IMG/VR virus record: IMGVR_UViG_3300032225_000468
Coordinates: 1 to 28,461 of that record
DNA length: 28,461 bases
Origin: a virus
Lineage: Duplodnaviria > Caudoviricetes
Direction: 5' to 3' (one strand)
A program made the translations under genes and the position numbers. How positions within the stretch are numbered: the first letter of the stretch is position 1; each line of letters begins with the position of its first letter. A model generated the notes under the pieces. That model did not search any database and was not told where the DNA came from. It worked only from the letters and a program-made list of their open reading frames with translations. This document shows positions 1-28,461 of the stretch, piece after piece.

Positions 1-123
1 ACGTCGACCGGAGTCCACGACTAGCCCGCGATCTACGAGCTCGACGCGGCGAGGGCGGCAGGTGTTCGGCGACATGGTCAGCCGTTCACTTAGTGCCTCG
101 TCCGTGGATGGATGTCTCCGTAG
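1..123. repeat. Terminal direct repeat, copy 1 (123 bp; circular-assembly overlap)
   Basis: acgtcgaccggagtcc...gtctccgtag is identical at 1-123 and 28339-28461. Confidence 0.97.
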
Positions 124-240
124 TGCTTCGAGCACTTGTGACCGGAGGTTGGCCGTACGGCCGTTAATGCTGATTGCAGCCTCCCGGCTGGTTTCTGAGT
201 GAATCTGGTAAGGCGGTTGATTAAAGATGTCGAGTTGCAT
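1..240 (-). CDS. Winged-helix DNA-binding protein, 5' part (continues across the circular junction to 28282; 98 aa)
   Basis: Hand translation: MQLDIFNQPPYQIHSETSREAA...VLEALRRHPSTDEALSERLTMSPNTCRPRRVELVDRGLVVDSGRR|EKTASGRSAVVWQVKEDA*; absent from the ORF track. Confidence 0.8.
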   Translation of the reverse strand, partial: MQLDIFNQPPYQIHSETSREAAISINGRTANLRSQVLEALRRHPSTDEALSERLTMSPNTCRPRRVELVDRGLVVDSGRR

Positions 241-270
241 TAAATATCCCCTCTCCGAGATAAGTAAAAA

Positions 271-396
271 CTACTTCGCAGATACTTCGCGAAACTCCGT
301 GAGCTGTGATTTGTTGGCTGGGCACCGGTGAGCGACCTGAGTGGCAATCGCTTCGACCTCATACTCGCACTTAGGACATTGGAAGGTGCGCTTCAT
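271..396 (-). CDS. Small Zn-ribbon protein (41 aa)
   Basis: MKRTFQCPKCEYEVEAIATQVAHRCPANK...; CxxC...HxC; TAATG overlap with the upstream gene. Confidence 0.7.
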   Translation of the reverse strand: MKRTFQCPKCEYEVEAIATQVAHRCPANKSQLTEFREVSAK

Positions 397-581
397 TAGA
401 TCAACTCGCCCATCATTTCGTTGGCGGCTATCACGGTCACTTCGTAATCCTCATTGGTCATCTCTGAGTAGTCGGGCTCGAAGTAGTCCTCGATGATTTC
501 ATGGACTGCCATAGCGGTCATCCCATCGACTTCGAGGATGGTCTGAATGCGCTCGATTAGTTGCATTTCTGCCTTGCTCAT
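396..581 (-). CDS. Hypothetical acidic protein (61 aa)
   Basis: Track ORF 396-701; start moved to ATG 581, which follows RBS AAGGAG. Confidence 0.7.
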   Translation of the reverse strand: MSKAEMQLIERIQTILEVDGMTAMAVHEIIEDYFEPDYSEMTNEDYEVTVIAANEMMGELI

Positions 582-617
582 ATTGGTCTCCTTGGTTGGG
601 TCGTTGCCGACATAGTC

Positions 618-646
618 AGTTTGTATCACCGAGAGACAGATGTCAA
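618..646 (-). promoter_or_regulatory. Putative sigma70/SigA-type promoter
   Basis: TTGACA-N17-CAAACT in an AT-richer gap upstream of ATG 581. Confidence 0.45.
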
Positions 647-693
647 GTCTTTCGATTGCCATATTTATACCCGTTTGGGTATATTTTGACCTT

Positions 694-1035
694 TTAGGCA
701 ATTATTGACCGAATCTGGTCGAAATCGCGTGGCCGCCAGACATAGACCTCAGCATTAGGCAGATTTTCGAGGCTCGCTAGGACTTCCTCCTGGGCCATAC
801 TGAGTCGACCTTTGTCAGTCTTGAGCTCAGCGAAGATAAGCCGGTCATCTCTCCAGGCGGTTATGTCGGGGTATCCGGCGAGAGTTGCCTTAGCGAGGTC
901 GCTTCGCATAATGGAGTAGACCGTCCAGCCTTGCGATCGCATCTCACGCTCGAGCACGTTCTGAAAGTCGCGCTCCGATTCCATCTTGGCGGTTGACTGC
1001 GCCTTAAACAGATTCGGGCTCTTCGCCATCTTCAT
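694..1035 (-). CDS. VRR-NUC (PD-(D/E)xK) nuclease, possible Holliday junction resolvase
   Basis: ExxFQ...GYPDI...IFAELKTDKGRLSMAQ...VYVWRP. Confidence 0.9.
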   Translation of the reverse strand: MKMAKSPNLFKAQSTAKMESERDFQNVLEREMRSQGWTVYSIMRSDLAKATLAGYPDITAWRDDRLIFAELKTDKGRLSMAQEEVLASLENLPNAEVYVWRPRDFDQIRSIIA

Positions 1036-1399
1036 CCTCGAGGACGTACTTTTCCTCGCCCCAGTAAAACCTCATCCGCGCACGTTCCGCAGCTCTATAT
1101 TCTGCCTCGGTGGCCCAACTTGCCAGGGCGAATCCATTGGCCTCAGCCCAGGCTGGATGTGTAGTGATGAAGGAGTGACAGCTGCGGCAGAGCGAGATGC
1201 AGTTCGTAGGATCCGTTATCGATCCACCTCTAGCCCGTGACTTAAGTTCGTGAACGTCGGTCGCGTGTCGTGTGCAGTCTTCTAGGCCGCATTGGCATCG
1301 GTTCTCATCGCGATCTAATACGATTTGCCGAACATCACTCCGGGCAGGCAGTTGGCTTCGGCGCTTTGAGCTCATCCCTCTTAGCGGTTTTCGCTTCAT
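1004..1399 (-). CDS. HNH endonuclease
   Basis: RDENRCQC...DVHELKSRARGG...NCISLCRSCH; start at the ATGA overlap (1399). Confidence 0.85.
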   Translation of the reverse strand: MKRKPLRGMSSKRRSQLPARSDVRQIVLDRDENRCQCGLEDCTRHATDVHELKSRARGGSITDPTNCISLCRSCHSFITTHPAWAEANGFALASWATEAEYRAAERARMRFYWGEEKYVLEDEDGEEPESV

Positions 1400-1746
1400 A
1401 GTTGGTCCAGGTCGAAGTCCACAGTTGGCCAGTTGCCCGTCCGCTGATATTGCAGTAGTCGAACCTTCCAGCATGGGACGCAGAACATTGGCCTAGGACC
1501 CCAGTAGGCTCGAATCCGCTTTATCGCCCATTGGCCGCACTCGTCACAATGTCCGGGCTGAAGGGCCTTGAGTTCCTCGAAGTGCTCTGAGATACGGTCC
1601 GCGATGTCCTCTCTATCAGGTAGCGGTGTCACCTTAAGATTCTCTAGGAAGTCCCATTCGACGCTCAGCTCATCGATTTGGAGTAGGTAGAGGGTAACGA
1701 CGATACGGGGGAATCTAACCTCGTCGATGTCCTCTTGAGCGATCAT
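1396..1746 (-). CDS. Hypothetical Zn-finger protein
   Basis: CDEC...CVPC; coupled within the replication operon. Confidence 0.7.
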   Translation of the reverse strand: MIAQEDIDEVRFPRIVVTLYLLQIDELSVEWDFLENLKVTPLPDREDIADRISEHFEELKALQPGHCDECGQWAIKRIRAYWGPRPMFCVPCWKVRLLQYQRTGNWPTVDFDLDQL

Positions 1747-1755
1747 GCAATAACG

Positions 1756-2268
1756 CTAGCCTCGCTGGTAAATCCTCCTGGCTTGTTTTAGTGCTTCGAG
1801 GGGGTCGAGTTCGATAGAGGGAATATCTGATAAAGAAACCCTGTCGATGCGCTCAGTCAAACTTTTGGAACGACGTAATTGGTTATATAACGGTTCTATG
1901 GGGGTTAGGTCGTCACTCTGACTACTCTGACCCGTCACTCTGACGTGTCTGACCCGTCTCTCTGACACTACCGAATCAGTCGAGACCTGTCGCTCTGACG
2001 TGTCTAAATCTATGGTGAAGCGGTATCGGTTCGAGTGTCGAGGGGTCCAGTTTTTTGTCTTGGTAATTATTTGCAGCTCACGAAGTTTCTTGATTGACCG
2101 CTCGACGGTCGACCTCGAGAATCCACTCTCCAGGGCAATAGTGGCGATGCTGGGATACGTCTCTGATCCGTCTTCGTGCGCGTGTTCGGCCAGCACTAGG
2201 GCTACGGACTTAGTCGGACCCCGTAAATCGTGAAGGGCCATGACGGCCTTGATTACGTTGACGCTCAT
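1756..2268 (-). CDS. HTH replication initiator (HTH_36 / lambda O-like architecture)
   Basis: VALVLAEHAHEDGSETYPSIATIALESGFSRSTVERSIKKL...NRY; iteron array inside the gene. Confidence 0.8.
   Translation of the reverse strand: MSVNVIKAVMALHDLRGPTKSVALVLAEHAHEDGSETYPSIATIALESGFSRSTVERSIKKLRELQIITKTKNWTPRHSNRYRFTIDLDTSERQVSTDSVVSERRVRHVRVTGQSSQSDDLTPIEPLYNQLRRSKSLTERIDRVSLSDIPSIELDPLEALKQARRIYQRG
1911..2005. repeat. Iteron array, putative replication origin
   Basis: TCTGAC at 1917, 1926, 1939, 1948, 1961 and 1994 (22-bp period); AT-rich taattggttatataa adjacent at 1876-1890. Confidence 0.7.
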
Positions 2269-2519
2269 TTTGTGCCTCTCATCCTGAGTCGCTGGGCCGG
2301 TGTCGTACCACCGAAAACCCCGTTTATTTCTGAATTCTTTGCTTCGTATTCCTTGATGAACTCAAGACATTCACGGCGCACCGGACACCGCTTACACCAG
2401 GCCACCGCTTTCGTCTCATTCTCAGGCCGAAAGAATAGGTCTAGGTCCATTCCCTCGCATAATGCCTTAGAACGCCACAGAGCGCGCTTTAGCGGCCTCT
2501 CACGCCTTTCCAAAGCCAC
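2265..2519 (-). CDS. whiB: WhiB family Fe-S transcription factor (copy 2)
   Basis: W...ALC...DLFF...CKRCPVRREC...GVFGG; start probably GTG 2519 or TTG 2513. Confidence 0.85.
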   Translation of the reverse strand: MALERRERPLKRALWRSKALCEGMDLDLFFRPENETKAVAWCKRCPVRRECLEFIKEYEAKNSEINGVFGGTTPAQRLRMRGTK

Positions 2520-2877
2520 TCCTCTGGAGTCGCCATTCGCGGAGATACTTCCCTCCGGCGGTCTTGCATGGATCGCAGGGAATCGAACCGGCCTTTTGAT
2601 GAGCTCGGTATCCGGCATAGGTGCCATGCTCGGTCGGTTTCTGCACGTTCATCCCCATCGCATATCGCTCTCGACGGCGTTGGGCGTAGGTCGTTCCAGC
2701 CCGAATCCCCATCGTTTCGCCATCGCTCACGGCCTCAGCCAGACACTCCGAGGCAACGGGGCAACTGCCGCATAGGGCCTTGACCGTAGCGCAGGGTTGC
2801 TCTCGACGGTTGTCATCGGCGAAGAATAGGTTCACGTCCATCCCACGACATGCCGCATCAAGTCGCCAGTTACTCAT
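2500..2877 (-). CDS. whiB: WhiB family protein (copy 1) with C-terminal HGT-x-H-CxxC extension
   Basis: WRLDAACRGMDVNLFF...CGSCPVASEC...GIRAG, then HGTYAGYRAH...PCDPC. Confidence 0.85.
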   Translation of the reverse strand: MSNWRLDAACRGMDVNLFFADDNRREQPCATVKALCGSCPVASECLAEAVSDGETMGIRAGTTYAQRRRERYAMGMNVQKPTEHGTYAGYRAHQKAGSIPCDPCKTAGGKYLREWRLQRSGFGKA

Positions 2878-3079
2878 CCTCCAGCCCAACGATGATTAGA
2901 CCGGCAATGATGTAGGCCGCGAAAACACAGACCGCCACGGTGCCGAAAGTCAGAATAAGACCTCCGGTTCCATACGAGGGGTGTCGACTCCATGCCAGGG
3001 TGATTCCGGTTGGGACTCCGATCACAGCTGCGATAGTTGCAGCGCGTCGGCGTAACTTCGATAGACGATTCCGTCTCAT
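2870..3079 (-). CDS. Small two-TM membrane protein
   Basis: Basic N-terminus, two hydrophobic segments, RBS GAGGAG. Confidence 0.75.
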   Translation of the reverse strand: MRRNRLSKLRRRAATIAAVIGVPTGITLAWSRHPSYGTGGLILTFGTVAVCVFAAYIIAGLIIVGLEDE

Positions 3080-3107
3080 AATGTTCTCCTCTCATAGAAC
3101 GATGGTC

Positions 3108-3136
3108 ACTATTCCACGGTTTCGGGATTCTGTCAA
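3108..3136 (-). promoter_or_regulatory. Putative promoter for the whiB-rep operon
   Basis: TTGACA-N17-AATAGT, with TG just upstream of the -10; lies just downstream of a terminator. Confidence 0.5.
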
Positions 3137-3190
3137 TAGCCATTTTCTACATTCTGAGGCCGCCGAATCACATAATGCCCTAAAACGCCG

Positions 3191-3220
3191 AAAATCCCTC
3201 GCCTAAGTTGGACGAGGGAT
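3191..3220 (-). terminator. Intrinsic terminator after ssb
   Basis: ATCCCTCGTC-loop-GGCGAGGGAT followed by TTT. Confidence 0.6.
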
Positions 3221-3281
3221 AATCAGTTTTGCAGTGTCATGACCGGACTTTCCGGCCTTTTGGGTATCACTACCCTAGCGA

Positions 3282-3683
3282 CTAAAAGGGCTCATCGTCA
3301 GGGTTCGTAGCCATTGCCGTGGACTTAGTTGCCGTGACGGGGACGGCCGTTGAGAATCGAAGGCTTGGTGCGATATCTTCGGCCACGACTTCTACCGTCG
3401 ATCGCTTATCGCCCTCGGGGGTTTCCCATGAACGCTGCTCGAGGCGGCCGGTCACTAGAACGCGGTTGCCCTTCTTGAGTGAGTTAGCGGTGTTCTCAGC
3501 TAGCGGACCCCAGGAAGTCACATCGAAGAATGAAACCTGCTCTTCCCAGTTCTGAGTCTGCTTGTTCTGCCACCGGCGGTTGACCGCGATTGCGAAACGT
3601 GTCTGAGCTTGTCCGGTCTTAGTGAACTTGAGCTCAGGCTCTCGGGTTATATTCCCGGAGAGAGTGATGGTTACATCGGCCAT
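3282..3683 (-). CDS. ssb: Single-stranded DNA-binding protein (actinobacterial type)
   Basis: GNITREPEL...FAIAVN...LAEN...KG.RV.VTGRLEQRSW...acidic tail DDEPF. Confidence 0.97.
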   Translation of the reverse strand: MADVTITLSGNITREPELKFTKTGQAQTRFAIAVNRRWQNKQTQNWEEQVSFFDVTSWGPLAENTANSLKKGNRVLVTGRLEQRSWETPEGDKRSTVEVVAEDIAPSLRFSTAVPVTATKSTAMATNPDDEPF

Positions 3684-4231
3684 TATTTGTCTACTTTCGT
3701 TTTGCGGAGTTCCCGTAATAGGACTCCGATTTCATTGTCGTTAAGGTCCGTTGCCTTCTTAGGGTCTAAGAGTTGCAGGGTATCCATCACGAATGTTGAT
3801 CGCTCTTCCTTGGTCTTAAAACGCGAGGTGAGTAGATCGCTGAGTTCCTTAAGTTCCAGGTTGACCGGCTGGGAGATGCTGACGACGTTGTTAGCACGAT
3901 TGCGAACTTCATCGGCCGAAGCAATACGCTTGGTCTCACCGGCTAGAGCTGCGACAATTGCGCGGCCCCAGGCTGATGTCTCAGCCACCATCACTTCCGA
4001 ATCCTTGGTGTAGGGGGTCTTGCCGGGGATTGGTTCCCAGGCGGTTCCCATACCTGGACGAATGTCGCCCGGCTCCCTAAAGGCTGCGGCCGTGTACATG
4101 ACGAAATCCTTATCGCCGACTTTCACGAACTGAATATCGACCATTTGTAGCGATCCAGTTGGGAAGAGTTTCTTAAACTCCCTAATCCGTTCTGCTACGT
4201 CGATGTAATCCTTAGCGAATGTATTGCTCAT
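3683..4231 (-). CDS. Putative single-strand annealing recombinase (Rad52/Sak-like)
   Basis: DYIDVAERI...AETSAWGRA...IASADEV; adjacent to ssb. Confidence 0.65.
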   Translation of the reverse strand: MSNTFAKDYIDVAERIREFKKLFPTGSLQMVDIQFVKVGDKDFVMYTAAAFREPGDIRPGMGTAWEPIPGKTPYTKDSEVMVAETSAWGRAIVAALAGETKRIASADEVRNRANNVVSISQPVNLELKELSDLLTSRFKTKEERSTFVMDTLQLLDPKKATDLNDNEIGVLLRELRKTKVDK

Positions 4232-4424
4232 GTTGGTCCTCTCTAACCGTCTTCATTCTGCCAGTCGCTTGTGACATCCATCGCCACGCGGTCATCGGAC
4301 TGACCTCGAGTTTGGCGGCCACGCTTCTAATAGGTGCGCCTCCGCGATGCCATTGGCGCAGCACTTCGTCAAGCTGGCCGTTGTAGTCAATCTGCCGAAG
4401 GGTCTTAAGTGGTGATTCTTTCAC
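4212..4424 (-). CDS. Small HTH DNA-binding protein
   Basis: PIRSVAAKLEVSPMTAWRWM. Confidence 0.75.
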   Translation of the reverse strand: MKESPLKTLRQIDYNGQLDEVLRQWHRGGAPIRSVAAKLEVSPMTAWRWMSQATGRMKTVREDQHEQYIR

Positions 4425-4663
4425 CGGGTCAGAGTAGCGACTAGGTCGCCGATTACGTCGTTGTAATGCGAGAAATGCGCCACGAATGTCGGAGTATCTT
4501 CGCCGCCCTCGAGCACTACCGAAATCCCATCGTCAGTTAGATCGTGCGAGACCATCACGCGCTCACCGAAGCGAGAGCCTGGGGATTCGTAGACCAGGGG
4601 GTTGAGGTCAGGACTTACGAGCTCGAAGCCTAAGTCCGCTAGTTGTGTGTGCAGTTTGCTCAT
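4421..4663 (-). CDS. Hypothetical protein, first gene of the early operon
   Basis: ORF track; GGAG upstream; coupled to the next gene. Confidence 0.7.
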   Translation of the reverse strand: MSKLHTQLADLGFELVSPDLNPLVYESPGSRFGERVMVSHDLTDDGISVVLEGGEDTPTFVAHFSHYNDVIGDLVATLTR

Positions 4664-4705
4664 ACTCCATTATGTACCACAAAGATACATTTTCACGACT
4701 GAAGT

Positions 4706-4727
4706 AAAAGCGACCCGAAGGCCGCTT
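4706..4727 (-). terminator. Intrinsic terminator ending the late region
   Basis: AAGCGGCC-TTCG-GGTCGCTT-TT (C-UUCG-G tetraloop). Confidence 0.75.
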
Positions 4728-4768
4728 CTACGACTCGCACCGGGGGAGAGGAACCGGTCGAATATGCC

Positions 4769-5020
4769 CTAGAGGATCGGGGGGCTATTAGGGTCGATTG
4801 GGTTGGACGGTAGGGCACCGAGTAGCCATGACAGTTTCGGGAATCGCTCCTCGAGGCCGCGTACGACGGTGTAGTACAAAGTTGTAATACATGGCATCAT
4901 GACGACCACGGTGTCCGATGAGAGATCTAGGCCGGACTTGACCGCTAGGGAGATGAGCAGACCTACTGCCGAGGGGACGGCCGTTCGGATCACGTTCTTT
5001 TCGTAGTTATTGAGTGTCAT
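4769..5020 (-). CDS. Putative holin
   Basis: IRTAVP...two TM segments...YY..VR.LE...P.L.WLLG, resembling actinophage holin-like proteins. Confidence 0.65.
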   Translation of the reverse strand: MTLNNYEKNVIRTAVPSAVGLLISLAVKSGLDLSSDTVVVMMPCITTLYYTVVRGLEERFPKLSWLLGALPSNPIDPNSPPIL

Positions 5021-5169
5021 TATCTGCCTTTCTTGCAGCTATGCTTCGAGGCCGTTTTCAGCACCGAGGCTAGGTGAGCGAACTGAACCGCCGTAGGATT
5101 CCCATGATAGAGCAGCTTTGTAAATCCGCACTCGCAGGAATAGGTGATAGTTCCATCAGACGATGGCAA
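5020..5169 (-). CDS. Small Cys/His protein (49 aa), not in the ORF track
   Basis: TTG start; MPSSDGTITYSCECGF...KHSCKKGR*; fills the gap and overlaps the holin start as TAATG. Confidence 0.55.
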   Translation of the reverse strand: MPSSDGTITYSCECGFTKLLYHGNPTAVQFAHLASVLKTASKHSCKKGR

Positions 5170-6364
5170 GGTCGCCCCATCCTCGAGGACCGGCGCTTAG
5201 GCCGATGTTCATCGTCAGCATCCCCGAAGGTGAGGATTGCCCGGTCGTCGAAGTCCACCACTTAGAGCCACCGTCCATCGCTGGTACCTGGACGACCGTC
5301 CGGCCGGTTGCCTCGCTCATGGCAAAGTGATGCCCGTGTCCGCAGATAATCATCTCAGCATCGGCCGCACGTTGACGGCCTAGGGCTTGACCCTTCCACC
5401 AGCCCTCCATCTTGGCGGCCGCATTAGCGCCGGACCTGAACTGATGGCCGTGGGCAAACGTCACCGGGAGGCCGCCTATTTCCATCGTCGCCGTTAGATC
5501 GTCCGAGTTGAGTTCCAGAGGGATGCTTACCTGGTCGTATTTGCTCGACATGGCAATCACTTCCCTGACCGTCTCAAAGCATGAAACGTCGCGATTATCT
5601 GTGAAATCGGTGAACGCCTTGCCACCGGCTCGATTCTCCCCGTGGTTGCCAGGTACACAGGGGGCGATTATCCGATAGCCAGCGTCCACAAACGCGTCGA
5701 TATAGGCAAGGATAAGCCGTCGAGCGATACGATCTTGCTCTCGTTGGTTTTTGTCCTGCGACCATGTGCCCATCGCGTACCAATCGTTTCCACAGCCTTC
5801 GACCAAGTCGCCGAGTCCGGCCATTACGACGGTATCTGAACCGATACCGAACTTACGCATCTGTGAGGCTCGAGCGAGCGCACGTTCTAAAGCTGCAAAG
5901 ATGCGATCGACGGTCTCCGCGGTGCCACCCTCGACCTCGCCACTTTTACCCAACTGCCAGTCACTTAAAGCCATAAAAAACACTCGATTTGTGTCGACAA
6001 GTTTCACCGGCTTAGGTTTGCGCTTCTCTACGAGCTTGCGGAGCGCCTCTAAATCCTCCTGGTCGCCAGTTCGTTCACGGGGCTTAATCGTGGCTCTGTA
6101 GTAAAAGAGTCGTCGAAGGCCGCCTTCGGGGTCTGGCGCGTCCCAGGCGCGAATCTGCAGACTTCCACCGACTACCTCAGTCTTGGCAGGATCGAGGCCC
6201 CAGTCCTTGATTAGCATGGCCCAGATAGATTCATCGGGTTCGGAGTCGAGGACGGCCGTAATCTTGCCACCCTTAGACCGGTCCCACTCAATACCTGGTT
6301 CCCAGCCGGTGGGGTGCTGAAGTTTGTGGCGAGGTTTCTTCTCGAACTCGCTAAGGTCAGTCAC
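5156..6364 (-). CDS. Calcineurin-like metallophosphoesterase (Mre11-like nuclease/phosphoesterase)
   Basis: SDWQ, GDLVEG, GNHG, HGH and GHGH motifs; start at GTG 6364. Confidence 0.9.
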   Translation of the reverse strand: MTDLSEFEKKPRHKLQHPTGWEPGIEWDRSKGGKITAVLDSEPDESIWAMLIKDWGLDPAKTEVVGGSLQIRAWDAPDPEGGLRRLFYYRATIKPRERTGDQEDLEALRKLVEKRKPKPVKLVDTNRVFFMALSDWQLGKSGEVEGGTAETVDRIFAALERALARASQMRKFGIGSDTVVMAGLGDLVEGCGNDWYAMGTWSQDKNQREQDRIARRLILAYIDAFVDAGYRIIAPCVPGNHGENRAGGKAFTDFTDNRDVSCFETVREVIAMSSKYDQVSIPLELNSDDLTATMEIGGLPVTFAHGHQFRSGANAAAKMEGWWKGQALGRQRAADAEMIICGHGHHFAMSEATGRTVVQVPAMDGGSKWWTSTTGQSSPSGMLTMNIGLSAGPRGWGDLAIV

Positions 6365-6581
6365 AGCGACAGTTTCCGCGTCGGTGGGTTGAGACGGTGG
6401 TGGTAGTAGTTTTGATACCACGCTTCGAGAGCCAGCCACAGAGGCTAACTAGTGAGATGTCCGGGTGATCCATAGCCGCCTGGAACTTAGTACGGTCCTC
6501 GAGCGAAAGCTGCTCCATCGTTTTTCCGATGACACAGCGCGTATCTACAATGCTAAAAAACTCGGTCAGGTCGATATCCAT
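6357..6581 (-). CDS. Hypothetical protein (C...HRRGxCxC)
   Basis: RBS GAGAGG; overlaps the phosphoesterase start. Confidence 0.75.
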   Translation of the reverse strand: MDIDLTEFFSIVDTRCVIGKTMEQLSLEDRTKFQAAMDHPDISLVSLCGWLSKRGIKTTTTTVSTHRRGNCRCD

Positions 6582-6598
6582 AACAGCCTCTCTCGCAG

Positions 6599-6607
6599 TT
6601 ATCCACA
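6599..6607 (+). promoter_or_regulatory. Perfect DnaA box (TTATCCACA), intergenic
   Basis: Exact consensus in the 45-bp gap 6582-6626; function unproven. Confidence 0.35.
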
Positions 6608-6626
6608 GGATATACCCTCGAAGTGA

Positions 6627-6983
6627 TTATGCGATGTCTAAGAATGGAAGTGGCGAAACGTGAAATACGAAGTCATAGACCGCCTTGGTCTTGGTCGTAT
6701 CGGAGCCACCGGAGCGAGGTAGGGCCTTGACGATGACTTTCCATAGTCCGACGTTGTTAGTCGTGTCGATGTCGATGTAGACGTTGCCCGTTGATGGCAC
6801 GAAGATCATGTTCGATGGGTCACCGGAGCCATTGGTATATGTGTAGGCCGAAACGTTGGAGTCTGGCGAGCGGACTTCGATTACCCACTTGTCCGGGGTA
6901 ACTGCCGTTCCACCGATTGAGGTCAGGGGAGAGGTGGTCTTTACCCGTACGACGGTACCTTCGAGGATGACTTCGTTGGCCAT
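6627..6983 (-). CDS. Probable virion protein, beta-sandwich-like
   Basis: Beta-rich composition; downstream of the tail fibre. Confidence 0.6.
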   Translation of the reverse strand: MANEVILEGTVVRVKTTSPLTSIGGTAVTPDKWVIEVRSPDSNVSAYTYTNGSGDPSNMIFVPSTGNVYIDIDTTNNVGLWKVIVKALPRSGGSDTTKTKAVYDFVFHVSPLPFLDIA

Positions 6984-6985
6984 TA

Positions 6986-7174
6986 TTACTCCATTCCGAG
7001 CGTGATAGTTGCGGTTGATTTGTCGAGTGTCATTGCAGCGCGTGAGTTACCAAGGGTCATTCCGGCGCGGACCATTCCGAGGGTCATCTTGCCAGGACGG
7101 CCGATGACCATAGGCTCAAGGATTCCTTGGTACCAGCCGTTAAAACCGGCACGAAAGAAACCCTTACCGAACAT
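6986..7174 (-). CDS. Hypothetical protein with short MTL repeats
   Basis: KMTLG, GMTLG, AMTLD, TITLG; coupled start. Confidence 0.65.
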   Translation of the reverse strand: MFGKGFFRAGFNGWYQGILEPMVIGRPGKMTLGMVRAGMTLGNSRAAMTLDKSTATITLGME

Positions 7175-7398
7175 TAGTTAGATCCTGCTATTGCCCATGC
7201 TTCGGCCTCACTGATGAGGTGCTCTTGAGATAGGTGGAGGGTGTTAGCGCCTTCCTCCAGTGTGATTAGTCCCTTGACGACTAATAAGGTCACGGCCACG
7301 CCAGCAGCATCGAGCTCCCAGAATGGAATGACTACATCTTTGATGTAGCGGTCGCCATTCTCATCCCATGCCATTTGAGTTTCTTTATATCCGTTCAT
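7174..7398 (-). CDS. Hypothetical protein, possible fibre chaperone
   Basis: TAATG overlap with the fibre stop; position only. Confidence 0.6.
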   Translation of the reverse strand: MNGYKETQMAWDENGDRYIKDVVIPFWELDAAGVAVTLLVVKGLITLEEGANTLHLSQEHLISEAEAWAIAGSN

Positions 7399-9758
7399 TA
7401 TCCCACCGCCATCCATAGACTGCTATTTGCAGCCGTTGGGGTTATTCCCGTAATACTCGAATACATCGAAGTCTGACCAGTTCCGACGGTACATCCGCGC
7501 TGATCTAACTTGCCCGATGATGGAGTAGGGCAGTTCGAGTTGACCTGCGCGGTTGGGGCATTAGAAAGTTTGCCAAGAATGGGTGCCACGGGAGAGCCAC
7601 CAGTACCGGCATACCAGAGGAATCCAATCATGTAGTTGCCGGGTTGAATTGTGTAGGTGCTAGATAATGACCATCCGGTTAGACCCGTAACACCGATGAA
7701 TCCTGAGCTCACTTGGTTTCCGGTTTGCGCCAAGAGTGTTCCTGCGGTGCTATAAATCCCAAGGCCGTAAAAGGCTCCCGAAGCACCGGCACTAGCACCA
7801 GTTGTCTGCCAGACCCAGATTGTGCTGAGGGTCATGGCGTAAGGGATGGAGATAGCCGCGAAAACATGAACTCCGCTGGTAGTCGTATAAGTGTTACTCG
7901 TATATACGGTCGTGGAAGCAGGGTCGGATGTCCATGCCTTCATCTGAACGATATTTGTATGGATACCTGAGTTAGGTACCGTTGGACCTTGACTTGCTTG
8001 TAGAGCGTCAGTAGATGCACCCGGCAGGGCGAGGCCGGTGATACGGCTAGACCCCATAGCGATAGCGCCAGACATCGTTCCACCGGACTTGGGTAGAGCT
8101 GCGGCCGCTAGGTCGTAGGCAGTCTTAACTGAGTTAGGCGTAGCGGCAGTGGTAGTCGACGTGCTCGAGGTTGAGTCGTTAAGTTGGACTGCGCCCTTAA
8201 CTGATGTCGTGCCGTCCGCGATTGTTAGAGTGCGGTTTGCGCTTAGATCGCCACCACCAGAAAGTGGAGCGGTAGTTGAAATCGTTATGGCGCTATTTGC
8301 CTTGACCGAGACTTGACCGAAAGCAGCCGCATCCGTCGAGGCCGTACCATCGGCGAGGCCCGTAATCTTTTTGGCGTTCATTGGCAGGTTCGCGGCAGGT
8401 GCACCGAACTTGTCTAGGGTTACGTCGCCATAGTTGACCATGTCGCCGATGTCGTTGGTGGAGGTGCATATCCAGCGGTTAGCCACGTTGTCAAAGACGA
8501 AGAGATAGATACCCTTCGGCGAGACGGTGTAAGAAATGCCAGCGCCGTAGTTGTTACCAGCGATTAGCAGTGGGTAGGTTCCACCCTTGATTGAGATGTT
8601 GTTGTTGTTGTCGTTGATTATGCCGAAGGTTGAACCGCCTACCGCTGATGTGGGCAGAGTGATTAAAACTCCGGTGGAGCCTCCGGTCGTAATGATGATT
8701 TCACCGATAGCGGCCGTAGTCGAAGAACCCGTCGATCGTACGTTCTGGCTCTCGGTAGGGGCCCAGTTGCCAGGGGTTCCGGCCGCGATGCAGACCCAGA
8801 TAGTCGCGGTCTGGTCGATGATGAAGTCGCCAACTACGAAGGTGCCCGAGGTGGGAGCGCCTGACGTAGTTCCACCGACGTAGCGTGAAGCCGCCGTCGC
8901 ACCGGTTAGGCCGGTTGCCTTAAAGTCCGTGGCCGTGACCTCACTTGAGAACGTGGCCGCAGTGCCGTTGAGCGTACCGGTGAGGGTGCCACCAGTGAGG
9001 GCAAGTCGGTTGACCGCCAGAGTTGGATTGGGATACGTTCCCGTTAGGTCGCCACCGGCTGATCCTGATGGGGGAAGCGTTGATGGGGTTCCTGAGAGCT
9101 GCGAGTAGGGGACTGTCCCGACTTTGACGGTAGGTGCCGTTCCAGTTCCGGCGACCGTGATAGTTCCATCGGCCGCGGTAACGGAGGCCACCTTGGAATT
9201 GGCGGTTGACTGAGCCGTAGCGGCATTAGTTACCGCTGTGTTGGCCGTAGTCTGAGCAGTTGCCGCATTAGTGACGGCCGTGTTCGCGGTTGATTGAGCA
9301 GCGGCCGCATTGGTTACTCCGGTGTTCGCCGTAGTCTGCGCTGTATTTGCCGTTGAGAGGGCGCTAGAAGCCGTTGTAGAGGCCGTAGTAGCCGTCGCTT
9401 GGAGATTAACCCAGTCCGTGGCAGTATCGACAGGGAAGACGTTTAACTTCGAGGACGATCCTGCGGCGTGAGCCTTCGCCGTGGTGCCATCGAATCCCCG
9501 AGTAGCGAAAGTGATGACACCGGTCGAGGGGTTGAGTGAGGTGCACTTTACGGTTTCTTCGGTAGCGAGGCCGTAGTCCAACTTGATACAGAACGAGCCG
9601 CTAGTCCCCAGGGGCTGCGAAGTCTTAGCACCCGTTGAGTCGACTTCGACCCACTCGGTTAGATCGCTGAACGTAGCGGTCATGGCCGATGAGCTGATGG
9701 CTGAGACTAGGTAGGTGGGAGGGCATCCACCGCCGAATGAGTTACTCGCATATGCCAT
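7398..9758 (-). CDS. Tail fibre / receptor-binding protein
   Basis: Thr/Ala/Gly-rich; 14-aa coiled-coil repeats; AGGDLTGTYPNPT; TTSVKGAVQL...AATPNSVKTAYD fibre repeat; LPKSGGTMSG. Confidence 0.9.
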   Translation of the reverse strand: MAYASNSFGGGCPPTYLVSAISSSAMTATFSDLTEWVEVDSTGAKTSQPLGTSGSFCIKLDYGLATEETVKCTSLNPSTGVITFATRGFDGTTAKAHAAGSSSKLNVFPVDTATDWVNLQATATTASTTASSALSTANTAQTTANTGVTNAAAAQSTANTAVTNAATAQTTANTAVTNAATAQSTANSKVASVTAADGTITVAGTGTAPTVKVGTVPYSQLSGTPSTLPPSGSAGGDLTGTYPNPTLAVNRLALTGGTLTGTLNGTAATFSSEVTATDFKATGLTGATAASRYVGGTTSGAPTSGTFVVGDFIIDQTATIWVCIAAGTPGNWAPTESQNVRSTGSSTTAAIGEIIITTGGSTGVLITLPTSAVGGSTFGIINDNNNNISIKGGTYPLLIAGNNYGAGISYTVSPKGIYLFVFDNVANRWICTSTNDIGDMVNYGDVTLDKFGAPAANLPMNAKKITGLADGTASTDAAAFGQVSVKANSAITISTTAPLSGGGDLSANRTLTIADGTTSVKGAVQLNDSTSSTSTTTAATPNSVKTAYDLAAAALPKSGGTMSGAIAMGSSRITGLALPGASTDALQASQGPTVPNSGIHTNIVQMKAWTSDPASTTVYTSNTYTTTSGVHVFAAISIPYAMTLSTIWVWQTTGASAGASGAFYGLGIYSTAGTLLAQTGNQVSSGFIGVTGLTGWSLSSTYTIQPGNYMIGFLWYAGTGGSPVAPILGKLSNAPTAQVNSNCPTPSSGKLDQRGCTVGTGQTSMYSSITGITPTAANSSLWMAVG

Positions 9759-9767
9759 TAGGGCTCC

Positions 9768-10046
9768 TTATTGGTCGACTTCGCCAAGCGCGGCATGAAA
9801 TCCGAGATGGCGTTCGATTTTGGTGTCCAGTTGCCGGACCGACTTCCATATCTGGTCGACGGTGTCTTTCATCGACGCGCCGCCATTGTTATTTACCTGG
9901 TATTGGATGGAGTCGAGACGCGCCATCACCTGGGCCTCACGGGCCACGCGCTCATCATGCGCCTTGCGTCCGTTGAGAAAGAACGTGATGATAACCGTTA
10001 CACCAACGATGGCGGAGATAACGGAGGTGATGGTCGCGAGAATCAT
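9768..10046 (-). CDS. Single-TM plus coiled-coil lysis-cassette protein
   Basis: N-terminal TM, NNGGASMKD motif, adjacent to the lysin. Confidence 0.7.
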   Translation of the reverse strand: MILATITSVISAIVGVTVIITFFLNGRKAHDERVAREAQVMARLDSIQYQVNNNGGASMKDTVDQIWKSVRQLDTKIERHLGFHAALGEVDQ

Positions 10047-10513
10047 TATTTAGGAGGCTCGTTGCTGGGCCACTTTTGCGTGGTGTCGTAGCGGTAAAAG
10101 CGAGCCGGTCTTCCATCTGCGCTCACCTTGCAGAATGAAGGATCGCCTTCCTGACCCATCGAGGCGGTCAGTGGGTCGAATCCAGCGCCAACGATTAGAG
10201 CTGCATGGTCGCCAGTTCCAGCGCCGTAGATCACAATGTCACCGGGGCGAGCCATGACCTTAGAGATGCGCTTACCGTTAGCGATGAGGGTTCCGGTGTA
10301 GCCACGTCCGTTGTAGTGAAATGCAGTTCCGTGGGGGTCCCCAGCACCAGACTGCCGGTAGCACCAGGAGACGAATGTCGAGCAGTCCATCGTCATATTG
10401 TCAGTTACCGCGTATGAGACGGGGCGAATCTGCGCGTAGTGAAACTTCTTGTGATTCTTAATGGCCCACAGGCCCCATTGGGCGATGAGCTCGCGAACAT
10501 CCTTATTAGCCAT
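10046..10513 (-). CDS. NlpC/P60 cysteine peptidase (probable endolysin)
   Basis: HY.Q.RP...DCSTFV...PGDIVIYG...HAAL. Confidence 0.85.
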   Translation of the reverse strand: MANKDVRELIAQWGLWAIKNHKKFHYAQIRPVSYAVTDNMTMDCSTFVSWCYRQSGAGDPHGTAFHYNGRGYTGTLIANGKRISKVMARPGDIVIYGAGTGDHAALIVGAGFDPLTASMGQEGDPSFCKVSADGRPARFYRYDTTQKWPSNEPPK

Positions 10514-11562
10514 TAGTTCATGCCGATCGCGTTGATGAAAGTGTCGATATTGCGGTTGCCGACTGAGACCTTGAGGTCTACCTTGACGGTCGTTGACGTG
10601 CTCGAGCCAGTCGTTAGAAACCGAGTGGCCGTCACTTGACCCTGAAAGTTTGCCGCGATTGTGCCGGTGTAGGTGTACGACGTTCCACCGACCGTAAGTT
10701 TTACGGTGAGTTGACAGCTTGAGGTGTCCGTGTCAGTGACGTGAGAGGTAAAGACGATTTGGTATTGAGTTGATCCAGTCAGAACTACGGAGGCCGAAGT
10801 CGTGGTAAATGTCGTGCCCACTGTTGGATTGTTATAAAAGCCGGTAAAAATCTGGGGGGGTGGGGTACCGACAATGAGGTTAGATGGATCGATGGTCAGG
10901 TAGTCACCGACATCGAACGACGTTCCGAGGCGAGCAGTGGGGATGATTCCGCTGGTGATGGTTGCAGCGTTGATGTTATTGGGGGCCGCTTCCTTCCAGG
11001 CTGAACCGTTCCATACTTCGAGGACCTGGTTAGTAGTTGACCAGCCAAGGCGGCCAAGGGTTGGTGAGGTAGGGCGCTGGTCCGTGGTCCATATGCCTAC
11101 GCCGTGGCTTAGGCAGTTACGCGTGTCCGTGACGTTGCTGGGGGCGATTGAGGTGGCGAGTGCCGGCACTCGAACTCGACCAATCTCGATTTCGTAGATG
11201 CCGGTCGTGGTCTGAGTCAAAGCTGGGGCCGAAGGGGATGCAGCTGGAGTACCCGTCAGGACGGCCTGAACAATCGTATTAGCCGATGGATCGAGGCGCA
11301 GGATGATGAGGTCGATTCGAGGGTTGCTGCTTGAGGCGCTGACGGTATTAGTTACTACCGCATCCGACCAGTACATGAAACCGCGCACGATGGCGAAGCC
11401 AGCGGCCGTCTGTACCGTCATGGTGCCACCGGGAGCAGTTACCTGGAGCGCGGTGTCGTTAGGGAATCCAGCCACGCCGGAGGTCTTTAGGCGGTCGAAT
11501 AGGTATGAGTACTGCGTCTCAGTAGTGTCTACATTCTCAAACGGCCATGAAGTTTGCGTCAT
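10513..11562 (-). CDS. Minor tail / baseplate protein
   Basis: SWPF...G.A.V.G...NPRIDLIILRLD...P.LTQ...YEI...DTR. Confidence 0.85.
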   Translation of the reverse strand: MTQTSWPFENVDTTETQYSYLFDRLKTSGVAGFPNDTALQVTAPGGTMTVQTAAGFAIVRGFMYWSDAVVTNTVSASSSNPRIDLIILRLDPSANTIVQAVLTGTPAASPSAPALTQTTTGIYEIEIGRVRVPALATSIAPSNVTDTRNCLSHGVGIWTTDQRPTSPTLGRLGWSTTNQVLEVWNGSAWKEAAPNNINAATITSGIIPTARLGTSFDVGDYLTIDPSNLIVGTPPPQIFTGFYNNPTVGTTFTTTSASVVLTGSTQYQIVFTSHVTDTDTSSCQLTVKLTVGGTSYTYTGTIAANFQGQVTATRFLTTGSSTSTTVKVDLKVSVGNRNIDTFINAIGMN

Positions 11563-11563
11563 T

Positions 11564-12079
11564 TTAGGCTCCTAAATATTCGACGACGAAGTTAAACGGG
11601 GTGCTAGTTTGCGCGGCGAGAGTCCGAGCAGAGCCCGAATCCTGAAAGACCATTAGGTCTAGCGTATCGTTCGCCAACAATCTTACCGAAGTAATAGAAA
11701 CCGCTAGTCGGGTTGATACCACGGCCTGCAAGGCAACGGCAGTTAGGTCGACCAGAGTTCCCCCAGCGTTTTTGGTGATGGTCAGGAATCGACGGTTTGT
11801 TGCGTTCGTATCCCACCGAACATTTCCCCAGACCGCATAGCGCCCAGCTGTGCTTACGGTCACTCGACCGAGGGAATGGGTGAATATGCCACCCAGATTC
11901 TCTACGATTGTCCAGGCCGTTGATCCAGTTGCATTACCGACCGTGGTAGCCGTACCAACATTAGCGATGGACTGCGCTGAGGTCGTGTTCACTAGCTCAA
12001 TCCGGCCTAGCGTGACGTTGCCCGCTACCGGTGCTGGAGCATTGCGCTCAAGGTTAGAGATCCGTTGTTCTAGGTTCAT
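11564..12079 (-). CDS. Minor tail protein (short coiled coil plus C1q/TNF-like beta domain)
   Basis: LEQRISNLE...VTVSTAGRYAV...L.ANDTLDLMVFQDSG. Confidence 0.7.
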   Translation of the reverse strand: MNLEQRISNLERNAPAPVAGNVTLGRIELVNTTSAQSIANVGTATTVGNATGSTAWTIVENLGGIFTHSLGRVTVSTAGRYAVWGNVRWDTNATNRRFLTITKNAGGTLVDLTAVALQAVVSTRLAVSITSVRLLANDTLDLMVFQDSGSARTLAAQTSTPFNFVVEYLGA

Positions 12080-13170
12080 GCGATTAGCGCCTGGGGATAG
12101 CCAACGGTAGCGATGATTCGCACGCCGTCAGATTCGATGGAGATGCCCACTTCCTGAACGATCTGAGTGATGGTATCGGAGTTCACTACTACGGCCACAG
12201 TGTCACCAAGGTTCCAGTCCAGTTGATAGCGCATAGTGTCGATGTCCCTTGGAGTGACTGAAATGGCTGAGATCGTAAAGCCATTTTCGTTAAGGACTGA
12301 GGTGCCGATGTCCGTCAGGTTCGCGGTGTCGTCGCTCGAGCGACCGTCAACGAACTGCTCTATTCGCCGTCCCCAGGTTGATTCTGCAGCTGTGGAGTTA
12401 GAGGTCGTGACCTCTACCAGAGTGCGGTCGGCTCCCTCACCCTGACCGGCCACGATGGCTCGGGTCACTCCGGGGGCGGTGTAGGTATATTCAGATGATT
12501 CGAGCCGGTTATTGGCGATGTCCATCCTGATAGCCGCTGAGAGGTCCTGTGGCTGAAAAACGGTGAAAACTAGGTTAGTCCCAACCTGCACAATCTCAAA
12601 GCCTATGCGGTCAATCTGAGCCAGTTTGCGAGCAATCTGACCGAGGCTCTCGAAACGCGCATCGATACCTACCGTTGATCCGAAGATGGTGTCTGCCGTG
12701 AGGATGAGGTTTGTTATCTTTCGTGCGGCTGGTGCGCTGGGGCCGATGTTCCGGTCAATGAACCCATAAATCACCGTCGAGTTACGGCCACCGCGTGAGT
12801 CATATTCGTTAGTTTGTGCGTTAGCCGCATGAGCCGGGTCAGGATACGCCAGCCGTTCATTGAGGATCACGGTGTCGTCCACGCCGCTTATCTCCCATAC
12901 GCCTACGGGGTCATCCTGAGATTGCTTTAGAGTGGCCGAAGTGGTGGGGCCGGAGATAATGGTTCCGGCTGGGCCCGTCACGATGATGCCAGCGCCACCG
13001 GCTCGGAGTAGAGCTGCGATTGGTGAGTCCCCACGGAGCGAGATATTCCAAGCACCAACATTGTTAAATCGAAGGATGAATTTAGCCCCCACTAGATCGG
13101 CGGCCGTTATCATGCCTACCCGAGCGTAACTAGAGTTCCTAACTTCGACGATGAGTTCGCTGAGCTGCAC
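12076..13170 (-). CDS. Baseplate hub protein (ReqiPepy6 Gp37-like)
   Basis: RFNNVGAW...AIVAGQGEG..R...RRIEQFVD.R...DWNLGDTV; follows Dit. Confidence 0.85.
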   Translation of the reverse strand: MQLSELIVEVRNSSYARVGMITAADLVGAKFILRFNNVGAWNISLRGDSPIAALLRAGGAGIIVTGPAGTIISGPTTSATLKQSQDDPVGVWEISGVDDTVILNERLAYPDPAHAANAQTNEYDSRGGRNSTVIYGFIDRNIGPSAPAARKITNLILTADTIFGSTVGIDARFESLGQIARKLAQIDRIGFEIVQVGTNLVFTVFQPQDLSAAIRMDIANNRLESSEYTYTAPGVTRAIVAGQGEGADRTLVEVTTSNSTAAESTWGRRIEQFVDGRSSDDTANLTDIGTSVLNENGFTISAISVTPRDIDTMRYQLDWNLGDTVAVVVNSDTITQIVQEVGISIESDGVRIIATVGYPQALIA

Positions 13171-14027
13171 TAGTGCAGGACCTCACGCCTCGACGAGAAC
13201 GTGCCCGTGACCTTGGTATCCGATGTAGCGCCGGTGACTGAGACCGTGAGGGTCTGGTCGCCAGGTGGGATAGAGAACAGTTTGGGCGCGGTGCCTAGGC
13301 CGGAGTACCGGTTGGCGCCGGTCTGGTCTTTGACCGTTCCGGCTTCGCAGTCGATGGTGATGGTCGTGGCCGATGTAATCGTGTCATTAAAGGTAAAGCC
13401 AACTCCGTTAAGTGAGATGGTGGTGAGGGTCGACGGCCCCTTGATAGTCCATACTGCCGGAGCGTTGACATCTCCAGTATTCGTAACCGTAACGGTACCG
13501 AAAGCCTGCGAGGACTTGACCCGGAGAAAGGCCAGCGACTTTGGGGATGAGCCAGCGAGCAGTCCTCGAGTGGCAGAGCTCGAGACGATAGAGACGGAGA
13601 ATGGCGCGGTAGATTGCCAGAAAGGCTGGGGGGCTTGGAGCGCTAGGTCCCATTGGCAGAAGTGGTCCGCACCCGTTGATCCGAACTGAGTCTCGCCGCC
13701 ACCGGCTAGATAAACATCTAGCGTCCAGGTTTCATCGTTCTCGTAGGTGATTGCGAGAGTGGCCTTATCCCGAAGGATGTAGGAGAGCCGCCGGAGTTTG
13801 ATTTCGGTCTCTTCGCGTGAGTCCCCCAGAATCATTAGGGGAAGGTTGATTTCTCGTACGTCACGCCTGGAGAATCTAAAGGTTCCACCGTTTGAGGCGC
13901 TGGGGTCGATTCGCAGAATGGGCGATGGGATACCAAAGCCACGAAGTCCTATTTGGGGGACGTAGTTATCATCATCGAATGCGATGGTATCGCCGTTGGT
14001 ACCGGTCAGGGTCATTGAAAGTGCCAT
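13170..14027 (-). CDS. Distal tail protein (Dit)
   Basis: Immediately after TMP; APQPFW, NTGDV.A.P.WTI.GP, IPPG. Confidence 0.85.
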   Translation of the reverse strand: MALSMTLTGTNGDTIAFDDDNYVPQIGLRGFGIPSPILRIDPSASNGGTFRFSRRDVREINLPLMILGDSREETEIKLRRLSYILRDKATLAITYENDETWTLDVYLAGGGETQFGSTGADHFCQWDLALQAPQPFWQSTAPFSVSIVSSSATRGLLAGSSPKSLAFLRVKSSQAFGTVTVTNTGDVNAPAVWTIKGPSTLTTISLNGVGFTFNDTITSATTITIDCEAGTVKDQTGANRYSGLGTAPKLFSIPPGDQTLTVSVTGATSDTKVTGTFSSRREVLH

Positions 14028-15574
14028 TACTTGAACGCATTCGGGCTAATGATAGCCATAGATTTCTTTAATTCTGCGTGAGCGTTGAGCGAGTTATTCG
14101 GCGCGGCGTTATAGATCAGCGTGTTACCGGTGCCAGTGCCACGGTGCTGAGCCTGCTGAGCACCAGTCGTAGCGGCTGGGGTTACGAGCTGCGGCGTTAG
14201 GGGATTATTAGTCGAGGTTAGGCCGCCTTCGATGTTGCCGATGGTACCGATGGTCTTGATGTCCGTGTGACCAGGAATCAGATTCCATGCGCGAATGAAG
14301 ATGTTGATTCCGTGAATCATGAGATTTAGGCCATCTATAAAAACGTTAGCGAAGTCAATGGCTAGTCCCTTAATGAACTCGAAGCCTAGTTTCACGCCAT
14401 CTACGAAGTGCTGAAAGATTGCCTTACCCGTCTTGGTCTTAGTGAAGAAAAGGACTAGTGCGGCGATTAAGGCCCCGATTGCTACCACAATCACGCCGAT
14501 TGGATTAGCGGTTATTGCCACACCGAATAGAACGAACTCACCCGTAGCGACTGCGGTGACGAGGTTGACGATTGCCATGATCCCTGCATATAACTTCAGG
14601 CCAGCCACGAACGCGAGGATCCCAGCAACTATGGGTAGGAGAAAATCCTTGTAGGTAATGACGAATCCTATAAAGCCTTTAATCGCATCGAAGACGGGGT
14701 TGAGGGCGGTCTTGCCTTCCTTGAATCGATCGATGAAATCCTTGATGTACGGGATTAACTTTGTCGAGATGTAATCACCGATCTTGTTAAAGGCCGGTAG
14801 CAGGGCGAGTCCGAGAGTTTCCTTGACCTGATTAAAACCCTGAGTTATTTTGTCGGAGGCCGTCACACCAGCAGCGGCCGTTCCGCCGACCTGAGTCTCG
14901 ATGGCACCTAGGACCATGTTCTGTGCATCAAGTAGTTTCCCCGATTTGACCAGGTTCTCAATCTTGATTTTCTCTTGCTCGGTGAAAGTTACGCCGGATC
15001 GCGCTAGGGCGGTAATTCCCTTTACGGGGTCCTGAAGGGCTTTACCAAGTTGCACCGCGTTAGTTTCAGCGGACCCGAAGCCAGCGGCTGCTAGGTCCTG
15101 AGCTGCGAGGCTCGCACGATCGAACATTCCACCGGCAGTTCCAGCAGTCTTAGCCAGGTTGGCGAAGGTGAGCAACTTAAGTTGAGTGGACTTAATCGTG
15201 TCATCGTCGATTCCAAGTTGGAGTTGCTGAGTTCCCGATAGGTCCTCGAGGCGCTTAGCAACATCTCCGGCATGGTCTCCGAATAGACCCATCGATTTCG
15301 TGACATTCTCGAGTTTGCGGTTCGATGAGACTTCGGCCTCACCGGCGGCTATTAGATCTTTAGTGAAGTTAGCGACAGCGCCGCCAACGACAGCGCCTAG
15401 AAAGACGTTTTTAATCTTGGAGATAGATGACCCGAAGCCCTTGGAGAAGTTGTCGCCAGAGCTGCGCCCGAGGCCGCCCATCTTTGTGCCAATACCCTTA
15501 TCGAACTCCGACTCGAAGCCTTTAAATGAGGGGACGATGGTGACGTAGGCCGTTGCCAGAGCTCTTTCAGCCAT
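14027..15574 (-). CDS. Tape measure protein (515 aa)
   Basis: LATAYVTIVPS N-terminus; QLGKALQDP..GITAL.R.G; ANPIGVIV. Confidence 0.92.
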   Translation of the reverse strand: MAERALATAYVTIVPSFKGFESEFDKGIGTKMGGLGRSSGDNFSKGFGSSISKIKNVFLGAVVGGAVANFTKDLIAAGEAEVSSNRKLENVTKSMGLFGDHAGDVAKRLEDLSGTQQLQLGIDDDTIKSTQLKLLTFANLAKTAGTAGGMFDRASLAAQDLAAAGFGSAETNAVQLGKALQDPVKGITALARSGVTFTEQEKIKIENLVKSGKLLDAQNMVLGAIETQVGGTAAAGVTASDKITQGFNQVKETLGLALLPAFNKIGDYISTKLIPYIKDFIDRFKEGKTALNPVFDAIKGFIGFVITYKDFLLPIVAGILAFVAGLKLYAGIMAIVNLVTAVATGEFVLFGVAITANPIGVIVVAIGALIAALVLFFTKTKTGKAIFQHFVDGVKLGFEFIKGLAIDFANVFIDGLNLMIHGINIFIRAWNLIPGHTDIKTIGTIGNIEGGLTSTNNPLTPQLVTPAATTGAQQAQHRGTGTGNTLIYNAAPNNSLNAHAELKKSMAIISPNAFK

Positions 15575-15947
15575 TCGTCTGCCTTTCAGGGTTCATCTTA
15601 CGAAGTGCCGCTTCGACCGCCTCCCTAGACATGGGCTTCGGTTTATCAGCGTTATCCCACGGAGCCGGGTATCCAGGCGGTTCTGATTCGGAGTTGACTT
15701 TCGCCGTAAGGTCGAATAGGTGCTTTAGCACGATCCACTCGAAACTAACGGGGAATGACCACCCTTCCTCTGACGCGTGAACGAAGGACGTTGGATTCCT
15801 TCTCATCATAGCAATCAGGTCGATTGCCTCTCGGTAGGGGACTGAGTGACCTAGGTCGTTAATCGAGATTTGGAGAAAGTGCCGAAGGTCGTAACTGAGT
15901 TCGGGTCGGGCTCTTTCGATTAGATCGAAGAGCCAGAGGATTCCCCC
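15567..15947 (-). CDS. Tail assembly chaperone, -1 frameshift extension (gpT-like)
   Basis: Entered at GGGGGAA; reads GILWLFDL...YDL...PW. Confidence 0.8.
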   Translation of the reverse strand, partial: GGILWLFDLIERARPELSYDLRHFLQISINDLGHSVPYREAIDLIAMMRRNPTSFVHASEEGWSFPVSFEWIVLKHLFDLTAKVNSESEPPGYPAPWDNADKPKPMSREAVEAALRKMNPERQTNG

Positions 15948-16216
15948 AGGGATGCCCCTTGCATCCATTCGGTAAAGAGACTGCCTAGCTCTTCCATCGT
16001 GAGTTTGTCGCAGAGGCTCATCTCTTCCGAATCCTCACCGAAGATACCCTCGAGCAGACCGAAGAACTGGTCGACCGCATCCTCCATTTTGCGAGTGCGG
16101 CGAATGACTCCCGAAGGAATCGCGGTCGGGTGGGGGAGACTTAGTTTCCCTGCCGAGGTCTTAAAGGTCACAGGGCCAGCGGCCAACTTGTGATCCTGAG
16201 TTTCTTTCTTATCCAT
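15920..16216 (-). CDS. Tail assembly chaperone (gpG-like)
   Basis: Between the major tail and TMP genes; ends W...SLGES. Confidence 0.85.
   Translation of the reverse strand: MDKKETQDHKLAAGPVTFKTSAGKLSLPHPTAIPSGVIRRTRKMEDAVDQFFGLLEGIFGEDSEEMSLCDKLTMEELGSLFTEWMQGASLGESSGSSI
15941..15947 (-). other. Programmed -1 ribosomal frameshift site G GGG GAA
   Basis: CTG GGG GAA TCC (LGES) near the end of the chaperone; the -1 frame is open to the TMP start. Confidence 0.85.
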
Positions 16217-16226
16217 CTTTGGCTCC

Positions 16227-16259
16227 TACTCCGGGTGCATGAACTTTACACCCGGAGTA
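16227..16259 (-). terminator. Strong hairpin between the major tail and chaperone genes
   Basis: TACTCCGGGTG...CACCCGGAGTA 11-bp inverted repeat, no U tract, abuts the RBS. Confidence 0.5.
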
Positions 16260-16270
16260 TTAGCCGGAGA

Positions 16271-16795
16271 TTAACTAATCGAGGAGAAGAAAACGTCCGC
16301 GGCGCGACCAGCGGTGACGTAGGCCGAGATGGTTACGCCGAAAGAAAGGGCTTCGCCGTTCTTGATATTGAGGGGCTCAATCTTCATTACTTCACCGACG
16401 GGGATGTAGTGACGAACGATTTTGCTGCCGTCGACCATGTCGATAACGAAGGACTGCTTACCGCCAGTAGTACCAGGGGACCAAGTGACCTTATTCGAGG
16501 CTGGAGCCGTACCGAAGTACTGAGTGGCGACAGCTGCGGTCATCTCGAGAAGGGTGAACTTGTAGGAGAGGTCTGATTCTGTAACGACTTCGCGAACGAG
16601 GTCAGCGTTCTGCCATGAACGAATCTGAGCCGTATTACGGCTAGGGGTGACTACGACTCCGTCCGAGTGGACGTAACCGAGATCGGTGAAGCCGGTGAGG
16701 GCTGAGCTAGCGGAGGTGGGAGCGGTAGCGGAGGTCGCAGCGGCATAGACCGTTCCTGAGATTCCGACTACTACGTTTCCGGCGGTTAGTGCCAT
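16271..16795 (-). CDS. Major tail protein
   Basis: APT...GF.DLGY...DGV...I..WQ...VR...FTLLE. Confidence 0.92.
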   Translation of the reverse strand: MALTAGNVVVGISGTVYAAATSATAPTSASSALTGFTDLGYVHSDGVVVTPSRNTAQIRSWQNADLVREVVTESDLSYKFTLLEMTAAVATQYFGTAPASNKVTWSPGTTGGKQSFVIDMVDGSKIVRHYIPVGEVMKIEPLNIKNGEALSFGVTISAYVTAGRAADVFFSSIS

Positions 16796-16809
16796 GTTGG
16801 TTCCTTTAG

Positions 16810-17193
16810 TTAGATGTCTGTGGCCTTAACCACAACTTCAGCGGATAGTGACCGGCGCTCTTGGCCTGAATCGTCACCGAGACGAACGGGGCCAGTTTGA
16901 ACCGTAACGTGCTTGATATTCGTTCCCGTGGCTCGCCTTACTAGGGACTCGACTTTATAGGCGAGGTCCGAAGCGGTGGCGTAGTCATTGGCATAAATGT
17001 CAATTACGACCTGTCCGTATCGTAGCATTAGTTCGGTTTCAGCCCCTAGCGTGGCTGAGATGACGACTTGCTTAGCCGGTTCTGTTTTGGCCGCTGGGAG
17101 TTTCATCGTTCCCACTCGGACCGAAGCATCGGCGAGTCCAGCCACGATGTAGGCGACTAGATCCTTTTCGATGTCGTTGTACTTGATGGGCAT
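16810..17193 (-). CDS. Tail terminator
   Basis: Position; IDIYA...A.DLA. Confidence 0.75.
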   Translation of the reverse strand: MPIKYNDIEKDLVAYIVAGLADASVRVGTMKLPAAKTEPAKQVVISATLGAETELMLRYGQVVIDIYANDYATASDLAYKVESLVRRATGTNIKHVTVQTGPVRLGDDSGQERRSLSAEVVVKATDI

Positions 17194-17531
17194 TAGCGGC
17201 CTCCGATGATGAACTTGTAGAGGGCGGCCAGCATATGCAATTGGCCGGTCTTGTGGTAGTAGTTGAACCCTGCCGCAGCTGCGACATCCCCTGGAGCATT
17301 GGACTTGACGACTACTCGAGGACGACGGCCACGGGGTTCGTAGATCACGCTAAAGCCAGCGTCGGAGTATCCGTCAATCGTACCGCCGGGACCATTATCG
17401 GCAACGGTGGCAGTAGCGGCCAGCTCATCGGCGACCTTCTGGCCAGCATCTATGAGGATGGAGCGCATACCGAGTTGATCCATAACGTCGATTAGCCCTT
17501 CCTCATGCCATTCGACGCGAGTCTTAGCCAC
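17193..17531 (-). CDS. Neck / tail completion protein
   Basis: Position and size in the neck module. Confidence 0.65.
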   Translation of the reverse strand: MAKTRVEWHEEGLIDVMDQLGMRSILIDAGQKVADELAATATVADNGPGGTIDGYSDAGFSVIYEPRGRRPRVVVKSNAPGDVAAAAGFNYYHKTGQLHMLAALYKFIIGGR

Positions 17532-17841
17532 GGCGTTGACGGAGGTGAATTACCGTACCTGGATTGCCACCGAATGGATTCGTCCAGTCTTGCTGACCAT
17601 CGAATATCCAGTCGCTCCCACGGACCGTAAATAGGTCGTTTGGGTAAGTGACTAGGGCAGAGGTTAGGTAGAGGGTAATGGTGGCGTCTGAGGGCGTTCT
17701 AGCGGCCTCTGAGTTAGTTCCCTGAGAGTTCCAGCCCACCAGAACATCGTTGACCGTGACCGTCGAGGTGGTGTAGGTGGGGTTCCCGAAGGCATCGGTG
17801 GAGAGGGCCGTCGACCTGGTGATGGTGATGGTCTCACCCAT
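17524..17841 (-). CDS. Head-to-tail stopper
   Basis: ETITI.R...DAFGNP...VRG..W...G...W..PF. Confidence 0.8.
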   Translation of the reverse strand: MGETITITRSTALSTDAFGNPTYTTSTVTVNDVLVGWNSQGTNSEAARTPSDATITLYLTSALVTYPNDLFTVRGSDWIFDGQQDWTNPFGGNPGTVIHLRQRRG

Positions 17842-17843
17842 GA

Positions 17844-18371
17844 CTAGTACTCGAGGCCGTTATAAGGGTAGGGAAGGTTATTTAGAGATGCCTGAGCGAG
17901 ACAATAGCCACAATCGCAGCCCTGAGTGTGTAGTGCAGGAAGGTAGGGAGCGCCTTCCTGGTAGCCGTTGCCAGTCATTACGAGCATTCCGACTCCGACT
18001 CCCATATGAGGGGCCATGTCGACTGAGAAAGCCTTATTCGGGATAATCGGTGAGAGCATTCCAAGCTCATCTTCGGTCATCCATAGATCAACTGTTCCGA
18101 CGTTCTTAGCAGAGGTGAATGGGCCGGTGGTCTGAGATGAGTAGGTGGCATTGTCCGGGTTACGGAGTACGCGAGTGACCATGCGGCAAGTAACGAAAGT
18201 GATGATTGAGGCAGAAAGTTTGCCTGAATCTACGCGCCCTTGAATAGACGGATATTCGTTGAGGATGACCGCCTCAGCATCCTGGATTAATGCGCGAAGT
18301 AGTTGGTCGTTGTCCGGGACGTTGTCACCGATCCAACGTTCGCGGATGTCTTGAGGGGTTGTCCAGTTCAT
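17844..18371 (-). CDS. Head-to-tail adaptor (Gp19/Gp15/Gp42-like)
   Basis: WTTPQDI..RW...LI.DAE...MV.RVLRNP...T.GPF; start ATG 18371 after GGAG. Confidence 0.85.
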   Translation of the reverse strand: MNWTTPQDIRERWIGDNVPDNDQLLRALIQDAEAVILNEYPSIQGRVDSGKLSASIITFVTCRMVTRVLRNPDNATYSSQTTGPFTSAKNVGTVDLWMTEDELGMLSPIIPNKAFSVDMAPHMGVGVGMLVMTGNGYQEGAPYLPALHTQGCDCGYCLAQASLNNLPYPYNGLEY

Positions 18372-18396
18372 GAGGCTCCGTTCGAGGGTAGTAATG

Positions 18397-18431
18397 CAGA
18401 AAGTGGGGCCGAGCCGAAGCCCGACCCCACT
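18397..18431 (-). terminator. Intrinsic terminator after the major capsid gene
   Basis: GTGGGGTCGGGC-TTCG-GCTCGGCCCCAC-TTTCT. Confidence 0.85.
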
Positions 18432-18450
18432 CTCAAAACTGCGGTACGGA

Positions 18451-19248
18451 CTAGGCCGTAGCGGTGATGTACTGAACAGCCGTGGCCAGCGTGACCTTCG
18501 AGCCGTAGACGTGGAGTCCGCGGACGATGTCGCTGAATGAGCTGATGTCGCGCAGTGCTTCGACCTTGTCGAGCTGCGAAACGTAGGCCGTAGCGGCCTC
18601 GTGGTAGCCAACAGCCTGAGCCTTGGTCTCAGCGAAGAGAGCGGACTCGACGATGGTCATGCCGTAAAGACGACCGATGACACCGTTGCGAAGACCTGAG
18701 TCAATGCCAGCCTGGGCAGCGTCGCTCAAACCTGAGAGCAAGAGGTCAGCCATAGCCGAGTTAACGACGCAGTAGCGACCGTTAGCAGGGACCTTAGCGG
18801 CGCTCATTGCGGTGCGGAGCTTACGGATAGCAGCCTTAGCCTGGTCGCCCGTTGTGATTGCGGTCGTACCGTTGGAAGTTCCACCTGAGATCATCTGAGC
18901 GATGACGTACTTTTCGGAATCTTCGGCGAGAGCCTTACCGGCGGCAACAGTCCACTGGTCGAAGGTGCCAGCAGCCTGAACACGGTCAACGTCATCGACC
19001 TTGAAAGCGAAAGCCTTCTTCTGGTTGATGAGCAGCTGGACAGTCGAGTCGCTCAACGCTTCAGCGGAGAGTGAACCTGCATAGGTCGAGATGGTCGGGG
19101 TAACAGCACCGGTCACATTGACGGTGTTGCCATCGCGAGCTTCGCCCGAGTAGGTCGTGGTGAGGGTTGGGATAACTACCTGGTTCTGGAAGAAAGCGGT
19201 GTTAACGCCAGCAGACCAGATTGCAGGAATGAAGTTGGAGATTGCCAT
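18451..19248 (-). CDS. Major capsid protein (265 aa, P22-coat-like HK97 fold, no delta domain)
   Basis: FIPAIWS...G.TV...L.I.Q.K.FAF.VDDVD...NG.IG.L.G...D.VRGLHVYG.KV; terminator downstream. Confidence 0.92.
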   Translation of the reverse strand: MAISNFIPAIWSAGVNTAFFQNQVVIPTLTTTYSGEARDGNTVNVTGAVTPTISTYAGSLSAEALSDSTVQLLINQKKAFAFKVDDVDRVQAAGTFDQWTVAAGKALAEDSEKYVIAQMISGGTSNGTTAITTGDQAKAAIRKLRTAMSAAKVPANGRYCVVNSAMADLLLSGLSDAAQAGIDSGLRNGVIGRLYGMTIVESALFAETKAQAVGYHEAATAYVSQLDKVEALRDISSFSDIVRGLHVYGSKVTLATAVQYITATA

Positions 19249-19277
19249 TTGGAATCTGCCTTTCTTTGGTTAGGGAT

Positions 19278-19673
19278 TTAAGACTTACCTAGAAGGGAGT
19301 CGAGTCGCCCTGCGGCCTTCGCTGCCATGATCTCGGTGGGAGTCATAGTCTCCAGATCGTTCCGCGAAAGTTGTCCTGGGACAACTGCGAGTAATGATTC
19401 GGGGATTATCCACATCTTACACACGGCTTCGGGTTCAATCAAACCTGTGACGATTTGACAGCCATTCCCGAGCTCATCGTAGAAGATGCAGTTCGAGCAC
19501 ATAAGACCCTCAGCCTTGAATGGATTGAGTGCAGCGGCCGCATAATGCGCACCATCGGCGTAGGGAGACTTATCGAACTTGTCATATTTAAGGACGATTT
19601 CGTTAAGGTCCTCAGCCAACTCTTGCTGGCGCTCATTTAGGAGGTCCCATTCTTCGGGCATTGGCATTGTCAT
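19278..19673 (-). CDS. HiPIP-like four-Cys protein carrying a copy of the scaffold C-terminal peptide
   Basis: Y44...C59-x2-C62-IFY...C72-QIVTGLIEP-EAV-C85-KMW; C-terminus MTPTEIMAAKAAGRLDSLLGK. Confidence 0.7.
   Translation of the reverse strand: MTMPMPEEWDLLNERQQELAEDLNEIVLKYDKFDKSPYADGAHYAAAALNPFKAEGLMCSNCIFYDELGNGCQIVTGLIEPEAVCKMWIIPESLLAVVPGQLSRNDLETMTPTEIMAAKAAGRLDSLLGKS
19284..19346 (-). repeat. Diverged duplicate of the scaffold 3' end (partner at 19689-19751)
   Basis: 17 of 21 aa identical, with many third-position differences. Confidence 0.9.
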
Positions 19674-19685
19674 TATGTACCTTTG

Positions 19686-20228
19686 TTATTTGCCCAGCAG
19701 TTGGTCGAGGCGGCCATCAGCCTTAGCCTTCATGATCTCCTGGGGAGTCATGCGATCTAGTTGAGCAACGTCGGTGATAGCACCGGCGGTCTGGCTTGCA
19801 GCCTTGCCCTGACTTACATCGGGAAGTGGAGTTTTTGGAGCGTTGGCCGTGGCAATAAGTGCGAGAATCACATCCGCTTCGGCCTCGAGTTCCTCTTGAG
19901 TCGATCCGCGTAAGAGTTTGGTGGCATCGCCAGTAATCCCCTTTGCGCTTGCAATCTGCAAACGTAGGAGCTCAGCACGGGCAGATTCTGCTTCGGCCTT
20001 AGTGGCGGCCAGTTCCTCAGCGAGTCGCTCTTGAATTGGCTTTTGGGCGGCCTCAAACTCACGCCAACGGGCGGCGGCATCGGCATCAGCCTTAGCCAAC
20101 TTCTCCCATTTGCGAGCGTTTTTCTTCCATGAATCCAGTGAATCCTCTACGACCTGCGTCGCTTCGGTTTCTACGGTCTCAATCGTTTCCTCGACTAATG
20201 CAGTCTCGGTAGTTGTCTCTTCACTCAT
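19686..20228 (-). CDS. Capsid scaffolding protein
   Basis: Acidic N-terminus, WK..ARKWE, coiled coil, L.G.T.EEL...A, P..SQG. Confidence 0.9.
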   Translation of the reverse strand: MSEETTTETALVEETIETVETEATQVVEDSLDSWKKNARKWEKLAKADADAAARWREFEAAQKPIQERLAEELAATKAEAESARAELLRLQIASAKGITGDATKLLRGSTQEELEAEADVILALIATANAPKTPLPDVSQGKAASQTAGAITDVAQLDRMTPQEIMKAKADGRLDQLLGK

Positions 20229-20233
20229 AATGC

Positions 20234-20263
20234 TCCTCTGCAGGATTGGCGACCATGCGGTCG
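20234..20263 (-). promoter_or_regulatory. Paired GCAN-loop mini-hairpins in the scaffold leader
   Basis: CGACC-GCAT-GGTCG and TCCT-GCAG-AGGA (the second overlaps the RBS). Confidence 0.5.
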
Positions 20264-20269
20264 GTTTAG

Positions 20270-20986
20270 TTAGGCGCGTCCGGTGTTGGCTCTCATTTTG
20301 GCAAGAACTTCCTTAGCCGTACCACCCTGGGCATCATCATACTCCTGGGCGAAATCGGCGTAGTAGTCCGGCACAATTGGAGCCTCACCCTCAAAGACGA
20401 CCTCGGTGGTGCAGTGGCAGTTAGCATGAAAGTCTGGTTCGTAGGTGTAGGTCCGAGTTCCGATTAGGTTTCCGTCAGCTGCGCTAGTCGTCGAGAACGC
20501 CATAAGAGCGCAGAATGCGCAGGCTCCAGGCTCCGCTACTCGTTGGACCGTTTTAGAGACTGAGTCCTGGCCAGCGTTAAAGTCCATCGTCTGGCGATTG
20601 TATTGAGCAACGTAAAGGGTCATGGCATTAGAGAGGATGTCGGGGATGGTGTCGAACCCTTGATCCATGAAGGTCGCCATCCCGTAGTTCACTACCGCAT
20701 CGGTCTTGGCACCGAGGTCGAATATCGGGAGTGTTGCCTTATAGACCTTGGTCGAGTTGGCAAAGAGTTCTCGAGTGGTGTCGTAATAGTCGGCGGCCGT
20801 GACGGCGTTGATGTTCCCATAGCGCCCGATTATGCCTGGAACGACCTGACGGAGAAAGCCGCCTAGTTCGTTCTGATCCAGGTTGGCTCCCTTGCTTAGC
20901 ACCGGTACGGCCTCGCGCTTCATCAGCGTTGAGACCTGGAGCATGGTGTTCCGGTTCTTTAGTGCGAGCGCGTTACGCGTTGGCAT
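20270..20986 (-). CDS. MuF-like head morphogenesis protein
   Basis: RVAEPGACAFCALMA...FHANCHC; between portal and scaffold. Confidence 0.8.
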   Translation of the reverse strand: MPTRNALALKNRNTMLQVSTLMKREAVPVLSKGANLDQNELGGFLRQVVPGIIGRYGNINAVTAADYYDTTRELFANSTKVYKATLPIFDLGAKTDAVVNYGMATFMDQGFDTIPDILSNAMTLYVAQYNRQTMDFNAGQDSVSKTVQRVAEPGACAFCALMAFSTTSAADGNLIGTRTYTYEPDFHANCHCTTEVVFEGEAPIVPDYYADFAQEYDDAQGGTAKEVLAKMRANTGRA

Positions 20987-22338
20987 TATGGAGCAGGAGT
21001 GGGATTAGCCGCCTGGGCAAGTTGAGCCACTAGATCGGTGGCACCGTTCCGCGCCTTGTCTCGTTGGAGTTGAGCCTTTTCCGCGTCACTGAAGTTGAGT
21101 CGGTTATAGGTGACTTCCGAATCAGGTAGCAGGACTCCGGCAGCGATGAGTTTCACAGCTGCGTCAGTCGAGGCCGCCACGGTAGGAGTCGAGGCATCGC
21201 GCCAGATTGGGCGCACGTCGTTGACCTCTTCGGGAATTACACCGTCACGGATCAAGAGTGAGAGTTTAGCTACTTCTGACCAGGTGCGCCCGAACTGCTT
21301 TTGACGGCGCTCAGCCTTTTTCACCAGTCGGTTCTCGAGCGCACGGATTGCGTCGGCGCTTGCCGGGTTATCCGTTTGGAGTCCGAGGTAGGACGTGGGG
21401 ATAGAGGTTTCCGCGGCGAGAATCTGAGCGTAGGCGCGGAGTTGGTTAAAGTACGGCTCCGGCGAGTTGGCCGAAAACTGACCTACCTGGGGCATTACGC
21501 CATCGTCATCGTTGTACCCGATACCTAGGACGCGGCCCTGAATCACGGACCAGCCTTCGGTGGGGTTTCCGTCAGCGTCCACAAAGGCATCCTCTGAGGC
21601 TCCGAGAATATAACGCTGGGGGGCTGAATAGAACTCTCGAGCGACTTCTGCACCTACGAGGGTTCGCATCGCGGAATCAGTGACGGACATCACGGCCCTG
21701 GTTATCTCAGAACGGCCCCAGGGGTCGCCAGAGCGTGGATTATTGATGAGGGGGGCGCAGGGTACTCGACCCAACATATGGTCGTCACGGCCGATTTCTA
21801 GCCAACCATCACGCGTATTGCCGAAGGTGATAGTTACATCCTTCAGGTACAGGGAACCGCCATTGACGTTGCCCTTCTCATCGAAGGTGGCGAGCAGAGC
21901 TGCGAGGGGTCGACGCGTTCTCATGTCATAGATCGCCGTGGCTCGCTTAGGGGATTCGATGGTGATGAGTGGGTCGGGCTCACCTTCCATGCCCTTACCG
22001 ACAAAGACGAAGCCAGAGCCGTAGATGAGCGCGTCTTTGTGACCTTGTGAGGATTCGAGGTCCAGTTCGTTAGCGCGGTAGACCACATCGAGTCCGAGGT
22101 TCGCACCGCCAATCCAGCCCTCAAAGTCCAGGCGCTCCTCGAGTACGTCGACAGCCGTACCGCACCAGCCCACTACTGAGTTCAGTAGACGTAGTGACGG
22201 TGGGACCGAGATGCGCAGATCCTTCAGACGTTGCTTGCCTTCGTAGTAGCACTCACGGATCGAGTTCTGAAACTGATGGTTGATGAGCTTCTGACTGAGC
22301 GCGTCAATGATGTTGGATTCTTCGAGGCTGAGACTCAT
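20986..22338 (-). CDS. Portal protein (SPP1 gp6-like)
   Basis: YYEG.Q...W...AVD...ERL...G.SEI...EFYSAPQR...NPASADAI. Confidence 0.95.
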   Translation of the reverse strand: MSLSLEESNIIDALSQKLINHQFQNSIRECYYEGKQRLKDLRISVPPSLRLLNSVVGWCGTAVDVLEERLDFEGWIGGANLGLDVVYRANELDLESSQGHKDALIYGSGFVFVGKGMEGEPDPLITIESPKRATAIYDMRTRRPLAALLATFDEKGNVNGGSLYLKDVTITFGNTRDGWLEIGRDDHMLGRVPCAPLINNPRSGDPWGRSEITRAVMSVTDSAMRTLVGAEVAREFYSAPQRYILGASEDAFVDADGNPTEGWSVIQGRVLGIGYNDDDGVMPQVGQFSANSPEPYFNQLRAYAQILAAETSIPTSYLGLQTDNPASADAIRALENRLVKKAERRQKQFGRTWSEVAKLSLLIRDGVIPEEVNDVRPIWRDASTPTVAASTDAAVKLIAAGVLLPDSEVTYNRLNFSDAEKAQLQRDKARNGATDLVAQLAQAANPTPAP

Positions 22339-23852
22339 AGGATTAGCGCCTTCCTAGACGTAGTGGACTTTTGGCGCTCTTTTGTTGCCTGGCGAGCACC
22401 ATTCGCCAGTACCGCGCAGGCGAGCAAGTCGATTTTGCGCGGAGAGTTCTTCTTTTCCTTCCTAAAACTACCAGCCTCTGTCGCCACAGCGTTGAGAACA
22501 TGGCGAGTTAGTCGGGCATCGCCATCATGGCCAATCTCGCCAGACACTAAATCGGCTAAAAACTGCTGAGCCATTGGGGCCACGCGATGATTCGTTGGGG
22601 GGATTCGCTCGACGCGGCGCTTGTAAGTCTTGGACCAGTCAAGGACGTTGGCTTCGTAGAACGATGGATCACACCACAGCATCTTCACGTCGTATTGCTC
22701 AAAGAGTTTCTTAATCGAGGCTTCGACTTCGTGCTGGTCGACCGTCCATTCTGGGTCCTGACTATCGGGCTCCCAGACTTGATGGACTCCGAGCGTCCCC
22801 GTGACCACGTCCTGGATAACGATGCCCGTAGCGTCGCCAGAGATCGAACCGTCGAAACCGGCCGTAACCTGAGCACCCTTGGCAATCCCTTCCGGGCGTT
22901 GAGATAGTCCCCAGTAGTGGGGCGAGATGAAGTCCTCACCGGCTAGGCGCACCCACTTATTTAGGCGATAACGCTGAAACGCTGAAAATCCCGTGGCACC
23001 GGCCTCTGCGATGGCGGCCTCGAAGTCGCCTTGATCCATGAGCCCTTCGGCGAGGTTGGGGTTTGCAGCTCTCCAGGTGACGGGGTCGGTCGGGTCTGCA
23101 TCATCTTGAGCTTCCCACCACCAGAACCCGAACTGAGGGTCCTCGATCTCTCCGTTCGACACGCGTCGGCCATATTCGTAGAGTCTTCCTAGCAGGGTGT
23201 CGGTGTGACCTCCGGCCGTGGTAATGGCTACGACCAGCGATTCGGGGCGGTCGCCGGAGCCCTGGGTAAGTGCTTCCCACAGCTCATCGCCACGTTGGTT
23301 CGACATCGACGACGGCCACGCGTGCAGTTCATCGGCCACGACTAGCGATGGGGCTAGACCATGAGCCCTCATGGCGTCAGCGGACAGTGCCCGGTAGATC
23401 GACCCTTTCGAGGGCAGTTCGAGCACGTCTTTATAAACCTTGATAATGCGCGATAGGGCAGGATTGTCCAGGACTTGTTGACGAGCCTCACCGAAGACGA
23501 TACGAGCCTGGGCGCGGTCACTCGCTGCAGAGTAGACCTGACCACCTGGAGCGCCATAGACCAGGTGCTCGAGCGCAATGGCGGTTCCCAGTAGAGACTT
23601 GCCATTCTTACGGGGTAGGCCGATTACAGCTCTGCGGTAGCGCATTAGGCCGGTGGCCGGGTTGACCTCAAAGAGTCGATCCATGAGCCACGATTGCCAC
23701 GCGGTGAAGTCCACCGGTTCCCCGACCTTGAACCCTCGGGATGCCTTTAGGAGCGTCGAGGCGAAGTCCGTGACATTTGGTCCCCTCGTTAGATCGGTGA
23801 GTGAGGGGACGGAGTAGGCCGGAGCCCAGAGTTCATCAGCCGCCGGTAGCAC
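22335..23852 (-). CDS. terL: Terminase large subunit
   Basis: Walker A PRKNGKS, Walker B VVADELH, ITTAG, ANP, GFDGS...D, KID. Confidence 0.97.
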   Translation of the reverse strand: MLPAADELWAPAYSVPSLTDLTRGPNVTDFASTLLKASRGFKVGEPVDFTAWQSWLMDRLFEVNPATGLMRYRRAVIGLPRKNGKSLLGTAIALEHLVYGAPGGQVYSAASDRAQARIVFGEARQQVLDNPALSRIIKVYKDVLELPSKGSIYRALSADAMRAHGLAPSLVVADELHAWPSSMSNQRGDELWEALTQGSGDRPESLVVAITTAGGHTDTLLGRLYEYGRRVSNGEIEDPQFGFWWWEAQDDADPTDPVTWRAANPNLAEGLMDQGDFEAAIAEAGATGFSAFQRYRLNKWVRLAGEDFISPHYWGLSQRPEGIAKGAQVTAGFDGSISGDATGIVIQDVVTGTLGVHQVWEPDSQDPEWTVDQHEVEASIKKLFEQYDVKMLWCDPSFYEANVLDWSKTYKRRVERIPPTNHRVAPMAQQFLADLVSGEIGHDGDARLTRHVLNAVATEAGSFRKEKKNSPRKIDLLACAVLANGARQATKERQKSTTSRKALIL

Positions 23853-24330
23853 GTTGCGCCCTACGCTGCGCTAGTTCGTCGAGCTCATCGCGAACCCGTA
23901 CTTCGGCCAGCCCTAGTCGAGCGCGGTCCGAAGGGGAGAAACCGATAGCGGATAGCCAAGTAGTCATCTGGGTTCGCAGCTCTTTAAGTTGGTTGACCAT
24001 CGGGTGGGTCACAATCTGGCCGTTCGCCGTCTCATAGAAACGGGCGATATGACCTTCCCAGATTCCGCGCCGAATGTTCTCAGCCTCATCATGGGCGCGG
24101 CAGAGCATCTCGATCATCGTGCGGTCGGACTCTGGGGAGAGCCATTGCTTACCAGCGGTCCATATATGGTTCCACAGAATCAGTCCATCGTCGTAGAGTC
24201 CGACGGGAGCCATTGGTATCGACGTAGATCCAGGTAGGTGTGGAGCGTCGGTAGTGGGGTGGGGTTTCTTGGTGCGCTCTTTAGGAGCCGGTGGTCGGCC
24301 CATAGGTCGACCAGTGTTTGCCTTTGGCAT
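23836..24330 (-). CDS. terS: Terminase small subunit (P27-like)
   Basis: GRPP...W...HP......L..IG.SPSDRARL; immediately upstream of terL. Confidence 0.88.
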   Translation of the reverse strand: MPKANTGRPMGRPPAPKERTKKPHPTTDAPHLPGSTSIPMAPVGLYDDGLILWNHIWTAGKQWLSPESDRTMIEMLCRAHDEAENIRRGIWEGHIARFYETANGQIVTHPMVNQLKELRTQMTTWLSAIGFSPSDRARLGLAEVRVRDELDELAQRRAQRATGG

Positions 24331-24346
24331 TAGTTTCCTTTTCCAT

Positions 24347-24382
24347 CTAATCCATGCGGTTTAGCGTGGTGGCCCTGCGGCC
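24347..24382 (-). promoter_or_regulatory. Paired GCAN-loop mini-hairpins in the terS leader
   Basis: GGCC-GCAG-GGCC and CTAAACC-GCAT-GGATTAG. Confidence 0.5.
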
Positions 24383-24482
24383 TTCAGTTATCTTACCCAG
24401 CCGGGGGGGAACATCCATATAGCCACGCGTCGACTAACCGGCACGACAGCCATCGGAGAGGGGGGAGGGTCGGGTACCCAGG
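24383..24482. other. Candidate cos / packaging initiation region
   Basis: Non-coding gap between HNH and terS with G7 and G6 runs; positional inference only. Confidence 0.4.
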
Positions 24483-24830
24483 TCAACGCCTTCTCTTCGG
24501 TCGATTTAATTGTTTAACTTCGTTTGCTTCTTTTGCAGTCTTGAACCGGTGGCAGTGGGGAGCGATGCGGTCATGGACTGCCCGTAGGTTGGGGAGGGAG
24601 TGGTCGTCCCCCGCCACGACATGATCGACGGTGTCAGCATTGGGACCTCCACAGATGTAGCAGATGTACTTATCCCGCCGGAGTACTACGCCCCTACGGG
24701 TGCGCCAGTCTTTTGGAAGACGTGCCGCCCTAGTACTGCCCTGCCAATGAACTTGATGGTCTAAACATTTTCCACGGTTAACGGCCAGAGCGACACAGCC
24801 TGGATCAGCGCATGGAGTCGGAGCCAGCAT
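24483..24830 (-). CDS. Terminase-associated HNH endonuclease
   Basis: W...R..VL.RD.Y.CYIC...VDH...NL...CH..KT. Confidence 0.9.
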   Translation of the reverse strand: MLAPTPCADPGCVALAVNRGKCLDHQVHWQGSTRAARLPKDWRTRRGVVLRRDKYICYICGGPNADTVDHVVAGDDHSLPNLRAVHDRIAPHCHRFKTAKEANEVKQLNRPKRRR

Positions 24831-25222
24831 TAGAACCGGGTACGTACTCCGTTGTCGATTAGCCACAGCACGACACCTGGCACTAATGGCTTCAGCCCGG
24901 TTAGGATTGCTTCATTGTTATCCGTGAAGTCCGAGATGCGATGGGCCTTGATGAGTCGGGCCTTCTCCTCAATGACGGCTTGCTCCGAGCTCGCGTTGCA
25001 GTAGTAGATCGCGCCAGTCCAGTTGGGTTCGTTAGTCTTGAGCCAGTCAGCGGTCGCGGTTCGTACACCGGCTGAGGCGTGAGGTCGGGCCGTGATGACG
25101 GTAAAGGCCACGTCGGGCTGATACAAAACCTTGGCCTGACGAAATACCGTCTCGAGTCCTCGAGTGGATGCCTGGGCAAAGTCCACCGCTGCGAGTGTGT
25201 CGTCTAAATCAAAGGCTTCCAT
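24830..25222 (-). CDS. HAD-superfamily phosphatase (capless, PNKP-phosphatase-like)
   Basis: FDLDDT, ITAR, K, DN motifs; start ATG 25222 after GAGGA. Confidence 0.8.
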   Translation of the reverse strand: MEAFDLDDTLAAVDFAQASTRGLETVFRQAKVLYQPDVAFTVITARPHASAGVRTATADWLKTNEPNWTGAIYYCNASSEQAVIEEKARLIKAHRISDFTDNNEAILTGLKPLVPGVVLWLIDNGVRTRF

Positions 25223-25541
25223 TGTTGTCCTCAAACTTGATGATGGTCTCGGAGAATGTCTTTCCAGCATCTCCTCCCCATGCGTCCCACGCGACTCGAC
25301 CTGGTGTGGGGAATCCAGGCTCACCGAAGTTAAATCCAGCGGCGTTCTTATCGACCTCATGACGAGCGAGGTAGGAGGCCATGCGGCGCACAATGTCCGA
25401 CGAGACGGGCTTACCAACTGCGAGGTCTGATGCTCGACGGCGGCCAACGTCGGTAAAGCCAGCGCCAGCCTTACCTTCAGCGATCCAAGCGACAGCACGC
25501 TTAGCGGCCTCGATGACTCCCTGAGTCGGTTCGTAGTTCAT
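25209..25541 (-). CDS. Conserved phage protein of unknown function
   Basis: A.RA..W...G.T.VG.RRA..LA...RM.SY.ARH...P.PGRVAW..WGG.AG. Confidence 0.75.
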   Translation of the reverse strand: MNYEPTQGVIEAAKRAVAWIAEGKAGAGFTDVGRRRASDLAVGKPVSSDIVRRMASYLARHEVDKNAAGFNFGEPGFPTPGRVAWDAWGGDAGKTFSETIIKFEDNNGSL

Positions 25542-25543
25542 GA

Positions 25544-26026
25544 CTAAAGACTAGGGCAGGATAGGACAATGGCCGGTGGCTTAACGTTTGGGGTAAAGGT
25601 TGCAGCTGCTTCGATAGCGTCGATGACCCCGTTGATGTCCGAATGGTTGACGTAGAGCGCACCGAGAGCGACTTCACAGCCAGACCCGATAGCGGCGTAG
25701 TTGGCAGAATGTTGAAAGCCTGACCCTTCCTCGATCTCGTAAATCTTGGATCCCTGGATAACTAGAAAACCAGCGCCCTTGTAGACAGCCTTAGCAGACT
25801 CCTCCTCAACGCGAAGCGCCAGGTCGTCATAGTTGGTCAGGGCCTCCAGGTACTTAAACATGGCTCGACCGGACTTAATGCTTCCGGCATATCCCACTAG
25901 GCCATTGCCAAAGTCTTGGACCTTGGGATTAAACATCAGGACGGTTACTCGCTCATCACTTGCAGCACTATCGGCACCCATAAATCCGACACCCTGGGGA
26001 GTAATTAGGGCGGCGATACAGGTCAC
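25544..26026 (-). CDS. Ntn-hydrolase, HslV/proteasome-beta-like threonine protease
   Basis: M-T-C-I N-terminus, GADS, K, GYAG, AIGSG..ALGAL. Confidence 0.82.
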   Translation of the reverse strand: MTCIAALITPQGVGFMGADSAASDERVTVLMFNPKVQDFGNGLVGYAGSIKSGRAMFKYLEALTNYDDLALRVEEESAKAVYKGAGFLVIQGSKIYEIEEGSGFQHSANYAAIGSGCEVALGALYVNHSDINGVIDAIEAAATFTPNVKPPAIVLSCPSL

Positions 26027-26322
26027 GGGTAGAAGTTAGTCGACTTCGCCACAGCGGTAGCAGGGCTCCCAGGCTGATGTCCTAACCGCGAGGCAGGTTC
26101 CGCAAGTGACAGGTCTGCCCTCCATGCGCGCAGATTCCGCGAGTAGACCACCAAGAAAGCCATGGAGGCTACTGCGAATCCGTACTGATGAGTCTGCAGG
26201 CCGAACACTATCCACAGGACTGAGGCCAGAATCATCACGATCCAGCCTTGCCAGCGTTTGCGCCCAACGAAGTACGCGCCGATAAGTCCTAATCCCTCGA
26301 GCGTCCATGACCATAACTCCAC
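26023..26322 (-). CDS. Three-TM PnuC-like membrane protein
   Basis: WSW.L...G....GRK.W.GW...LW......QYGF......Y.RN...W. Confidence 0.65.
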   Translation of the reverse strand: MELWSWTLEGLGLIGAYFVGRKRWQGWIVMILASVLWIVFGLQTHQYGFAVASMAFLVVYSRNLRAWRADLSLAEPASRLGHQPGSPATAVAKSTNFYP

Positions 26323-26675
26323 TAAAACCTAATAACTGACTTGATAGCCTCAACCACGATTTCGTCTGGGAATACCGAAGTAATACCACTTTCAGTTTCA
26401 TGCCACGTGACTTCGTCATACTCAACCTTTACGGCCTCGAGCGAGTGAAAGGTTCCGATGAGCTCTATTCCTTCGTAGGGGGTCTTGGCTACCAGAACGT
26501 AGATGTACTCCTCGTAGATCATTGGCATCGCGTGGCCGCATTCTTTCACCCCCCTCTCATGGTAGAAATATGTTTCATGTTTCCCCCAATTGCCCGTCCG
26601 ACGGTGAGCCACTAAAGGCTTACGGCAGTTACGACACCATTTTTCATTTATCTTCATTTTGATTGGTCCGTTCAT
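26322..26675 (-). CDS. Hypothetical protein with N-terminal CRNC...H...C module
   Basis: Coupled at both ends. Confidence 0.65.
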   Translation of the reverse strand: MNGPIKMKINEKWCRNCRKPLVAHRRTGNWGKHETYFYHERGVKECGHAMPMIYEEYIYVLVAKTPYEGIELIGTFHSLEAVKVEYDEVTWHETESGITSVFPDEIVVEAIKSVIRF

Positions 26676-26818
26676 CGCTCGACCTCACACTTGACGCAGA
26701 CTTCGACGGGGTTTTCTCGAGAGCCTGCCCCAGCCTTGTTAACCCATAAATGGTCGTAATCGTTTCGTGCTTGATCTGATTCCGTGTCGCACGAAATGGC
26801 GGCATTTTTGAAACTCAT
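26672..26818 (-). CDS. Small Zn-ribbon protein (48 aa), not in the ORF track
   Basis: MSFKNAAISCD...HLW...CVKCEVER*; ATGA overlaps at both ends. Confidence 0.7.
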   Translation of the reverse strand: MSFKNAAISCDTESDQARNDYDHLWVNKAGAGSRENPVEVCVKCEVER

Positions 26819-27168
26819 ATTTTCTCTCCACACTTAGGGCAAAATGGAAATACTTGCCAATCCACACCATCAAAAAGTTCATACTTAATGTGGTCGCACT
26901 GATTTGTAGGCATCACGTCAGAAGCGTCACTTGCACTAATTTCCGACATAGCGCCGATGGGTTCGAGGCCGTTCAGTCCCTCCCAGAAAGCGTCGAGATC
27001 TAGGCGCGTCCAGGTATCGGGGTCCTTGGTCTCATCGGCAGTGGGGTTGACCGGTGTGGCGTACCTGATACCGCATTGCGCCATCCCCGTCCTGGTGTGG
27101 ACGTAGTACGTCTCCATCGCTGGGGTCATTATGGTTTCCCCACAGTTCCTACACGTTGCAACGCCCAT
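26815..27168 (-). CDS. Hypothetical protein with two Zn modules
   Basis: CRNC...H...C and CDH...CPKC. Confidence 0.7.
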   Translation of the reverse strand: MGVATCRNCGETIMTPAMETYYVHTRTGMAQCGIRYATPVNPTADETKDPDTWTRLDLDAFWEGLNGLEPIGAMSEISASDASDVMPTNQCDHIKYELFDGVDWQVFPFCPKCGEKI

Positions 27169-27500
27169 TAGATTCCTCTCTGACTTGCCATAAGAGTACG
27201 AAGGCCGTCGAGCTGCGCAGTAAGGGCTCGGAGTGAACTACGGCGAGCGTCTAGTAGGGCTGACGCGACCAGATGAGCCTTGCGCTCTTCCTCGGTGTCG
27301 GCCGTCGCTAAGTCCTCGATCATGGCTTCGGTGGGCTTGGACTTCCATTCGGAGTAGCGGTGACTCAGCCGTGACTTAGCAAACTCAGCCTTAAAGGTCG
27401 CTTCGGCCAGAGCTGCGGTCTGGGCGAGTTGCTGGATGTCGTAGTCAATCCCACTCAGTTCCTCGAGAACGCGCTCAATCTCTTTCGATGGGTTAGTCAT
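27168..27500 (-). CDS. Hypothetical coiled-coil protein
   Basis: Helical composition; coupled. Confidence 0.7.
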   Translation of the reverse strand: MTNPSKEIERVLEELSGIDYDIQQLAQTAALAEATFKAEFAKSRLSHRYSEWKSKPTEAMIEDLATADTEEERKAHLVASALLDARRSSLRALTAQLDGLRTLMASQRGI

Positions 27501-27855
27501 CAGACACTGGCACCGGCCAACCTCGAGCGACCTTAGTCCATGCGGCGACCTGATCGGTTAGTTCCTCAATGGGTCCTCGACGGTTGTAAAGGCAGTACCC
27601 GATTAGGGCATAGGTGGCGATGTCAAGAAAGTCGTCCAGGGCAGAGTCGTGCTCTTGAGTCCCACCCTGGGCGGTCTTGCTGAGGCGGCCCATCTTGTCG
27701 TTGGCACGGATCATCGCAGCGACCCACGGTTCTATCCCGGCAAAGTTGGCTCCGTCGATGACGTTCTGAAACGGCTCTTGATAGGTGCCGTAATCCTTGG
27801 ACTTGGAATCATGTAGATCTTGCACCTTGGTTAGTGCGATTAGAAACTCGGTCAT
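27493..27855 (-). CDS. DUF1599 / nucleotide-modification-associated domain 1 (all-alpha pyrophosphatase-like)
   Basis: K..DYG...IR..DK..RL...D.FLDIA.Y; start ATG 27855 after GGAGG. Confidence 0.75.
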   Translation of the reverse strand: MTEFLIALTKVQDLHDSKSKDYGTYQEPFQNVIDGANFAGIEPWVAAMIRANDKMGRLSKTAQGGTQEHDSALDDFLDIATYALIGYCLYNRRGPIEELTDQVAAWTKVARGWPVPVSDD

Positions 27856-27919
27856 TATTGGCCTCTCCTCCGGTGTTGCCAGAGCAACGTAGCCACAATA
27901 AGGCAGGGGAGTGACATAT

Positions 27920-28285
27920 CTACCAGCCTCTGCATTGTCCATCCTGATCTGGGACGAAGTTTGGTACTCCGGCTCGGGCCTGTATTGCCTTGGCTATTAG
28001 GACTTGCTCTTCGGGCGCGGCTTCGTTGGCGTAGCGGCCATATTTGCCACCCCCATATTCGAGCCATACATCGTTACGAAATCCGATACCACCTGAGTAC
28101 CGTGATCCATGCATTTTCCAGTTCCCACCGGTCTCGCAGATTGCGACTCGGTTCCATTGCTTCATCACCTCGGGACTTACCAGGGGTATTGGCTTAGGAG
28201 CCGCAGCTCGAGCACTCGGGGAGTGGACTGGAGTTGGAATCAGTAAAGCGGTTAAAACGATTAGCAGGATGGCGGTGCGCTTCAT
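27920..28285 (-). CDS. rpf: Secreted resuscitation-promoting factor (Rpf)-like transglycosylase
   Basis: Signal peptide MKRTAILLIVLTALLI; WNRVAICETGGNW...YSGG.GF...W..YGG...A..A.PEEQ..IA. Confidence 0.85.
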   Translation of the reverse strand: MKRTAILLIVLTALLIPTPVHSPSARAAAPKPIPLVSPEVMKQWNRVAICETGGNWKMHGSRYSGGIGFRNDVWLEYGGGKYGRYANEAAPEEQVLIAKAIQARAGVPNFVPDQDGQCRGW

Positions 28286-28461
28286 GCGTCCTCTTTCACT
28301 TGCCACACAACGGCGCTACGGCCTGACGCGGTTTTCTCACGTCGACCGGAGTCCACGACTAGCCCGCGATCTACGAGCTCGACGCGGCGAGGGCGGCAGG
28401 TGTTCGGCGACATGGTCAGCCGTTCACTTAGTGCCTCGTCCGTGGATGGATGTCTCCGTAG
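28282..28461 (-). CDS. 3' part of the junction-spanning winged-helix gene
   Basis: Same frame as 1-240; its stop overlaps the rpf start (ATGA). Confidence 0.8.
   Translation of the reverse strand, partial: LRRHPSTDEALSERLTMSPNTCRPRRVELVDRGLVVDSGRREKTASGRSAVVWQVKEDA
28339..28461. repeat. Terminal direct repeat, copy 2
   Basis: Identical to 1-123. Confidence 0.97.

Follow-up and report, generated by a model that had tools for sequence, protein, structure and literature searches.

The entry of accessory proteins into the heads of tailed phages is known for few phages. In HK97, the C-terminus of the protease gp4 is said, from work by Duda, Oh and Hendrix in 2013, to be an encapsidation signal. 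The capsid targeting sequence of T4 and the N-terminal signal of P1 DarB are short terminal peptides that are enough to carry accessory proteins into the head, according to the accessible part of PMC9024508. The P22 scaffold has a C-terminal helix-turn-helix (residues 268-303), and its truncated form 238-303 loads fused cargo (PMC9962691, available text). In SaPI1, the protein CpmB carries a scaffold-like C-terminal peptide and binds the same site on the 80alpha capsid as the scaffold does (PMC5644958, available text). Effectors fused to MuF, portal or head protease have been proposed to be packaged into heads in the accessible parts of PMC5512222 and PMC9503650, and a 2026 paper, whose accessible part has no match to HiPIP or iron-sulfur, raises as a speculation the co-assembly of cargo-related proteins within procapsids (PMC13669383). 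The principle of peptide loading is already precedented; what the present case contributes is a single domain traced across several tag systems.

The window analysed here is a complete virus record; it measures 28,461 bases and carries direct terminal repeats. Its WhiB and transglycosylase-like genes and its siphovirus tail module point to an actinophage-like siphovirus with an actinobacterial host, and close relatives were found in two runs of other studies, both labelled freshwater metagenomes. The WhiB gene lies at 2265-2627, the transglycosylase-like gene at 27920-28306 and a weak NMN-transporter-like membrane gene at 26023-26322. The gene of interest, ORF X, belongs to the head operon of the phage itself, alongside terminase, portal, major capsid protein (MCP) and tail genes. 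The head genes are all on the minus strand, in the order large terminase, portal, VG15-family protein, scaffold, ORF X and MCP, with the following features:

22335-23852, minus strand: large terminase; upstream context, with portal and large terminase together spanning 20986..23852 (PF05133, PF03354, PF20441)
20986-22338, minus strand: portal; upstream context (Pfam, see PF05133, PF03354, PF20441)
20270..20986, minus strand: VG15-family head protein (PF25310, E 1e-23; phrog_193, E 5e-15), labelled head maturation protease by PHROGs; upstream context
19686-20228, minus strand: head scaffolding protein, 180 aa (phrog_1793, 9857 and 2592, E 6e-15 to 9e-15; PF14265 weak)
19689..19790, minus strand: scaffold C-terminal peptide (profile match, E 3e-20), its motif kept in 37 distinct scaffold tails
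19278-19673, minus strand: ORF X, 131 aa, with N-terminal helix, HiPIP-fold core, linker and scaffold-type tail
19398..19652, minus strand: ORF X core, residues 8-92, with Y44, C59, C62, C72, C85 and W88 in HiPIP-type ligand spacing
19281..19373, minus strand: ORF X scaffold-type tail, residues 101-131, the candidate capsid address tag; the 17/21 match covers 19284-19346
18451-19248, minus strand: MCP, 265 aa (phrog_267, E 2e-53; PF25209, E 5e-11), the presumed binding partner

ORF X starts 12 bases past the scaffold stop and ends 29 bases short of the MCP start; no sigma-70-type promoter was found in 18300-21000. The original prediction described an extra gene between scaffold and MCP with a C-terminus like that of the scaffold, and this is confirmed. 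The last 21 residues of ORF X before its final Ser are identical to the last 21 of the scaffold at 17 positions, and residues 99-130 match the C-terminal end of scaffold family phrog_2592 (E 8.5e-4). These residues are the only part of ORF X that matches a scaffold family, homology to the scaffold body being absent along the protein, and by sequence ORF X would not class as a paralogue of the scaffolding protein, for which the likeness should run full length. Among the 21 tail codons, 9 are identical to those of the scaffold, 8 are synonymous and 4 non-synonymous (44/63 bases matching), which agrees with the earlier remark that the two DNAs differ at silent sites. The 8 synonymous differences led us to reject a fresh duplication of the tail. 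In the 28,461-base record the tail motif has exactly two copies, one in the scaffold and one in ORF X. Mis-assembly was excluded because independent contigs from two other studies hold MCP, ORF X and scaffold tail together, each in a single contig (run X4 record 12, 18900-20147; run X2 record 3, 18900-19907). The scaffold peptide itself is predicted to be a short helical hairpin and, by analogy with P22 and 80alpha, presumably binds the coat protein.

The likeness to CpmB and 80alpha lies in a second small protein that ends in a copy of the scaffold C-terminal peptide. However, CpmB serves a satellite as a weapon for shrinking capsids, with a helical dimer as its N-domain (PMC5644958, available text), whereas ORF X is the phage's own gene, with a HiPIP-fold core and an unrelated motif. 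Like CpmB it has a scaffold-homologous C-terminus, though without the satellite encoding, and judging from sequence it would work like a scaffold-tail mimic rather than a CpmB. The T4 and P1 signals are N-terminal and, in the accessible part of PMC9024508, are not described as copies of scaffold ends, while the tag of ORF X is C-terminal and scaffold-borrowed; one signal on several cargo proteins of a phage would be expected of a system of that kind, but in the window genome only the scaffold and ORF X carry the motif. Fusion loading in P22 is engineered, that of ORF X would be natural, and no sequence likeness between the two was seen.

We then considered how the tail has been maintained. It is retained full-length in 23 of 83 homologues (ORF X counted), at 54-82% identity to ORF X. 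The uncorrected pN/pS was 0.32 for the tail, 0.23 for the core and 0.68 for the linker, as computed from 8 genes in 28 non-independent pairs with pS near saturation; in distant pairs, the tail had a pS of 0.60-0.90 and a pN of 0.20-0.30. Conservation by column in 21 distinct ORF X tails follows that in the 37 distinct scaffold tails (Spearman 0.66, p 3e-4), and the consensus residue is equal at 18/25 columns. Among the invariant positions of the ORF X tail are M110, A118, G122 and L124. The tail thus appears to be an old, selected part of the protein, conserved at the protein level.

The tail does not follow the scaffold of its own phage. The diagonal score was 496 against a permutation mean of 523 (p=0.96, 7 lineages), and the own scaffold ranked only 4th-17th of 35-36 scaffolds as a match to each ORF X tail, and the expected co-variation of tail and scaffold accordingly failed. 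A scaffold from another phage (P0083) matches the ORF X tail at 21/25 residues and the window's own scaffold at 17/25. What had been read as a copy of this scaffold's peptide is a scaffold motif indeed, though one that is family-wide rather than specific to the own phage's scaffold. Since the tails fail to track their own scaffold and a foreign scaffold matches better, the data fit a motif common to the family that was captured once, long ago, and has been under selection since, and not repeated local copying.

Among close relatives, the tail showed less synonymous change than the core (1/29 against 26/87, p 0.002; 5/27 against 29/65, p 0.02; 10/28 against 34/65, p 0.18), and because of this, DNA-level constraint, recombination or an overlapping MCP expression signal may add to the conservation of the tail. 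The low synonymous change would also be expected if the tail were an insertion scar or a DNA or RNA cis-element, left when a HiPIP gene recombined into the 3' end of the scaffold gene and kept ahead of the MCP start; two decayed copies described below (L184 and L185), which retain mainly the 3' tail DNA by the MCP start, could be read in the same way. This explanation is quite unlikely, however, considering the excess of pS over pN in distant pairs, the retention of the tail in a locus where the ORF X homologue lies upstream of the scaffold (L110), and the recurrence of unrelated tags on the same domain in other phages. Nor did the tail look like an RNA element, as none of the Rfam matches fell below E 0.8 and its folding was unremarkable (z -1.07 to 0.20). 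Between the window and three relatives (L001, L003, L004), the tail DNA and MCP leader (19246-19373) are near-identical while synonymous sites in the core differ by 30-52%, a pattern that suggests either a patch of recombination or an expression signal that overlaps the region.

The core of ORF X was assigned from several searches. The Pfam HIPIP model (PF01355) scored 14.5 bits on ORF X against the curated cut-off of 22 (E 0.045), which it does not reach. When homologue profiles were compared with solved structures, HiPIPs took the top 4 of 5 rows in one search and the top 3 of 10 in another (best E 0.0014), and the core cysteines aligned to those of 1hpi and 3h31. The core model built from an alignment of 118 cores had a pLDDT of 95.6; an earlier model from a shallower full-length alignment (pLDDT 58.5) was left out of the fold search. 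HiPIPs were the top 11 of the 15 rows listed by Foldseek against the PDB, none reaching E 0.001, and the top 7 of the 12 listed by VIA (Z 4.7-6.3; best 3h31, Z 6.3, rmsd 3.6, 58 aligned). Because the sequence and fold searches agree, though individual scores are modest, we regard the core as a HiPIP-fold domain and ORF X as a predicted iron-sulfur protein. The HiPIP-like character put forward earlier is thus backed by the profile and fold searches, although the PF01355 score stays under its threshold. Cys59 and Cys62 are present in 118/118 aligned cores, Cys72, Cys85 and Tyr44 in 117/118 each and Trp88 in 96/118; strong conservation outside the Cys motif is seen in the N-terminal helix and in G41-Y44. 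At E 0.001 the core homologues form 763 clusters at 50% identity.

HiPIPs hold a [4Fe-4S] cluster with a high-potential 3+/2+ couple and serve in periplasmic electron transfer, and Tat export to the periplasm is one of their features. A simple search found no twin-arginine (Tat) pattern in the first 40 residues of 143 distinct ORFs. With the family (PF01355; 3h31, 1hpi, 1isu and PioC 6xyv), ORF X has in common the pattern Tyr, CxxC, C, C, Trp and, by prediction, the fold, but it differs in scoring under the Pfam cut-off, in its extra N-terminal helix, in having no export signal and in its phage head context. It has a predicted HiPIP fold, yet neither the Pfam score nor the export feature of the family.

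The sole match to this core in annotated phage genomes was the metagenome-assembled DSL-LC01, and a scan of prokaryote genomes gave 4 matching short contigs. In DSL-LC01 (L238; OQ999401, 63051-68722), the MCP is preceded by a gene of the head region that carries the HiPIP annotation and by three genes labelled as capsid maturation protease, and the second of these three ends in the HiPIP-fold core. Database entries already label some phage genes HiPIP. The word iron-sulfur was not found in the main text of the DSL-LC01 paper as available (PMC10611076) or in the accessible main text of PMC5512222 and PMC9503650, the last of which also has no HiPIP in it; copied scaffold tags were not seen in either of these two. 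We found no description of a phage HiPIP as head cargo in the open-access literature, subscription papers being mostly outside this coverage. The original prediction knew of no described example; for the principle, SaPI1 CpmB and the T4 and P1 targeting sequences are precedents.

The most informative comparison came from a survey of the C-termini of complete core ORFs, 143 distinct ones in all, taken from the window and L001-L183. Eight of the 143 end in the scaffold tail; all 8 have such a scaffold in the locus, and none has an HK97-type protease match. Twenty short-tailed copies adjoin an HK97-type protease, and 0 of these have a scaffold of the window's type. The core lies inside a protease ORF in 9/143 and at the start of an ORF of roughly 600 aa in 6/143; in one of these six (L135), core, Peptidase_S78 protease and capsid were confirmed to share one ORF. 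A [WF]xGxF C-terminal motif is found in 15/143 and a further tail class (class E) in 3/143, with three more of that class among 19 that were unassigned; 63/143 have no C-terminal tail.

In the protease-adjoining group, the HiPIP-fold gene lies directly beside an HK97-type prohead protease and has a basic-hydrophobic C-terminus like that of the protease (L028-L030, L044, L111-L115, L122, L126, L128, L133, L017-L023). On a matrix built from 25 protease C-termini, with 653 other C-termini as background, 16 of the 18 distinct tails scored above the 95th percentile and 11 above the 99th, these being related and not independent sequences; 14/18 had a shuffle p<0.05. This is the counterpart of HK97, in that these relatives of ORF X end in a peptide like the C-terminus of the neighbouring protease, and it suggests reuse of a protease tail by another gene; the window, unlike HK97, has a separate scaffold and no HK97-type protease match. 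In one genome (G001), [WF]xGxF ends only 2 of 166 ORFs, the HiPIP-domain protein and a Peptidase_S78 protein adjoining the portal gene, the former being encoded about 53 kb from the head genes. There it forms a third motif common to the HiPIP-domain protein and the protease-scaffold. G001 alone yielded such a scaffold counterpart of WxGxF; in fragments G002 and G005 only the HiPIP protein carried the motif, and in G003 it is found on the HiPIP protein and on a 66-aa DUF2188-like ORF.

Altogether, one domain appears to reach head-assembly proteins through at least three unrelated peptides and also through fusion. Following it across unrelated head systems, with the terminal peptide changing to match, amounts to a natural swap experiment, and this tag swapping is in our view the best evidence that the tail is a capsid address tag. 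It also offers a way to predict virion cargo from genomes, and the tail of ORF X is a short candidate loading tag for actinophage capsids. A tree of the core (61 hand-picked rows, 91 columns) placed the scaffold-tail, WxGxF, class-E and most protease-tail copies in one supported group of 49 rows, with a resolution too weak to count the origins of the tags.

Other ends of the protein were also seen. The class-E tail (L039, L040, L057, L127, L130, L137) is a conserved helical tail of 35-40 residues on copies whose neighbours are small genes and which are remote from the head module, and no counterpart of it was found in the near-complete G006 and G007 (shuffle p 0.33 and 0.19). Most tail-less copies belong to large phages, where two divergent HiPIP-fold genes lie in tandem (L051, L060, L063, L065-L067, L072-L077, L082-L097, L163, L168, L169, L183), with a shared and conserved YWL[SA]E-type N-terminal peptide, which in the second gene is followed by an acidic linker. 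In each of three genomes of roughly 200 kb, the exact YWL[SA]E pattern was found in the two HiPIP-domain genes only, so that no protein of another kind was seen to share it as a tag; the peptide is possibly an N-terminal targeting signal. A small Cys/His module with a weak DUF2188 match stands alone with a WxGxF-type tail in G003 (L248, 9974-10174) and is fused to proteases and the HiPIP core at the N-termini of the L112, L122, L126 and L005 ORFs; it is likely another head passenger.

Fusion to head proteins was evaluated among the long homologues (at least 225 residues, among the best 150). A head-and-packaging PHROG was matched by 55/92 in a hand count, a few of these matches being weak or confined to a small N-terminal module; 23/92 matched other or unknown families only and 14/92 none. 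The core thus resembles the mobile domains of the MuF, portal and protease effectors, which ride into heads by fusion. ORF X could be loaded by its tail but serve as an ejected effector, acting early on a redox- or Fe-S-dependent regulator or on a defence protein of the host. The fusion partners include Nudix, polynucleotide-kinase/HAD and minor-head/ATPase families, fusion entries are named ParB, HAD, helicase or Zeta-toxin domain, and such domains have been proposed to be packaged in heads and injected (PMC5512222 and PMC9503650, accessible parts). The conserved N-terminal helix and G41-Y44, being outside the Cys motif, suggest a partner surface. On the other hand, no catalytic motif or host target was identified in ORF X, and a compact cluster-bound fold would need to pass through the siphovirus tail. 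We hold the ejected effector to be a possible but doubtful role.

The gene is not a constant part of the head module. ORF X is absent from 44 of 50 scaffold-family loci, and two close relatives (L184, 3547-3700; L185, 3547-3698), whose scaffold is 88-89% identical, keep a 155-base remnant with frameshifting deletions between scaffold and MCP, of which mainly the 3' tail DNA beside the MCP start is left. Since most loci lack the gene and these two keep only a frameshifted remnant, ORF X is dispensable. The remnant form and intact ORF X occur together in runs X2 and X4. Other cargo domains with the same tag, for which the original prediction advised a search, did not turn up: no second cargo with a scaffold-type tail was found in the window genome or within 3 kb in the 50 scaffold-family loci. 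A protein search with the tail only was insensitive, as it returned five ORF X homologues and no scaffolds.

These patterns bear on whether ORF X is a CpmB-like modulator of assembly, one that would tune nucleation, capsid size or scaffold release by competing with the scaffold, perhaps with redox sensing, and leave with the scaffold. In CpmB a small folded domain bears the scaffold-like tail by which capsid size is redirected (PMC5644958, available text), and ORF X adjoins both scaffold and MCP. Yet the same core is found within proteases, within protease-capsid polyproteins and far from head genes, where competition with a scaffold is implausible, and close relatives without ORF X have a similar scaffold and MCP. 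Modulation of this kind is unlikely.

We next turned to the coat protein. Co-folding of MCP with the 36-residue tail gave weak support for the pairing that the original prediction had asked to see (0.36, against 0.00 for the best of 3 controls), with at least 97% of contacts in agreement between runs and a partner pLDDT of at least 76. The mark used was reached by 116/157 solved and 2/215 mismatched pairs, and 18 of the solved pairs and both mismatches fell at 0.60 or under. The tail alignment mixed ORF X and scaffold tails, and the score therefore describes the motif family; likeness to solved scaffold-coat complexes may contribute to it. The weakness of this support is what would be expected if the tail bound instead the portal, a scaffold oligomer or the VG15 protein, with few ORF X copies at the portal vertex, and the P22 scaffold is reported to contact the portal too. 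The solved precedents, however, place the terminal peptide on the coat protein, and such another partner is very unlikely.

Taken together, we give a probability of roughly 0.65 to tail-mediated loading of ORF X into the procapsid, whatever its later role. Conservation of the tail, tag swapping, head fusions and the weak co-folding signal argue for the cargo-tag reading first advanced from the window; the missing co-variation with the own scaffold, the lack of a second cargo, the decay of the gene in close relatives, the 63 cores with no C-terminal tail and the class-E tail without a counterpart argue against it. On the cargo-tag reading, ORF X would be a late accessory protein that joins a HiPIP-fold domain to a conserved scaffold-type C-terminal peptide. 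It would be translated with scaffold and MCP from one late message, and its four cysteines would bind a [4Fe-4S] cluster in the cytoplasm, consistent with the missing Tat motif. The tail would dock at the scaffold site of MCP, competing with the scaffold for some inner-surface sites during assembly, and the folded core would remain in the head on scaffold exit. Such retention is plausible by analogy, because scaffold-fused cargo of P22 stayed inside for size reasons (PMC9962691, available text), though a protein as small as ORF X may escape. Should the cluster be real and stay in place, a redox protein would be carried inside a phage head.

As to its job there, we tentatively favour a one-electron redox buffer, which might protect DNA, whether packaged or just injected, as well as head proteins against oxidation. 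This role is slightly favoured because of the HiPIP fold and because ferritin-like (Dps-type) or thioredoxin genes adjoin the HiPIP domain in three hand-picked loci of larger phages (L005, 2459-3793; L050, 2125-2607; L148, 692-1135); none of either kind was found among the window's 41 scanned ORFs. The ejected effector is close behind in likelihood, while the modulator, the scar or cis-element and the other binding partner are less likely. A broader and more speculative proposal, which we consider rather doubtful, is that the heads of lake phages are redox compartments, in which a mobile [4Fe-4S] module captures the local terminal peptide (scaffold tail, protease tail or WxGxF tail, or direct fusion to a protease or capsid protein), stays in the virion and acts as a sacrificial donor that shields DNA. 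If true, tailed phages would possess a natural encapsulin-like cargo code that is readable from sequence.

Two minor observations concern the surroundings of ORF X. The decayed copies in L184 and L185 contain a 7-pair hairpin with a 4-base loop that differs between the two, which may point to a novel RNA element there. Finally, the head-tail adaptor of the window (17844-18437) is extended at its C-terminus by a stretch that holds a Cys/His cluster, HTQGCDCGYC, which is a possible metal site, and a similar stretch is found in L001.
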